The translations under genes and the position numbers were made by a program. Positions 1 to 64,000 of a DNA stretch of 64,000 nucleotides are shown here, piece by piece. The stretch is taken from positions 74 through 64,073 of IMG/VR virus record IMGVR_UViG_3300032249_000574; one strand, written 5' to 3'. The notes below the pieces were generated by a model that saw nothing but the letters and a program-made list of their open reading frames with translations, searched no databases and was not told the DNA's origin. The DNA is from a virus. Its lineage: Duplodnaviria; Caudoviricetes. Numbering within the stretch: the first letter of the stretch is position 1; each line of letters begins with the position of its first letter.

Positions 1-215
1 GACTTACGTTTGTTCCTACGTCTTGCCTTCGTAACTCCCTTTGGTTCAACAGCTTTCCAAATTTTGCAGTCTACATCCAGCTTTAAGGACTCCTCCATGC
101 AGAACTGATAGACCTTCCAAGACCAAGGGTCCCACCCAAACCATGGGGTTCTGGATATAAGGTCACCGATCCAATAGTATAGATATGACACGGCGGATTG
201 GAATCTCTTGATCAT
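1..215 (-). CDS. Hypothetical phage protein, runs off window start
   Basis: Hand-translated ORF MIKRFQSAVSYLYYWIGDLISR...; its ATG overlaps the stop of the FkbM gene (ATGA). Confidence 0.6.
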   Translation of the reverse strand, partial: MIKRFQSAVSYLYYWIGDLISRTPWFGWDPWSWKVYQFCMEESLKLDVDCKIWKAVEPKGVTKARRRNKRK

Positions 216-817
216 ACTCGCCTAGCCAGAATGTTCTCTCTGGACTTATGTACCTGTTCGAATCCCTGCAGCCGGAGTTCCTCAATCGTCGCGTCGTAGC
301 TTCGCTCTTGATTGTATTCGATGCAGATGAGACGTGTCGAATCCAAAGTCCCACGCATAGCTTTGAGGATTTCTAGATCGAACCCTTCCGTGTCTATGCT
401 GATAAAGTCGTAGGTCTCTGTTAAGTCCTTGGGGGTTATGGCGGATACCAAGTACGACATTGGGTACGGAGTTAGCGGGAACAGATCCTTCGCATTAGGT
501 GCAATCGAAGAACAGTACTGTTCGTTCGTCCCATCCAAGAAGAATCTGGTAAGCCCGGACTTATCCGACATTGCCGCGTTTATCAAAGTGAACCGCGAGT
601 CCTTACCGTACATCTGCAACAAGCCCATAAACAACCTTGGGTTTGGTTCGACCAGCGTCCCCCACCAACCGGAGAGAGCGAGTGCTCGTGTATTGCTTAG
701 CGTCTGCCCGTCGTAGGCTCCGATATCCAAGAACTTCCCATTCGGGATGTCGGCCAGCTCCCGTAGGATGACCGGCTGTTCGTCGGTCTGGGTGAAGTGT
801 TCCATTGACCCGAACAT
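212..817 (-). CDS. FkbM family SAM-dependent methyltransferase
   Basis: FLDIGAYDG, SNT, LVEPNP, FISIDTEGFDLEIL, ICIE motifs. Confidence 0.9.
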   Translation of the reverse strand: MFGSMEHFTQTDEQPVILRELADIPNGKFLDIGAYDGQTLSNTRALALSGWWGTLVEPNPRLFMGLLQMYGKDSRFTLINAAMSDKSGLTRFFLDGTNEQYCSSIAPNAKDLFPLTPYPMSYLVSAITPKDLTETYDFISIDTEGFDLEILKAMRGTLDSTRLICIEYNQERSYDATIEELRLQGFEQVHKSRENILARRV

Positions 818-883
818 AACCGAGGGGTAAATCCGAGTCCAGAATGATTCTCCCAGCCTTCCTGATCTTACTCGGCTGCTGGG

Positions 884-1738
884 CTATCGCTTTAGTAATG
901 ACCCGATCCAAGCCTTAACGCACTTGTCTATCTCACCGTACTTGGCTGGATCGGTGAACCCCGAGCCTACCGAGTCGACAAGGTAGATCCCCAAACAGTT
1001 ATTGATATCCCTGCTCTTGTGAATGAAGGAGCTAAGCTCCACCACCTTCTGCATAATCTCTTCGGTGCTATATGTAAAACTCGGAAGCAGACATCTGCCA
1101 ATCGCCGTGAATACCCCCGGAGCCATCCTATCGATATCGTTCCTGAACTCCTGCCACTCCACAAACGTTCGTATCATCGAGCCCTTGGTGTAAAGGGTGC
1201 TAATTGTCTCCGCCCCGATCATCTTGATCATCTCCTCAAGATCCTTGGCCTGAGGGTTGCGACATCCGAAGTAATCGTAGTCTATCGATAGGATCCACTT
1301 GGCATCGCTGGATACTGGCTTGGATAAGTCCGTGACAACCGTGAGGGCCAATTCCCTTGATGTGACCAGAGCGTTCCGCGGTGCATAATCCTCATTAATA
1401 AAGTAGAAGGGTACGGATAGCGATGAGCCCAACCGAAGTCCTTCCCCCACCCTACCGATTGCAAAGTTGTACGATCCGTCCATGAAGTCCATCGAGCCCT
1501 TGTCCTTAACCCACAATGCACGATCCACCAATCCTAGATCCACCATCTTCGATATGAAGTTGCCGATGTCGAGTTGTCCGGTGAACATTGCCAAGTCGGA
1601 GTGGGCGTCGACATTCACAATCTCGAATGGGCCTTGGAGTCCGTCATCGAGAACCTGCCAGAGCAATTCGTCATGCTCTTTGAGATGACTCACCTTCGGG
1701 ATAGAACCTCCGGTGGTCACGTGACTAGACCTCTTCAT
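884..1738 (-). CDS. UPF0489-like (arginase/deacetylase-fold) protein
   Basis: EH, NVDAHSDL, IGNFI, LSIDYDYF...NP and SGF motifs; start taken at MKRSSH. Confidence 0.65.
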   Translation of the reverse strand: MKRSSHVTTGGSIPKVSHLKEHDELLWQVLDDGLQGPFEIVNVDAHSDLAMFTGQLDIGNFISKMVDLGLVDRALWVKDKGSMDFMDGSYNFAIGRVGEGLRLGSSLSVPFYFINEDYAPRNALVTSRELALTVVTDLSKPVSSDAKWILSIDYDYFGCRNPQAKDLEEMIKMIGAETISTLYTKGSMIRTFVEWQEFRNDIDRMAPGVFTAIGRCLLPSFTYSTEEIMQKVVELSSFIHKSRDINNCLGIYLVDSVGSGFTDPAKYGEIDKCVKAWIGSLLKR

Positions 1739-3857
1739 TTGGTTTAAGACTGATCTTCCAGATCGTGGTACCACGCACGATCCTTCGTTTCAGTCGCTCA
1801 TCCGTGGATGAGAGGTTCGCCAACATTCTTCCAAGTGCCCGAGCCCCGTGGATAAACATCTTCACGGAGTCGCGGAGACTTGCGTCGTTCTGGAAACCCA
1901 ATAGTAGTTCCGTCGCCGTTCCAGACCACTCCTCGTAATCGGGATGATCCTTGGCGTACTGTTTTAGATACAGGTCCAAGAACTCCGAAAACTCATGCGA
2001 GCCAGACGACGATCTAGATTCCTGTAATAGTATCGGATGATGGTAGGACTTCACACCGTACCGTTCCGATCCTTTTGTTTCCGCCGGCGGGGTCCAACTT
2101 ACCAACCATGCCGCAAAGTTGGGGATCTCCTGATTGAGGGTAGCTTCCAAGTCTGCGTGGCTGGGGAACTCAATGCCGTGATCCTTGAACTTGAATAGAC
2201 TAATCTTATCCAAGATCGAACCATCGGTGTGGGGAATTGCTTGGATGGATTCGGGATCGTCATTCAACGTATCGATAATCCGCCCCATCCAGTCCACGGT
2301 CTGCGCATCATGGAACTTCCTGTGATACGCATGGCGAGTATTGGCTACGCCCTTCTTGATCATCTGGCTAAATTTCTTGTGCGACTCGATGGAGTTCGCG
2401 GATGACGAATCATCCACGTTCCATACGGCTACTTCGAACAGTTCGGCGTTGAATGACGAACCATTGACGAGGTAATCCGATGCGTCGCTACCTCCCCCCA
2501 TGAGGCTGGCTACAATGCGGGAACCGAAGAGAGTTTTACCTTTCCCGACTGGCCCGGCTATGAAAACTGCTTGACCGGGTACGAGGCGACCTTCGAGGGC
2601 GGAGCAGTAAAACCGCTTAAGCCAAGCCATTAGGAACGTAAGTGAATCATGGGGGTCTAGGGCACGGTCTAGGAAGTTGGCTATCCAAGGAAAGCCCTCT
2701 CCCCAAGCATGGTTACCCTCCGCTGGCTGTACAATGCGTAGGCGGGAGATGTTGAGCACCCTACGCCCGTTCTGCACCAAGACCTCTCTTGGGTCATAAA
2801 GACAAGGAATAGGGGCATCTATGATGCGAGAATCACGTATCCTGCGCATCGCCTCATCCGCTTGAGATAGGGTACCCCGTAGATCGGGGGCTCCGGATAG
2901 CCCAAAAGAGCCAATGATATCCTGCTTGGCCACCCCAGACTCCGTAGACCGCCACTTACCTTCCAGATCCCGACGCCAGTAATACTTGCCGTCAAACCAG
3001 AAACTGGAGATGGCACCACCGTATTGATCCTCTTGGAACTCCCGTACCCAGTTGGAACCGAACAAGTCTGCCCAGTTGTAGAAGCTACGTTCCTGTGAGA
3101 AGGCAACCATGCCCGTCTCGGTAACGATTGCTGCGGTTGGGTTGACGGATTCTGGATTCCAGAACGCAGGGCCTCGGGCTCCGACTTCAAAAGGTCCCAT
3201 CCACTTCCCCGGATAGGTCGCTTGCAATCTCTCGAATACTTTGTCGAGTGGGATTGCCGCTTCACCCTCACCGCGATACTTGCGGGCTTTCTCAACTGCT
3301 TGCCCAAGGATGTTGTGTATCGCTGTGGATTTGATCGGTGCTTCGCTGAATGGAATCGCCGGTGGCATCCAACAGTAATATTGTTCGGGACGACTAATGT
3401 TGTCGTCGAGTCCGGGAAAAAGATTTTTAGCATTGGTTTCTTTTATTAGTAATCCGAGGAACTCCTTCAACACTCCTGGAAGAATGGCGATGGGTTCTTC
3501 GAACATCCAAATCACACGGCAGTTTCCGCTGACAGTACGGTGCGCGAACATGGGTTTGAAACCCGTGCGTGTTCTCCGTGCAAGACCGTCAACAATTTCT
3601 TCGCGTGTGACGAGTGCGTCGTAGTCAGCGATCAGTCCGTGCATTTTCCACGGAGCGTTGGATTTGTTTACCCGACCATGAGGATTAACACCCTCATACG
3701 CAGAAACAAAATATCCTTCGGTTGTATCAGCGGATACCCAGTCCTTGAATGCGTCTTTGCTTTTCGGAAACTCTGGCCAGTCCTTGATCTCCCAAGGTTT
3801 GACGGCAACGATGTTTCCGCTCGATAGGTTAGGGAGTGAGAAAAGAGTTGTCTTCAT
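1725..3857 (-). CDS. Primase/primase-polymerase fused to SF3-type (DUF5906/D5-like) helicase
   Basis: N-terminal ADYD and T-SG motifs; C-terminal Walker A GPVGKGKT, FNAEL, VDD; ATGA coupling with polymerase stop. Confidence 0.8.
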   Translation of the reverse strand: MKTTLFSLPNLSSGNIVAVKPWEIKDWPEFPKSKDAFKDWVSADTTEGYFVSAYEGVNPHGRVNKSNAPWKMHGLIADYDALVTREEIVDGLARRTRTGFKPMFAHRTVSGNCRVIWMFEEPIAILPGVLKEFLGLLIKETNAKNLFPGLDDNISRPEQYYCWMPPAIPFSEAPIKSTAIHNILGQAVEKARKYRGEGEAAIPLDKVFERLQATYPGKWMGPFEVGARGPAFWNPESVNPTAAIVTETGMVAFSQERSFYNWADLFGSNWVREFQEDQYGGAISSFWFDGKYYWRRDLEGKWRSTESGVAKQDIIGSFGLSGAPDLRGTLSQADEAMRRIRDSRIIDAPIPCLYDPREVLVQNGRRVLNISRLRIVQPAEGNHAWGEGFPWIANFLDRALDPHDSLTFLMAWLKRFYCSALEGRLVPGQAVFIAGPVGKGKTLFGSRIVASLMGGGSDASDYLVNGSSFNAELFEVAVWNVDDSSSANSIESHKKFSQMIKKGVANTRHAYHRKFHDAQTVDWMGRIIDTLNDDPESIQAIPHTDGSILDKISLFKFKDHGIEFPSHADLEATLNQEIPNFAAWLVSWTPPAETKGSERYGVKSYHHPILLQESRSSSGSHEFSEFLDLYLKQYAKDHPDYEEWSGTATELLLGFQNDASLRDSVKMFIHGARALGRMLANLSSTDERLKRRIVRGTTIWKISLKPNEEV

Positions 3858-5617
3858 TTCTCGTAACACTCCGCTTCTTTGGATTCGCTACCAATGGGAC
3901 AGCCCGGTAGCCATTCTGGTGTGGTACTCATAATGTGGTCTACGTCCTTACATTTCACGTCCTTATCAACTTCAAGGATAACTTCGTCGTGGACGTGAAA
4001 CAGAACACGAAGCCCTTGGTTTTCTAGGCGCTGGACGCATTCTGCGAATACATCCCTCGCCGTTGCTTGAACTAGATTCTCACACAGCCGTCCGCCGTAA
4101 AGAGGATATTTTGGTCCTCCCAATTCCAGCGATGCTCTCCAGTCTGGTTTGCCATGTTTGCCCATTTGGGGCGTGACATCCCAATACTTTTGTGCCCGAC
4201 CGGATGGAAGCTCGACGTGGTAGTCTTCGCCTTTGGATTCCCGAAGCCCTCGCTCCAGCTTGCTCCATAGCTCTACCACTTTAAAATTTTTACGACGATA
4301 GTCGTCTACCAAGTCCCTGCTCTTAGCCTCGGTGATTTCCAACCCCGCCATGAGCTTGGCGATGAGAACGAACTTCTTGGAACCGCAACCGTACCCCAGT
4401 CCCAAGACCTGAGCTTTGGCCAGAGCATAGAGTTCCTTGGATTTCTTAAAGGTACCCTTCTCACCCTTCCACATCCCCGTGGATATTGCGAAGGCTTCAT
4501 AGATGCCGTAGCCGTTCCGTACAGCCTCAAGGAGGGCGGTATTACCCGCCAGCCATGCCAGTACCCTTGGCTCGATCTGGGACAAGTCTGAGATGATGAA
4601 CTTTTTCCCCGGCCTAGGGATGAGGCAAGCCCGTAGGTCTACCCCGAAGGATGGGTCTCTTGGGAGGTTCTGGAGGTTGAATTTACTGTCCCCTGACCAC
4701 CTACCGGTATGGGCACCAAAGTACTTTAGCCCGAAAGGCATAGTCCCGTCGGGACGCCGGCGACGATACAGGATATGCATTTTCTGTAAGAGCATGTTGG
4801 CCTTACGCCAATCCCGCATGGCCCCGACCCACGGGAACTTGTCCCCATAGGTTTCCTCCCATAGCTGACAGCCGGGGTCATCCTCGGAAGTGGATGGGGG
4901 TACCTCGATGCCAGCCTCACGGCAAGCCTTGGCCAGACCTGAGACGGACAGCACGTCGCTGGTGTAGTCTCCGTCGGTCTTCCACGGCATGTGCTCGATC
5001 GCCTTGATACGAATCCAATCCAAGGCGTTCAGTCCCTTGTCGACCATCTCGGTGTTAACATTGATGCCGTGCCACCCAGCCTCGATGGTGTGCTTTGATA
5101 AAAATTTTTCTACAACAGACATGCGGTTACCGAAAGTCTCGTAGAGATCCAAGCAATGCTTGGCATCTTTTGCCGCGTAGAGCTTAAACGCCGTACCCTG
5201 TTCGGTATCCTTAACCTCATTCCAAGTCTTGCCCTTCATAGCCGAGCGAGGATCTTTGGACATGTCTACCCCGAGGAGTTGCTTGGAAGCTCCAGCCAGA
5301 TTACGTGGGGCGCCCATGTAGGCCGATAGGTTAGCCGTACAAAAGAATTCCTTTGGCTTTGCCTTGGTAATCCCTAGTTCATGCAAACGCTCGATACACG
5401 ATCCGTCGAATGCGTAGTTGTGTGCTACCCAACGATGACCATCGATCTTGTCCCATGGTGCGTTCTTGGGATGCCCAACGTATTCGACTCCGGGTCCCTT
5501 GATTGCGACCATGTAAATGTCTGCTTTTTCATGGCGTAGATAATGCCAAGTGCCTAGCGTCGTAATCGACGTTTCCTTGTCGTAGTATGTTTCAAAATCT
5601 ATGGCGTAGGTATTCAT
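3854..5617 (-). CDS. polA: Family A DNA polymerase with 3'-5' exonuclease domain
   Basis: DFETY (ExoI), AHNYAFD (ExoII), YAAKDA (ExoIII), HTGRWSG, NLQNLP, DLSQIEPR (motif A), KAQVLGLGYG (motif B), VHDE (motif C). Confidence 0.95.
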   Translation of the reverse strand: MNTYAIDFETYYDKETSITTLGTWHYLRHEKADIYMVAIKGPGVEYVGHPKNAPWDKIDGHRWVAHNYAFDGSCIERLHELGITKAKPKEFFCTANLSAYMGAPRNLAGASKQLLGVDMSKDPRSAMKGKTWNEVKDTEQGTAFKLYAAKDAKHCLDLYETFGNRMSVVEKFLSKHTIEAGWHGINVNTEMVDKGLNALDWIRIKAIEHMPWKTDGDYTSDVLSVSGLAKACREAGIEVPPSTSEDDPGCQLWEETYGDKFPWVGAMRDWRKANMLLQKMHILYRRRRPDGTMPFGLKYFGAHTGRWSGDSKFNLQNLPRDPSFGVDLRACLIPRPGKKFIISDLSQIEPRVLAWLAGNTALLEAVRNGYGIYEAFAISTGMWKGEKGTFKKSKELYALAKAQVLGLGYGCGSKKFVLIAKLMAGLEITEAKSRDLVDDYRRKNFKVVELWSKLERGLRESKGEDYHVELPSGRAQKYWDVTPQMGKHGKPDWRASLELGGPKYPLYGGRLCENLVQATARDVFAECVQRLENQGLRVLFHVHDEVILEVDKDVKCKDVDHIMSTTPEWLPGCPIGSESKEAECYEK

Positions 5618-5904
5618 TTTATTTTAATAATGGTGATCCTATCTTCACCGATAATTGCTTTTGCCATCACTTCTTCTATGAATGCCATGACGCCCAAGCA
5701 AGCAGATATTCCTTGAATATCTGTTTTATCTGCGGTTTCTAAAATTTTTCCCAAAGCCTTATGGGCTTTTACGTGGTTATCAATAACCTCAACTGGACCA
5801 AATTCCTCAACAATTAGTTTTGCCGCTTTCGCAGCTTCGTCTAAACGAGGGTCAGGGATTATTACAAATTCTTCTGCGAGTTGCTGTGATGTTTTGTGGT
5901 ACAT
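5614..5904 (-). CDS. Hypothetical protein
   Basis: 96-aa ORF coupled to polymerase start. Confidence 0.65.
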   Translation of the reverse strand: MYHKTSQQLAEEFVIIPDPRLDEAAKAAKLIVEEFGPVEVIDNHVKAHKALGKILETADKTDIQGISACLGVMAFIEEVMAKAIIGEDRITIIKIK

Positions 5905-5912
5905 AAAATTTT

Positions 5913-6030
5913 GCCCGATTCATCTGTTCCGTCGTCGGGACCGCTACGGTAAAAGGTTGCCCCCTACTGATAGGGCTATGTCTCCAGGGGGCACCGCAGA
6001 TGATACGGCCACAATGAGAAGACATAACCC
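5913..6030 (-). ncRNA. Candidate structured RNA (multi-stem, pseudoknot or switch)
   Basis: ORF-free gap containing four complementary segment pairs; mismatches become G-U wobbles only on the minus strand. Confidence 0.5.
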
Positions 6031-6035
6031 AAGTT

Positions 6036-6194
6036 TTATTTTTGCCAAAAAGCGTTGCCTTGAGACAGGTGTCTCAATTCTTCTTCCTGCCTGATCTGGC
6101 GTATCCAGCTATTTCTTTCTGCGTTGGTTCCTATGATGTAACCAACGATCCAGCCAATAACTGACGACCCAAGACCAACCAAGATGAATAGCAT
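6036..6194 (-). CDS. Small membrane protein
   Basis: Hand-translated 52 aa MLFILVGLGSSVIGWIVGYIIG..., N-terminal hydrophobic helix; fills gap in operon. Confidence 0.55.
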   Translation of the reverse strand: MLFILVGLGSSVIGWIVGYIIGTNAERNSWIRQIRQEEELRHLSQGNAFWQK

Positions 6195-6195
6195 A

Positions 6196-6456
6196 CTAGT
6201 CCAGCGTTACGATGGCGGGGCCACCGTCGAGAGAGGTTGCGATCTCACCTTCAGCAGGCTTGTCGACAATGGTGCCACCAAGTTTTTTGTTGGCGTCTTC
6301 CATACCGAGTTCGAGAGCCTTCTGAACGTAGGGCAACAAGAACATCGCTGCGGACTTTTCCTCGTTACAAACGTTTTCGTCTTGGGACATACGGATCTCA
6401 AAATCCATTCCCTTACCTTCTTTGTCATACTTGCATTGAATCATTACTGTTGTCAT
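6196..6456 (-). CDS. Hypothetical protein
   Basis: ORF in tightly packed operon. Confidence 0.6.
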   Translation of the reverse strand: MTTVMIQCKYDKEGKGMDFEIRMSQDENVCNEEKSAAMFLLPYVQKALELGMEDANKKLGGTIVDKPAEGEIATSLDGGPAIVTLD

Positions 6457-6731
6457 TTGTTTTTTCCTTTCTTTGGTTTAACCGACTTCTTCATCCACTT
6501 CTTAAAGTGATTCTCGTCTACGTCCTGCAAACAGTGCAGAACATAAAAGCCGAAGATGACTGCCGACATTGTGCTATCTTTCGCTTGGTTGAGATACTTT
6601 TGATCTGGATACATGAAGGTTACCGATTTGTCAGTATTAAATCGCAAACCTGTCTCCTCTTGGGTATCAATCGGCAGGAGATACAATCTCCCGCGCAATA
6701 GCAACTTTAGAGCTTTTACTACTTCATTCAT
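6453..6731 (-). CDS. Hypothetical protein
   Basis: ORF with 4-nt overlaps on both sides. Confidence 0.6.
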   Translation of the reverse strand: MNEVVKALKLLLRGRLYLLPIDTQEETGLRFNTDKSVTFMYPDQKYLNQAKDSTMSAVIFGFYVLHCLQDVDENHFKKWMKKSVKPKKGKNK

Positions 6732-7006
6732 TTTTTCTTTCCCTTTCGAGTTTTCAATGTTGGGCTCGGATCTTTTATCTGTCCAGCTTTTTCTTCAGCT
6801 GCTTGTCTACGTTTTTTAGCATGCTTAACTTCGCTACCGATGATGCCTCGGAACCCATCTCCGTAGTGCATTCCTCGGCGTTTGAAGAAGTCATTCATGC
6901 CTTTGTTAAACTTGGCGATCTCCGCCATGGTTAGTTCTCTGCTATGGCCAGAGACACCCATACGTACGCTTTCACGTTTTTGAGATGGGCCAAAGTCTTC
7001 GTTCAT
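6728..7006 (-). CDS. Hypothetical basic protein
   Basis: Start MNEDFG overlaps upstream stop. Confidence 0.6.
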   Translation of the reverse strand: MNEDFGPSQKRESVRMGVSGHSRELTMAEIAKFNKGMNDFFKRRGMHYGDGFRGIIGSEVKHAKKRRQAAEEKAGQIKDPSPTLKTRKGKKK

Positions 7007-7308
7007 TGAAGTTTCCCTCTTTTCATTTTGAATAGTAGGAAAGCACAACGAACCAAGGCTCTCTCCATATGGGCTATCCGATCCTCCCCGAGAGCGTCCG
7101 GATTAGGCCGGTTACCATCGAGTTGCATAAGTGACTGACATATGTGGGAAATTGCACGATCTGCGTTATAGCGAATGCTATCCTCGAAGAACCATTGGCC
7201 AAAAGTACTTTTGTCCGAACCTTTCTCCATGATGCGGGTGACGGTGCAAAAAGTTTCATTCGCGACCTCGTTAATACTTGGCGCTCTAAAATCATTTTGC
7301 TGGCTCAT
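7003..7308 (-). CDS. Possible DUF5664-like dATP/dGTP diphosphohydrolase domain protein (divergent)
   Basis: Pattern V..IM.KG..K....W....RY..RAISH...D..GE..AH...A..RC.FLL resembles the family. Confidence 0.4.
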   Translation of the reverse strand: MSQQNDFRAPSINEVANETFCTVTRIMEKGSDKSTFGQWFFEDSIRYNADRAISHICQSLMQLDGNRPNPDALGEDRIAHMERALVRCAFLLFKMKRGKLQ

Positions 7309-7480
7309 CTTCTAGATCCTTCTGGATACATTTGGCCATGAGCTTCGCTGCATCGATCTGGCAAATGGTTGCCCTAAAGATTGCTGCGCCCGCATGCGTA
7401 TCGCAATCGTCCCTTAGTTTAGCCAGCATCGTCTTACTTCTCTCTAATGTTTCAATCATCCATTCTATATCGTATTTCAT
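7292..7480 (-). CDS. Hypothetical protein
   Basis: ORF in operon. Confidence 0.55.
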   Translation of the reverse strand: MKYDIEWMIETLERSKTMLAKLRDDCDTHAGAAIFRATICQIDAAKLMAKCIQKDLEDEPAK

Positions 7481-7911
7481 TTGTTCTCCTGTTTGCGGAT
7501 TTCCACTTCGGCATATCTGCCTATCTTGGCGATCTCGCGTTCTGCTTCTTTCTGTGTTCTAAAGAAAAGATCGATGACGGGAAGTCTTTTTTTCTTAGGT
7601 TTTGACCATTCGCTTTTCCTGTTGACGACTGCTGTACCGGTGTCTATTGCCCGCACAACTTTCCCAGTTTCCTTGATAGTCACATACGAACCGTACGGAA
7701 TTACGTACGGGTCTACCGCACACGATTTGCCAGAGACAAGCCTGCGCCCAGTCGAGGACTGCATTTTGCTTGTCCATTGATCTTGACCACACCAGTAAGC
7801 AGTAATGCGTACAAGCATCACCCTTGGAGGTTCGACTTCCCACATTAAGTTGGTCGCGCTAACCGGCACCGACCAGATGATAAGGACTCCGAGTAAATGC
7901 CTCACACGCAC
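7477..7911 (-). CDS. 3D (Asp-Asp-Asp) domain protein, MltA-like, with N-terminal signal/anchor
   Basis: RITAY, AVDP..IPYGS, AIDTG, IDLF motifs. Confidence 0.85.
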   Translation of the reverse strand: MRVRHLLGVLIIWSVPVSATNLMWEVEPPRVMLVRITAYWCGQDQWTSKMQSSTGRRLVSGKSCAVDPYVIPYGSYVTIKETGKVVRAIDTGTAVVNRKSEWSKPKKKRLPVIDLFFRTQKEAEREIAKIGRYAEVEIRKQENK

Positions 7912-8195
7912 AACTCATCCTCCACCTCGATCTCTTCCGCCTCCAGCGGTGGTTCCTCGATTTCCCTGAACCGTTCTTGGTTGAATCCTCGTTCAGGATA
8001 TGGTGGTGTAGACGAGTTTGGGTTTGGCATGTCTTTCAAGTAAACAACAATTTCTGGTTGGCTGTTCCACCCCACCCCTATGCCAACATCCCGCACCATA
8101 TATTGGGCATTCTTTACTGGCAGGTGGGTATAGAAATTAACTACTTCCTTTGGGAAGTTGTCGTCAATGCAAACTACTTTTGATCCTCTTCTCAT
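7902..8195 (-). CDS. Hypothetical phage protein
   Basis: Start MRRGSKVVCIDD; C-terminal GF..ERFR pattern. Confidence 0.6.
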   Translation of the reverse strand: MRRGSKVVCIDDNFPKEVVNFYTHLPVKNAQYMVRDVGIGVGWNSQPEIVVYLKDMPNPNSSTPPYPERGFNQERFREIEEPPLEAEEIEVEDELCV

Positions 8196-8328
8196 TTGAA
8201 TAGTCCTTGTATTTTTTCGATCAACCATAGAACAAGAGCTCCTGTGAAGAACGCTAAGCAGAAACCCAACATTAAGGCCACACTTAGAAACATGATCTGG
8301 CCGATTAGATCTCCAAGCAACCTGATCA

Positions 8329-8511
8329 TCACTTAGTCTCCATTTCATTTTCGCTGTTGGCACATATCTTCATAACTTTGTCGATATCCGCGTTTTGGCT
8401 AGCAAAGATAACTATTTCCGTTTGGTGGCTATCTTTATCCATCCCCGTGATTCGATATGCAAACCACCGTTTGGAAACCCAGAGCCAGAGTTGATATAAA
8501 ATAATGTCCAT
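8329..8511 (-). CDS. Hypothetical protein
   Basis: Start taken at MDIILYQ, downstream of terminator. Confidence 0.45.
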   Translation of the reverse strand: MDIILYQLWLWVSKRWFAYRITGMDKDSHQTEIVIFASQNADIDKVMKICANSENEMETK

Positions 8512-8553
8512 AAAAAAGTGAGGGCACCGGGCTATTACACCCGATGCCCCCAA
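8512..8553 (-). terminator. Rho-independent terminator after putative SSB gene
   Basis: Minus strand GGGGGCATCGGG-loop-CCCGGTGCCCTC followed by ACTTTTTT. Confidence 0.75.
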
Positions 8554-8558
8554 TAAAG

Positions 8559-9308
8559 TTATCCGAAGATTGCTTTTAACTGCTCACAGTTTTCGGGGGA
8601 ATGTTTTCCACCGATCTTGAGCTGGGGCACGAAGTACGAACCAGAGGGGCTCGTACGGATCTTGCTGGTCAGCTCATAGTAGGCTGTGTGGAGGCCGGAC
8701 TTCAGGAACAACTGACTGTCCGTGAAGACCTGCTTTCCGGCAGAGCGGTAGGCACTCTTGGCCATGAGCCATTGAGCCAAACCGTACTGCTTGTCACCGA
8801 CGGCGAACGGGAACAAGGGGTTGTCCTTGTCAGGTGCCTCGATGGCGATGATGGTCTGGAGAGCTTCGCTGTACCGATCGGTATCAGCCTCGGCTTCCGG
8901 ATCGTTGGCCAACGCACCACCTGCCGCACGTACGTCGGACAGACGGTTGAAGGTCTTGGCGATCTGGTCAGAACCATAGACCACATCTTGGATGTAGATC
9001 TTCTGGAGACGCAGGAAGGTGATCTTCGCCGGCTTCTTGCCGTCGCCGATCACGACCTCACGGTTGTAAACGAATGAGCCAGGTTGGAACGTGTTGGACA
9101 GTTCGCCTGTTTTGGCCACTAGGTTCAAGCGCGGGACGGTAAAGTCCTTCGCCGAGAATTCTCCCTCGACTTGGCCAGCCAATGTGTTGACGGACAGCGA
9201 AGCCATTGGGGCCTCGATAATCGCGCCTTCCTCTTTCGATTCGTCGATTGCGGGTGCTGGTGTTGCGGTTGTTTTGGTTGCTTTTGATGGAGCAAATGAT
9301 GTCTTCAT
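8559..9308 (-). CDS. Putative single-stranded DNA-binding/annealing protein
   Basis: Lies between nuclease and polymerase; F.VPRLNLV motif; biased codons and own terminator suggest high expression. Confidence 0.5.
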   Translation of the reverse strand: MKTSFAPSKATKTTATPAPAIDESKEEGAIIEAPMASLSVNTLAGQVEGEFSAKDFTVPRLNLVAKTGELSNTFQPGSFVYNREVVIGDGKKPAKITFLRLQKIYIQDVVYGSDQIAKTFNRLSDVRAAGGALANDPEAEADTDRYSEALQTIIAIEAPDKDNPLFPFAVGDKQYGLAQWLMAKSAYRSAGKQVFTDSQLFLKSGLHTAYYELTSKIRTSPSGSYFVPQLKIGGKHSPENCEQLKAIFG

Positions 9309-9316
9309 ATATTTGT

Positions 9317-10408
9317 TTAGTTTGTTTCTTTTGTTTTTGCCAAGTAGGTAACCTCTCCTCCGCCTTTCAATAGATTGGCTTCGTTGAGCTTGTCCTCCAA
9401 GGCTTGTTTTGCTTGTTGTTTTTGGCCACGTGGAAATGATTCCGCGTAGGCTTTCTCCAGCTTGCTCCACGATATCGTGGCACATGCTGAAAATTGTTCA
9501 GGTGTTAATTTATCTTTGATGATGTCGTACGTTTGCGTGGCGTCAACAATTTCTTTTTTCCCCGCACGAGTTTTGAGTTCATAGCCTGGGATGTCACCAC
9601 CCGACATACGGAAGTCCATATTTGATTTCTTGACGCTGTCGCACCACCTTTCCATGACGCGACGGATGGATTCAGCCTGCGATCTCTGGTCAGGAGTCGC
9701 AAGAGTAAGCGGGTCTGCGAGTACCGGCAACTCTGCGTCTCGGAGCATGTCGTATCCCTTGCCGATGACGAGGGCTTTTGAATGTAGTGCTTTGCATGTG
9801 CCTTTGTTTCCACAGTAGAGACATCCTTTCTCCGTCGGGTTCAGCTCTGGTTCTGGTTGCTGAGCTCGAGCGATGATTGTTTCTACGCGGAGTCTAAGCC
9901 GATCGTAATCTTTGTCACGATTAAAAGTGTGTCTGCTGATCATGTTGATGCGGGGTTGTGCAAAGACCACCTCGACTTCGTCAACGTCTTTCCACTTTTC
10001 AAATACGCCTACGGCGTATGCCCAGCCTTGGATATTTTCTTCGGCGTCGTCTACGGCATGCCATCCAAACTTGGCGTCACCAATCTTGGCTTTATCTTTT
10101 CCGATCAAAACAATGTCGGCGGTTCCGAATGTCTTGCCATCGGCAATCTGCAACTGAACCTCTGGGAGATCCGCAACAATTTCGCCGAGTTCATTTTTCA
10201 TTTCTTGAAAGACATCAGCCACCATCAACACATTCTTTTTCTGCCATTCGTCCAGACCCTCGTAGTTCCCGGTCTCGAGAGCTTTATGCATCATGGTTCC
10301 CTCTAGAGCGGCGACAGACCCGCCTTCCGTTGGCTGTGGTTCGTTATCCCAGCCCGGGCAGATCTCCCGCCATTTTAGTGAACTTGGTCCGTATTTGTGG
10401 TGGCTCAT
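9317..10408 (-). CDS. DUF2800 family PD-(D/E)XK (Cas4-like) exonuclease
   Basis: PSS..W..CPG, EGT..H, GTAD...DAKFG, Q...YA, QPR, C.YC.....C motifs. Confidence 0.85.
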   Translation of the reverse strand: MSHHKYGPSSLKWREICPGWDNEPQPTEGGSVAALEGTMMHKALETGNYEGLDEWQKKNVLMVADVFQEMKNELGEIVADLPEVQLQIADGKTFGTADIVLIGKDKAKIGDAKFGWHAVDDAEENIQGWAYAVGVFEKWKDVDEVEVVFAQPRINMISRHTFNRDKDYDRLRLRVETIIARAQQPEPELNPTEKGCLYCGNKGTCKALHSKALVIGKGYDMLRDAELPVLADPLTLATPDQRSQAESIRRVMERWCDSVKKSNMDFRMSGGDIPGYELKTRAGKKEIVDATQTYDIIKDKLTPEQFSACATISWSKLEKAYAESFPRGQKQQAKQALEDKLNEANLLKGGGEVTYLAKTKETN

Positions 10409-11679
10409 AGTATTGCTCCTAATGTGTCCCCGTCCGAAAGTGTTTCGATGTTGTGAAGTTTTCGGCGGAGGCTCCTAGCGATTTGTGTTTCAACGGTTCC
10501 GTTTGCGAAAAGCAAGTATTGCCGACTGGCAGACAAAGCTCCTGCACGATGGATTCTTCCGAGAGCCTGCTTGGTATCGATCGCCGAGTAGGTTGGCGCG
10601 ATAAGACTAATTCTTGGTACTCCTTGCAGGTCATGGAGCGACAATCCAACACCACCCGCTTGAATCATGCAAGCACATATTTTTACTTTGTTTGCTTGGA
10701 AGTCCGCGATATTTTGTACACGGTCTTCATCTTTTTGATCGCCAATGATTTCTGCCGATTCCTCTCTGACAAGCTTTCTATAGGCTTCAAGTGATTGTCG
10801 AAAGTTGAAGAAAGCAACGACAGCATTTCCTTCTGCGATTGCCTGTTCGGTAAGCTCGAGAAAGACAGGTACACGCATCAACTCCGCTTCTTGCCTCGCC
10901 CTGAGTTTAATCGTGAGCGGGTTATCGCTCGATCTTTTGGCTTTAAGTTCCGAGAGTTGCGCCTGCATTTTTTCGTAGATGACGTCAACGTCCCCCATGT
11001 CGTAGCACTCTGCGAACACAGAGTTGCTTGGGAAAGCGTCCCCGAGGTCGGCGATTCGGATGCGGTGTCCTTTCTCGGGAAAAATAGATCTGTGAATTTC
11101 TTGTAGCATTTTCTTTCCGCCCATGAAAGCCAGACCACGGCCCCATGGGGCAGGTCGACAACCCATTTTGTAATTCCACCGGTAAAAGTCGTGGTATTCA
11201 TGGAGACCTAACATGAAGCCTGTCGCCCGCATGTCCAGCGGATTCTCTGCAGCTGTCGCCGATAGCATCAGTACTGGGTACTTCTTTGACCCTGTAAGTA
11301 TCTTGGCATTAACACTTGTTGCTCCTTTGCATCGATGTACCTCGTCAAAAATTAAAAGTTTAGCCCCCCTAAAAGTCCACTCCCAACTCTTCGCGTCGTT
11401 CCATTTTCCGAGCTTTGTCTTTCCAGTCTTGAGCTTTTCGTAGTTGATTACTTCGTGTTTAACCTCGCCTCGATCGAGCCATTCACGCCACGATGGGATG
11501 ACTGCTTTCGGGCAGACGACGATGACGTCTGCTCTTAATTGTTGAGCTAACCAGACCGCTTTAGCCGTCTTACCCGTGCCAGTATCGCTGGCGTCGAGGG
11601 CTATGTTATTTTTCTGAAGGCTTTGTAATAACGCTTCCGCTCCCGGTTTCTGCCACTCGAACAATGTGATGTCTGCCAT
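10405..11679 (-). CDS. SF2 (SNF2/UvsW-like) helicase
   Basis: DTGTGKT, DEVH, SAT, GGVGLSL, QALGRIHR motifs. Confidence 0.92.
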   Translation of the reverse strand: MADITLFEWQKPGAEALLQSLQKNNIALDASDTGTGKTAKAVWLAQQLRADVIVVCPKAVIPSWREWLDRGEVKHEVINYEKLKTGKTKLGKWNDAKSWEWTFRGAKLLIFDEVHRCKGATSVNAKILTGSKKYPVLMLSATAAENPLDMRATGFMLGLHEYHDFYRWNYKMGCRPAPWGRGLAFMGGKKMLQEIHRSIFPEKGHRIRIADLGDAFPSNSVFAECYDMGDVDVIYEKMQAQLSELKAKRSSDNPLTIKLRARQEAELMRVPVFLELTEQAIAEGNAVVAFFNFRQSLEAYRKLVREESAEIIGDQKDEDRVQNIADFQANKVKICACMIQAGGVGLSLHDLQGVPRISLIAPTYSAIDTKQALGRIHRAGALSASRQYLLFANGTVETQIARSLRRKLHNIETLSDGDTLGAIL

Positions 11680-12115
11680 ATTCGAGTATCAATAGTGCAT
11701 CGGCCGTGGACAATGTCACGCTTAAATTTGGAAATCTTCTTTGGGCTTCGGCTTTCAGTTTATTCTTCCACTCCGTCTTGCTAGCCATCCCCTTGCTATT
11801 CCCCAAGCTCAACGCCTTCTGCCACGCTTGCGGACGAACCATTTCGATTCTAAACCCTAGCGTCATCGATACACCTAAGATAAAACCGAATCCACGACCG
11901 AAATTAAACATTGCCGATCCGGGACTTCCCGCCCCACCTACGTACCCACCGACTTGTTCGATGACAATAACATCGTGATAAGTCCGCAAACTTTTTAGTT
12001 TACCCAGCACATCTCCTTCAGTCTCAGGCATCTTGATAGCATCGACCATACCGTTAACAGTTATAGATGCGATACCTCCGCTTGCTCCGGGATCAATAGC
12101 TACCATCCAGATCAT
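11606..12115 (-). CDS. RuvC-like Holliday junction resolvase
   Basis: AIDPG..GG, IEQV, MFNFG, PQAWQK, ADALLI motifs. Confidence 0.85.
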   Translation of the reverse strand: MIWMVAIDPGASGGIASITVNGMVDAIKMPETEGDVLGKLKSLRTYHDVIVIEQVGGYVGGAGSPGSAMFNFGRGFGFILGVSMTLGFRIEMVRPQAWQKALSLGNSKGMASKTEWKNKLKAEAQRRFPNLSVTLSTADALLILEYGRHHIVRVAETGSGSVITKPSEK

Positions 12116-12149
12116 CTCTTATAAAAAGAGTGGATTGCCAAGGGGATTC

Positions 12150-12158
12150 TGTTACCAT
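12150..12158 (+). promoter_or_regulatory. Extended -10 element upstream of terminase (probably leaderless), in the divergent junction
   Basis: TGTTACCAT (TGn-TAnnnT) 6 nt before ATG 12165. Confidence 0.4.
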
Positions 12159-12164
12159 CAGGTA

Positions 12165-13862
12165 ATGTCCCAAATCGAGAAGTATGGCCGAATGTGGCCC
12201 GAAGGGGCTACAGCACTTACGATCGAGTTGTTGTCCTTTCGAGAAGGTCTGACCCCAGAGCAGGGAGGTCTTGGTAAAGAACAGCACTTTTGGAATGTGG
12301 TCGAGATGTTGTGGCCGTATCATCCCAAAAAGAATCCTCAAGGTTTTCAGCGTAATCCGTGGGCAGATGATCAGATCGTCGAGCTTTGCAAATGGAACTA
12401 TCTCGGTATCTCCGGACCTAAGTCATCAGCTAAGACTGAGGTGGTTGGGTTGTGGGGGTTAGTTAATTGGTACTCTGCCCCATTCGACACGTTAGTCTTG
12501 GTCACCACTACGTCAGTTCGTGAGGCTCGTAAGCGTATGTGGGGTCGAGTCCGCGAACGCCACATGCAGGCAAAGGTGATGCCCGGAAAGCTGGTCGACT
12601 CAATGGGCAAGCTTGTGCTGGAAGAAGGTAGTAGTGATCGGTCTAGTATCACACTTGTTCCGTCTGCAAAGGATAAAGAAAAAGAAGCTTCCGAGAAGTT
12701 GCTTGGTCTAAAGAACAAACGAGTATTCCTTTTGATTGACGAGGCCACGGATGTATCCCCCGCCATCTTCGAAGCCACAGCCAATCTTTCAGCTAACCCC
12801 TTCTTCCAATGCGTGGCCTGCGGTAACTTCAATTCGGCTTACGATCCCTTTGGCCAGTTCGTCACCCCTAAAGATGGGTGGCAGTCCATCACAGTCGACG
12901 AAGGTGGTTGGGAGACCAAAGACGGTTTTTGCTTACACTTGGATGGCGAGAAGACACCTAACCTAGATCACGACGATAAGTGGCCCTTCTTGCTTACGGG
13001 TAAGAAACTAGAAGAGGACAGAAAACGCCTCGGTGAGAATTCTCTGTCTTACTGGCGGTTTATCCGTTCGTTCCCCGCTCCCGCGGGTTCGGAGGAGAAC
13101 ATCTACAGCGAGGCCGACCTCCGTAAGTTCGAAGCCCATAAGCCAGCCATGTGGGTCGGGGCTAAACAACCCGTTGCTGTAGCTGGATTCGATCCTGGGT
13201 TTACTAGCGGTGGTGATAGGTCTGTTTTATTTCTCGGTAAGTACGGGGAGACCGACGCCGGCATGACAGTCCATTTCGACAAGTACGTGGAACTCCAAGA
13301 GAACTCCTCGCTAAAGGACAATCCTCGCAATTACCAGATTGCTCAGTTGTTAAAGCAAGAGTGCGAGAAGTATGGTGTTCTCCCTCGATACTTAGCGGTC
13401 GACGCTACGGGAGCGGGAGACCCCTTGTGCGATATCATATCGACTATATGGAGTCCATCTGTTCTTCGGGTTAAATTTTCGGAGAGGCCGAGCAATATGC
13501 CTGTTAGCAAAAGCTCTCGCATGAAGGCCGACGAATCGTATGGGAACAGGGTGTCCGAGCTTTGGTATGTAGGTAGGGAGTTCTTGCGGGCGGGGCAGAT
13601 GAGGGGGGTAACTATTGATTTGGCCAGAGAACTTGTGGCTAGGCAGTATAGGACGGCTGAACGGGGCAAAATCTTTGTAGAGTCAAAGAGGGATATGAAG
13701 TCTAGGTTTGGTAGATCTCCCGATATAGCTGATGCAGCCTTTCTTATGCTAGACGCATGCCGTCAAAGGGCTAACGCCATAGCTGGGACTACTGTGGCTG
13801 GGGGTGGCAAGTATAAGGATTTCTTGGCCTTTACCAAAAAAGTGGATGCCTTATATTCTTGA
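12165..13862 (+). CDS. terL: Terminase large subunit
   Basis: Walker A-like GPKSSAKT, Walker B LLIDEA, nuclease GFDPG, VDATG, ESK..MK.R.GRSPDIADA; start taken at MSQIEKYG. Confidence 0.9.
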   Translation: MSQIEKYGRMWPEGATALTIELLSFREGLTPEQGGLGKEQHFWNVVEMLWPYHPKKNPQGFQRNPWADDQIVELCKWNYLGISGPKSSAKTEVVGLWGLVNWYSAPFDTLVLVTTTSVREARKRMWGRVRERHMQAKVMPGKLVDSMGKLVLEEGSSDRSSITLVPSAKDKEKEASEKLLGLKNKRVFLLIDEATDVSPAIFEATANLSANPFFQCVACGNFNSAYDPFGQFVTPKDGWQSITVDEGGWETKDGFCLHLDGEKTPNLDHDDKWPFLLTGKKLEEDRKRLGENSLSYWRFIRSFPAPAGSEENIYSEADLRKFEAHKPAMWVGAKQPVAVAGFDPGFTSGGDRSVLFLGKYGETDAGMTVHFDKYVELQENSSLKDNPRNYQIAQLLKQECEKYGVLPRYLAVDATGAGDPLCDIISTIWSPSVLRVKFSERPSNMPVSKSSRMKADESYGNRVSELWYVGREFLRAGQMRGVTIDLARELVARQYRTAERGKIFVESKRDMKSRFGRSPDIADAAFLMLDACRQRANAIAGTTVAGGGKYKDFLAFTKKVDALYS

Positions 13863-13897
13863 CCCGAGGCAAGTAATTGAGTACGTAGGAGTTTAAC

Positions 13898-16189
13898 GTG
13901 GATCAGAACCTAGAGACAATCTCCCCAGAGGGTCGGCCACCCAAAACAAGGCTCAAAGATGCTCAATCAGCTTTTGCGATCTATACAAACCTTACTGACG
14001 CGGACGCTGAGAGTGCAGCGCAACGGGTGCGTGTTCAAGCGATGCTCGATGGTGAGCCACCGTACAATCCGTCCACTCTGCGGAATCTCGGCCAGTCTTA
14101 TCGTTCGAATCTGAATTTCTTGGAAGCTTCGGCTGACTTGGAATACGCCCTCTCGGCCTATTCTGATTTGGTTAACGGCGTCCCGATGTTGGCTCAAGTG
14201 AAGACCAAGTTCGGCGACGCAACCCAACGTGGCAATTACAGTCAGATTATTTCTGAAGAGTTTGACCGAGTTCTTCGCAAAGATTGGGACGAGTTCTTCT
14301 ACAACCAGCAACGGCTAGCTCACGAGTTTGTGGCCTATGGCGTCGGCTTTGCCTTCTTTGACGATGACATCGATTGGCGTTGGAAGGTCGCAGGACTTAA
14401 GGATTTCTACCTACCCCGTGGTATCCCAGCTAGCGATAGTCGCATTGAGTTTTGTTGCGCCCGTCGTTCTTATTATGCCCACGAGCTTTACCAACATATT
14501 AAAGATCCTAAAGCTGCGAGAGCTGTCGGATGGGATATAGAAGAAACCCGTAGGGCGATCATCAACGCAGTTCCGGTTGACGTTTCTGGCACAAGGCTCG
14601 AATGGGAAGAGATTCAAGTAATGTTGAAAGACAACGATCTTTCGCTTTCTTTTGCCCGTTCTGCTGAGATCCAGACTGTTCACTATTATGTGTTGGAGTT
14701 CGACGGAAGGGTGACTCACGCAATCGGACTCCGCGATGGTTCTAACCAGAATTTCCTTTTCCGCAAAGACAATCGTTTCGCTAACATCAACGAGGCTTTA
14801 GTGATGTTTACCTACGGTATTGGCACGAATGGCAACTTGCATTCAGTCCGGGGATTAGCCTACAAGATTTATCCGCACATCCAAGTTAATAACCGTTTGC
14901 GAAACGCTATCATCGACTCGACCTTGTTGTCGACTTCAGTAATGATTCAGCCACAGACGATGGATGACTTGCAGAATCTTACCATTGCTTACAACGGTCC
15001 TATGGCGATTCTCCCCCCGAATCTCAACATTGTTGAGCGGACTTCTCCGAATCTTGCCAACAACGCTTTGCCGATCGCTCAAGAGCTTTCGACGATCCGC
15101 AGAAACAATACTGGGAGTTATGCTTCCCAAGTTGTAAGCTCCGCATCGCAAGAGCGCACCGCAACTGAAGTAAGCGCCCAGCTCGAGAAAGAAGCAGTAC
15201 TCTCTACGCAGGCACAGAATTTCTATTATGTCCCATGGGGTAAACTTCTCAAAGAACAGTTCCGCCGGCTTGCCTTGGGCAACTGGAGAGAAGCTCAACC
15301 TGGTGGTGATATTGCTATGCAGTTCCACAGACGCCTACGCGAGCGAGGAGTTCCCATGCAGGCTCTCAAAGAAGTCTACGACGTGACTCCTATGAAGGCT
15401 GTTGGATACGGTAGTGCTCAAGCTCGATTGCTTGCGTACAACGAATTTATGCAGATGTTGCCGATGCTCGATGAGACGGGTCGTGCGAATGTTATCCGTG
15501 ACCGTATCGCCGTTCGTGTTGGATACGATCAGGTTGATCGTTATGCTTCTCCGAGTGCCGTACCCCCGAGGTTGCCTGTGGACGCCAAGATTGCTGAGCT
15601 TGAGAACGACTCTATGCAGAGTGGCCGAAGTGTCACCGTCCAACCGGGCGAGAACCACGCAGTCCATTTACAGATCCACGCAATGGATTCTGTTCGATTC
15701 TTGCAAGCACTTCAGCAGAACGCCGTACCGCAGGTAGAAGCCTTCAAATACCTTTCTCTTTCCGGACCGCATATGACCGCTCACCTTCAACAGATTTCTT
15801 CCGATGTAAGTCGTCAGGCTGCCGTCGGTCAGTACAAAGATATTATTAATAAGGTTAATCAAGCTGTCCAAAGGCTCGGAGAAAGTCTTGCCCGCGAACA
15901 GCGACAACAGCAGGAAGCCATGGTGCAGATGCAACAGAAGCAATTACAGGACGCTATGCAGATGCAGGTTGATGATGCTAAGGGCAAGTTACAGGCCGAA
16001 TACGCAGTTAAGATTGCTAAAGTACAGGCAGACGCTGAGATTGATAAAGCCGCGTCGGATGCTAAGATTGCGATCAAGAGTGAAGAAGCTCGCCAGCGTA
16101 TGGCTCTCCGAGACGCACAAACAGCTCAACGTTTGCGAGCTCAGTCTGAAAGAAATCGTTTGAACGCCGAAAAGAAAAGACTTGCTTAA
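13898..16189 (+). CDS. Portal protein
   Basis: Follows TerL; 763 aa; RTATEV motif; Q-rich coiled-coil barrel at C-terminus as in P22/T7-type portals. Confidence 0.85.
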   Translation: MDQNLETISPEGRPPKTRLKDAQSAFAIYTNLTDADAESAAQRVRVQAMLDGEPPYNPSTLRNLGQSYRSNLNFLEASADLEYALSAYSDLVNGVPMLAQVKTKFGDATQRGNYSQIISEEFDRVLRKDWDEFFYNQQRLAHEFVAYGVGFAFFDDDIDWRWKVAGLKDFYLPRGIPASDSRIEFCCARRSYYAHELYQHIKDPKAARAVGWDIEETRRAIINAVPVDVSGTRLEWEEIQVMLKDNDLSLSFARSAEIQTVHYYVLEFDGRVTHAIGLRDGSNQNFLFRKDNRFANINEALVMFTYGIGTNGNLHSVRGLAYKIYPHIQVNNRLRNAIIDSTLLSTSVMIQPQTMDDLQNLTIAYNGPMAILPPNLNIVERTSPNLANNALPIAQELSTIRRNNTGSYASQVVSSASQERTATEVSAQLEKEAVLSTQAQNFYYVPWGKLLKEQFRRLALGNWREAQPGGDIAMQFHRRLRERGVPMQALKEVYDVTPMKAVGYGSAQARLLAYNEFMQMLPMLDETGRANVIRDRIAVRVGYDQVDRYASPSAVPPRLPVDAKIAELENDSMQSGRSVTVQPGENHAVHLQIHAMDSVRFLQALQQNAVPQVEAFKYLSLSGPHMTAHLQQISSDVSRQAAVGQYKDIINKVNQAVQRLGESLAREQRQQQEAMVQMQQKQLQDAMQMQVDDAKGKLQAEYAVKIAKVQADAEIDKAASDAKIAIKSEEARQRMALRDAQTAQRLRAQSERNRLNAEKKRLA

Positions 16190-16216
16190 TTTTCAGATTC
16201 TGCGACAAACATAGGA

Positions 16217-16504
16217 ATGACTTTCCAAGAGTGGAGTAAGCGCGACGACTACGTAAAGCTTTGGGAAAAGACGTGGCAGGAGCCACACATGCGGGCGGGC
16301 TTAACAGCTTTAATCCATCTCGGTATTCCTCAAGTTAGTATTTTGACCCCAGCGACAACTAATGGAGAGAGTATCAATATTCGAGCTCTTGCTCATTCGA
16401 GAACCGAAGGTTGGTTCGCTGCCGTGAAAGCAATTGAACTTCTCAAGACACCCAGTAATGAGCAACAAGAGTTGCCAGGACCTTGGGAAGACGCAACCAG
16501 ATAA
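16217..16504 (+). CDS. Small head-module protein
   Basis: Lies between portal and scaffold. Confidence 0.65.
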   Translation: MTFQEWSKRDDYVKLWEKTWQEPHMRAGLTALIHLGIPQVSILTPATTNGESINIRALAHSRTEGWFAAVKAIELLKTPSNEQQELPGPWEDATR

Positions 16505-16521
16505 AATAAGAAAACAAATAT

Positions 16522-17805
16522 ATGGCAACAAATTCTGATATCGGATCTCTCGGAGAAGCTCTTAATTCAGCTCTCGGCAATTCGGAGGCACCCTTGGCTT
16601 CCGCTACTCCCCTTTCCCAAAACCCGGTTATCGAACCTGTTGCTACCCCAGCCCCTGCTACAGCTCCAGTTACCGAGACTAACACCGCTGTTACAGCTCC
16701 AGCAGAAGCCGTCAAAGAGACTGAGGCCAAGCCCGTTGAAACAGATTTGGCTAAAACCCCCGAAATCAAAACGCCTTCCAAACTGATTGACTCTTTACTT
16801 ACTCCCGAATCGGAGAAAACCAAAACTGTTGCGAAGGCCGAAGGCGAACTTACTGAAGAAGAAAAACTTCCCGGAAAAGCAACTAACTCCGCTAACTCTG
16901 CTTTCGCCGCTAAAGCTCGGGCGTTGAAAGCTGCCGAGCAAGAGTTAGCCTCCCTTAAACAAGAGTTGGAAAAGTCTCGCAACGCTGGTAACGCAGAAGC
17001 CTCCTCAGAAGTTCAGAGCATTAAATCCGAATTGGAAGAAGCTCGCAAGTTAGTTTCGGATTACGAGAGTCAACTTTCTTTGGTAAGGGTGGAATCAACT
17101 CGTGAGTACAAACGCACCATCAGCGAACCATTGGCTAAGGCCGAGAAGGGTTTGGCCGACTCCATAGCTGGTTACGAAGGTCTCAACGTAAAAGACGTAT
17201 TGAAAGTGTTGGACATTAAAGATCCAGCCCAACGCAGGGCTGAATTTAAAGATGTGATGAACGGGGTAGACGCCATGGATGCTTGGGCAGTTAAGACTAA
17301 GTTGGATGAGATTGAACAGCTCCGCTCCAAAAAAGATGATATGCTCAAGACTGCTAATGATACTTTAGCTCAGATTGAGAGACAAGAAACGGCAGCCGAG
17401 CAAGAAGCTAGGTTGACTTTCGACAAGCAAGCCGACGTTGCTTTCGAGAATACTTGGGGTCAGTTCGAAGACTCTTTCCCAATCCTAAAGCGGGGGCAGA
17501 CCCCAGAATGGGATAACACCATCAAGGCTCTTCGAGAGCAAGCTGTTTATCTGGATAAACAACCACTCGATCACCAACAACGTGCCACTCTCACGTACCA
17601 AGCCGTCTTGTTCCCCCTTGCCGTTCAGGTTGTCCGCGACCTTACAGAAAAGAGTAATGCGACTATCGCGGATCTTAAAGCTCAGTTGCAGAAGTTCCAA
17701 GCAGCTACTCCGGCAGCAGGGGCAGGCACGAATAATTCTCAGTCTGCTGGGTTGCCTTCTACTGTTGGCTTCCTAGAAGCTCTCGAAAAATCGATGGGTC
17801 GCTAA
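16522..17805 (+). CDS. Capsid scaffolding protein
   Basis: P/A/E-rich disordered N-terminus, long coiled coil, short C-terminal helix; position in head module. Confidence 0.75.
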   Translation: MATNSDIGSLGEALNSALGNSEAPLASATPLSQNPVIEPVATPAPATAPVTETNTAVTAPAEAVKETEAKPVETDLAKTPEIKTPSKLIDSLLTPESEKTKTVAKAEGELTEEEKLPGKATNSANSAFAAKARALKAAEQELASLKQELEKSRNAGNAEASSEVQSIKSELEEARKLVSDYESQLSLVRVESTREYKRTISEPLAKAEKGLADSIAGYEGLNVKDVLKVLDIKDPAQRRAEFKDVMNGVDAMDAWAVKTKLDEIEQLRSKKDDMLKTANDTLAQIERQETAAEQEARLTFDKQADVAFENTWGQFEDSFPILKRGQTPEWDNTIKALREQAVYLDKQPLDHQQRATLTYQAVLFPLAVQVVRDLTEKSNATIADLKAQLQKFQAATPAAGAGTNNSQSAGLPSTVGFLEALEKSMGR

Positions 17806-18563
17806 TGCTAGTCGTACTGCCAGTCGGTCCTCAGGATCGGGAGCAGGCGATTCGTTGGCTTAACTGGGTTGAAGAACTCGGTGGCATTGGTAGTCATCGC
17901 TTGATGGTTGCGTGTGCTCGTAGAGTTCCCAATCCTACCGAGCTTAGCCGTTCTTACGAATTGTACGTACCCCACGACGAAGACGAACGTGGCTGGCCTA
18001 TGAGCCCTAACCATTTGTTTAAGCGGGTTGCCCAGCATATTACTTGGAGTCCGAATCCCGAAGCGTATTTCTGGTGCGAACCAGACTGTATCCCTTTGGT
18101 GTCGGGATGGCTCGATCTTCTAGATTCCGAGTATCGCACCTGCGGTCAATATTTCATGGGTGCTCAGGTCAATGTTCAAGGTACTCCGGAGCACATGAGC
18201 GGAAACGCTATCTACCCAAAGAATGTCATGGAGCGGGCATTTAATTTGATTCATGCCGATCTTGCCGCTTTTGACGTTGTCGGTGCTGAGCAGATTGTTG
18301 GCCAAGCCCATTGGACGAAATCGATTCAGCATGTTTGGCGTAAAGACGAGGGGCGTAACTTCACCTTCCCCGATCAGGCCAGCGTTGATGCTATGGTCAG
18401 TAAAGAAGCTTTAGTTTTTCACCAGAATAAGGACGGCACCTTGATTGAAAGGCTTCGTGAGAGACGCTCCCCGAAGAAGGCGGAGGTTCCCGAGGTAGTG
18501 GGAGCAAAGCCAAAGAAGAGACGGATGCGTAGGAAACCTGGAAGTGAAAATCCTACCGAATAA
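17805..18563 (+). CDS. Putative GT-A fold glycosyltransferase
   Basis: VVLPV start, WCEPDC (DxD-like), HMSGNAIYP, FD, VFH..K motifs. Confidence 0.6.
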   Translation: MLVVLPVGPQDREQAIRWLNWVEELGGIGSHRLMVACARRVPNPTELSRSYELYVPHDEDERGWPMSPNHLFKRVAQHITWSPNPEAYFWCEPDCIPLVSGWLDLLDSEYRTCGQYFMGAQVNVQGTPEHMSGNAIYPKNVMERAFNLIHADLAAFDVVGAEQIVGQAHWTKSIQHVWRKDEGRNFTFPDQASVDAMVSKEALVFHQNKDGTLIERLRERRSPKKAEVPEVVGAKPKKRRMRRKPGSENPTE

Positions 18564-19197
18564 CGTCGCTGTACTGGAGAACGACTCACATATTTCCCGC
18601 TGGGTCGAAGAGACTGGGAAGTTGGATCACGACGAGTACTCTCTGCCGATTATCTTAGAGCATATTGAGGATGGCGATTACGTTGTCGACGCTGGGGCTT
18701 TCATTGGTGACCACACCGTTGCTTACGTTAAGGCTGTGGGTTCTACTGGAAGAGTCTACGCCTTCGAACCCAACATCTCTGCCTACGAGTGTTTGGTTTA
18801 TAACTGTCCTTCGGCCATAACGGTCAAAGCTGGGCTTAGCGATAAACCAAGTAGTCAGTTCTTTTCCGTAGCTGATAACGCTGGTTCTAGTCGTATAACT
18901 GATTCCGGGGATAGAGTTGTATTCGTTGTAACTTTGGACTCGTACGACCTACCTCGGCTGGATTTCTTTAAACTGGACGTGGAGGGATTTGAGGTGTCTG
19001 CCTTGAAAGGCGCCAAGAAAACTATCACTAAGCACCGTCCAGTCATGTGGATTGAGGTCAACGAACACGCCTTACAGCAACGCGGAGAGTCCCCCATCTC
19101 GTTAATTACTTATCTACGTTCTGAACTTGGGTACGGATTGGAATCATTTCCGCCCGAAGAAGGACCCCAATACGATCTTTTATGCAAGCCTCTGTAG
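18544..19197 (+). CDS. FkbM family methyltransferase
   Basis: VVDAGAFIG, VYAFEP, TLDS, KLDVEGFE..ALKGA, RPV..IE. Confidence 0.92.
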   Translation: MKILPNNVAVLENDSHISRWVEETGKLDHDEYSLPIILEHIEDGDYVVDAGAFIGDHTVAYVKAVGSTGRVYAFEPNISAYECLVYNCPSAITVKAGLSDKPSSQFFSVADNAGSSRITDSGDRVVFVVTLDSYDLPRLDFFKLDVEGFEVSALKGAKKTITKHRPVMWIEVNEHALQQRGESPISLITYLRSELGYGLESFPPEEGPQYDLLCKPL

Positions 19198-19877
19198 ACC
19201 TATTCATCCGTAGCTACAAGAAAGATTTCGAGTGGCTCTCGTATTGCCTGAAGTCTTGCGCTAAGTCAGCCAAGGGTTTCCGCCAGATCCATATTGTCGT
19301 ACCTCATGGTGACCAGCACGAGTTGAACCACCTGACTTTGGAGAAAGTACATATCTGTCCTAGGTACGCAGAGGATTATTTGGGCCAGCAAGTAACCAAG
19401 CTAAACGCTGATCTCTACTCTGACGCCGACTTCATATGCCATATCGATTCCGATACTGTCTGGTTGCACGACGTATCCCCGAAGAATTTCATCCACAATG
19501 GCAAAGCCATCCTGTACTACGAACCCTACGATAGGATTGGAGAATGCCCTTGGCAACCCATTGTCGAGGAGGCAATTGGGTGGAAACCCGAGTTTGAGTT
19601 TATGCGTAGGCCACCACATACGTTCCCTAGGTGGCTGTACAAGGAGATGAGGGATTTTCTTCAGACTACCCATAAAGTGCCTTTTGACACTTTCGTTGCT
19701 ACTCGACCAGATCGTAGGTTTAGCGAGTATAACACGTTGGGAGCATACGCTTGGAAGCACCATAGGGATAAGTTCGAATGGAGAGATCCTAAACAGGATA
19801 AGGATACTGTCAGGCAGTTTTGGTCTTGGGGTGGCATCGATGCTAATCGCCAAGAACTGGAAAAACTCCTAGAGTAG
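19182..19877 (+). CDS. Putative glycosyltransferase (DUF6492-like)
   Basis: RSY..D..WL.YCL.S, YLGQQVTKL.AD, IDSD, FSEYNTLG motifs. Confidence 0.65.
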   Translation: MQASVDLFIRSYKKDFEWLSYCLKSCAKSAKGFRQIHIVVPHGDQHELNHLTLEKVHICPRYAEDYLGQQVTKLNADLYSDADFICHIDSDTVWLHDVSPKNFIHNGKAILYYEPYDRIGECPWQPIVEEAIGWKPEFEFMRRPPHTFPRWLYKEMRDFLQTTHKVPFDTFVATRPDRRFSEYNTLGAYAWKHHRDKFEWRDPKQDKDTVRQFWSWGGIDANRQELEKLLE

Positions 19878-19915
19878 GTCATTGACCTGCACCCCCATTC
19901 AGTTACCTTCAGCCT

Positions 19916-21220
19916 GTGCCAGCATACTTTCCTGAGAATAACAACCCGCTTCCATTAGATACGGAAGTTCGGTCGCTACAAAAGATCAATGATTTGCTAA
20001 GAGGTGGAATCGGTCTTTCTCTCACCAACAGTGGTCTTGGCTCAGATGCTTTTGGACGTCTTCGTGTATCCGAGCCATTTACTCTTTTTGATTCCAGTCA
20101 TCGGTATCGAGACAATGGGTTGTGGAATTCGTCTGTAGCTACAGGTGGTGCTGTATCTTTTAACGCCAATCAAGGATTGATAGATCTTACTGTTACGGCT
20201 GCCTCTGGTTCTAAAGTCCTACGGGAAACAACTAAGGTTTTTTCTTATCAGCCCGGTAAGTCTTTACTAATTCTTAACACTTTTGTTTTTGCTGAAGCTA
20301 AGACAAACCTAAGGCAAAGGGCTGGGTATTTCGGTACAGACAATGGTCTATATCTTCAACTTGATGGATCCACCTTAAGCTTCGTTGAGAGGAGTTTATC
20401 TACTGGAACTACAACTACTGTTAACCAAGCCGATTGGAATGGTGATAAGTTAAATGGCTCTGGTCCTTCTGGTCTTACCCTTGATATCTCTAAAGCCCAG
20501 ATCATGTGGATGGATATCGAATGGCTTGGTCTTGGCACAGTTCGTCTTGGTTTCGTGATTAATGGCCAGTTTATCACTTGCCACTCTTTCCATCATGCCA
20601 ATTTAATTACTTCTACTTATATCACTACAGCGAGTCTCCCCCTCCGTCTTGAGATTGAGAATACAGGGGCCACATCAGGTTCAAGTACTATGAAACAGGT
20701 TTGCTCGAGTGTTATTTCAGAAGGGGGTTACCAATTAAACGGGGCGCAACAAGCAGCCTTTACCCCAATTTTAGATCCTTATACGCTCGTTACCGCTGGG
20801 ACATATTATCCGATCGTATCGATAAGACTTAAGAGTACGAGACTGGATGCTATAGCTGTTTTGACAGCACTTTCTTTTTTGCCGACCGAGGCTAATGATT
20901 ACAACTGGCAAGTGAGAGCTGGATGTACAACGGCTAACGGATCTTGGGGCAATGTAGATGCTAATAGTGCTGTCGAATATAATCTTACTGGGACTAGTGT
21001 AAGCGATGGTAGGATCTTGGCTTCTGGGTTTGTTAAATCCACAGCTACTGTCGGTCCGAGTATCGACATATTAAAAGAGGCCCTTTTCCGTTTCCAGTTA
21101 GAGCGAAATACTTTCACAACCACCCCGTCTGAACTTTCTTTTGTTGTAGCGACTTCTGGGTCTGGGACGGTAAGCAAAGATGTCTTTGCCTCAATGGATT
21201 GGGAAGAGATTTCTCGGTAG
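19916..21220 (+). CDS. Virion structural protein (head fibre/decoration, beta-rich)
   Basis: DAFGRLRVS.P.TLFDS, YQPGKS, WLG.G.VR.G motifs typical of phage structural proteins. Confidence 0.6.
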   Translation: MPAYFPENNNPLPLDTEVRSLQKINDLLRGGIGLSLTNSGLGSDAFGRLRVSEPFTLFDSSHRYRDNGLWNSSVATGGAVSFNANQGLIDLTVTAASGSKVLRETTKVFSYQPGKSLLILNTFVFAEAKTNLRQRAGYFGTDNGLYLQLDGSTLSFVERSLSTGTTTTVNQADWNGDKLNGSGPSGLTLDISKAQIMWMDIEWLGLGTVRLGFVINGQFITCHSFHHANLITSTYITTASLPLRLEIENTGATSGSSTMKQVCSSVISEGGYQLNGAQQAAFTPILDPYTLVTAGTYYPIVSIRLKSTRLDAIAVLTALSFLPTEANDYNWQVRAGCTTANGSWGNVDANSAVEYNLTGTSVSDGRILASGFVKSTATVGPSIDILKEALFRFQLERNTFTTTPSELSFVVATSGSGTVSKDVFASMDWEEISR

Positions 21221-21224
21221 GGTC

Positions 21225-21252
21225 TTGACACCCTACATCAACTAGTTACATC
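21225..21252 (+). promoter_or_regulatory. Promoter upstream of major capsid gene
   Basis: TTGACA-N16-TACATC immediately after upstream stop. Confidence 0.55.
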
Positions 21253-21259
21253 GTATCTC

Positions 21260-21445
21260 AGTTCTTTGGCAGAGGTGTCGATGCGATGGGGCTAACTCGC
21301 CTGCGCCCTACAGGCTACGCTTAAATGACACCGACGCGGTATCCGACGGCTAACGGGTACCCAACTAACTTCTAGGGCTTGCCGGCTCTTAAACTAAGAA
21401 ACGACAAAGAGACACGCTCATCGTGTGATGAGAAGTCTTCAGTCA
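21260..21445 (+). ncRNA. Candidate structured 5' leader of capsid mRNA
   Basis: Nested stems and repeated GGCTAAC loops in ~210 nt non-coding leader. Confidence 0.45.
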
Positions 21446-21470
21446 TTACTTTAACAAAGGAGATACTAAT

Positions 21471-22694
21471 ATGCCTTGTACGAATATTGAGAATCTTCTG
21501 ATTACTGAGTCCGGCCGTATCGGTGCGGATATCTATCGGAAGACTTTGAACACGTCCCCGTGGACGACTCTGGTTAAGCAAGAAGCTTGGCCGGATGAGA
21601 TGGGCACAACTGTTAACGTTCTGATCTATGAGCGGACCCTGCCGGCTTCCGGCGCTGGGATTACGTTCACGGACGTTGCGTATAACGGTGTCGGCACTCA
21701 AGTCATCGGCGCTACCCCTACCGGTTCTAACACCGGACCCGGAACCTGCGCTGTGGCTGGTAACGACCTCGGCTTCGCCCAGACTCTGCGAACCTATAAC
21801 CTCCAGCAGGCTGCAATCAACTCGCCTGATATCTGCTTGAACGACCTTCGCTTCCCCGTGAAGCGGCAGGAACAGCTCCGCAATATCATGTCGGTTCTGT
21901 CTGAAAACACGCAGTATGCTTGGGAAAACCGTTACCGTGACGAATACGTTCGTCTCGCTAACTACAACGTCAACGCTAACCAGACCGAACTTTTGGCGGC
22001 TTCCGGCCAGACCAAAGGTTCGTTCAGCACGAGCAATCTGCCTACGAGCCGGTTGACCCAGGGCATCCTGCGGTACTTCTACTCTCGGTTGATCCGTGAC
22101 GGCGCTGGTCAGAATGCATACGGCAAAGAAAACGGTGCTCCCGTGTTCTTGCTCGTCACCTCCCCCGAGGCTTCTGACGACCTAATCAAGCTCAATGCGG
22201 ACATCCGTCAGGATCTCCGTTTTGCGAAACCCAGCGAACTGATCCAGCCTCTCGGCGTCGAACGTAGCTATGCTGGTTTCTACCACTTGGTAGACACCAT
22301 GACTCCTCGCTACGACTTCGTCGGCGGAGCTTGGGTTCGTCGCTATCCGTATGCCACAGATGCTAACGCATCGAAGGGCACTCGGTTCATCCCGAATCCC
22401 GCGTACTTCACGGCGGAATACGAAGATTCCATTATCTTCCATCCCGACGTGTTCACCTCGCTGGTCGCGAAGCCCATCAGCTCCACCGGAGCTATGGCAT
22501 TCGACCCGCAGAGCTACCGCGGTGACTTCCGCTGGCGGAATATCCCCAGCCGGGATTGTAACCCTGACGGCACGATCGGATTCTTCCGGGCTATCTTTAG
22601 CTCCGGTTCGAAACCCGTTCGTCCTGAGCTCGGTGTGGTTATTCGCCACAAGCGCTGCGCGGCCGACTTCGGCCTCGTTGGTTGCTACTCGTAA
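21471..22694 (+). CDS. Major capsid protein
   Basis: 407 aa, AAGGAG RBS, strongly biased codons, own promoter and terminator, downstream of scaffold. Confidence 0.85.
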   Translation: MPCTNIENLLITESGRIGADIYRKTLNTSPWTTLVKQEAWPDEMGTTVNVLIYERTLPASGAGITFTDVAYNGVGTQVIGATPTGSNTGPGTCAVAGNDLGFAQTLRTYNLQQAAINSPDICLNDLRFPVKRQEQLRNIMSVLSENTQYAWENRYRDEYVRLANYNVNANQTELLAASGQTKGSFSTSNLPTSRLTQGILRYFYSRLIRDGAGQNAYGKENGAPVFLLVTSPEASDDLIKLNADIRQDLRFAKPSELIQPLGVERSYAGFYHLVDTMTPRYDFVGGAWVRRYPYATDANASKGTRFIPNPAYFTAEYEDSIIFHPDVFTSLVAKPISSTGAMAFDPQSYRGDFRWRNIPSRDCNPDGTIGFFRAIFSSGSKPVRPELGVVIRHKRCAADFGLVGCYS

Positions 22695-22710
22695 TCTGAG
22701 TAATTGAATT

Positions 22711-22753
22711 GAAGGGGGGCGTAGGTTACATCCCTGCGCCTCCCTTCTTTTTA
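22711..22753 (+). terminator. Rho-independent terminator after capsid gene
   Basis: GAAGGGGGGCGTAGG-TTACATC-CCTGCGCCTCCCTTC followed by T-tract. Confidence 0.85.
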
Positions 22754-22758
22754 TAAAT

Positions 22759-23097
22759 ATGAGTTGTGGATGCAACGAGTGTATGGCGAAACGCGGTCGT
22801 GGTCCTACCATGGTCGTAATTGCTATCGCTCCTAAAAAAGGAGAGAAGAATATGAAGATTGCTACGTTTGCAGTCCCGAAGGGTTTCACTCCGCCCGAAG
22901 GCGTCGTCGAGGGAGACACGTTCGAAGCTATGGCCACGTTTAAACACGGTGGCAAATCTTTGGATTTGGTTTCTATCGAAGGAGCCGAAGCGGAAATGCC
23001 CGAGATGGAAAAGGAAGAGACCAGCAAAGCCCCCGCTGAAGCTGGATTCGCCGAAGCTATCGAAATGGCAGCTGCCCCCGAAGGAAAGATGGCTTAA
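22759..23097 (+). CDS. Hypothetical acidic virion-module protein (alternative start 22852)
   Basis: ORF after capsid; AAAGGAG RBS precedes internal MKIATF. Confidence 0.6.
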   Translation: MSCGCNECMAKRGRGPTMVVIAIAPKKGEKNMKIATFAVPKGFTPPEGVVEGDTFEAMATFKHGGKSLDLVSIEGAEAEMPEMEKEETSKAPAEAGFAEAIEMAAAPEGKMA

Positions 23098-23412
23098 GTG
23101 AAGCGTGAGGTGAAGGGCGAAGGCTGGAGAGAGTTCGTCTGCGCGATTGTCGAGCAGGGACTTCACGATCTAGACTTCGCCCTCACCGCACCTATTGGCC
23201 GTAAGCTTGACCCGAAAAATTCTTTCACCGCATTACATTTTGATTTGTTTTTCGATCAAGTTCCCGGTCTTTGTGAAGCTGCCAATATCCGTGTATCGGC
23301 AGAAGCTATCGAAAGAAAAGTTCGGGGAAAGATTGACAAACTACGAACTATCAGGAATAGAAGGAGGGAGAAACTATGTCAGAACCAACTCAAGCAAACA
23401 TCGAGTTCGTAA
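23098..23412 (+). CDS. Hypothetical protein
   Basis: Abutting ORF in operon. Confidence 0.55.
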   Translation: MKREVKGEGWREFVCAIVEQGLHDLDFALTAPIGRKLDPKNSFTALHFDLFFDQVPGLCEAANIRVSAEAIERKVRGKIDKLRTIRNRRREKLCQNQLKQTSSS

Positions 23413-23690
23413 GCCAACTCCGAAGGGCTTTACTATTCGGGCAAATTACCCGCGATCAGTTGCGCGGTACTTCCGGAGAAAATCTCCAAGGAAGTAGCAT
23501 GTACCCAGCTTCGGCTGAATTTGTTCGTAATTTCCAACGTGCTGTTGGTTCCGGTCAGGTTACCAATGCTCAAATCGCAAACCCAAGTTTGATTCAATCC
23601 GTTGATACCTACGCTCGTGCCAATAACGATTTTGTTTTACAATGTAATAGGGCAGGTGCTGCTGGCCAGCTCGTAACAACCGTAACTTAA
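23376..23690 (+). CDS. Putative capsid decoration protein with internal repeat
   Basis: Two copies of EFV....RA...GQ[IV]T..Q motif; GGAG RBS. Confidence 0.6.
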   Translation: MSEPTQANIEFVSQLRRALLFGQITRDQLRGTSGENLQGSSMYPASAEFVRNFQRAVGSGQVTNAQIANPSLIQSVDTYARANNDFVLQCNRAGAAGQLVTTVT

Positions 23691-23700
23691 GGAGATATAC

Positions 23701-24297
23701 ATGCAAACAAACGCACCTGCTGGTGGAGAATGGGTTGATCAATATAATCGGGCAATTGCTTTCGGGCAGATCAATGTTGATTCGCTTGCTAATTTGCCTA
23801 AACACGCTTCGACCCATGCGACTGGTGGTTCTGATGTTATTACTCCAGCCTCGATTGGTGCTGTTTCGTTAGTTACAAATAATCCTACTACAGTTCCACA
23901 ATCAGTTTCTTTGAGAGTCGACGGGGTAAACCTTTTAGCTGCGGGTAACACAAACACTCTTTTGTACACCGTTCCCGCTGGTTCTACTTTCACAGCAAAT
24001 TCTGTCAAGGTGATCATCACAAGTAGCAACCAGAGTGTAGGATTTGGTACAGCTCCAGAATTTGAAATCCAGAACGGTTCTGGTATAAAGACATGTAACG
24101 TTTTGGCACTTGCTATCGCCCCTCGACTTTTCTCGGTCGGTGACGTGATTCTATCTGGCGGTAGTTTTGGTGGCGGAAGTACTTCCAGAAGAATATCAAC
24201 CGACACCGTTAATTTTAAAGTAGTCACAGCCGCATCTGGTGGCACAGGGGGTACTATGCTGGCTACAGTTTTTGTACAAGGCGAATTGTATTCTTAA
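23701..24297 (+). CDS. Putative head fibre/decoration protein
   Basis: Same N-terminal motif as upstream gene, HASTHATGGSD fibre motif, LYTVPAG beta-domain; AAGGAG RBS. Confidence 0.65.
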   Translation: MQTNAPAGGEWVDQYNRAIAFGQINVDSLANLPKHASTHATGGSDVITPASIGAVSLVTNNPTTVPQSVSLRVDGVNLLAAGNTNTLLYTVPAGSTFTANSVKVIITSSNQSVGFGTAPEFEIQNGSGIKTCNVLALAIAPRLFSVGDVILSGGSFGGGSTSRRISTDTVNFKVVTAASGGTGGTMLATVFVQGELYS

Positions 24298-24310
24298 TAC
24301 GGACTGACTT

Positions 24311-24628
24311 ATGGCACTATATCCCGAAGGCACAGCACCGCTACCCATGGACGATGTCCAGAGGGCAGCCAATAAAGCGAATGAATTGAGCCGTCAGACT
24401 TTGGGTCTAGGTGGATCTACTGTTCTCTCCGGAACTGGCACGGCTTCTAATGGTCCTTTCGTTACGATTCAACTTTTGAAAGACACGGCTATTAGCGCTA
24501 TCACAGCTCCTGGGATTACTGGGTCAGCCTCTTTAGCTACGTCACTTACTGCTGGAACCGTCATCTATGGCGATATTCGTTCTGTGACGATTTCTAGTGG
24601 TCTTCTTATCGCCTACAAGGCAGGATAA
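24311..24628 (+). CDS. Small virion protein (spike-base-like)
   Basis: G/S/T-rich beta protein ending AG.VIYG...VTISSG..IAY. Confidence 0.55.
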   Translation: MALYPEGTAPLPMDDVQRAANKANELSRQTLGLGGSTVLSGTGTASNGPFVTIQLLKDTAISAITAPGITGSASLATSLTAGTVIYGDIRSVTISSGLLIAYKAG

Positions 24629-24634
24629 ACTGCC

Positions 24635-26128
24635 ATGCCGAAACTCGGCCTTGGCCTCGGCCTAAATTTTTTGTCAGGCGCAATAGACACTTTCGGAACT
24701 GGTTTTTGGAAAGTTTCTCCAGTATCGATTCCTTTAACGCTTTCGGGTTTTCAAGTAAATGCTTTAGCCGGAATTCCCAACGTTGTAGTAGATTGGATAG
24801 ATGCGACTACTCAAGCACTGTCGTTGAATACTCCCGTTAACAAAACTTTTAACACCTATTCTAGGGATATTATTTCCCTGCTTCCCGCAGCAACTGTGAC
24901 GGGCGTTACCTGCGGCACAAGTTCCCCAAAGTTAAGGGGAAATATTAATCTTTCGATTTTTCCAAATTTACAAACATTTCGATGTGATAATAATGATATT
25001 GTTAAAATTATTGGGTATGAAAATAACAGTAATATAACAAGTGTTAGATTTTTGAACAACAAAGTGACAGGATCTATTCCAAATCTAAATGCACTTACTA
25101 ATCTTCAAACATATATTTGTCATACTAACTTACTAATAGGAAATATACCGAGCTTATCGAGCAATGTTAATCTTGTTACTTTCGAGTGTAACAACAACCA
25201 ACTCACAGGATCGATTCCAAGTTTAAGTGGATTAACTGATTTGCAAAATTTTTATTGTTATTCAAATCAACTCACAGGATCGATTCCAAGTTTAAGTGGA
25301 TTGATTAGATTACAAAATTTTGTTTGTCACTCAAATCAACTCACAGGATCGATTCCAAGTTTAAGTGGATTGAACGATTTGATAAATTTTTCTTGCCTCC
25401 AAAACCAACTCACAGGATCGATTCCAAGTTTAAGTGGATTGGGTAATTTACAAATTTTTTATTGCTACTCAAACCAACTAACAGGATCGATTCCAATTTT
25501 AAGTGGATTGAATAGTCTGAGAGATTTTGCTTGTTATTCAAACCAGCTCACAGGAACAATTCCAGGTTTAAGTTTATTAACTAATTTGCGGATATTCCGT
25601 TGCAACAATAATCAACTCACAGGAACAATTCCAAATTTAAGTGGATTGAATAATTTACAAGTCTTTTATTGCTATTCAAACCAACTCACAGGATCAATTC
25701 CGAATTTAAGCCAAACAACTGATTTGATAGATTTTCGTTGCAACAACAACCAACTCACAGGATCGATTCCAAGTTTAAACGGATTGTTTTTTTTACAAAA
25801 TTTTGTTTGTTACTCAAATCAGCTTACAGGATCAATTCCAAATTTAAGTGGGTTGGGTAATCTTCGGTCGTTTTACTGCTACTCAAATCAATTAACAGGC
25901 TTTGCAGGCGGCTCTATTCCTAATACTCTGGGTGATTTTAGAGCGGAAAATAATCTTTTAACATCTAGCGCAGTAAACGCAATCTTGGCAGCTTTTGTTA
26001 CAGCAAACAAAACAACTGGTACTAGAATTTTGAATTTGGGTGGAACAGGAAATGCTGCGCCTACTGGCCAAGGAATAACAGATAAAGCTACTCTTATCTC
26101 TAGAGGCTGGACAGTAACAACAAATTAA
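24635..26128 (+). CDS. Leucine-rich-repeat protein, probably virion-displayed
   Basis: MPKLGLGLGL N-terminus; 12 tandem 23-aa LxxFxCxxNQLTGSIPxLSGL repeats; C-cap ending RGWTVTTN. Confidence 0.9.
   Translation: MPKLGLGLGLNFLSGAIDTFGTGFWKVSPVSIPLTLSGFQVNALAGIPNVVVDWIDATTQALSLNTPVNKTFNTYSRDIISLLPAATVTGVTCGTSSPKLRGNINLSIFPNLQTFRCDNNDIVKIIGYENNSNITSVRFLNNKVTGSIPNLNALTNLQTYICHTNLLIGNIPSLSSNVNLVTFECNNNQLTGSIPSLSGLTDLQNFYCYSNQLTGSIPSLSGLIRLQNFVCHSNQLTGSIPSLSGLNDLINFSCLQNQLTGSIPSLSGLGNLQIFYCYSNQLTGSIPILSGLNSLRDFACYSNQLTGTIPGLSLLTNLRIFRCNNNQLTGTIPNLSGLNNLQVFYCYSNQLTGSIPNLSQTTDLIDFRCNNNQLTGSIPSLNGLFFLQNFVCYSNQLTGSIPNLSGLGNLRSFYCYSNQLTGFAGGSIPNTLGDFRAENNLLTSSAVNAILAAFVTANKTTGTRILNLGGTGNAAPTGQGITDKATLISRGWTVTTN
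25055..25900 (+). repeat. 69-bp tandem coding repeat (~12 units)
   Basis: Recurrent CAACTCACAGGATCGATTCCAAGTTTAAGTGGATT every 69 nt. Confidence 0.9.
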
Positions 26129-26129
26129 T

Positions 26130-26369
26130 ATGAAAATTTATTCTAATCAAAATATAAACGCTGAACATGTAATTCCCTTTCCAGATGAGGTGCATACTAC
26201 AGAACAAGAATGGTGGATGATTTATAATGCTGACACTAAAGTAATTGTAATAGAACCATTGCAATGCTCTGGGTATACATCTAGCCCATTCACAATGGTT
26301 ATCGCAGACACAAAAGAAGAATTAGATCAGTATATTGCAGACCATGGGTTGATTATCCAAACGAATTAA
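26130..26369 (+). CDS. Small acidic protein, possible partner/chaperone of LRR protein
   Basis: AT-rich like the LRR gene and directly downstream. Confidence 0.55.
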   Translation: MKIYSNQNINAEHVIPFPDEVHTTEQEWWMIYNADTKVIVIEPLQCSGYTSSPFTMVIADTKEELDQYIADHGLIIQTN

Positions 26370-26388
26370 CTTAAGCCACAGTATATTG

Positions 26389-26514
26389 ATGAACCCAACC
26401 CCCAAAGAAGAAGACCTCTTAGCCTGCATCAAATACCTTTGTGACGAGGGGTTCATTACTATCTACCAAGACGAAAACGACGAGTGGTTTGTCAAAATCG
26501 CAGAAAACGTGTAA
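26389..26514 (+). CDS. Small hypothetical protein
   Basis: Hand-translated 41 aa MNPTPKEEDLLACIKYLCDEGFITIY... Confidence 0.45.
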   Translation: MNPTPKEEDLLACIKYLCDEGFITIYQDENDEWFVKIAENV

Positions 26515-26523
26515 GGTAAGTGT

Positions 26524-26721
26524 ATGGCACCGAAGGATAACGAAAGACTAGCCCGAATCGAAACAAAGCTCGACGCCACCTTGGCCCACCTCAATGACCA
26601 CGAGGATCGGATTCGTAAGGTAGAGCAAGCTTGGTGGAAGCAGTCGGCTGTCATCGGTGCTCTAATTGCTTGTGTATCTTGGTTTGGGCCAGTCATTCGG
26701 AAACACTTTTTTGGTTCGTAA
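26524..26721 (+). CDS. XhlA/hemolysin-like small membrane protein (holin-associated)
   Basis: ERLARIETKLD...DHEDRIRKVE coiled coil plus one TM helix. Confidence 0.6.
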   Translation: MAPKDNERLARIETKLDATLAHLNDHEDRIRKVEQAWWKQSAVIGALIACVSWFGPVIRKHFFGS

Positions 26722-26749
26722 TTCTTACGCATGGAGCTATATTAAGCCC

Positions 26750-27136
26750 ATGAAATTACTAATCCTCCCGTTATTGTTATTGGTCGGTTGTTCCACAATT
26801 AAACCCAAAGGCTCTCCAGAATTTGGTGGGGTTACTCGGAGGGTCGATGCTGTCGAACAAGCGGTCAATGCAGGCAACCTTCCCGCCATCAAGAAGGAGT
26901 TCGGTAGCCTTAAGTCTCAACTATCTTCCGCCCAAGCCGCCTGCGAAGCCCAAGCTGGGGATTACGAACGTATGGCGAAAGAAGCCAACGACTGGAAAGC
27001 TAAACAGAGGAAAGCCTTGAAAGAACTATGGATCTATCGTGGTGCTCTTATCGCGTTAGCTCTATGGATCTTTAGGGGCTTTATCTTCGGTGGTATCATG
27101 TTCGTAGCTAGGAAGTTCGTGGGGATTCCTTGGTGA
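26750..27136 (+). CDS. Spanin-like lipoprotein (unimolecular architecture)
   Basis: Signal peptide with lipobox LVGC, coiled coil, C-terminal hydrophobic segment; in lysis cassette. Confidence 0.6.
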   Translation: MKLLILPLLLLVGCSTIKPKGSPEFGGVTRRVDAVEQAVNAGNLPAIKKEFGSLKSQLSSAQAACEAQAGDYERMAKEANDWKAKQRKALKELWIYRGALIALALWIFRGFIFGGIMFVARKFVGIPW

Positions 27137-27477
27137 ACTTCCTTAAGACCAACGTACAGGGCCTAATAGCCCTTGTGGTAGCCCTTGGGCTGTTCTTCGG
27201 GCTGGGACCCCTCCTTCAGCATATCGACCCCACAGCGGGGGTTATAGACATCGGAGCCCTACATTTACTGGTGTTCGGGTCAGTCAAGTTTTTGCTAGGG
27301 GTGTTCATGGTGTGGCTCGTCATCGCCTTCGACTGGAAGCCCTTCGACAAGTATCTGGACACCGAGGCTTTTGCTGACGACTTCCGTGACTTGCACCCAG
27401 AGACGAAAGCCAAGCTACTAGTCTATCTCTCCATCGGTCTTTTGATTACATTCGCGCTGTGTACCCGAGGTTCCTAA
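27130..27477 (+). CDS. Putative holin (3 TM helices)
   Basis: Three hydrophobic segments, directly upstream of endolysin. Confidence 0.6.
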   Translation: MVNFLKTNVQGLIALVVALGLFFGLGPLLQHIDPTAGVIDIGALHLLVFGSVKFLLGVFMVWLVIAFDWKPFDKYLDTEAFADDFRDLHPETKAKLLVYLSIGLLITFALCTRGS

Positions 27478-28016
27478 ATGTTCCGATCCTTCCAGCTCTG
27501 GGCTTTGCGACGTTGGTTCTCTCTGGAGGATTTGGAATGGGAAGTCCTGACCCGCAAGGTAGTGCTCGCGGAAAGATCATATCATTTGCGAAATCAACAA
27601 TCGGAATCAAAGAAGCAACAGGAAGAAACGACGGGAAAGAAGTCGAAGAAATCCTCAAAAGCGTTGGGCTCGAAAAGTCGGGCGCCCCGTGGTGTGCAGC
27701 CTACGTCGTCTGGGTTGGCGACTCTGCCCTCGGGCGAGATCGTAATCCCTACCCGAGAAGTGCGTGGTCTCCAGATTTCGTCAAAAAACCTAACTGGGAT
27801 CGAGGGCGTGGTCGACTACCCACCGAAGCAGATACCTTCGGGATCTATTTTCAAAGCCTTAAAAGAGTGGGGCACACGGGATTAATCGAGAGGGTATCAG
27901 GCGATTTCGCCATAACGATTGAAGGCAACACCAACAACGGGGGCAGTAGAGACGGAGATGGCGTGTATCGACGCCGGCGTCTCTTGAGTTCCCTGTTAGC
28001 AAAGGATTGGTTATGA
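27459..28016 (+). CDS. CHAP-domain endolysin with N-terminal hydrophobic signal
   Basis: G..E..G.N.G, PWCAAYV.W (Cys), GHTGLI (His), TIEGNT. Confidence 0.88.
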   Translation: MYPRFLNVPILPALGFATLVLSGGFGMGSPDPQGSARGKIISFAKSTIGIKEATGRNDGKEVEEILKSVGLEKSGAPWCAAYVVWVGDSALGRDRNPYPRSAWSPDFVKKPNWDRGRGRLPTEADTFGIYFQSLKRVGHTGLIERVSGDFAITIEGNTNNGGSRDGDGVYRRRRLLSSLLAKDWL

Positions 28017-28426
28017 GTTTAAGAATCGGTGCCGTTGGAGTACAGAGAGTTTCGGCCAAACTATTGGAACATGGTTTCCTAGTTAATCTTCCAGTATTCG
28101 ATTCTGGGTATGACTTGGTATCGGACTGGGGAGGTAAACTGCACCGAATCCAAGTTAAGTCGACCATCGGGAACGAAGACCACCAACGTAGAAGAAAGAT
28201 TAAGTTTTTAGCAGTTAAGGGACCAGGATATGGTTGGGCGGCAAAGATGAATGCACATAAAGCTAAAAGTATCTATAGTCGTAGCGATTGCGACACTTTT
28301 ATATTCTATCACATTGGGCAGGACGCCCTGTTTATTATGCCTCGATCTAAGATGCCTAAGACCAAGTCTATCTATTTGGAACCCAATTCGAAATGGCGTG
28401 ATAACTGGGCTGTTATCAAAGACTAG
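28013..28426 (+). CDS. PD-(D/E)XK endonuclease (group I intron-associated PDDEXK_5-like), free-standing
   Basis: G..V.LP..D..YDLV......RIQVKS and Y....CD.FI.Y motifs. Confidence 0.75.
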   Translation: MSLRIGAVGVQRVSAKLLEHGFLVNLPVFDSGYDLVSDWGGKLHRIQVKSTIGNEDHQRRRKIKFLAVKGPGYGWAAKMNAHKAKSIYSRSDCDTFIFYHIGQDALFIMPRSKMPKTKSIYLEPNSKWRDNWAVIKD

Positions 28427-28462
28427 TTGCCGTCCGTTTGAGAATACGATACATACGATTCT

Positions 28463-30982
28463 ATGGCTATAGCTGATTCCACGTTACTCCTTGAGGGACA
28501 ACGTGATTTCTCAGGCGGGATGGATTCGAGCAGAGCTCCCAACCTGATTTCAGACAACGCTGTTTCGCGAGCAGTTAACGTTACATTCAGAGGTGGGACT
28601 CCCATTACTCGTCCCGGATTCCGCCAGTTGGTTTTGGCTAACGCGAGTGTCGAAGCAAATGGTGGTTTAGATTCTTTCGTTAACGGCCTCTTCCAAGGCG
28701 GGTATTATTACCAAGATCGTAGAGCCGACAAAAATCCATGTGTGTTTTCGGTGATGAGTGGGTTTGTTATTAAAATTGATTTAGGAACCTACGAAGTTCA
28801 AAGAGTATACCCAGTAGTAGAAGCCACCAATATTATTGCTGGAGAGTCTTATATAATTAAGACTGTCGGAACTACCACTTGGACTTCTTACGGTGCGTCT
28901 AGCAATAACATTGGTGAACAGTTTGTTTCCAATAGTTCTTCCGGGGCTGGCACCGGAACGGCTTACTCTATTAACCCAATGGACATATACGCTGACTGCT
29001 ATTTCGTGCAGGCCGAGAATTATCTTATCATCCAAGACGGAAGTAGCGCTCCTCGTATTTGGGACGGGGACAATCTTTGGATAAGCGGTTTTGGCCCCGC
29101 TGGTTCTACTGGCAAGATTTCCCAAGTGCCGATCGGAACTGTGATGGCTTATGGGCAAGGGCGATTGTTTGTCGCCAATACGGAGCGGACTTCTGGGACG
29201 GCTGGCGATTTGGCGTACGGCGGCAGCACCGATCAAGTGACCATAGTTTCTGGTGCTGGGGCTTCTGGAACGGCGACCTATGAAATAACTACGTCTGGGA
29301 ACCATGGGTACTCTACTGGAGATTACGTGACTATTTCTGGTCATTCGTCCAGTAACGGGAGTAACGGAACTTGGCAAATAACAAAGACCAGTAATACACA
29401 ATTCACGATAGACATAGCTAATCCAAGTTCAGCCACAGCAGGAACCGGTGGGTTTGCAGCAAAAGCGAATGCTGGAGCCGCTTCTGATCTACTTCGTTTT
29501 ACAGAAACCACCTATTTAAACGAGGGCGGTGCTTTGCAAGTTCCTGGTTTCCTCGGGAAAATCACGGGGATGATCTTTATGCCTGTCCAAGATGCCGGTG
29601 CTGGGCAGGGAGATCTTCTCATATTTTGCGAGACTGGGGTTATCTCCCTCTCTGTAGCTGTTCCAAGAACAGAGTGGAAAAACACATCTGGGTTCCAGCG
29701 TATCGCGCTAGCCTCGATTGGTTCAACTGGGCAAGAGTCATTGACCACGGCTAATGGCGACGTGTTTTTCCGTTCGTTTGACGGACTCCGTACCTATCGT
29801 AATGCTAGAGCCGAGTTCAATTCTTTCGGTCGAGTTCCGATGTCCGCAGAGATGAACGCGGTACTAAATTATGATACGAAGAACATGCTTAAAAATTGTA
29901 GTTGTATCGTGTTCGATAATCGTTTTCTTTTAACCGCCACCCCTAAAATTGACTTTAGAGGTGTTCCATCAACCACTCTGAGAAAAAGACCTATTACCTT
30001 CTCTTCAATTGTAGCACTTGATTTCACAACTTTAGCCTCGGTCGGGGCCCAGAGAGCTTCTTGCTATGATGGATTTTGGAGGGGTTTGGATGTCACCAAA
30101 CTAATTTCTGGTGTTGTCGACGGTAAACCTAGAGCTTTTGCTTTCTGTGTCGATTATGAAGTTAACGCAACCAATACAGTCTGGGAGCTTACTTCGGACA
30201 TCTACGCCGACGAACCAGTCAATGCGACGCCTATCCCAATTACGTCCATCTTGGAGACACGAAGTTTCCAGCTTGGCTCTCCATCCGAAGTAAAGAAACT
30301 TATCCGAGCCGATCTATGGTTGGGGTCTTTACGGGGTAACACAGATTTCAAAGTATATTGGAGACCAGATGAGTATGCTTGTTGGCGGGAGTGGCATGAA
30401 TTCTCCCGATGTGCCACAGTAGAAAATTGCGTGGAGACTGGTGTAGGGACTGAGTTCAATCTTGCTTCTCAATCGGTGACAATTGGATTTTCTACGTCCA
30501 CCATAAAGTGGTATAGGCTGTCTGTTCCAGCGGCAGGCGGTTCTATTTATACCGAACCCCTACAGTTCGTAGAGTCAAACCCCGTCGCCGACGTTTTGCT
30601 CATGTCCAACGCCCTTACCGCAGCGGGGATTAATTTTACTAACGTAACCAGAACAGGAGCCTTCCCAAACTATATCTATACTATCACGGGGGTTGGGACT
30701 GACTTTACAGTTATTCCAGTCAAGACTCCCGGACCTAACGGGACAGCCAGTTGCGAAGATATGTTTGCCCCAAAGAACTTCCAACCCCAGTACCGCCCAC
30801 AGATTCGCATGCCGACGCCCCCAGCAGATTCTGATCCGATTGTCGGACGGCCTTATTATTTCGGTAACGATTTCCAATTCCGTATCGAATGGGTTGGCCA
30901 CGCCCAGCTCACCCGCTTCCTTGTTCTTGGTCAGCGCCAACTTGAACAGTATCAGGGAACCGATTATGTGGAGGTTGTCTAA
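28463..30982 (+). CDS. Tail nozzle / tail tubular protein B-like
   Basis: 839 aa, FSGG.DS...P start, AVNV..RGG...TRPG, beta-propeller-like composition, GRLFVA, NRFL, ILETRSF. Confidence 0.7.
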   Translation: MAIADSTLLLEGQRDFSGGMDSSRAPNLISDNAVSRAVNVTFRGGTPITRPGFRQLVLANASVEANGGLDSFVNGLFQGGYYYQDRRADKNPCVFSVMSGFVIKIDLGTYEVQRVYPVVEATNIIAGESYIIKTVGTTTWTSYGASSNNIGEQFVSNSSSGAGTGTAYSINPMDIYADCYFVQAENYLIIQDGSSAPRIWDGDNLWISGFGPAGSTGKISQVPIGTVMAYGQGRLFVANTERTSGTAGDLAYGGSTDQVTIVSGAGASGTATYEITTSGNHGYSTGDYVTISGHSSSNGSNGTWQITKTSNTQFTIDIANPSSATAGTGGFAAKANAGAASDLLRFTETTYLNEGGALQVPGFLGKITGMIFMPVQDAGAGQGDLLIFCETGVISLSVAVPRTEWKNTSGFQRIALASIGSTGQESLTTANGDVFFRSFDGLRTYRNARAEFNSFGRVPMSAEMNAVLNYDTKNMLKNCSCIVFDNRFLLTATPKIDFRGVPSTTLRKRPITFSSIVALDFTTLASVGAQRASCYDGFWRGLDVTKLISGVVDGKPRAFAFCVDYEVNATNTVWELTSDIYADEPVNATPIPITSILETRSFQLGSPSEVKKLIRADLWLGSLRGNTDFKVYWRPDEYACWREWHEFSRCATVENCVETGVGTEFNLASQSVTIGFSTSTIKWYRLSVPAAGGSIYTEPLQFVESNPVADVLLMSNALTAAGINFTNVTRTGAFPNYIYTITGVGTDFTVIPVKTPGPNGTASCEDMFAPKNFQPQYRPQIRMPTPPADSDPIVGRPYYFGNDFQFRIEWVGHAQLTRFLVLGQRQLEQYQGTDYVEVV

Positions 30983-31680
30983 TGCCTGAAGATACATGCG
31001 AAGAATTGAATTGTTGCCCTCCGGGATTTACTGTCCCCCCGCTAGGTGGTGTTCTATCTATCGCTGGTGAGGATAGCGTAAACAACGACCCCAACATCGC
31101 GGACGGTGAGCTCGTGTTGGCCGAGGAAGCCGAATGGGTGAATTGCAATATTGGTAGCGCTGGGAGTGCCACTTTAAGCGCATCTTCTACTGCTCCCGTA
31201 CCGCCCCTGACAGTAACTGATTTCCAAAACGTAAAGGTAGGGTATTTCGCGTACGCCGTAGCTATTGTAAAAACATTTACTGCTACTTCAGGTTCTCCCA
31301 CAATCACCATTACCAATGGTGGCGTTACTGATGGAATCTCGGTCGGAGATATTATTGAACTCGTTACCGACTATTTCACTTACGGAACTACTGTTCTAAG
31401 TATCTCAGCCCCAAACGTAACCCTTTCGACCAACGCCTTAGGTTCCACTCCCGCTGGTGTCACCGATACGCTTATGTCTTTTAGACCAACAACCGGACAG
31501 GTTAAAATTGGGGGTTCTCCATTGATACCCGCTAGCACTACCGTTAGTAGTTTGACCTTAAGCTCGGCAGTCCTATCCAACGCAACGATAGCCCCTTCGG
31601 CTCTGACCCGTGTTGTGGTAGCCTTTTTCCCAGCAGAACTCGATCCGAACGTGACGGACGAGGACGAGCTATTCACTTGA
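30982..31680 (+). CDS. Tail-associated structural protein
   Basis: T/S/V-rich beta protein coupled to nozzle gene. Confidence 0.55.
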   Translation: MPEDTCEELNCCPPGFTVPPLGGVLSIAGEDSVNNDPNIADGELVLAEEAEWVNCNIGSAGSATLSASSTAPVPPLTVTDFQNVKVGYFAYAVAIVKTFTATSGSPTITITNGGVTDGISVGDIIELVTDYFTYGTTVLSISAPNVTLSTNALGSTPAGVTDTLMSFRPTTGQVKIGGSPLIPASTTVSSLTLSSAVLSNATIAPSALTRVVVAFFPAELDPNVTDEDELFT

Positions 31681-31712
31681 CTTGGAAATACTTTTACAGG
31701 AGATAGATTTCA

Positions 31713-32018
31713 ATGGCTGGCGTAAAGATCTCAAACCTAACGGAGCTTACGACTACCCCTCCAGACACGGCCATCCTCCCCATTGTCGCAGGCGGTATCA
31801 CCCAGAAGGTCACCATCGCCAACATCAAGACCCTCATCCCTCCGGGATCGGGTGCAAAGGGTGGGGCGGGCAATCTAGCTTTTTGGGAGAACCCCACAAA
31901 TATTACGGTGGATTATTCAATTTCAGCCGGGGCTAACGCTGGGTCTTTCGGCCCCATCACCATCAATAATTTGGTTACGGTTACCGTCCCAACTGGCTCA
32001 ACCTGGAGTATAGTCTAA
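31713..32018 (+). CDS. Short tail-fibre component
   Basis: KISNL N-terminal motif; EN...ITVDYSI..G.NAGSFGPITI....TVTVP.GSTWSIV motif common in phage fibres. Confidence 0.65.
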   Translation: MAGVKISNLTELTTTPPDTAILPIVAGGITQKVTIANIKTLIPPGSGAKGGAGNLAFWENPTNITVDYSISAGANAGSFGPITINNLVTVTVPTGSTWSIV

Positions 32019-32590
32019 TGGCTCTTTCTCTTAGCGGAACGACTGGGATCGTTACTGGCAACATTGGCAATAGCCAAGTAACTTCCGGTAAATTAGCCAG
32101 CGGTGCGGCTCGGGCAAACTTTGGTGCTGGTGCTGTTTTGCAAGTAGTGCAAGGTGTTCAATCGACAGTTCAAAATAGTTTAACCAGTACTTCTTTTGAC
32201 GATATACCTGGATTATCTGCTTCTATTACTCCGGCTAGCACGAGCAATAAAATCTTAGTGACCGCACATATGCATGGTTGTAGCACGTCTAATGTTGGTG
32301 TTAGGTTGATGCGTGATTCTACGCCGATAGGTGTCAATACAAGCGGTTCTCCGTCGAATAGAAAAGTTTGCACAGCCGCAGAATTTTACGCGAATAATTT
32401 GAATACTGGAGAAACAGTTACAATTAATTTTCTGGACAGCCCATCTTCAGTATCCGCTATTACCTATAAAATCCAATACATAGCGCCCAACGGGGGTGTC
32501 TTCTGTTTGAACTCGGGTTATTTTGACGCCGATAACACATTTACCCTTAGGACAATTTCTACTATCACTCTCATGGAGATCGCAGGATGA
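32018..32590 (+). CDS. Tail fibre/receptor-binding subunit
   Basis: GAVLQVVQ, GLSASITP.S.SNKILV, LDSPSS.SAITYKIQ, STITLMEIAG. Confidence 0.7.
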   Translation: MALSLSGTTGIVTGNIGNSQVTSGKLASGAARANFGAGAVLQVVQGVQSTVQNSLTSTSFDDIPGLSASITPASTSNKILVTAHMHGCSTSNVGVRLMRDSTPIGVNTSGSPSNRKVCTAAEFYANNLNTGETVTINFLDSPSSVSAITYKIQYIAPNGGVFCLNSGYFDADNTFTLRTISTITLMEIAG

Positions 32591-33528
32591 GCATAGCAAT
32601 TTCAGGATCCTCCATCACGTTCCCAGACCAGACCCAGATGTCGACGGCTGTGGGTGGTTCGTTTAGAAATCGCATTATCAATGGGGATATGCGGATAAGA
32701 CAAAGAGGTGATAGCGGAACACTTACTGGATCTGTTTCATACTTAACAATAGATAGATGGGCGGCAAGATATACAGGTGCATCAGGTGGCGTGTTTAATG
32801 GTGGAATAACAAGCGCACCAGCAGGATTTCAATACTCTCTTCAAATAGGAAGAGGATCTGGTACAACTGCAACAGGCGTAATTGAATTGCTTTACGCAAT
32901 GGAAACAACTGATTCAATCCCACTTCAAGGGAAAACAGTAACAATTTCATTTTATGCGAAGTCTGGATCAAACTTTTCATCATCTGGGAATGGATTGAAC
33001 CTTGCAATGTTTTGTGCAAAGGGAACAGATCAATCCGCATCATCAATGGGGGCTTGGACAAGTTTGACAACCCCAATTTCACAGACGCAGGCCATAACTA
33101 CATCATGGGTAAAATACTCATTCAGTGGTACAGTTCCATCGGATTGTACTCAAATTGGTTTATATTTTTATTATACAACAACTGGAACTGCTGGCGCAGA
33201 CGACAAATTCTATATTACAGGAGTACAATTAGAGGAAGGCTCAGCCGCAACCGGGTTTGAGCACAGGCCGATTGGGACGGAGTTGGCGTTGTGTCAGAGG
33301 TATTATGAGGTAATAATTAGCCAATTATGTCACAATACGGCTTGGGCAACTTCATATAATCAAGGTTTCTGGAAAGTAACAAAAAGATCCGCACCAATTA
33401 TTTCGCTTGCAAATAATAGCGGAGGGAGCGGAGCAGCTTTTGCGGCTCTATCGATAAATAGCGTATATCAATCAGCAGCAAATTCAGGAGTTGGAACAAT
33501 AGATGTTCGTGGGGATGCTGAACTATGA
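32587..33528 (+). CDS. Tail fibre/receptor-binding subunit with carbohydrate-binding-like domain
   Basis: FRNRIINGDMRI.QRG, DRW, ITGVQLEEGS.AT.FEHRP...ELALCQRYY. Confidence 0.75.
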   Translation: MSIAISGSSITFPDQTQMSTAVGGSFRNRIINGDMRIRQRGDSGTLTGSVSYLTIDRWAARYTGASGGVFNGGITSAPAGFQYSLQIGRGSGTTATGVIELLYAMETTDSIPLQGKTVTISFYAKSGSNFSSSGNGLNLAMFCAKGTDQSASSMGAWTSLTTPISQTQAITTSWVKYSFSGTVPSDCTQIGLYFYYTTTGTAGADDKFYITGVQLEEGSAATGFEHRPIGTELALCQRYYEVIISQLCHNTAWATSYNQGFWKVTKRSAPIISLANNSGGSGAAFAALSINSVYQSAANSGVGTIDVRGDAEL

Positions 33529-34043
33529 GCATGGGATTTAGAGCAGAATCTACGAACACCAGCGGGGTGATCACCGTCGCAGGTGTGGACCAAGTCGTCA
33601 TCAACAATGCCGGCGATGTGGCAGCCACCACCTTCACGGGTGCTCTGGTTGGGAATGCTGCTACGGCTACCAAACTGTCTACCGCAACGGGTACTGCTCC
33701 GTCTTTCGGTGCTAGAGCTTGGGTGAGTTTTTCAGGAACCCTAGATAGTACGGGAGCCGTCAGCTCAGCTAACACAAATAGATTTATCAATGGGAGCGGA
33801 AATGTTACAAATGTTTTGAGACAAGCGACTGGGCAATATTATATTTTTTTCGCTACACCAATGCCTGATGCTGGTTATGCCTTTTCTATTTCCGCCCATC
33901 ATTTAACTGGATCGACACCATCTATTGGGTGTTCAGCCTTTAGCTACCAAGCTGATTCAATAGGTATTTTTACTTATCTTTCGTACGCTAATAACGCACA
34001 AGTGGATTTACCAGCCGCTATTTCTGTAGTAATTTATAGATAG
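33525..34043 (+). CDS. Tail fibre subunit
   Basis: GALVGNA.TATKL, ARAWV.F.G, SGNV.....TG.Y...F.TPMPD..Y. Confidence 0.7.
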   Translation: MSMGFRAESTNTSGVITVAGVDQVVINNAGDVAATTFTGALVGNAATATKLSTATGTAPSFGARAWVSFSGTLDSTGAVSSANTNRFINGSGNVTNVLRQATGQYYIFFATPMPDAGYAFSISAHHLTGSTPSIGCSAFSYQADSIGIFTYLSYANNAQVDLPAAISVVIYR

Positions 34044-34052
34044 GATACACAA

Positions 34053-34877
34053 ATGGCCCTAATCCCAGGAACCCTTCCCAACGACACCTGCTACGGTACA
34101 CCGCAGGATCTCCTAGAACTGTTTGCACAGTACTTGGACGTCCCCGCTTTTGCCCTGAGTAGCAAGGTTGTGTTCTCCACCACCAACACAGGATTCACAT
34201 CGGACATCGTATGGTTCGACACAACATCGGCGACTCGTCCGATTATGAAGATCACGGTGAGTTCCAGCGGATTTCTAGACTATGTTAAGAACTATATTAC
34301 CGCTGCTCCTGTCGTGACCATAGTGGGCGCGGATAGCGTTCTCATATTGGATGCAAGTGATTCGAGCAACACCAAGCGTGGGTTGGTTTCTGATATTGTT
34401 TCTCTTGTACCATCGGTTGCGAACAGAGCTTTCTTTTTTGCGAAGAGCTCGGATCAAACGGTAACAACTAATACTACAACAAAATGTACTTTTGATACTA
34501 CTGTGTTTAACCAAAGCTCAATCATTACTTTATCCTCAAGCACATTTACTCCCACAGTCTCTGGGTATTACCAAATAACTGCTCAAATCCATGCTTTAGA
34601 TGGAGGTTCTGGGGCTGGGTCGGCGATTGCTATCTATAAGAACGGTTCTGCTACAAATGGTATACATGGAATCACTCAAGTCACCGGTCCTGCTACTGGG
34701 GCTACGGCCATGACTTCTGTTACCGGTATTATGAACTTTAACGGGACTACAGATACATTTGAAATTTATGGTAGGACGTATTCAGTTACTTGGAAGGTTG
34801 GTTCCGCACTTGCTAATCAGGCCATACCAAGTTTAACATACGCGACCTATGTACAAGGATTTTATCTAGGAGCTTAA
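34053..34877 (+). CDS. Tail fibre with C1q-like C-terminal domain
   Basis: FD......FTPTVSGYYQI, AIYKNGS, FNGTTD..EIYG. Confidence 0.65.
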   Translation: MALIPGTLPNDTCYGTPQDLLELFAQYLDVPAFALSSKVVFSTTNTGFTSDIVWFDTTSATRPIMKITVSSSGFLDYVKNYITAAPVVTIVGADSVLILDASDSSNTKRGLVSDIVSLVPSVANRAFFFAKSSDQTVTTNTTTKCTFDTTVFNQSSIITLSSSTFTPTVSGYYQITAQIHALDGGSGAGSAIAIYKNGSATNGIHGITQVTGPATGATAMTSVTGIMNFNGTTDTFEIYGRTYSVTWKVGSALANQAIPSLTYATYVQGFYLGA

Positions 34878-34878
34878 T

Positions 34879-35238
34879 ATGGTTATTATCCCAGCCCTTA
34901 TCTCTTACATCTATCCCGAAATCATTTTTGGTTCTGACTATAATATTATTGACCAAGCAGATGGTAACGGACCTCAACTTGTTGATTGGTCTTACTCTCA
35001 ACCCCAGCCAACCGAAGCCGAACTAGAAGCAGCTTGGCCGAATGTGGAGGATGATTATATCTGGGCATCCACACGGAACACTAGGGACTGGAAGCTTCAG
35101 CAGTCGGATTGGACACAATTGTCTGATGTCTCTATCCCAAACAAAGCGGATTGGGTAACCTATCGCCAAGAGCTTCGTGACGTAACCAAGGATTTCCCAA
35201 CACCACAAGACGTAATCTGGCCAGTACCACCAGCGTAA
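34879..35238 (+). CDS. Tail fibre assembly chaperone (XkdW/gp38-like)
   Basis: R.TRD.KL..SDWTQL.D, W.TYRQ.LRD.T, WP..P. Confidence 0.85.
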   Translation: MVIIPALISYIYPEIIFGSDYNIIDQADGNGPQLVDWSYSQPQPTEAELEAAWPNVEDDYIWASTRNTRDWKLQQSDWTQLSDVSIPNKADWVTYRQELRDVTKDFPTPQDVIWPVPPA

Positions 35239-35241
35239 GCC

Positions 35242-36588
35242 ATGGCTATTACCCTAGCAGAAGCCAAGGCTACGCTTTCTGTATACGTCGACAACGGCGT
35301 GTACCAAGATGACTCGCGTGTCACCGCCCGCATTAACGAGGCGCAGAGACGTCTCTATGCGGTGCGTTCTTGGTTGGGTGTTCTCGCCAAATATGTTGTG
35401 CAGGTGAACGCAGGACTGTTCGTCCTTCCTGACTATACGGGTAGCATCAGCCAAGCCACGGGGTTCGGTGGTTTCGGCATCAATACAATTTTACGGGTCA
35501 CTAGCTCTGCAATCCCAATTTCTCCAGTCGGTGCCCAGAGCATGTTCCTAACAAATAGTGAGCAGGCTTTCTTGGCCGATGGACAATCCATCGTGAAGGT
35601 CAGCCGTGATCCGAGTTCCTCGAATTATCGTACTTACCGAGTTTCTGGGAATGCCTCGCTTGTCGAAATCACCGGAAAGCTTCAGTTCCAACCAGCTGCC
35701 GCCGACACCGATCTTCTCATCATCCAAGACCTAGATGCCCTCCGTCTTATGCTTCTCGCTCTTTGGCGGGAACAGAATGGACAGCTCGATCTAGCCCAGA
35801 CATTCGAGGCTAAAGCTGTTGAACGCTTGTCTGTAGTGTTAGACAAGACACTCGAGGGTGCTCGCCGATTAAACTATCAGTCCATCATCACAAGCTCTTC
35901 ACCCGGAACCATGGGTTACATGAGGGCTCGTATGGCTCTCGATCTCAAGGACGGTCTCCACACGGACGACGCAGTCCTCTTCTACGCAATCGACAGAGCC
36001 GAAGAGCATCTGATGACCAAGGGCAAGTGGTTCGGGACGATCGACCAGTATACAGTAAGCGTACCTACCAACGGGGATATCTATCTACCCAACGAGGTAG
36101 ATTCGGTTTTGTTCGTGGCCTACGATAACCAGAGAATGGATTTGTTCGCTCGGGAGTATGACTTCCACGAGAACGGACCGGGGTACAGGACGGTAAACAA
36201 TGATTCAGTCTACACCGTAGTTGATCGTGGTGAGGGTTATGTTCTGAACAATTCTACCGGTTTGTACGAATCCAAACGACGTTATTTTGTGAACCGACCA
36301 GACTGCGGGTGCGCGGTTCCAAACACCGATATCGTTATTCTAGCCAAGAAGCGGTTTGTTCCGAAGACCAACGACTCCTCTGAGATGGCGATCAAGAACT
36401 ACCCTGCTATGGTAGAGATGGTCACCGCCTTGATGCAGATTGAAAAACCAGATTTCTTTACCTTCCACGAAAACAAGGCTATCGAACTCCTCCGTGCTGA
36501 GCTTCTCGAGAAGAGGGGTGGGGCCAGACTCAACATGCAAGTTCAGGGTTTGGGCTTCGCCATGGGCGATATACCCCATATCCTGTAA
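35242..36588 (+). CDS. Head-tail adaptor / tail tubular protein A-like, internally duplicated
   Basis: TL.EAK....RINEAQRRL N-terminal adaptor helix pattern occurs twice. Confidence 0.65.
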   Translation: MAITLAEAKATLSVYVDNGVYQDDSRVTARINEAQRRLYAVRSWLGVLAKYVVQVNAGLFVLPDYTGSISQATGFGGFGINTILRVTSSAIPISPVGAQSMFLTNSEQAFLADGQSIVKVSRDPSSSNYRTYRVSGNASLVEITGKLQFQPAAADTDLLIIQDLDALRLMLLALWREQNGQLDLAQTFEAKAVERLSVVLDKTLEGARRLNYQSIITSSSPGTMGYMRARMALDLKDGLHTDDAVLFYAIDRAEEHLMTKGKWFGTIDQYTVSVPTNGDIYLPNEVDSVLFVAYDNQRMDLFAREYDFHENGPGYRTVNNDSVYTVVDRGEGYVLNNSTGLYESKRRYFVNRPDCGCAVPNTDIVILAKKRFVPKTNDSSEMAIKNYPAMVEMVTALMQIEKPDFFTFHENKAIELLRAELLEKRGGARLNMQVQGLGFAMGDIPHIL

Positions 36589-36617
36589 CGCAAGCAATTA
36601 TTGACGAACGGCTTAAA

Positions 36618-37010
36618 ATGAAAGATATCAATGGTCAAGTGACAACCTACGTCGAAAAGAAAATTCCCTTCTATCGGCATTGGAACCGGAAGGATTTGAA
36701 GGGCATGATCCAATTCTTTGCTGACCTCGGGCAACTCATTGTTCACCAAGATGCTAAGGGAAAAGTGGATGGTGTCTTGGCCTTGCAGTTTGTGGATAAG
36801 CCTTCAGAGATTAGCGAGTGGAAGAATGACTTTAGTTCCCAAGGAGTGGCGATTGTCGTTTTGGCTTCCGATGACAAAACGATAAGGGGAGAACTTGTTC
36901 GGAATGCAATGGCTGTCTCCGGTGTTCGGTCGTGGATCTGTTTTGAGAGGGGTAAATACGATGACCGTATGCGAGTTTTGCCTTGGGCTTTAGCGGAGAG
37001 GATGGCCTAA
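36618..37010 (+). CDS. Small protein preceding ejection genes (GNAT-like/internal virion A position)
   Basis: Position between tail tube and ejection proteins; alternating alpha/beta pattern. Confidence 0.45.
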   Translation: MKDINGQVTTYVEKKIPFYRHWNRKDLKGMIQFFADLGQLIVHQDAKGKVDGVLALQFVDKPSEISEWKNDFSSQGVAIVVLASDDKTIRGELVRNAMAVSGVRSWICFERGKYDDRMRVLPWALAERMA

Positions 37011-37011
37011 T

Positions 37012-38001
37012 ATGGGGGGTAGACGCTCAGCACCAGCACCCCCACAATTGCAGGCACCAAGAGAAGTACCTCTCTCGGAGACGTTCACAAAATTCTTGGG
37101 GCAAGAAGCACAATTCCCAGCTCTCTCATCGTTTGCCTCTAACGTAAATAGGCAGTTCCGGCAGGAACTTGAGACGGGTTTGCCCGGAACGCTAGGGGCA
37201 ACGACCCAGATCAGTACGCTCGTCAATCAGTTGCTTCAAGGGGCTGTGCCCGCCGATGTTCAAGCCCAAGTGCAAAGACAAGGGGCTGAACAGGCTATGG
37301 CAGTCGGCTTGCCCGCAACTAGTGAAATAGCTCGTAATCTTCAAGCTCGTGATTTCGGTTTGACTACGATGGAGCTGATGCAACAGGGGGCAGCTTATAC
37401 TCCAGGACTTGTAGAGTTATCTAACTTTTTATCCCCCCAGCAGACACAAAACTATTTGTTCTCGACTGGCCAGTTGCGTGGTGAAGATTTAAAAGCGGCC
37501 CAAGATCAAGCTAATGTGGCTAACCAAAACGCGATTAATAGATACAACTACGATGTGGCGAAAGCTAGAAGTAGCGGTGGTCTATTCGGGACAATCGGTG
37601 GTGCTCTCGGTGGAATTGCTGGGTTTGCTTTGGGTGGGCCTGCTGGTGCTGGCATAGGCTCGGCCTTGGGCGGGAGCATAGGGAGTTTTGCAAGTGGTGG
37701 TGGTTTTGCCCCTACCTCAGGAGCCGGAGCTTTCGGTGGTTTAATCGGCAACGCGGGGTCTGCCATAATGGGCCAAGGTTTTAGTGGTCTACTAGGGGGC
37801 GGTGGTCTTTCTGGAGGGGGACAATCACTTAGCCCTACGGCTTTTAGTTCTTTAGGCCAAGCTTACACGATGCCAACAGCTTCATTTTTCACGCCTTCAA
37901 CCCCTTCCGTGTTGAACCCACTTAATAATTTCCTTGTCCCGCAATCCAGAGGATCTTACGGAGGTATAGCCCCAATAACTGTAGGAGGTGTCCAATTCTA
38001 A
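37012..38001 (+). CDS. Internal virion/DNA ejection protein (membrane-penetrating)
   Basis: MGG start, Q/A-rich helices, long Gly-rich hydrophobic segment. Confidence 0.7.
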   Translation: MGGRRSAPAPPQLQAPREVPLSETFTKFLGQEAQFPALSSFASNVNRQFRQELETGLPGTLGATTQISTLVNQLLQGAVPADVQAQVQRQGAEQAMAVGLPATSEIARNLQARDFGLTTMELMQQGAAYTPGLVELSNFLSPQQTQNYLFSTGQLRGEDLKAAQDQANVANQNAINRYNYDVAKARSSGGLFGTIGGALGGIAGFALGGPAGAGIGSALGGSIGSFASGGGFAPTSGAGAFGGLIGNAGSAIMGQGFSGLLGGGGLSGGGQSLSPTAFSSLGQAYTMPTASFFTPSTPSVLNPLNNFLVPQSRGSYGGIAPITVGGVQF

Positions 38002-38002
38002 T

Positions 38003-39595
38003 ATGGCCGAGCAATACCAATTACCACCACAGTTCCAAGCCCCAAGCATGGCCGAGATTTCCTATCAGTCTGGGGATACTCAAGCCGTGGACAACGCGAA
38101 CTTTAAAATGTTCACGGATCAGGTTAATGCGTACACCAACATTGAGAACGCCAATCGAGCTCAGTCACTTAGGGAAAAACAATTTCAACAACTGGTCGTT
38201 CAGAACGACAGAGACTTCGACCTCAGACGAGAGAGGCAAGACCAAGATATCCGCAATGGTGATATTACTTACGAGATCAATAAATTTAACTTTGACCGCA
38301 ACCGAGAGGCTTATAATCAATTGCAAGAGGCGTGGGCAGAAAGAGATAAATGGACGGGCGCTCTTGATACTTTGATGCCAGATGGGGGGAATAGTCCGAC
38401 TTATCTTAGAGATAAAGCGAAAGCTTTCAGACTTTTCGCTAAGAACCCGTCTTCATACGCAGTTCTAAACGAGATATTCAAACCCTATGATGACCAATAC
38501 AGGGTTTACCAAGCCAATAAGTCTTTAGAAGACGAGGCAGAAGTTCAGTCTGCTTTTGAGACGGGTCTGCTTGATGGTGAGAAAATAGGAGACCAAGACG
38601 CGACTACTTATTTTCGAGACATTATTTTAAACCGAGAAGCAGACCCAGTCTCGTACGCTGCCGGAATGCGAAATCTCAAACGTATAGCGGGTATAGCGCA
38701 AGAAGATGTTGCTCGGCGTCGCCAAGTTTTGCTTGATGCGGAAACAAGAGGACGATTTGAGGCCGAAGCTTTTGGCGCAGGCGCTACCGATGTCGAATTA
38801 AAGATGGAGGGTGGTAAGATTGTTCGTACAGCTAAAACTCCTAGACCTCTTTATGGTAGGTCTGGTGTTTCCGGCCCTAACGTTTCGCAAATATCACAAG
38901 CCTCCAAAGACTATATTGATGCCGCTGGAAAAATCGGGGAACAGATAACTGCGCTTGAGAGCGATGCCGCAGGGATGCCGGAAGGGATTGAGAAAACTGC
39001 GGCGGAGGCAAAAATCGCAGGATTGCAAAGACAACAAGAATTTTATTACAGCAAAGCTAAACAAGTTTCTGACTCGGGTGGTTCGACAGCCCCGAGCGGT
39101 GCGCCTGTTGAGGCTGGCGCTCGAGGAGTTTTTGGCGCCCCGAGCTTAAAGGATGTGAAGAAATCAGCTCCGCAGGGAACGCCTCCAACGGTACCCCCTG
39201 CAAAAACTTCAGCTCCAACGCCGGCGCCAGGAGCTTCCCCCCTTGAGTCTACACTTTCTCCTGGGGCTAGGGCAGCACTCGGAGTTGGTGAGGGGGCAGT
39301 CGAAGTTGTAGGGGGCGTAGCAGAAACAGCAATGAAGAGTATTCCTGGTGTAGCACCCGCTCTTTTAGCAGCAAAAACAATTAAACCCGGCCTAGAGTTT
39401 GCAGAGTCTGCTGGGTCGGTAGCCCGAGAGCTAGCCCAATACTCCAAGAATGTTAATCGAGCGGAGAAAGCGGCAAGGGAGAGAGCTAAAAAAGGTGAAA
39501 ATTTCCAAGCTGCATTGCTTGATGAGCAGAGAAAAATTATAGAAGAACTAAGTCAAGGTAAAGAGTCGAATTCACAGGTAACCTCTAAACTCTAA
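38003..39595 (+). CDS. Internal virion/DNA ejection protein
   Basis: Helical, Q/R/E-rich; middle gene of three-gene ejection block; start taken at MAEQYQ. Confidence 0.65.
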   Translation: MAEQYQLPPQFQAPSMAEISYQSGDTQAVDNANFKMFTDQVNAYTNIENANRAQSLREKQFQQLVVQNDRDFDLRRERQDQDIRNGDITYEINKFNFDRNREAYNQLQEAWAERDKWTGALDTLMPDGGNSPTYLRDKAKAFRLFAKNPSSYAVLNEIFKPYDDQYRVYQANKSLEDEAEVQSAFETGLLDGEKIGDQDATTYFRDIILNREADPVSYAAGMRNLKRIAGIAQEDVARRRQVLLDAETRGRFEAEAFGAGATDVELKMEGGKIVRTAKTPRPLYGRSGVSGPNVSQISQASKDYIDAAGKIGEQITALESDAAGMPEGIEKTAAEAKIAGLQRQQEFYYSKAKQVSDSGGSTAPSGAPVEAGARGVFGAPSLKDVKKSAPQGTPPTVPPAKTSAPTPAPGASPLESTLSPGARAALGVGEGAVEVVGGVAETAMKSIPGVAPALLAAKTIKPGLEFAESAGSVARELAQYSKNVNRAEKAARERAKKGENFQAALLDEQRKIIEELSQGKESNSQVTSKL

Positions 39596-39633
39596 CATTG
39601 CCGGACTACAAAAGTTTTGGTATTTAGATCTTT

Positions 39634-42600
39634 ATGGCTGCGATCAACGAGGAAGATCTGCAAGAATACCTCGAAGAACAACGGGCACTTGCCGAAGCCC
39701 CCACAGAATTAGATATTCCAGTAGCTCGAGTTGAGGAGCCTGTAGTAGCAGAAGAGACTCCGGCGCAAAGTTTTACAAACTGGGATTCTTACACCTCGGA
39801 TCCTGAATACCAGACCCTCGACTCAGCGGAAAAGCAGGAGTTGTACGACCGGTGGCGTCAATATGCCACAAATTACTTAGCATCAACGGGAAATCTGACT
39901 ACCAAGGACGATCTGGAATTTACCAAAAGCTATTTTTCGGGCATTGCAAAACAAGAAGGGCTAAAAGGAGCGGACTACGAACCACCAAGTTATGCTGAAC
40001 AGTTGATTCAACAAGGCCAGTCTGGTTATAGGTCGTTGGAATCTGGTGTTGCGGGATACGGTGCGTTGATTGGTGTAGCAGATACCGAGAGCGCAGCCAA
40101 TGCAATCGCGGAAAGAAAGCGGCAAGAGCAGGAAAAATATCTGAGTCCTGAATTCCAAGAGTATAGCAATAAACAACTTGGATTTTTTGGAGCTGTAAAA
40201 GAAATCGTAACGAACCCGTTTGATCTAGCGCTACCTTTTTTAGCGCAGAGCATGGGATCGAACCTTCCAGCTTTGGCCAGTTCACTTGGTATCGCCGGGA
40301 TAGGTGGAGCGGTTGCTGGGCCAGCAGGTGCGGCAAGTGCTGGTCTGTATTCCAGCGCTGTCTTGGGTGGGGCAACCGATGCTTTGGTAACCGTTGATCA
40401 GTTGATCACGGAAGAAGTTGAAAAGCGTGGGCTTAGTCCTACGGATCCGAAAGCGATTGCTTCAGTATTAGCTGACCCAGAATTTAAAGCGTACGCCATC
40501 AAGTACGCCAATGCCCGTGGCTTGGCGATCGGAGCGACTGGACTGGCTGCCTTCGGGCTTGGAAATATTTTAGCCGCCCCCGCCCGTGAAATTGCAAAAG
40601 CCGGTGTGCGTGGCGTTGCCAAAGAGGTTGGGAAACAAATCGGAATTCAAGTTGTCTCAGAACCGGTTGGTGAGGTTGCAGCTCAAGCCGGAGCTCAAGT
40701 AGCGACTAGTCAGCCTATTGATATTAAGGGACGAGAGGTAGCTGAAGAGTTAGTCATTGGCTTACCTATGTCTGGAGTTGAAGCTGCCACGCTGACCTAC
40801 AAAAATTTGGTTGAAAATAGTGCGCCAGCCTCCGCAGACCAAGTTCTTTTGGACCAGATTTCAGAACAGAACAGGACAGAATTACAAGGGGCGGCAACAA
40901 GAAACGAGGCAGATATTTTTTATAGAAATCTTTCGATTGACGAGAAAGTAAAGGTGCTAGAACTTGCCCCCAATGCAATCTTATCCGAAGAACAAAATGT
41001 TTTTGACACCTTAACACCCGAAGAAAAACAGAGGGTTGATAACGCTCTTAGGGCTACTCAACAGATAACGCAACCTCCGGTGCTTGCTCGGGAGGAAACC
41101 CCAGCACCAGCGGGGGAACAACCTCCGGTGCTTGTTCCTAAAGCGGAGGAGGCTCCAACTGCGGGTGAGCCACCTGTTCTTATCCCCACTCCAACTGCTC
41201 CCCCAGCCCCAACCTTGGCTGAAGCTGAGGCGGAAGCCGCTCAAGTATTTGCCGAACCAATCCCAACTCCTTCGGTTGTTGAGGCAGAGGTTACACCGCA
41301 AGAAGTCGTCAGAGAAGTCGGGGCAGAGGCTGGTTTTCCGGCTCCTGCGCCAGAGACTACGGCTCCGATTTCGGAAGCAGTTCAAGTTCCGCTTGAGCAG
41401 GTAGCTCCGGCTACAGCTCAGGTTGTCGCACAAGAAGAGATTCAAGCTCTAGCTCCCGTGGTTGAGACACTTGCTCCTGCTCCCGTTCCAGTAGCTGAAG
41501 CACCAGCTCCGACTCCTGTTGCTGAGACACCTGCTCCAAAAACTGAAGCTAAGAATCTGGATCAAAAAATTAAAGAAGCAGCAGATAGCCAAAGAGGGAA
41601 GCCAGAAACTACGATGATGGACGTGACTATGAAGCTGAAAGAAGAAACAGCATCATCTCCGACATTGATAGATTTATTAGAACATATCGGAGATCTTTCA
41701 AATAGAGCTCAGAAAGAAAACGCTATTGGGAATGTGGATGAGAAGATAGCGAAAGTTGAAAAGTATAGGAAAAATAATTGGGGAACAGTAAAAAGCTCGA
41801 TTGAACAAGGGTACCGAGAAAATGCAGAGTACCGAACATTAAAATCTATCCCAGAATTAGTGAGATTGAGTGACAATGTTGGTAAACCAGGTGGGCCGAA
41901 AGGATTGTTTGAGGTTTACGAAAAGTTACGAAAAGAACATGGGGATAAGATTGAGGCAGAGATTAAGAGGTCAAAAGAAATCGCAAAACAAGAACTTAGA
42001 AAGTATGTGGAAGCCCACGAAAAATTTAATAAGCCAGTAACTAAATTGGGAAAACTAGGGAAGGATGCGGCAATTGCTTTGGGAAACCAAAACTTCAATC
42101 AATTGGAAAAGATTGTTTCGGAAATGCGAGCGTGGGTTGACGAATATAATAACGCCACACCCCAGAGAAGACAAGAAATGTTCCGAGAGCTGGCAGAAAA
42201 GCCAACTGCGCCGGTCGTCGAAACCCCTACTCCCGCACCCGTAACCCCGGCAGTTCAGAAACTTCCTCCTACAAAGAAACAAGTTACAGCTCTTACTAAA
42301 CTGGGGTATTTACCTGCGGACATCGAAGGGCTAGATAGAACCCAAGCGAAGGATATTGTTGCCAAACAAACTCCGAAGACCCCAACAGTTGAAGCACCGA
42401 AAGAAACAGCACCAGAAGTCGCAGCAGGAGCCCCAGCTCCCGAAGCTCCCGCCGTCCCGCCAGCCCCAGTCAGCGAACCTACCGCTCCCAAAGCGGAGGA
42501 GCGACCGGCTGGAGAAGTTGGTGCACCTGTGGCACCTCCAGCAGGCGAGCCGACCGCCCCGCAGACCGCAGACGAGAGACTAGCGCAGGCAGAAGAACAA

Positions 42601-45600
42601 TTCAGCAGGGTTGCTGAAACTTTACAAACCAATCTGGCAGGAACCAACATCAAACTAGATGGGGAATCAGTCGCTAGTTTCTTAGGACCTAACCCCAACC
42701 CCGAAGTTCAAGCAAGACTGGGAAGGTTATTAAAGATTCTTAACACCGCACTCGCTAATGTGAAGCGGGAGATTGAAAAGAAAGGTTCTCTGGGTCGCGG
42801 TCGCAATCTTAAAGAAGCGTTTACAAATATCGAAAGTATTGTCGTCGATCCCAACGCTCGTGGGGGTGGTGGTCTTTATGCCGATCCGAGAAATCCTTAT
42901 GTGGCTGGCGTTCTTTTCTTAAACCCAAACCAACTGGCGAGAGTTTTGATGTCGAGCGCTACTACAAATCCTGGTGACTTCTTGGTCAAGATGTTGGAGG
43001 AAGAAATTCTGCACATCAGCGACGGCAAGGCCATGCTTTCGGCTTTCATCCAGAAGTTCCCGAGGGCTAGTAACCCAGAAATCTACGCAAATCCAGAATC
43101 TATTCGCAAAGCATTCGAGGAATTCTATGACCAAAGCAACAGAGAGATTGAACAAAGTCTTTCAGTTTCCCAGATCAAACAGGTGCTTGGCCCCTATGCC
43201 CAGTCTTTAGGCATCGATCTGGAAGGCAAGTCCAAGGAACAGATTATTGGGGAATTTAATCGTGGCAGACCAGGACGGTTGGCCGAGGAGTATGTTCGAG
43301 CGGTTATCCAGTTAAACAACTCCGGCTCAATCACGGAAGATACGATCAAGTCTCTTGTCACCAAGCCGATTCTCCGGCTCCTCGGGGCTCTCCGCACTTA
43401 TTTAAAGAGGTTGGTCGGAGATCTTGGGACTGGTGTCAAAAGTCGCAAAACCATTTTTGATAATAGATACGATGCCATCCAAGACATCTTGGCTAATAAA
43501 ACTTCCCCCCGTCTGATTAGGGAAGCTATCGGCGAGGTAGCTACTGTGCCAAGTAATTTGCTGGCTAGTAGCGCAGACCCAATAGCTCAAGAAGAAGCTA
43601 GATTACAACAGCAAAACAATAAAGATTTGTTCGAAAAGATTGACTACGAGTTTGATGACAGGGTGCGCCTAACCGACAAAGAGATCGAAGACGCGGCGAC
43701 GGGTAAAAAAGAAAGACGAGGAAGATCACGGGCTGCTGTCGAAGCCTCTCTTTCCCGCTCGTTCCCAACTATTCGGGACAGAGATGAAGTGCGGATGGCG
43801 GTCAACGACGCTTTGATGGAAGCTATCGGATCCTATAACGACCAAAAAGGATCTGCGCTTCCAACGTATGTGTATCGTCTGGCTGCTAATAGACTTCTAC
43901 GGGCCAAGCAGAAAATAGTTAGGGAAAGGGCGAGAACTCCCTACAGCTTTGATGCTCCTGGATTTTTTAGCGTATCTCCTGAACTTCGTAGTGTGGAGGC
44001 TGGGGCTGCGGAAGTTGAACGCCTGACTTCGGGTGTTGGCTGGGAACAGATTGAAACAGCCCCGGCAAAACGCAGAAGCCTAACCCCAGAACAAAAAGAA
44101 GCCCAGCGTCAAGCGTTGCTTGCCCGTCCTACCGGGGAAGAAGCAACTAGAGCTGAGATCGCAAAGGAAGAAACTGCCCTTGCTGGACTTGAACAAGCCG
44201 TGGAGATCAAGCCCCAAGTCACTTCCTACGACGAACCTTTAGAAATGGTAACTCAAACCTTGGCAGACGGGGAAAAAATCTCTGCTGCCGACGCGAAAGT
44301 TGCGAATAAAATTACTTCGGACATGCTGGCTAGCCAGAATGAGTTGACCCAAAAACTTGGGGATGCTCTCGTTAAACTACAGGATAGGACGAACATAAAG
44401 AATACAGCTCGCGATGCCGAAATTATCCAGTATGTGTCAGGGGCTTCGAACAAAACGAGGGCTGAAATATCTGAGCAATACGGGCTGACCAACGACCAGT
44501 TCACCAAGATCCGAGACGACCTAATGATCAAGCTACGAGACCTCCTTGTTCAAGACGGAATCTCCCGACGGGATGTTCCTGGCAATATCGTCTACGCTTC
44601 CTCGATTGACCCGACATACAGCCAAGCCTTAAACCGAGCCATCTCAACGATCCCGAGAGACATTGCTCTGCGAAAGGCGCTAACGACCCGAGTCATCGAG
44701 TCTTATGTGGAAGACGAAGTGATGCGTAAAGCAAACGCTTTCGTAGATGCCAACTCTCCGGGTAATGATGTTATGTACGCCAAGCGAGTGTTGGATGGGA
44801 ACAAGGGTATTCCGTTTGAAGAACGCCTTGTGACCCTTGGTGTTATCGGACGCAGACTGCGGGATGCTGTTCAGCTTATCGACGACAGAATTCTTTTGGA
44901 CCAGACAACCAAGGGGGGTACTACTCCGGAGAATCTTGCCCTTCGGGATTATCTAGCCAACAACTTGGGTGAAGCCCTGTCAGCCGGGCAGGAGTTGGCT
45001 TCACGGGCAGGACAAGATTTGCGGGCGACTCGGATTCTTGCCAACATGTTCCTCCCTTACGCAATCGTAAAGCAGTACACCGGTCCGATTTTTAATCAGC
45101 AAAAGGAAGTCCTCGATGCCAAAGAAGAGATCCGGCGTCTGCGTGAGGATCTGGCCGCACTCCAAGCGGAGTTAGCTGGCACATCATCCAACGGCAGTTT
45201 CACGGTTCTACCACCGACCACCCCAGATGAAGGACCTAGGATTGTAATTGGCGAGCGCAAGCCTGATCAGCCAGCACCTGAAGGTGAAAGCTTCTACCAG
45301 CTCTTAGCTGCTTTCGGAGACATGGCACCAACGGCTGACGAAAACTTCTATGAGTATCTTATCCGACTCGGGATTCCGTACGAGGAGTTGGTGGCGAGCA
45401 TCGAGGGGGTCAAAGCCTCTGCTGCTACACCCACCGGACCGAGCAGGGTTCTGCCAGAGGGCTTGCAAAATCTTCCAGCCAGCGAAGCTATCCAGAAATT
45501 GCTAGCTATCGATAAAAATTTGTTAAGCAAACTGATCTCTTTGCGAATCAAGAGTGGGAAAGTTGCTACCAACCAAGATTTGGAAGCCAGCTTCGAGCGT

Positions 45601-48600
45601 CGCAAGATCGATACGAAAGCCTTGCAAGCCAGACCCAATGAGCTCCAGACAGTATTTGATTTCTTTAACTCAACGCTGAGTGAGAAGCCAACCGATCCAC
45701 AACCAATCGAGAAAGACCCATTACCTCCGCTTGTTAGGTTGGCCAAGTATGCGGCTGATGCCGTCACGGGGAGAGTCTTAAGATCGCTGGGTGCGGACCA
45801 AGCAGGGAAGACCAAGGAACAGCAGACTGCGTTTGCTAAACTGGAGAGCGAGGTTCGCAAGCTGGTCAACGCTCAGTTCAAGCAAGAAACAAATCCGACA
45901 CAGGTTTCGGCGGAGGATACCCGTTCAGTTGAGCAACGACTGCTGGATGTAGTAAAGCGGGTAGAGCTCTCAGAACAAGTCTTCAACCAGGTTCAGGGTA
46001 ATCTTCGATCCCAGCTTGCCGAGGATACCAGACGGCGTGAAGCCAAGGCTGAAGGCCAGTTGACTAGCGGAGAGAGAAAACGTTTGGAAGAAATAGCTGC
46101 AAAGACATTTAACGCCAATGCTGTTCGGTCGTTGGACAGTTTGCTACGCCAAGTTGTCGACTTTAAGGCCGAGGCTCGCAAACATTTGACCCAACGGGGT
46201 GCAAGCGTTCTGTCGTTAACTAACATCGTCAAGGAGAAGTTTACGAACTTCACCGAGAAACAAGCTGAATCGCTAGCCAAACTAATCGCCGTAAGATACG
46301 GCGACTTGGTCAAGAAAGCCGGTGAACGTCAACTTGCTAACATTGTTAGGAGAGTCGGGGATAAGGGAGAGCAGGCGCCCAAGAAAAGTATTGATCAGAT
46401 GCTTGAGCTTATCAACCTCGGAGCATTTGATGACGAAAAATTTTATAATGTAATCGCTGAGCGCTATACGGATCTTCCATCTTGGGACCCCGAAGTTGTG
46501 GCAGAGATCAAAAAACGGGCTGACAAAATTCAAAGACTGACCCCCGACTCTGACCAAGCAGCAACTGAGTCAATTTCTTTGCAAACGTACATTGCTAACG
46601 AGATGTATAAACAACAGAAGGGCTGGGACAAACTTGGTCGGCAACTGGATGTTGCGTCGGCTCTATGGAAAGCTGGGGTTTTATCGGGTCCTCCGACTCA
46701 GATTGTAAACTTGGGAGCTACCCACCTCAACGTATTGATGGAGCTATTTACCGACGCCAATGCTTACGCTAAGGCATCAAAGAAGAAAGGTCTCGAAGGA
46801 AAGTTTGGGGACTACTTGGCGACAGCCCTCTCCGCATACCTCGAAGCTGCTGGTCGGATGGGTGTGGAACAAGCGGGTGACGCAGTAGCGACTGGGCTTA
46901 GCCGATTCAGAAACGAAAAGAAAATCGAACTCAACCCCTTGGAAACTTTCAAGTTTGACAGCAACAAGCCGTGGTCTATCAACAACTACATTGCGGCTTG
47001 GAAGCTCGTTGGTCGAGCTATGGCTGCGGCTGACACGTACAACTCGGTCGTTGCGAACGAGGCAAAAACCCGCATGGCTGCTAGGTACTCTTTACTACAG
47101 CAAGGGCTGACCGCGGAACAAACCACTAAGAAAGCAGAAGATATCTTTAACAAATCGAACCCCGAAATAATTAACATTAGGCAACAGGTGGCGCAGGAAG
47201 AAGCTAAGGGAGAGTTCGGGAGTCTCGCGGGTCTCCAACCTAAGACTCAGTCCTACCGAGAAATGAACCGCAAGATTGAGGCTGGCAAACGTCGTCGGTT
47301 TAACCAGCTTCGGGACAAGTTCATCGAGAAAGAAGCTGGATTTGCGAAAGGCCAGATGGACGACATCCGAGAGTTTTCCCAGTTTGCAACATTCAACAAC
47401 ACCCCTACCGGTTTAATTGGGTATTTGGGAGGGGCGGTCATAGGCGGAATCGCTGGGAAAACTAAGTTACTCACACCATTTGTAGCGTTCCCTCGCACAA
47501 TTGCCAACATCATCAACTCCGGTTTGAACTACACTCCGTATGGTTGGTTGCGGGCCAACGGATTCTCCTTGGGGAATATCAGCGGAGCAATTAGAGATTC
47601 GGAATACCGGTTCAAAAAACCTGAACCAGGTAGCGTCGAGTACTATCAGTTACAGACTAAAGCTTTTTACGGATCGCTCGTTGCCTTCACCTTAATTGGG
47701 CTTGCCATGAAAGACATCGACAAGGACTGGGACGAGGCTTTCTTTGCTGTAACGGGTCGAGGCCCGACAGACCAGAATCAAAAAGAGCAGTTGATGCAAG
47801 CAGGATGGCGAGAGAACTCGGTTAAAATCGGACCATTGAAGTTCCGTCATACAGATTTCCCAGGACTTAACACAATTTTTGGGGCGATGGCTTTGGTGTC
47901 TGACCAATACCGGTACGGCAAACTGAGTGAGAAAGACTTTATTACTTTGGCATCTACTGCTGCTTTGTCTGTCGCAAATTCAATCTTCGATAAGCAATTG
48001 TTGTCTGGCATGAAGACGTTGTTCGACGCCGTCTCTGATAGGGGGGATGCATCTGATAAAGCTAAGAAGATTATTCAAAGCTATTCGGCTGGGTTCCTTA
48101 ACCCCGGTATTGCTCGTTGGACAACCCGTACTTTCGACATCGGTCCGGACGGTAAGGTCGGCGTAACCGATTATAAAGAACTTAACGCAACCTCTGGGGG
48201 GTTCTTGATCGGGCTAACCCCATTAGCAGTAGTGGCGGGTAAACCAAAACTCAATCGGCTTGGTGAAGAGATTAGAGAATATCCTTGGGCAGCGACTGAA
48301 AAACGGTTCGGTGTATTGCCGACCATGGCACCCCACCCTGTCTTTACCCCGTTGGTTCGCGGTGGTTTATTTGTGCCAGGAGCCAGTATCAATCTGAAGA
48401 TCAACGCAAGAGAGAACGGCAAACCCATCCAACGTAAGATGGATAGGGAAGAGTATTACAACTACTCTAAGTATAACGGAGAATACCTCAAGCGAATCCT
48501 TACCCCTGCTAGGGCTGAGTCCCTTGCTAGACTGGCTAGAACCAATCAAGATGCTGCGCAGAAACAGTTGGAAAAAATGGCGGACCGAGCCAAGGACTAC

Positions 48601-48642
48601 GCTAAAATCCGCATCGAAGCTGAGATCAGACGCAAGCGGTGA
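39634..48642 (+). CDS. Giant (3002 aa) internal virion/ejection polyvalent protein with zincin-like and sigma-70-like domains
   Basis: Last and largest ejection-block gene; N-terminal hydrophobic G/A segment, P/A/E linkers, EEEILH...AEEYVR, sigma region 2/3/4-like motifs, C-terminal PF..FPR.I.NI segment typical of large polyvalent proteins. Confidence 0.8.
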   Translation: MAAINEEDLQEYLEEQRALAEAPTELDIPVARVEEPVVAEETPAQSFTNWDSYTSDPEYQTLDSAEKQELYDRWRQYATNYLASTGNLTTKDDLEFTKSYFSGIAKQEGLKGADYEPPSYAEQLIQQGQSGYRSLESGVAGYGALIGVADTESAANAIAERKRQEQEKYLSPEFQEYSNKQLGFFGAVKEIVTNPFDLALPFLAQSMGSNLPALASSLGIAGIGGAVAGPAGAASAGLYSSAVLGGATDALVTVDQLITEEVEKRGLSPTDPKAIASVLADPEFKAYAIKYANARGLAIGATGLAAFGLGNILAAPAREIAKAGVRGVAKEVGKQIGIQVVSEPVGEVAAQAGAQVATSQPIDIKGREVAEELVIGLPMSGVEAATLTYKNLVENSAPASADQVLLDQISEQNRTELQGAATRNEADIFYRNLSIDEKVKVLELAPNAILSEEQNVFDTLTPEEKQRVDNALRATQQITQPPVLAREETPAPAGEQPPVLVPKAEEAPTAGEPPVLIPTPTAPPAPTLAEAEAEAAQVFAEPIPTPSVVEAEVTPQEVVREVGAEAGFPAPAPETTAPISEAVQVPLEQVAPATAQVVAQEEIQALAPVVETLAPAPVPVAEAPAPTPVAETPAPKTEAKNLDQKIKEAADSQRGKPETTMMDVTMKLKEETASSPTLIDLLEHIGDLSNRAQKENAIGNVDEKIAKVEKYRKNNWGTVKSSIEQGYRENAEYRTLKSIPELVRLSDNVGKPGGPKGLFEVYEKLRKEHGDKIEAEIKRSKEIAKQELRKYVEAHEKFNKPVTKLGKLGKDAAIALGNQNFNQLEKIVSEMRAWVDEYNNATPQRRQEMFRELAEKPTAPVVETPTPAPVTPAVQKLPPTKKQVTALTKLGYLPADIEGLDRTQAKDIVAKQTPKTPTVEAPKETAPEVAAGAPAPEAPAVPPAPVSEPTAPKAEERPAGEVGAPVAPPAGEPTAPQTADERLAQAEEQFSRVAETLQTNLAGTNIKLDGESVASFLGPNPNPEVQARLGRLLKILNTALANVKREIEKKGSLGRGRNLKEAFTNIESIVVDPNARGGGGLYADPRNPYVAGVLFLNPNQLARVLMSSATTNPGDFLVKMLEEEILHISDGKAMLSAFIQKFPRASNPEIYANPESIRKAFEEFYDQSNREIEQSLSVSQIKQVLGPYAQSLGIDLEGKSKEQIIGEFNRGRPGRLAEEYVRAVIQLNNSGSITEDTIKSLVTKPILRLLGALRTYLKRLVGDLGTGVKSRKTIFDNRYDAIQDILANKTSPRLIREAIGEVATVPSNLLASSADPIAQEEARLQQQNNKDLFEKIDYEFDDRVRLTDKEIEDAATGKKERRGRSRAAVEASLSRSFPTIRDRDEVRMAVNDALMEAIGSYNDQKGSALPTYVYRLAANRLLRAKQKIVRERARTPYSFDAPGFFSVSPELRSVEAGAAEVERLTSGVGWEQIETAPAKRRSLTPEQKEAQRQALLARPTGEEATRAEIAKEETALAGLEQAVEIKPQVTSYDEPLEMVTQTLADGEKISAADAKVANKITSDMLASQNELTQKLGDALVKLQDRTNIKNTARDAEIIQYVSGASNKTRAEISEQYGLTNDQFTKIRDDLMIKLRDLLVQDGISRRDVPGNIVYASSIDPTYSQALNRAISTIPRDIALRKALTTRVIESYVEDEVMRKANAFVDANSPGNDVMYAKRVLDGNKGIPFEERLVTLGVIGRRLRDAVQLIDDRILLDQTTKGGTTPENLALRDYLANNLGEALSAGQELASRAGQDLRATRILANMFLPYAIVKQYTGPIFNQQKEVLDAKEEIRRLREDLAALQAELAGTSSNGSFTVLPPTTPDEGPRIVIGERKPDQPAPEGESFYQLLAAFGDMAPTADENFYEYLIRLGIPYEELVASIEGVKASAATPTGPSRVLPEGLQNLPASEAIQKLLAIDKNLLSKLISLRIKSGKVATNQDLEASFERRKIDTKALQARPNELQTVFDFFNSTLSEKPTDPQPIEKDPLPPLVRLAKYAADAVTGRVLRSLGADQAGKTKEQQTAFAKLESEVRKLVNAQFKQETNPTQVSAEDTRSVEQRLLDVVKRVELSEQVFNQVQGNLRSQLAEDTRRREAKAEGQLTSGERKRLEEIAAKTFNANAVRSLDSLLRQVVDFKAEARKHLTQRGASVLSLTNIVKEKFTNFTEKQAESLAKLIAVRYGDLVKKAGERQLANIVRRVGDKGEQAPKKSIDQMLELINLGAFDDEKFYNVIAERYTDLPSWDPEVVAEIKKRADKIQRLTPDSDQAATESISLQTYIANEMYKQQKGWDKLGRQLDVASALWKAGVLSGPPTQIVNLGATHLNVLMELFTDANAYAKASKKKGLEGKFGDYLATALSAYLEAAGRMGVEQAGDAVATGLSRFRNEKKIELNPLETFKFDSNKPWSINNYIAAWKLVGRAMAAADTYNSVVANEAKTRMAARYSLLQQGLTAEQTTKKAEDIFNKSNPEIINIRQQVAQEEAKGEFGSLAGLQPKTQSYREMNRKIEAGKRRRFNQLRDKFIEKEAGFAKGQMDDIREFSQFATFNNTPTGLIGYLGGAVIGGIAGKTKLLTPFVAFPRTIANIINSGLNYTPYGWLRANGFSLGNISGAIRDSEYRFKKPEPGSVEYYQLQTKAFYGSLVAFTLIGLAMKDIDKDWDEAFFAVTGRGPTDQNQKEQLMQAGWRENSVKIGPLKFRHTDFPGLNTIFGAMALVSDQYRYGKLSEKDFITLASTAALSVANSIFDKQLLSGMKTLFDAVSDRGDASDKAKKIIQSYSAGFLNPGIARWTTRTFDIGPDGKVGVTDYKELNATSGGFLIGLTPLAVVAGKPKLNRLGEEIREYPWAATEKRFGVLPTMAPHPVFTPLVRGGLFVPGASINLKINARENGKPIQRKMDREEYYNYSKYNGEYLKRILTPARAESLARLARTNQDAAQKQLEKMADRAKDYAKIRIEAEIRRKR

Positions 48643-48856
48643 AGAACAAAGACCAGATAAGCTTGGGTGTAACAGAGAAGAGCAATGCAGTACCGAAATA
48701 GTATAACATGGGAGCCGCAATGAAGCACACAAAACATATCCAGAATGTAGGGGAGCCAGCCTCCGACTTGAGTTCTGGGATTAAATTCTTTGCCGAGGCT
48801 TTAAGGGCATCGCCCATAAACACCACATCAGTTGGTTCTTTTCGTTTTCTTTTCAT
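48626..48856 (-). CDS. Small membrane protein, antisense to structural operon
   Basis: AAAGGA RBS; two hydrophobic segments. Confidence 0.5.
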   Translation of the reverse strand: MKRKRKEPTDVVFMGDALKASAKNLIPELKSEAGSPTFWICFVCFIAAPMLYYFGTALLFSVTPKLIWSLFFTACV

Positions 48857-48923
48857 ACTAGTTCCTTTTTTGTTAGGGGTTTGGGACTGGACTGTCCAGT
48901 CTTTTTGTAGGAGATAAGAAGGT

Positions 48924-49070
48924 ATGCCTTTAGGTAGAAAAACTAAACCGAAAGACGCTTGCTATAACAAGGTCAAGGCTCGGTATAAGGTCTGGCCGTC
49001 AGCTTACGCTAGCGGGGCATTGGTTCAATGCCGTAAGGTCGGGGCGAAGAACTGGGGTAAATCCAAATGA
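48924..49070 (+). CDS. Small basic Cys-containing phage protein
   Basis: Hand-translated MPLGRKTKPKDACYNKVKARYKVWPSAYASGALVQCRKVGAKNWGKSK. Confidence 0.75.
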   Translation: MPLGRKTKPKDACYNKVKARYKVWPSAYASGALVQCRKVGAKNWGKSK

Positions 49071-49219
49071 AATGGTGGTGGTCGATCCTTATCCCAGCGA
49101 TTGCTTTAGGTATGAGCGGATGTTGGGAGTTTGAGGAAGATGGTTGGTCAGATTGGAATTCGAATGAGCCGACGCTACAACACGCACAGGATGCGATGAA
49201 GGACAAGCATGAGCTTTGA
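49067..49219 (+). CDS. Small lipoprotein
   Basis: Hand-translated MKWWWSILIPAIALGMSGC-WEFEEDGW...; lipobox MSGC; ATGA coupling. Confidence 0.55.
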   Translation: MKWWWSILIPAIALGMSGCWEFEEDGWSDWNSNEPTLQHAQDAMKDKHEL

Positions 49220-49436
49220 ACTCGAGAAAAAGTATGGTCTTCGCGGATGGTTTAAGCGGAACAACGGCAAGGGATGGATCAACTGCAAGACCGGAGGACC
49301 TTGTGGTCGTTCGGATTCTAGTAAGGGAAGCTATCCCGCATGCCGTCCCACAAAGTCTATGTGTACGGCGGCCTCTAAAAGGAAAACGGGGCCAGAGAGA
49401 ATTAGTTGGAAAGGTTTAGGGAGAGGAAAAAAATAA
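49209..49436 (+). CDS. Small basic Cys-rich phage protein (DUF5872-like)
   Basis: GLR.WF, W...KTG.PCGRS, YP.CRP motifs. Confidence 0.65.
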   Translation: MSFELEKKYGLRGWFKRNNGKGWINCKTGGPCGRSDSSKGSYPACRPTKSMCTAASKRKTGPERISWKGLGRGKK

Positions 49437-49437
49437 T

Positions 49438-50367
49438 ATGGCTGATACATTCACAGACGCAATTGATGCACGATCAGAGGGACGTCCGGTGTTTTCGCAG
49501 GAAGGTCTTGATATTCTCAGGACGTTCGAAGGCTTTCGGCCAGACGCTTACTATGACTTAGATAACAAGAAGAAAAAAGGAAAGCTCACCGTGGGTTATG
49601 GGTTCACGGACAACGATATCCCAGACTTGCGTCCGGGCTATACGATTGACAGAGGGAGAGCGGAACAAATGTTGCCAGATCTTATCAACAGGAAGTACGG
49701 GCCGAGCGTTCTGGATAGCGTTAAAGTTCCATTGAATGACCAGCAATACAGCGCACTTACAAGTCTCGTCTACAACATCGGGCCAACAAACTTTGGGAAA
49801 AGCACGTTACTCAAGAAACTTAACTCCGGAGACTTTGAGGGAGCGGCCGAACAATTTAAAGTATGGAACAAAGCAGGCGGTAAAACTTTAGAGGGTTTAG
49901 TCAAAAGACGTGGGGCAGAAGAAGCCTTGTTCAAGGGAGATACCCAAACTTTAGGGGCGATACTAGAGCAACAGAAATTTGGAACGCCTAGACTAGGTAA
50001 AGACTTATCGGAAGCTGCAACACCTATGCCTGACTTCCCAGCGATGACTCCCGAAGAGACAGGAGCCGCAGCGGCTGAGAAGATAGCCCAAGAAGCTGGG
50101 ATGACACCAGAAGAACGTGGAGTTGCAGCGGCAGAGAAGATCGCTAAAGGTATCGAACAAACGGCTACGGAAAAAACAGTTGAGGATCTTAAACCTGACC
50201 AGTTTGATATGGAACAATTCACAAAACTGTTGGGCGGTGCTAAGAGCAAGAAAGACGAAGAGGAACAGACGATACCATTCGCAAGTAGCGTAAGCTTTGG
50301 TGGTAATCTCCCGAGTCTCCCATCGGGTCTACCTAGAAACTCGGGGCTTGGGCGGAGGACTAGCTGA
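49438..50367 (+). CDS. GH24 phage lysozyme with acidic C-terminal extension (probably virion-associated)
   Basis: FEG.R..AY.D, TVGYG, Q..AL.SL.YNIG, STLLKKLN, W.KAGG..L.GLVKRR.AE. Confidence 0.9.
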   Translation: MADTFTDAIDARSEGRPVFSQEGLDILRTFEGFRPDAYYDLDNKKKKGKLTVGYGFTDNDIPDLRPGYTIDRGRAEQMLPDLINRKYGPSVLDSVKVPLNDQQYSALTSLVYNIGPTNFGKSTLLKKLNSGDFEGAAEQFKVWNKAGGKTLEGLVKRRGAEEALFKGDTQTLGAILEQQKFGTPRLGKDLSEAATPMPDFPAMTPEETGAAAAEKIAQEAGMTPEERGVAAAEKIAKGIEQTATEKTVEDLKPDQFDMEQFTKLLGGAKSKKDEEEQTIPFASSVSFGGNLPSLPSGLPRNSGLGRRTS

Positions 50368-50669
50368 TGCCAATCGGAAGACCAAGCAAAGAGAATATGG
50401 CATGTAATAGGCCACGGCCTTCGTGGATTGCAGGCAAGAAGCGTGTAGTCAAAGCATGCCAAGATGGCAAGGAAAAGATCGTACACTTTGGAGCTAAAGG
50501 CTATGGCCATAACTATTCTCCAGCAGCTCGTAAGTCCTTTAGGGCTAGGCACAACTGCGCTAATCCAGGAACCAAATTAAGTGCTAGGTACTGGGCTTGT
50601 AAGAATCTTTGGGCTGGTCCGGGAGGGTCAACTCAAGCTAGTCCGTCGAACCGACGAGGAAAATACTAG
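50367..50669 (+). CDS. Small basic phage protein (DUF5754-like)
   Basis: KK.VV.....K.VHFGA.GY, RKSFRARH.C, SARYWAC..LW. Confidence 0.7.
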   Translation: MPIGRPSKENMACNRPRPSWIAGKKRVVKACQDGKEKIVHFGAKGYGHNYSPAARKSFRARHNCANPGTKLSARYWACKNLWAGPGGSTQASPSNRRGKY

Positions 50670-50706
50670 GTTGCCAAACCAAGGTTAAACCAGTAGATAC
50701 AAATTT

Positions 50707-50919
50707 ATGTACGGAGTAAAAGGAGATAAGAATCTAGCCCCGATGAAACAGATAAAGGGGTCTGGTTTGGGAAGACGGGGATATGCTACGAAGCTTCAGA
50801 AAGGGCCGAAGAGCATGAGCGCACAACCGATACGACCCGCATCGCTAAAGATGAAAACGGGGAAAGCATCGGAGAAAATTTTGGTTCCGAAACAGGAATT
50901 AAAAAGTATTGGAATCTAA
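50707..50919 (+). CDS. Small basic protein
   Basis: K-rich 70-aa ORF with promoter-like motif upstream. Confidence 0.55.
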   Translation: MYGVKGDKNLAPMKQIKGSGLGRRGYATKLQKGPKSMSAQPIRPASLKMKTGKASEKILVPKQELKSIGI

Positions 50920-50928
50920 GGAGAACAT

Positions 50929-51084
50929 ATGCCATTAGGACGTAACGTATCGAAGAACATCAGCGAACTGTATGCTGATAACAAGAAGAGCGGGAAAGCA
51001 AAGGGCGCAATGGGAAAGCCACGAAGCAAAGCCCAGATCATTGCGATCGCCCTGTCAGCAGCTGGTAAGTCGAAGAAGAAATGA
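50929..51084 (+). CDS. Small basic protein (DUF6496-like)
   Basis: Hand-translated MPLGRNVSKNISELY...AQIIAIALSAAGKSKKK; AAGGAG RBS. Confidence 0.7.
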   Translation: MPLGRNVSKNISELYADNKKSGKAKGAMGKPRSKAQIIAIALSAAGKSKKK

Positions 51085-51455
51085 GCGAACAATATTACAT
51101 GCGGGATACGACTATCCATCCCGCTTCTGGATTTGTTTACAAGGACGCTGACACTCAGCAAGTAATTAATGCTGGTAGTTTTGCGGATCTGATTGCGGCC
51201 GTTGTCCAGCATCGAAGGAATAATCATCTCGAAGTGGATGCCAAGATTGTTGACGCGATTCATGCTTATCTCTGTGCGATGAACAACAACGGGCCGTGCG
51301 CTAAAGGAACCCGTGGCCTCGGGGATCTGGTTCACACAGTAGCTCAGCCGATTGCGTGGGTAATTGACAAAGCTTTCGGGACAAATGTTCAGGGTTGTTG
51401 GTCTTGTGGTGGTCGTCGTGACGCCTTGAACAAAGCGGTCCCATTCAATAAATAA
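51081..51455 (+). CDS. Hypothetical phage protein with GLGD...CxxC..RR..LN motif
   Basis: ORF coupled to upstream gene. Confidence 0.65.
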   Translation: MSEQYYMRDTTIHPASGFVYKDADTQQVINAGSFADLIAAVVQHRRNNHLEVDAKIVDAIHAYLCAMNNNGPCAKGTRGLGDLVHTVAQPIAWVIDKAFGTNVQGCWSCGGRRDALNKAVPFNK

Positions 51456-51491
51456 TTTCTTGGTTGGCTACTAGCCAACTAAGTTTTCTAT

Positions 51492-51779
51492 ATGAATATT
51501 GAGGGCGTGAAAAAACCCGTGAAGTATTCCGCTTGGTTTAAGAAAGAAGTCTCTAAACTTTCTAAGCTACGCAAAGACGTGGACGGGTTAAAGGTTGAGC
51601 ACCAAGCTGTAATGCAAGACATTGAGGATGGCGAGGAGTACGCCAAGGATTTAGAAGAAGCGATTGTCCAGTTGGACAAGCAGGTCACAGCAACGAGGCG
51701 GGAGCTGGCCCGCAGGTTTACAACCTACGATGCCAACTTCCGCCACGATGCCATGTTAGACCCTAGCCTTTTGGACTAG
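51492..51779 (+). CDS. Coiled-coil hypothetical protein
   Basis: Last plus-strand ORF before convergent junction. Confidence 0.6.
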   Translation: MNIEGVKKPVKYSAWFKKEVSKLSKLRKDVDGLKVEHQAVMQDIEDGEEYAKDLEEAIVQLDKQVTATRRELARRFTTYDANFRHDAMLDPSLLD

Positions 51780-51963
51780 GGTATTTGAATACTTGCTTCT
51801 TGCCGGGCTTGGCAGTTGCTTTCTTCTTGCCCCAATCAATAGACTGATAGTTCTTATAGAACCTATCAGACATGTTCCGAGGGGAATCGCCTTTACCGTT
51901 TTGCATAGACTCGAATGTAACATCGCCCCGTTGCCGAAGCGAGTCATAACTAATGTTACTCAT
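51763..51963 (-). CDS. Small hypothetical protein
   Basis: GKGDSPR....F..NY..IDW motif seen in small phage proteins. Confidence 0.6.
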   Translation of the reverse strand: MSNISYDSLRQRGDVTFESMQNGKGDSPRNMSDRFYKNYQSIDWGKKKATAKPGKKQVFKYPSPKG

Positions 51964-52556
51964 GCGGACTCCTCACTTACTACGCTGTCGAATGGTTGCT
52001 CTTCAGCGTGATGGGTTTGGGTTTGCACTCGTAGCCACGAAGGCTTCTGTAGGGTTGCCTTGGTGAAGGAGACTTCTTCCCAGAGAATGTTATTGCCTGG
52101 GACGCAAGTGATCCTACCACAGTCTAGAGCGATGAAGTGATGGCTCTTGGTTTGACTTGGTTCCAAGCTATAGCCGTCGCCATAAGGCTCACAAGTAAAC
52201 ATGTAGCTACCTGTTAACCATTTCTGACGTGAAGCTATCCACACGGAACAATCAAGCTCCCGTAAGTAATCATATTCGATACCCGTTGCGTCGTAACCGA
52301 AGCAGTCCCAACGCTGGGCATCACGAAGTTCCCATGGGAATGTCTGACCAGCTTCATCGTGGCACAACGCCGAGAGGGGCAGGCCACGATAAAGAGCACC
52401 ACACTTTAACAATACGGTGCAACCCCAAGCTCGATGGGGGACAGTCGTCAGACCAAACCAAACGGCTTCCTCCCAACCTTGAACTTGGCCTTGGCTCATC
52501 ACGGATTTATCAACAGTTACGTAGTGGTGACGAGGAATATTAAGGGCGTGTTTCAT
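51960..52556 (-). CDS. Conserved hypothetical phage protein
   Basis: GALYR.LPLSA, WDCF, G.YMFT, K.HH...LD.G.....P.N motifs. Confidence 0.7.
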   Translation of the reverse strand: MKHALNIPRHHYVTVDKSVMSQGQVQGWEEAVWFGLTTVPHRAWGCTVLLKCGALYRGLPLSALCHDEAGQTFPWELRDAQRWDCFGYDATGIEYDYLRELDCSVWIASRQKWLTGSYMFTCEPYGDGYSLEPSQTKSHHFIALDCGRITCVPGNNILWEEVSFTKATLQKPSWLRVQTQTHHAEEQPFDSVVSEESA

Positions 52557-54214
52557 ATTCGAATACGTCTTCCTTTATAAGAGCCTTCAGCTCAGACGAC
52601 TGGGAGTCGTAGATCTTAGGACCGACGGTTGAGAAGTTATCATTGAGACTACCTATGCAAGCCTCTTCTCTATCAGAGAAGGGGATCTGAACATAGATCG
52701 ACTCGTTGAATATCGAGTGGGTGTTCGTATCTTCTGTGCTCAAGGTTCCCAGTATCTCACCGCTAGTTGATACAACAACAGGACCATCGTTGATCCATTG
52801 TGCATTCTCTGTCACGGAACTTAGGAGGGAGACCGTTGAGAAGTCTCCCGTCTTGGTTCCGGATTCGTTACTGACCGAATCAATCAATGCTTCGTTGGCG
52901 TTAAGGATACCGAGGTATCCATCTCCATCTTCCGCATAGCATGAGGCCCATGCGAAAGAACCAAGTATCAATCCCCTAATAAGTCTGCCGGTTGTAGTTG
53001 CCATATTTCTTCATCTCCATTTGTATCCTCGAAGTCTTGGAACTCGTTAAGAGCATTGCTCAAGACATCAAGGGCTTCGTTGAATTTATTATCAGGACGA
53101 TCTTCGTCCAAGATAATTCCCTCTGGGTCGTTAAGAACAGCGCATCGAACGCCGCTCTCTCGTTCCAGTTCTTCCAAAGCCGGGACCAAACACTTTTCAT
53201 TGTAGGTCTCGGACTCTCTGATCGCCTGTTGTTTGGCAAGCGTGATGGCTGCCATCGCGATCTCAATGGCCTCGGTCGTTGTCACGCCTTGGCCTCCCGC
53301 ATGATTGCCTCGTGAACCTCGCTGGCCAACGGAGCCTGCATGGCTTCCATCAACGCAGTCGGGGCGTCATACTCCATGTTAACTACAATGTTATCTCGCA
53401 CGGTTCCGTTGTAAGGAACGATGTACGAGTCGTCTGCAAACACATATAACAATTCACCTTTAACTTCTTTCATTAGCATGTCCTCCACATTCCGATCACA
53501 GCCCCGTCCCTTGCGGTCACCAGACCTTTCGAGTTGAACGTGATCTTTCTTCGGTTAGTTGTCCGCCCAGTCTTGATGCTGGTCATCTTGTTGAACCAGT
53601 CATACGCGACCTCAAGGCTTTTGAATTTGAAGACCTTGTGTTCTTTCGACCAAGGGTCTTGTAGATATGTTACAAAGTTATACTTCATTCTTGTCCTTTC
53701 TGTTCCGGTCCAAGCTCAGTCCATAGCGGGAACAGCTCGCGCTGTTTACCTGCTGGCCAAGGATGGGCGACGACTATCCCGCTGACCTGTCGAGCTTCCT
53801 TGAAGACGTCTTCCGATTCCGTGTAGCCACGGATGTTATCGGCTTTCAGTCCAGGCATTAGCTCTGTCCAAGTCTCGTCGACTGTTAAGTACAAACCGTC
53901 CGAACGTTTGATTGCATATGTCATAGTGTTGCTCCTTTCAATTATAGTACGAGTAAGTATCGCTTCATTACTTTGAAGTGGTCTTCAGATACTCTCTGAT
54001 ATGACCCAGCGTAAGTTATAACTTCACCGTTATGCCAGAAGCCACCATCTTCTTCGGTTTTCGATGAGTCTTCACCGTACCAATCTCGAGCGACTTTCTT
54101 GGCGTATTCTTCTGGGCTTCCTAGAGTTTTGAATAAATACTTTTGATTGTATTCATACTCTCCGTTGTGTTCTTCAACTTCCCCTAAGTAATAATGTATC
54201 TTGGGTTTCTTCAT
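52540..54214 (-). other. Run of six small early ORFs (52540-53004 secreted-like, 52968-53285, 53282-53488, 53473-53688, 53685-53924, 53942-54214)
   Basis: Overlapping start/stop packing with SD sequences; no recognisable domains. Confidence 0.6.
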
Positions 54215-54429
54215 AGTGTTGCTCCTGTCTTGTGTTCGTATACCATTGCGTTGAGGAGACCAATCACCTTGGCCTCGAAGGTGTCGATGAATTCACCGCT
54301 CACCCTAGATGGTGGAGCTTTCAATGGGGCAATGCCCATCTCCATCCTCGTCTTGTTACGCTCCTTGAACTTAGCACTAGCCAAGTCCAACGCCGATCGT
54401 TTGACCGCAGCTTTGTTAAGTAGACTCAT
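54211..54429 (-). CDS. Small basic protein, possible histone-fold
   Basis: LLNKAAVKR...RVSGEFID..EAKV..LL.......KT.ATL pattern; AAAGGA RBS. Confidence 0.5.
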   Translation of the reverse strand: MSLLNKAAVKRSALDLASAKFKERNKTRMEMGIAPLKAPPSRVSGEFIDTFEAKVIGLLNAMVYEHKTGATL

Positions 54430-55031
54430 GCCGTTATCCTTTCTGGTTGTAAGGCTCCCCATTGGGAAGCCATTGCTTTTGCTATACCATCGAAGGTCTT
54501 TGCTCTGTTCTTCTGTCTGTCCTTGCCACCCTTGTTAAACCAGTTGCCAGGAATCTTGCTACTCTGTGGGTTCTTAACAGTCCGTGTCGGCTTCAGCGGT
54601 GGCAGACCTTTGAGCCATAGGCATGTCCGTTTCTGCACGGGATGCCCGAACTGGTAGGGTTGAATAACTTGGGTGTTGGGTAGCAGATGGAAGATCTTGG
54701 ATGGCGTAGGGTTCTCGATGGCGATCATAGGAATGTCAGCATTCCATAGAGTCATAAAGAACGCACGTCCTTCCATGCCCAGCTTGAGTCTAGCCTTGTT
54801 CAGCTTGCCCTTTGGATACAGGAACCTAGCCCCTGCGTTGGACAAGTAGGTACAAGGTGGATGGGCAATCATTAAGTCCCATCCGTTATCAAGCACATCC
54901 CTCACGTCCCCTTGATAGTGGGGGCCGGGGACATCCGTGGGTAGGATGTCACAGCTCATGGCCTCGTGGCCCCGAGCAATGAAAGCGTCACGGACTGTAC
55001 CGGAGTACTCGCAAGCTACTAATACTTTCAT
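54426..55031 (-). CDS. DNA cytosine-C5 methyltransferase-like protein (ACEYSG family), copy 1
   Basis: VLVACEYSG, SCD, QGDV, AHPPCTYL, IENP, KRTCLWLKGLP, AMA.QWG. Confidence 0.8.
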   Translation of the reverse strand: MKVLVACEYSGTVRDAFIARGHEAMSCDILPTDVPGPHYQGDVRDVLDNGWDLMIAHPPCTYLSNAGARFLYPKGKLNKARLKLGMEGRAFFMTLWNADIPMIAIENPTPSKIFHLLPNTQVIQPYQFGHPVQKRTCLWLKGLPPLKPTRTVKNPQSSKIPGNWFNKGGKDRQKNRAKTFDGIAKAMASQWGALQPERITA

Positions 55032-55713
55032 GCTCTGTACCACCCAGCAAATTTACTGAGGTAAGTTGCATCATTTGCGACGTGGCCATTAGCCTTCTTC
55101 TTCATCCAAACTCTTGCCCTACACTCCTCTCCATTCTCTTTCGCAGAGTCTAGATCAACAACGTAGAGCGTTGTTCCTTTGGGTAGTTTATACCCGCTGA
55201 CTATTCCGTCTTCAATATAAACAATCAATGGTTTCATCTTGTGTTCTCCTTAAGTAATGATCGCTCGGTTGTCTTGGATGACGATGCTACGGGCATCGCC
55301 CCATACAACGGCACGAGGTTGTGCCTTGCGTTTGCGATCGTGTGTTGCGACACGACAATCGAACCCTTGAATCGGAACGCATTGACCTTGGTAGTGGATT
55401 GTCCACCACACATCCTTGCGTCGCTGAGACAAGGGTTTGTTGAAGTGATAAAAGAATCTCATTGGATTAGTCCTTTCGGGTAATAGGTTTTAGCTTCGTC
55501 AATCGAATCGAAGTGGCCAAGGAACTCTCGGTTCCCATAGCTTGTGATGTCTGTGCCTTGCTTTGCCTTGGAGTGATACTTGTAAACATCACAGCCTTTA
55601 TACTCGAGCCGTTCGTATGCTGGCTCACCTGAAGAATCGGGTGGGCGAACATCCCATTGCGGTTCGATGGCTGTGTATGTTCTCTGTGCGAATACCTTGA
55701 AGTTTCTTTTCAT
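55028..55713 (-). other. Three small early ORFs (55028-55237, 55250-55462, 55459-55713)
   Basis: Tightly packed ORFs with SD sequences. Confidence 0.6.
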
Positions 55714-56366
55714 GGTCTACCATCCTGTCCTACCCAGCCCATGCCGGCGTAGTCGTTCTGATCTTCGTACTCTTCAAGGTCACCCCATTGCTTTGCCATA
55801 GCCTTGGCAATTCCCTTGAAGGTTGTACTCCGAATCTTCCAACGATCTTTCCCCGGCGCTTGCCAATGAATCCGTTGCTGGACTTCGATGGGCAACGCAT
55901 CGGTCTCATCCTTGAGATCGGTGGTTGGCACAAGCTTGGGCAATCCCTTGAGCCACAAGCCAGTAGCTTTCTTTTCTTTGTGGCCGAACATCCAAGGCTG
56001 GATGATCTGGTCGGGGCCACGACCAATGATGGTCTTGGCATACTTGTGCATGATGGGGTTCTCGACGGCGATGTAGGGGATGTCGGCCTCAAGCAACTGC
56101 TTGAAGAACTCGGCACCAGCTTTCATCTGGTCTCGTCGTCCCTCTTTCTTATCCAACCAGCACACACCCGAGTTGCATAGGTAAGTGCAGGGCGGATGAG
56201 CAACCATCAAGTCCCATCCTTGGTCAATAATATCGAACACACTACCTTGGTAGTGCGGTCCTTTCTTATCGGTCGGGAGAAGATCGCACGACGTAGCGTC
56301 GTGTCCTCTTGCGATGAACGCATCCCGAACCGTACCAGAATACTCGCAAGCGATAAGTACTTTCAT
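55710..56366 (-). CDS. DNA cytosine-C5 methyltransferase-like protein (ACEYSG family), copy 2
   Basis: Same motif set: ACEYSG, AHPPCTYL, VENP, LWLKGLP, RS.TF.GIA.AMA.QWG. Confidence 0.8.
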   Translation of the reverse strand: MKVLIACEYSGTVRDAFIARGHDATSCDLLPTDKKGPHYQGSVFDIIDQGWDLMVAHPPCTYLCNSGVCWLDKKEGRRDQMKAGAEFFKQLLEADIPYIAVENPIMHKYAKTIIGRGPDQIIQPWMFGHKEKKATGLWLKGLPKLVPTTDLKDETDALPIEVQQRIHWQAPGKDRWKIRSTTFKGIAKAMAKQWGDLEEYEDQNDYAGMGWVGQDGRP

Positions 56367-56368
56367 TG

Positions 56369-57085
56369 TTAGCTTCCTTTCTTATTCTTTTTGTTGTAAC
56401 CCGTCCAGCCTAATTTTCGTAGGGCTGACAAGGCTTTTGATGCATAGCTCCCCGCGGGTTGTACACCGTGGATGAGGAGAGCGAACGACTTGCCAGACTT
56501 GTAAGCGTGGCTGTCATCGTGATCGATCTCTAGCCCCTTCTCCTTTGCTTCCTCGTGACTGAACACAACCTCGGCAGACTTGAGATTGTGGGCGTCGATC
56601 AGCCAGTCGTGGATACCACCACGGCTAGCATTGAGGGCGAAGTTCTTGGGTATCTTGCCGAACTTGGCAATCCATAGATGGATGCTCTTGGTGTAGGCAT
56701 AGAAGGTACGCAACGGATTCTTCCGTGCGACTTCCATCCAAGCATCGAAGTAGGACTCGTTGAAGAAGTCACCCGATACGTGGACACGAATGATGTTGGC
56801 CTTCTTAGGAAGACTGGCCTCGATCAGTTGTGTCATCTGCTCCGTCGTCTTGCCCTTGAGCAAGTCGAAGTTGTACCAGCGTTGCTCACGGACATTCTTG
56901 TATTGGACTTCGTCCGATGCGGCAAAGCATCTGAACTTGGTTTCCAATCCGTCTTGGATTCCGCTTCCATTGCGACCAGCTCGGGACAAACATTCCCTAG
57001 CGCCGGGGCAGGCGTAACCTGCTGGCAGACTGAAGGTGAAGATGTCGTTGCCGAGTTTGGCATTACCTCTGTTGAACTTAAGCAT
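56369..57085 (-). CDS. GP88 family protein
   Basis: GNAKL, FSLPAG..CPGA..C, C.A, RVHVSGDFF...Y...W, FYAYTK. Confidence 0.8.
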   Translation of the reverse strand: MLKFNRGNAKLGNDIFTFSLPAGYACPGARECLSRAGRNGSGIQDGLETKFRCFAASDEVQYKNVREQRWYNFDLLKGKTTEQMTQLIEASLPKKANIIRVHVSGDFFNESYFDAWMEVARKNPLRTFYAYTKSIHLWIAKFGKIPKNFALNASRGGIHDWLIDAHNLKSAEVVFSHEEAKEKGLEIDHDDSHAYKSGKSFALLIHGVQPAGSYASKALSALRKLGWTGYNKKNKKGS

Positions 57086-57506
57086 TGATGAACCTTTCTT
57101 TCCATTGCTGGAATGTTGGGGGTGTGATGTTCTCTGCGATACTACGGATAACTTCGGACAAATACTGAGTCGTGCCGATGTAGTTAGCGTAATCTTCGAA
57201 GGGTAGGGCACCCTCGCATAAGGCTGGCGCCATTCTCCATCCGGTCTCCTTGTGAGTAATGTCCGTGTGCCACTTCCTTATCGAGTCGTAGGTGTCTCCA
57301 GGTCCGTATACGATTTTCTTCACCGTCTTGTAGGTGAGGCGAACGGACTTGTAGTTTGGTTGCCACGCTTGCTGACGGACAGTCACCCTGTTGTTAGGGA
57401 AATCTTCCGTCGCTGTATTGGAAGGCAGGACTTGGTCAACGATGATGTGGTTGTTGAGGAGCTTCGCCAACGCTCCAGATTTAACGGCGATGGGTAATAG
57501 TTTCAT
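57078..57506 (-). CDS. Hypothetical protein
   Basis: AAAGGA RBS before MKLLPI. Confidence 0.6.
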   Translation of the reverse strand: MKLLPIAVKSGALAKLLNNHIIVDQVLPSNTATEDFPNNRVTVRQQAWQPNYKSVRLTYKTVKKIVYGPGDTYDSIRKWHTDITHKETGWRMAPALCEGALPFEDYANYIGTTQYLSEVIRSIAENITPPTFQQWKERFINA

Positions 57507-57519
57507 TGGTATTCCTTTC

Positions 57520-57566
57520 AAGAATATGAACCCCGCCACAGGGATGAACCTATGACGGGGCTCGGG
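57520..57566 (-). terminator. Hairpin/terminator after rIIB
   Basis: Minus strand GAGCCCCGTCATAGG-TTCATC-CCTGTGGCGGGGTTC then ATATTCTT; G-U pairs favour minus strand. Confidence 0.6.
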
Positions 57567-57571
57567 TTATG

Positions 57572-58417
57572 TTATCGGTTAGCGAGGTCGAACAAGATGT
57601 TGCGGATACCCTCGAGGGCTTCCTCGATCTTGTCGTTGTTAGTTACGGAGACGGAATCACCGTTACCGTATTCGTCTTCGTCGTTGTACAAGTTGCCATC
57701 GTTGGCCATGGTATTCCGGAGAGCACCATTGAACTCATCGACGACCTCGTACTGACAGGTGCGAAGCTTCTGACATTCGCAATCTGTCGGGACGCTGACG
57801 ACATCAGCGGGGTTGATCTTGACGATCACGATGCGTTTGTCCCCACTGCCGAAGGACTGAGCGTACTCGAGCGAGCCAGCGTGGAAGCCGTAAGAGCATC
57901 CGATGCCAGCGTCGTCGCATACCTTGCGTCGCTCCATCCGTAGGGTTGAGCCTACTCGGTTGGAGAACTTGCCCGTGTGATGATCTGTATAGTCACCACG
58001 CAAGGACTTGTATGCCAAGAAGCACCCGTCTGGGGTGATCGGCATATGCCCGTGGGCAAGGAATGTGTACAGCTCGGTACGGGCACGACGACTGTCGTTC
58101 CGTTCCAAGTTCTCGAAGAACCGAAGCAACGGGTCGAGTGGCAATCCGTTGCGATGGCATTCGAGGATACGCTGAACAAGTACGCCGTGTACTTCTTCGC
58201 CGTTGTACTTCACCGAGTTCTCGGACACTTCGAACGCACCACCAAGATACTTGGTCAATGCGATGCGAGGGTTGATCAGCTCGATGACTTCTGCTTCGGG
58301 AGCACCTGCCCGAATCGCATCCAAGACAGCGTTGAAGTTGCCGTGGGTTGCGGATAGAGTATACGACTGGCCGTTGGCGACCACCGTGATACTCTCGTTA
58401 GTGATGATGTATGTCAT
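57572..58417 (-). CDS. rIIB: rIIB-like protein
   Basis: PL.RF.ENL..N, ELY.FL, PIT.DG.FLAYK, M.R..V.DD....CS.GFH.GS..YA, VKINPADVVSVP.D....K.R.C.YEVV. Confidence 0.9.
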   Translation of the reverse strand: MTYIITNESITVVANGQSYTLSATHGNFNAVLDAIRAGAPEAEVIELINPRIALTKYLGGAFEVSENSVKYNGEEVHGVLVQRILECHRNGLPLDPLLRFFENLERNDSRRARTELYTFLAHGHMPITPDGCFLAYKSLRGDYTDHHTGKFSNRVGSTLRMERRKVCDDAGIGCSYGFHAGSLEYAQSFGSGDKRIVIVKINPADVVSVPTDCECQKLRTCQYEVVDEFNGALRNTMANDGNLYNDEDEYGNGDSVSVTNNDKIEEALEGIRNILFDLANR

Positions 58418-58436
58418 TGTCTATCCTCTCTTTCTT

Positions 58437-60692
58437 TTATTTGTTTCTCTGAATGATCCCCAGATAGGAGATCAAAGTTTCTGTGGGTGAAGACTTATAC
58501 TTCTTCGTCCATTGAGTATCGTTGTTCCAATGGCTACGGCTAAGCGTAGCCCAACGAACCATCGGCCAACCTCGCAACAAGACATCGGAGTGATGCTTGA
58601 CTGTGAGTTCGTCGTCTGGTTTGTACGAGTCGATTGTCTTCTTACTCATTAGCTCTTTCAGTCCATACCTTTCGGGTTGCTGGATGAGATGAGCTAGGCT
58701 GATCACTTGGCTCGTATACTTGAAGCCCAACAACTCAACCATCTTCTTGGCTGGATGTTGGTCTGGAAGATTGGAGACACGGATTGCTGTATGCATCACG
58801 CCACCGGGTTTCCAATGGTCGTCATTCATCGAGCCGTAGCCGTCGAAGATGGCTCGCTCCTCACCGTTGCACAAGTTGAACTCGAGCCGACGCCAGACTA
58901 GTTCGCCCAAGGCTTGGTTGTCCTTGAACATACGGGTCATAGCATTCTGCAACGAGGTCTCGAACCAAGAGCCATCGTCGGGTAGCTCCTCGCCTTTCTT
59001 CTTGGCTAGAATCCTACCCTTGAATAGCTTGGCTAGTGTCAACTCCTGTACCAACTTCTTAAGCTGGCGGTTATCTAGGACAGGAGTTGTCGGCTCGAAC
59101 TTCTCGATCTCAATCCACCAATCATCATCGGTGTACTCTCCATCGACTAGCTTCCAATGATCGGACGATTTGCTGGCGTGTCCAGTCAAGTCCATATCCA
59201 ACTCGAATGTCTTGCCCTTGGTGTGCTTGGCATTCTTGTCGTAGGACTGACCGCCACCGACCGTATTGGCTGGAGGCTCGGGCAATGTGTTGTAGTCCAC
59301 ATACTTGATCTTGGCTAGCTCCTTGTGGGTCTTGCACAGATCATCCCAATCCTTCTTGGTCGTGATCACATAGACGGTTGCGTTCTCCTTGATGTGGCCG
59401 TTGGCATACGCAAACTTGAGTCTGCCAGTACGGAAGTGCTTCTTGTCGGGGACAAGGTAGACTTCGACATATCGGTTGACCATAATGGAGTGAGGAGATT
59501 CCTGGCGGAGTCTGTTCTTACCCCAGTTACGCCAACCACATAGCGTCACGGACAAGTCGGGGTGTACAACCTTCGACCCATCCCTCGTCACCATTGGCAG
59601 TTCGACGATGCCGTCTACCTTCTGGCCTTTCCATAGCACCTTGTTCTTGATCTTCTTGAGCAAGTTCTCCATCCGACTATCGTGATGGTAGCTCCGACTC
59701 TTGAAGATGTTGGCTTCGATGCAAGCATCCCACCAAGTTGGTGCGGACTGGATACGACTCTCGACTACCCGTGCCAAGCTATCGACCACCTTCTTAACCT
59801 CGGCGGTCAATCGCTTGACGGTCATCGGAGTGTACATCAGAGCCTCACGGCTTGGTGCAACTTGTAATCCACCAACCTCGATGTCGAAGGTGATGCCAAG
59901 ATTAGTGGCTACTCCAAGATCATCGGGCAACTTGAAGGAGTTGTAGTTGATCGGGTATCTGACATCGCCCATCACAACAAAGGAGTGTGTGTCCTCGTTG
60001 GGGTCTGTCATCTGCCAGTTATCTTCCTTGAGTACTACATGCTCGGGTGCTTGGTTGATGTCCTTGTACTCGTCGGCTGTTGCATTGCTCACCGTGGGTT
60101 TGACACGGAAGACATTGAACACCTCGACTGCTGTACTTCTGAACCGCTCCACATCGTTGGCCTTGACGGGTAGCTTGACCTCGACGCCGTTGGGTTCGTC
60201 CGTCTCGGACTCTTCCAAGGTATCGAAGGACGGCACACCGAACTCGTCCTTGAAGCATACCAGTACCCACTTCTTACCACCCTTGATGCAGGTGATAGTC
60301 CATTGGTCGGTATAGGCTGCGGGGGCTTTACAGCCCAAGCCGAAGCCACCCGTGTACTCGTTGCTCGTGGACTTGTATTCACCCGACGAGCCATAGCTTG
60401 CCATCAGCTTGCCGAACTCGTCGATGTCTAAGCCTAGTCCCTCATCCTTGATAATGAAGGTCGGCCCAGAAGTGCTTGGAAATGTCACCTTGATTGGCGA
60501 CTTGTTTCCGCTTGCCTTGTGGGACTCGTTGGCGTTCACGGACAGCTCTCTTATAACCGCCTTGATTGGGTCTGCATACAGACCCGACAAGATGCCCATT
60601 ATGTGGGCTCGGTTTGCCAGATTGACTGTGAACTGTGCCCTCTTGCCCAGAGTCTTGGCCACAGGGTTGAATCTTGACTGCGTTGTGATCAT
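58437..60692 (-). CDS. rIIA: rIIA-like protein (GHKL/HATPase N-terminus)
   Basis: LY.DPI.AVIREL..NA, IKDEGLGL, YGSS..K..SN...GGFGLG.K, ETDEPNGVEV, PSREAL.Y. Confidence 0.9.
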   Translation of the reverse strand: MITTQSRFNPVAKTLGKRAQFTVNLANRAHIMGILSGLYADPIKAVIRELSVNANESHKASGNKSPIKVTFPSTSGPTFIIKDEGLGLDIDEFGKLMASYGSSGEYKSTSNEYTGGFGLGCKAPAAYTDQWTITCIKGGKKWVLVCFKDEFGVPSFDTLEESETDEPNGVEVKLPVKANDVERFRSTAVEVFNVFRVKPTVSNATADEYKDINQAPEHVVLKEDNWQMTDPNEDTHSFVVMGDVRYPINYNSFKLPDDLGVATNLGITFDIEVGGLQVAPSREALMYTPMTVKRLTAEVKKVVDSLARVVESRIQSAPTWWDACIEANIFKSRSYHHDSRMENLLKKIKNKVLWKGQKVDGIVELPMVTRDGSKVVHPDLSVTLCGWRNWGKNRLRQESPHSIMVNRYVEVYLVPDKKHFRTGRLKFAYANGHIKENATVYVITTKKDWDDLCKTHKELAKIKYVDYNTLPEPPANTVGGGQSYDKNAKHTKGKTFELDMDLTGHASKSSDHWKLVDGEYTDDDWWIEIEKFEPTTPVLDNRQLKKLVQELTLAKLFKGRILAKKKGEELPDDGSWFETSLQNAMTRMFKDNQALGELVWRRLEFNLCNGEERAIFDGYGSMNDDHWKPGGVMHTAIRVSNLPDQHPAKKMVELLGFKYTSQVISLAHLIQQPERYGLKELMSKKTIDSYKPDDELTVKHHSDVLLRGWPMVRWATLSRSHWNNDTQWTKKYKSSPTETLISYLGIIQRNK

Positions 60693-63369
60693 TTATTTTC
60701 TCCTTTTTTGTTAGGGTGACAGACCAAACTGTATGGTCGTCGTAGAAGGCTGTGTCTAATGCTTCTTGTAAGTTGTGGTAGAAAAGCCGACCGACTAGCA
60801 CATTGTCTTTGTCGAACAATGCGTAGCAGTCCCAGTCCTTAATACCAGCGTGTACCTTTACTCCCTCGCTCATCCGAGTGTTGGGAGTAGGCTGGATAAG
60901 AACTTGGGGAAGGACTTCTCCACCTTACAGTTGCTCACCAAGGACTCTGCATCGTGGATACCACGAGCCTTGAGTTCCCCGATCAGCTTGGTCATTGAGA
61001 TGTCAGACCTCGAGCCTTGGCTGGCCGTGATCTGCCACTTGATTCCCTGGAAGTGTGTCACTCCCCGTTCCTCAAGTGCCGTCTTGAACACGGGGATGAT
61101 GCTCTCTCGGAGCTTCTCCGCGTTCAACTTGGTCTGGTTGTATTCGCCGAACAAGTCTACTTGTTCCGCTGTATATATTAGTTTGCTCATTGTGTCCTCC
61201 TTTTATTGGTTGCTATGTGTTACCACATAGATTCTTCAGCCCGCATAGACGCCACCTCACCGATGACTTCTTCAGCGGTTCGTTTCAAATCCTCGGGGAT
61301 AACCTCGAGGTCACCCACCATAAGATTCTTAAACTCTACATCGTCGGTCACATAGGAATAAACATGATCGCTGTATCCACTCGGCCCGATGTCTTGCTTC
61401 GACATCGTGACGGTCACATCAGCGGATGCACAATACTCCTGATCGTTGTGAGTGAACTCGACTTCTACATTATTTTCCCAAGTCATAATTTCTTCCTCTT
61501 TCTTTGTTGTTTCTTTGCGAGTTGAACTAGAATCTCGCCGAGAGTATCCAAGATATCTCGACTGAGCCGTCGCTGTTTGGCCTTGGTCATATATCAAACT
61601 CCATCTGCTGGGCGACTGGTTCAATCTGATAGCCGTATGCCCAGTTGCCAGACGCTAGGTCGAACACGCACCCACCCTTCTCGGCCACGGGTATGGATTC
61701 CACGGGGTCACCATACTTGCCGCCGTCCGGGCACTTGTCGATGTTCACCACCTTGGTCTGCTTCCAGCCATCAGTTCCGAACGAACCCCGCCACCAGACG
61801 AGGTCACCTTTTCGGATTGTCATTGGTTTGAGTGTCATTTCACCTCCACAAACTCGGCAATCCCGCAACGGTTTCCGTTAAGGTCGACGAGTTTTTCGGG
61901 GACGAACCCAGAGGCCATCGAGTCGGATACTTCACCGAGGATTCTGGATATCTCGGCAAACATTCCGTTCTCCTCAAAGGCTTGGTTGCCCGTCTGAATT
62001 TCGATCTTGAACTTGTGTTTCATTGTTATCCTCCTTTTGGTATTCGACCAGCACGGAGTATAGAACCTCCTGCCAGTCGTCGATTGCTTTGTCCATCTTT
62101 GATTTGGGGTGCTTCACCGCTTGGCCTTCTTCTTAGGCACAGTCACGATGCGTTGTTCAATTCCAGCGTCGATAAAGTCGGTTGCCCCGACTGTATTTCC
62201 GTTGCTGTCCTTGAGCGTCACGCACACAAACTCTTTGTGCATATCGTTGACGAGCCCTTGGAATATCCTAGCCAACTCTGGCCAAGGTGTGGGCTGGAAA
62301 GCATCGCCTCCCACCTTCACCTCGACTTTGAATACTGCTTCACTCATAGGTCAACTCCTCCTTTCTTTAATAGCCAAACTGCTCCGAAGCTAAGTAGGAT
62401 GCACGGCACGAGCCATTGGCCGATCTTCCAGAACACGAGTGCCAGGAATACGGCGTTCTCGACTGTCATTTACGCCTACCTACTTGGATGTTGGAGTTGC
62501 GGTTCTCGAACCTCGTCCGATGGTACCGCTTCTCCACGACTGCTTCGATGATGGCTTCGCAAGCACGATGAAACCTCTTGGACTTCCGTGCCACATCGCC
62601 TCGGACGCATCGCACGTCCACGCTGTCCCGTCTGCCCGTTAGTTTGTCCCAATCTTGGGGACGCTCCATTGGATTCAATATGATGTCGTCTTGCATATAC
62701 CTCCCATTTCTTCATAGGTCTCGCCTGCCAGAGCCAAGAAGTCATCCGACCTCTTTCTTGTTAGCTTGCAAGCCAGACCCAGAGCTTGTTGAGTAGCATC
62801 TGACTCGTCCTTGGCGTGGACACACACGGCCATACGACCGAATGGATTTTTCCACGACCAGACGAATACTCTGTATTCTTTTTGCATATAGGCTTTCTAT
62901 ACAGCCCGCCCGCCTGCGAAAAGAACATTCCGCAGGATGGATTGCTGACCTTTACGATTGGTAATCTTCTTGTGTCTCTCGAAGTCTTCTGGATTCCGAA
63001 AGATTTGAATAGTCCCGCCCGTCTTGTGGTCGAAGACCAGCGAACCCCGATAACGTGGGGTTTCCACGCTACGGGGAACGCTGACCTTCCTACCGATTGG
63101 AAACGGGGGGATTCTGCTTACGACTGAGGCTTCCACGTCACCGAGAGCTTATCCAGCTCGGCTTGGGAAACATCCTCGTATCGAATCTTCACTCCGAAGT
63201 CCGAGGCACGGGCATTGACCATCCGCAGGTCAGCGTTGAACTCCCGCTTGGCCTGCTCGATGGCGAACTTGGGGTTGCGGTTGGCAGAACCTACATAGCC
63301 AGACTTGTTGAGTCTCGCAGAGTATGTTCCATTGGAATTGCATATGATAGTATGCTCTTTCATTGTCAC
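60689..63369 (-). other. Cluster of about 11 small early ORFs (e.g. 60870-61190, 61220-61486, 61835-62023, 62114-62347, 62466-62696, 62675-62887, 62897-63136, 63118-63369)
   Basis: Same strand, strong SD sequences, overlapping packing; no recognisable enzymes. Confidence 0.65.
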
Positions 63370-63454
63370 CTCTTTCTTTTATTGGTTGTTGTATGTTATC
63401 CCATCATCATCCGATGAAGGGTGGATAGTCCTAGGATGTAGGACTATGCACCGT

Positions 63455-63598
63455 TCACCGATCATATCGGACTATGGACGCATCGTCTCGGTCTTCGCTC
63501 CACCCCTTCTCACGAAGGAATGATTCAGCTCGTTCGAGATTCTCGAACCTACCGACTATGTATCCCTTGCGAACCACGAACCATATTCGTTTATGCAT
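63455..63598 (-). CDS. Small early protein
   Basis: Hand-translated 47 aa MHKRIWFVVRKGYIVGRFENLERAESFLREKGW...; AAAGGA RBS. Confidence 0.55.
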   Translation of the reverse strand: MHKRIWFVVRKGYIVGRFENLERAESFLREKGWSEDRDDASIVRYDR

Positions 63599-63631
63599 TG
63601 TGTTTTCCTTTCATTGGGTTATATACTGCTT

Positions 63632-64000
63632 GTGCCTAAGAAGTTAGACATCGACTGGAAAGCTATTGAGGGGATGTATATGATGGGGATGCAACCCGAA
63701 GTTATATGTTCTACATATAGGATTAACAACCATACACTTACATCGAAGATTGTGAGGGGTGGATGGAAAGGCAAAAAGGATGCATTACTTGCACGAAAAG
63801 AAGTCGTGGTGCAAGAGGCTCGCACTCGAATGGTCGCTAATGCGGGGACTGCGTACCAAGAGAGGCTGACAAAGCATGTCGAGGCTGGGCTCGCCGTTCT
63901 CGACGAGAATCTGCCCACCACCCGCCCCGAAGTCTCCCAGCACTTCGATGCGTTGGGTAAGGTGGATAAGATTGCCGTTCGAGCCTACGGATTAGAGTCC
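63632..64000 (+). CDS. Probable terminase small subunit / HTH protein, truncated by window end
   Basis: Hand-translated from GTG: MPKKLDIDWKAIEGMYMMGMQPEVICSTYRINNHTLTSKIVRGGW...VDKIAVRAYGL; DW.AIE..Y..G...HTH...GW pattern of TerS N-termini; absent from ORF track because no stop in window. Confidence 0.6.
   Translation, partial: MPKKLDIDWKAIEGMYMMGMQPEVICSTYRINNHTLTSKIVRGGWKGKKDALLARKEVVVQEARTRMVANAGTAYQERLTKHVEAGLAVLDENLPTTRPEVSQHFDALGKVDKIAVRAYGLES

Follow-up and report, generated by a model that had tools for sequence, protein, structure and literature searches.

Results

The giant gene and its product

The window, by which we mean the whole 64-kb stretch of DNA analysed, is the genome of an uncultured marine phage with a completeness rating of 92%. 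Between its tail-fibre genes and the endolysin lies a giant gene on the plus strand (39634–48642), whose open reading frame (ORF) encodes 3002 aa. The ORF list, the translation and a profile match point to a polyvalent, T7-gp16-like internal virion (ejection) protein: aa 2614–2816 (47473–48081, plus strand) resemble positions 956–1143 of the 1375 in PHROG 6651 'internal virion protein' with E 1.5e-12. The C-terminal 1350 aa are the best-conserved part of the protein, with 44–59% identity between clades, and among the Atlas clusters that bear a Pfam domain, the one closest to the C-terminal part has LPD38 (score 0.95), which we take as a lead only. Further parts are extra N-terminal, proline-rich, helical and sigma modules. 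A Pfam search detected no polyvalent-protein domain in the window's giant protein, and no RNA polymerase family appeared among all its Pfam matches up to E 10. The open frames of collinear relatives span 2977–3312 aa, and P0016, a relative found separately, has 2618 aa. We also considered a tape-measure protein, which would still be conceivable; no tail-tube, sheath or tape-measure family was found among the scanned ORFs, and the family matched in PHROG is an internal virion protein.

Upstream of the sigma module lies a conserved helical module (aa 981–1310; 42574–43563, plus strand; alignment A2). It gave 0 PDB sequence matches and no clear fold match: its AlphaFold model has a pLDDT of 60, the best VIA hit is an HMG box at Z 5.8 among mixed families, and Foldseek E-values are at least 0.6. 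The module also holds a conserved E-E-[IV]-[LI]-H stretch.

A module related to sigma-70 factors

Residues 1311–1660 of the giant protein form a 350-aa sigma-70-family-like cargo module (43564–44613, plus strand), recognised with TIGR02937, a PDB profile, AlphaFold together with fold searches, and Atlas, a set of protein-language-model clusters. A sequence-only reading of this DNA had proposed an apparently complete sigma factor of group 2/3 at this place. The homology itself was borne out by HMMs, the PDB profile, AlphaFold and Atlas; the completeness and the group were not, as described below.

With Pfam Sigma70_r2, whose cut-off is 24 bits, the window's module scored 15.3 bits (E 0.017) and thus stayed under the cut-off. 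The same model recognised six of the seven family members in the alignment (best E 1.1e-5) and, at E ≤ 0.1, three of four additional modules. It also matched all five related virus records, always within the giant frame and in two of the five over the cut-off (27.9 and 24.5 bits); P0012 reached 22.6 bits. NCBIfam TIGR02937 (sigma70-ECF) spans module residues 75–327 at E 2e-4 to 5e-4, the window scoring 21 bits, under the cut-off of 42.9 bits. Sigma families make up 17 of the 23 NCBIfam families listed, and the best match, in 3 of 7 members, is the type III-E CRISPR-associated RpoE-like sigma (E 9.3e-7). When the PDB was searched with a profile of the module, 12 of 15 matches were sigma factors, with stretches of region 2 and region 4 in order and E-values of 0.01–0.03; the wider alignment A4 did not improve these values (best 0.01, 8 of 18 matches sigma). 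HMMER aligned region 2 to WhiG, FliA and SigK. Pfam Sigma70_r4 and r4_2 found nothing in the module, be it that of the window or those of five relatives, and by sequence the sigma-4 part was reached only through the whole-length TIGR02937 match and one RpoS alignment.

In the template-free AlphaFold model of the module (pLDDT 63), a sigma-2 fold is followed by a sigma-4 fold, as in sigma factors, so that the fold check suggested by the sequence-only reading came out in favour of both. All 50 rows listed by Foldseek are sigma chains or sigma-containing RNA polymerase entries, at E 0.03–0.23 and thus all above 0.001. With VIA-align, whose Z values here (≤ 8.0) lie in the range that the tool calls middling, the top match was the ECF sigma SigL (6dv9_F, Z 8.0) with an rmsd of 24.1 over 161 residues, which indicates that the two domains are matched and their relative placement is not. 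Taken separately, the sigma-2 part superposed on RpoE (5uxx_C) at a middling Z of 6.9 with an rmsd of 3.3 over 88 residues, and also matched 1h3l_B (Z 5.5), 8b3z_A (Z 5.2), 2o7g_B (Z 4.9) and 1sig_A. The sigma-4 part superposed on the SigL sigma-4 domain (3hug_A) at Z 7.7 with an rmsd of 2.6 over 78 of 80 residues. Many sigma-4-only chains were matched at Z 5–6, among them 3vep_D, 4nqw_A, 5wuq_A, 6ono_B and 2h27_D at Z 5.7–6.1. In Atlas, the 10 named rows shown at 0.95–0.96 are all sigma or helix-turn-helix families, 8 of them sigma-70; the ten best matches all share a family or clan, and the nearest clusters are sigma clusters of ~200 aa, several of them viral. The helical module at aa 981–1310 served as an internal control of similar model confidence and showed no sigma enrichment in VIA-align or Foldseek.

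Every single score is marginal (PDB E 0.01–0.03, Foldseek E at least 0.03, Z at most 8), as might suit a helical, charged segment that mimics sigma profiles without common descent. However, four independent methods converge on one family and on two correctly ordered domains, two relatives exceed the Pfam cut-off, and the neighbouring control module lacks the sigma signal. We therefore regard such a chance resemblance as highly improbable, and the resemblance to sigma factors is supported as going beyond chance for the stretches of region 2 and region 4, the latter by fold only.

Parts of the module

The sigma-2-like domain (43723–43935, plus strand; Pfam Sigma70_r2 and VIA-align) comprises module helices 54–66, 73–90 and 99–124 and includes the region 2.1–2.3 signature at 43783–43896. 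It is followed by a long, net acidic and variable linker at module residues 125–275 (43936–44388, plus strand), as judged from AlphaFold and the alignments, and by a sigma-4-like helix-turn-helix domain at module residues 276–335 (44389–44568, plus strand; VIA-align). The linker carries 17 K+R against 25 D+E over module residues 136–275, varies in length, and is gapped or unalignable between clades. Its pLDDT is below 50 at module residues 125–138, 162–172 and 207–254, with block means of 39–74 elsewhere.

The four stretches on which the sequence-only reading was built are all in frame and lie within 3 nt of where it had placed them: DEVRMAV...ANRL at 43783–43896, PTGEE...AKE at 44128–44169, VTSYDEPL at 44218–44241 and ARDAEII...RDLL at 44407–44547. 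The first and the last do resemble region 2 and region 4. The middle two, which had been taken for 'region 3' and '3.2', fall within the linker, where AlphaFold gives block means of 51–63 over module residues 181–210 and values below 50 for 207–254, and where the only likeness to RpoS region 3.2–4 is a weak alignment (E 0.003). Alignments of the module to full-length sigmas cover 145–171 residues, which is about sigma-2 and sigma-4 alone (VIA-align). The claim of an apparently complete factor is thus not supported: no region-3 domain could be shown, and the Pfam region-4 models miss. Assignment to group 2/3 is not supported either, since the nearest matches are of the ECF type (SigL, RpoE and the RpoE-like sigma that goes with type III-E CRISPR) or belong to FliA/WhiG.

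Across four clades, the region 2.1–2.2 signature is the most conserved stretch, and little of the sigma-4 part is conserved from clade to clade (A4). An Asn in the helix after region 2.2, typical of ECF sigmas, is present only in the window's clade (alignments A1 and A4), which speaks against the reading as a sigma. Taken together, the evidence supports a module that is derived from the sigma-70 family, consists of sigma-2 and sigma-4, and is embedded in a giant protein encoded among the virion genes.

Relatives, boundary motif and neighbouring cargo

Apart from the window's own record, the lineage was seen in six related virus records of IMG/VR and in proteins listed from JGI, ENA and Logan sources. 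Presence in homologous giant proteins, which the sequence-only reading had named as a check, was seen throughout: every giant-protein relative recovered has the module, as do all 6 of the 6 loci that were found with peptide patterns lying outside it. No free-standing module was detected at E ≤ 0.01 among proteins of 141–613 aa, and among those of 614–2000 aa only the fragment P0015 was found, only the 8000 candidates sharing most words being scored in each case, so that both negatives are weak ones. When the module and the putative portal were compared by tblastn with 50,697 phage records, neither found a match, which indicates that there is no close cultured relative, and the phage's DNA polymerase found only distant matches (≤ 28% identity).

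The module is flanked by two copies of a short peptide: A-S-S-A-D-P, preceded by L, at its N-terminal boundary (43564–43581, plus strand), which stands at the same place in relatives, and A-S-S-I-D-P at its C-terminal boundary (44596–44613, plus strand). L-A-S-S-x-D-P brackets the sigma module and, in relatives, variable extra cargo. In one relative, L005, and only there, an ADP-ribosyltransferase domain has been added: ART-PolyVal (PF18760) adjoins the sigma module with 58.9 bits against a cut-off of 31.2 (E 1.2e-15). Because the boundary motif also brackets such variable cargo, the carrier appears to be a polyvalent, T7-gp16-like ejection protein. It would be present in the virion and be ejected, for which the place of its gene between the tail-fibre genes and the endolysin is circumstantial evidence.

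The motif copies differ in their synonymous codons, showing that it is the peptide that is conserved; for the same reason we rejected the idea that the motif is a DNA repeat for recombination. Elsewhere in the window it occurs weakly in one 239-aa frame (61832–62551) and in no other frame. Such near-confinement to the giant protein does not point to a general prohead protease. PDB sequence and fold searches with the stretch before the first copy of the motif (aa 981–1310) identified no built-in protease.

The rest of the genome

The sequence-only reading had seen no RNA polymerase gene and no free sigma gene in the window. As for sigma, this held in our scans, in which Sigma70_r2, r4, r4_2 and TIGR02937 had no match elsewhere in the 64-kb genome; these scans are of limited sensitivity because the six-frame scan with TIGR02937 missed even the module that hmmscan gives at E 2e-4. 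As for RNA polymerase, the genome scan with PF00940 returned nothing, but it is uninformative because its control rang nowhere either.

Directly upstream of the giant gene, a promoter-like element reads TTGCC-N18-TATTTA-N7-ATG (39598–39633, plus strand). In all seven giant genes that were compared, its spacing to the ATG is identical and most of its sequence is kept, two of them having TTGAT for TTGCC. The more general and non-canonical form TTGMC-N18-[TG]AN[AT]TA-N7-ATG precedes four plus-strand genes including the giant gene, against a Markov expectation of 0.86 for both strands. The element partly overlaps a Shine-Dalgarno-like AGGAG, so that its nature as a promoter is unproven.

These elements would suit a late-gene sigma, that is, a module that acts while the giant protein is made, on promoter-like elements before the structural genes, its packaging being secondary. 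The scans of limited sensitivity turned up no other sigma-like sequence in the genome, and both the number of genes preceded by the motif (four against 0.86 expected) and the spacing kept in 7 of 7 giant genes fit such a role. However, the module's own gene is itself preceded by an element of this kind, and the factor would therefore have to come from elsewhere at first; the overlap with AGGAG again weakens the case for a promoter, and the bracketing motif and the neighbouring effector cargo suit delivery better. We consider a late-gene role distinctly unlikely.

One virion gene is ~70% identical to cyanomyovirus genes. The best-covered matches of the tail-fibre protein are to Synechococcus phages (28–32% identity), Ralstonia phages being the most numerous, and the overall G+C is ~49%. 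Our guess is that the host belongs to a cyanobacterial group. The phage itself is best explained as podovirus-like and marine, with no RNA polymerase gene detected.

Predicted binding to core RNA polymerase

Region 2.1–2.2 of sigma is its core-binding surface. We predicted a complex of the sigma-2 part with residues 150–450 of RpoC1 from Synechococcus elongatus, which is a stand-in from the guessed host group. The pair scored 0.46 against 0.00 for the best of three controls, and was graded 'weak support'. Among solved complexes, 58 of 80 attain the mark for a pass, as do 2 of 110 mismatched pairs; passes with scores of up to 0.60 come from only 7 of the 80 solved complexes, yet from both of the mismatches that pass. 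The partner has a pLDDT of 72, and the runs agree in 89% of contacts. The pass may reflect likeness only, because solved complexes of sigma with RNA polymerase exist.

A score of 0.46, together with the curated sigma thresholds that the window's module misses, would also suit an exapted DNA-binding or structural module, in which sigma-derived helical domains hold or guide the genome end in the capsid or the ejection channel and make no contact with RNA polymerase. Sigma-4 is, after all, a plain helix-turn-helix. However, what is most conserved across the four clades is the core-binding signature of region 2.2 and not the parts that contact DNA, and we think such an exaptation unlikely.

The same conservation pattern bears on a further alternative, a decoy or shut-off factor that is delivered at infection, binds the host's core RNA polymerase or else a regulator of its sigma, and does not initiate, and so displaces the host sigma and blunts host transcription, including that of defence genes. 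The best-conserved part being the core-binding surface of region 2.1–2.2 agrees with this, as does the variation of the sigma-4 part and of the residues after region 2.2 between clades. However, the model retains a DNA-binding fold of the sigma-4 type, and 12 to 30 copies of a protein are few against a cell's pool of core polymerase. The number of ejection-protein copies that enter the cell is in that range for P22 (~12 to 30; PMC8402733). The adjacency of the module to ART-PolyVal in one relative would again speak for a decoy, T4 Alt being known to modify the host RNA polymerase (PMC5512222). On balance we find a decoy rather improbable.

Discussion

Our analysis places a module with two sigma-like domains inside a giant protein whose gene belongs to the virion block. 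We hold, at about even confidence, that this is a diverged sigma-70-family factor carried as cargo by a giant polyvalent internal virion protein and delivered to redirect host transcription. We infer that the giant protein would be packed in the head of the virion and expelled with the DNA, like T7 gp16 and the N4 virion RNA polymerase. Once in the cell, the sigma module would bind the host core RNA polymerase via its region 2.2 surface, acting either still tethered or after cleavage at the flanking L-A-S-S-x-D-P motifs, and would direct or bias the earliest transcription of the phage genome as it enters, by promoter-specific initiation.

Genome entry of T7 is completed by transcription. A more specific and speculative version of the delivered sigma, which we consider doubtful, is that the module stays tethered at the cytoplasmic end of an ejection channel formed by the same giant protein, where it may capture a host core RNA polymerase and load it at the first promoter on the genome end as this emerges, so that host transcription both starts the programme and pulls the rest of the DNA in. 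Genome entry would in this way be coupled to transcription, with specificity and not a polymerase being delivered. The motif-bracketed slots would then be a plug-in site for effectors such as the ADP-ribosyltransferase.

Several known systems share some of these features. The likeness to T7 gp16-type core proteins lies in the PHROG 6651 match of the C-terminal part and in the position in a structural gene block, but the giant protein is more than twice as long as the 1375-position profile and has extra modules. The N4 virion RNA polymerase (~3500 aa) is likewise a giant protein with a transcription function embedded centrally, and this and other virion polymerases are head-packed and expelled with the DNA (PMC13434306, PMC4496689). 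The protein described here, unlike that of N4, has no polymerase domain detected by Pfam, so that its embedded module would supply the host enzyme with promoter specificity and would not contribute catalysis. Free phage sigmas such as the ECF-like gp36 of phiEco32, whose type of sigma use is described in PMC4281155, are likewise phage-encoded two-domain sigma-like proteins, and the module would similarly retarget the host core RNA polymerase; it differs from gp36 in lying inside a 3002-aa virion protein, in its linker of ~150 residues and in missing the curated thresholds in the window.

Iyer et al. (2017; PMC5512222) describe polyvalent proteins that accompany the invading DNA of phages or conjugative elements into the cell; these are likewise very large and multidomain with exchangeable effector domains, and the ART-PolyVal domain of L005 is a direct point of contact. 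Bracketing of cargo by L-A-S-S-x-D-P was not met in passages of PMC5512222, in whose main text the word 'sigma' has 0 occurrences. T4 Alt is a head-packaged ADP-ribosyltransferase that is injected and alters the specificity of the host polymerase at the onset of infection (PMC5512222). Alt is a polymerase-modifying enzyme, whereas the giant protein carries a sigma-like subunit and has an ART domain only in L005. No sigma in a virion or ejection protein was reported in the full texts of the literature searched.

A conserved peptide motif that brackets cargo is a directly testable candidate for a processing site. To our knowledge, phages take over host transcription by three known routes, which are the injection of a whole RNA polymerase, the injection of a polymerase-modifying enzyme, and the production of a sigma after entry. 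If true, a sigma-like subunit built into the ejection machinery would add a fourth to these, with promoter specificity available from time zero and no polymerase carried along, and the catalogue of polyvalent-protein cargo would be extended. Some genes of this phage are similar to marine cyanophage genes, so that the mechanism may bear on the biology of marine phages and their hosts.

Results

In this uncultured phage and its relatives, a giant internal-virion or polyvalent protein has as constant cargo a two-domain module of sigma origin, bracketed by a peptide motif. The giant gene is the largest of the window (39634-48642, plus strand; 3002 residues), which makes up nearly all of a 64,073-base virus record with a completeness rating of 92%. 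It stands between the tail-fibre genes and endolysin, and the C-terminal part of its product matches PHROG 6651, 'internal virion protein' (E 1.5e-12). The stretch previously claimed as a sigma factor (43561-44613) lies within this reading frame, where the four peptide strings quoted in the sequence-only reading are indeed present, displaced by at most 3 nt. Between clades, identity is 44-59% over the last 1350 residues at the C-terminus but 23-38% over the sigma module (aa 1311-1660).

In the window, the Pfam Sigma70_r2 match covers residues 83-117 of the module (E 0.017) and scores 15.3 bits, under the 24-bit cut-off, and NCBIfam TIGR02937 (sigma70-ECF) matched residues 75-327 over model positions 30-164 of 165 (E 2e-4 to 5e-4). 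Six of seven aligned family members matched Sigma70_r2 (best E 1.1e-5), and of 23 NCBIfam families listed for them, 17 are families of sigma factors, the top match being the type III-E CRISPR-associated RpoE-like sigma (E 9.3e-7; three of seven members). Five related virus records each gave one Sigma70_r2 match, always within the giant frame and above the Pfam cut-off in two (27.9 and 24.5 bits). When the profile of the seven-member alignment was compared with PDB sequences, 12 of the 15 matches at E <= 10 were sigma factors (WhiG, 0.015; RpoS and SigK, 0.029), and the region 2 and region 4 stretches were matched in the correct order. A wider alignment across four clades brought no gain in E-values over the seven-member one; in it the region 2.1-2.3 signature is kept across all four clades and the sigma-4 part is much less conserved. 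Pfam region 4 models gave no match in the module in scans of the window and the five relatives.

From the alignment of seven sequences, AlphaFold gave a template-free model of the module with a mean pLDDT of 63; its confident blocks cover module residues 11-30, 51-120 and 281-330. All 50 rows listed by Foldseek against the PDB were sigma chains or sigma-containing RNAP entries, with E-values of only 0.03-0.23. With VIA-align, which covered 48,161 representative chains, the first rank was the ECF sigma factor SigL (6dv9_F, Z 8.0), whose rmsd of 24.1 over 161 residues means that both domains match but their mutual placement does not. Taken singly, the sigma-4 domain matched 3hug_A (Z 7.7, rmsd 2.6, 78 of 80 residues) and the sigma-2 domain 5uxx_C (Z 6.9, rmsd 3.3, 88 residues), 1h3l_B, 8b3z_A and 2o7g_B. 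The ten named cluster rows listed as protein-language-model look-alikes were all sigma or HTH families (scores 0.95-0.96), eight carrying sigma-70 region 2, region 4 or ECF families, and several clusters listed were viral sigmas of roughly 200 aa. As an internal control we used the conserved helical module directly upstream (42574-43563, plus strand; aa 981-1310), which has an invariant E-E-x-x-H...G stretch and was modelled at like confidence (pLDDT 60); it showed no family enrichment, a best VIA-align Z of 5.8 and Foldseek E-values of at least 0.6. HMMs, PDB profile, structure prediction and look-alikes concur that the sigma resemblance is real, and a chance likeness is very improbable.

The module is a two-domain sigma relative, ECF-like or FliA/WhiG-like, with a long linker. 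Its VIA-align alignments to full-length sigmas span about 145-171 residues, the length of sigma-2 and sigma-4 by themselves, and what had been taken for regions 3 and 3.2 falls within a net acidic linker of ~150 residues, much of it of low confidence and gapped between clades. Since Pfam region 4 models also found no match, a complete group 2/3 sigma, as the sequence-only reading had it, is unsupported. Membership of the sigma-70 family is supported for region 2 by HMM, below the curated cut-off in the window, and by fold; for region 4 the fold matches and the Pfam models do not. That the module is instead an exapted DNA-binding or structural module seems unlikely to us.

The relatives retrieved with the sigma module as query were collinear giant proteins (P0012, P0013-P0016, P0017 from locus L003 and P0018 from locus L002), P0012 bearing the JGI name 'sigma24 family protein'. 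Because module-based retrieval risks circular ascertainment, IMG/VR was searched with patterns from the whole-protein alignment, DRTQAKD and EGK[TS]KEQ, both upstream of the module; all six loci found in this way carry it (hmmsearch, seven-member profile, E 2e-15 to 5e-128).

The window module starts with L-A-S-S-A-D-P and ends with Y-A-S-S-I-D-P, and most relatives have the same or a similar motif at both borders, such as L-A-S-S-I-D-P-N, L-S-A-S-x-D-P or M-A-S-S-I-E-P; in the clade of loci L005 and L009 the border motifs are degenerate. In several relatives one extra, unrelated module follows the sigma module and is ended by a further motif copy. In L005 this slot holds an ART-PolyVal ADP-ribosyltransferase domain (L005:7453-8130, plus strand; PF18760, E 1.2e-15, 58.9 bits, cut-off 31.2), and the unrelated cargo of L004, L006, L007, L008 and L009 (158 to 478 aa) had no Pfam match at E <= 0.01. 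Motif copies inside one gene use different synonymous codons, so that selection acts on the peptide and a DNA repeat is rejected. A six-frame search of the window found the motif in the giant protein and, weakly, in one frame of 239 aa, but nowhere else. The motif fits a putative role as processing site or as docking linker for cargo that can be exchanged, and such motif-bracketed cargo would place the giant protein among the polyvalent proteins described by Iyer et al. (PMC5512222). The helical module, aa 981-1310, was considered as a possible protease; searches of the PDB by sequence and by fold detected no relatives of it, and no protease was identified there.

The stretch K-L-P-P-T-K-K-Q...L-D-R-T-Q-A-K-D-I (42259-42357, plus strand; aa 876-908) is highly conserved and flanked by proline-rich linkers in all clades. 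In the related virus record G003, Sigma70_r4_2 matched weakly (E 8.4e-4, 14.8 bits) about 2.4 kb upstream of the sigma-2 match, and the place may be its counterpart of this stretch. The segment before the K-L-P-P-T-K-K motif looks, from sequence comparison, like a second variable slot. Near-identical relatives differ between the N-terminal domain and this conserved motif, and the related protein P0008 has other inserts. Residues 631-712 of another relative, P0005 (its own residues, not those of the window protein, equivalent to window 41524-41769), gave a weak DUF6302 match (25.7 bits, cut-off 27.2).

Several structural genes of the plus strand have a promoter-like element, TTGMC-N18-[TG]AN[AT]TA, exactly 7 nt ahead of their ATG. 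Its strict form occurs four times, always on the plus strand (28427, 31677, 39598 and 50671), where a Markov model expects 0.86 matches over the two strands together; a loose form lies at 48888 of the window. Before the giant gene, the ATG spacing is kept in 7/7 relatives with the sequence largely conserved, and the element is seen across loci L002-L009; two more elements downstream of the gene recur in most relatives' loci. With this 7-nt spacing the mRNAs would be leaderless or nearly so, and the partial overlap with AGGAG may point to a ribosome-binding role. A late-gene sigma, active before packaging, is a reading of the module that we hold less likely again than exaptation. Elsewhere in the genome, a virion structural protein gene (19916-21220, plus strand; PHROG 1645, E 1.7e-137) encodes a product 65-70% identical to T4-like cyanomyovirus proteins and is likely common to several phage types in one host environment; no close cultured relative was found for the rest of the genome.

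The sigma-2 part was predicted in complex with residues 150-450 of Synechococcus elongatus RpoC1, used as a stand-in for the subunit of the host. The pair scored 0.46 and the best of three controls 0.00, which was graded as weak support (partner pLDDT 72; 89% contact agreement between runs). Among solved complexes, 58 of 80 pass the mark used, as do 2 of 110 mismatched pairs; the passes at 0.60 or below comprise just 7 of the 80 solved complexes and both mismatches. Because sigma-polymerase complexes have been solved many times over, a passing score may reflect likeness alone. The earlier statement that neither a free sigma nor an RNA polymerase gene is seen stands for the sigma, no other sigma-like sequence having appeared in scans of limited sensitivity; the T7-type polymerase scan was empty, as was its control, and is uninformative. 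That the module acts as an RNA polymerase decoy is, like exaptation, unlikely in our view.

Discussion

Full-text literature searches turned up no case of a virion or ejection protein that carries a sigma factor, and 'sigma' has no occurrence in the main text of the polyvalent-protein paper (PMC5512222). The nearest known systems are free phage sigmas, the N4 virion polymerase, T4 Alt, and polyvalent or gp16-like ejection proteins. The sigma-in-ejection-protein arrangement merges these in a combination not found described in the literature searched, each component being of an already known kind. In the mechanism that we propose, the giant protein would be packed in the virion and expelled into the host, where the module would bind the host core polymerase via region 2.2 and, whether cleaved free or still tethered, would bias the earliest transcription of the genome as it enters; we give this whole chain an even chance of being correct.
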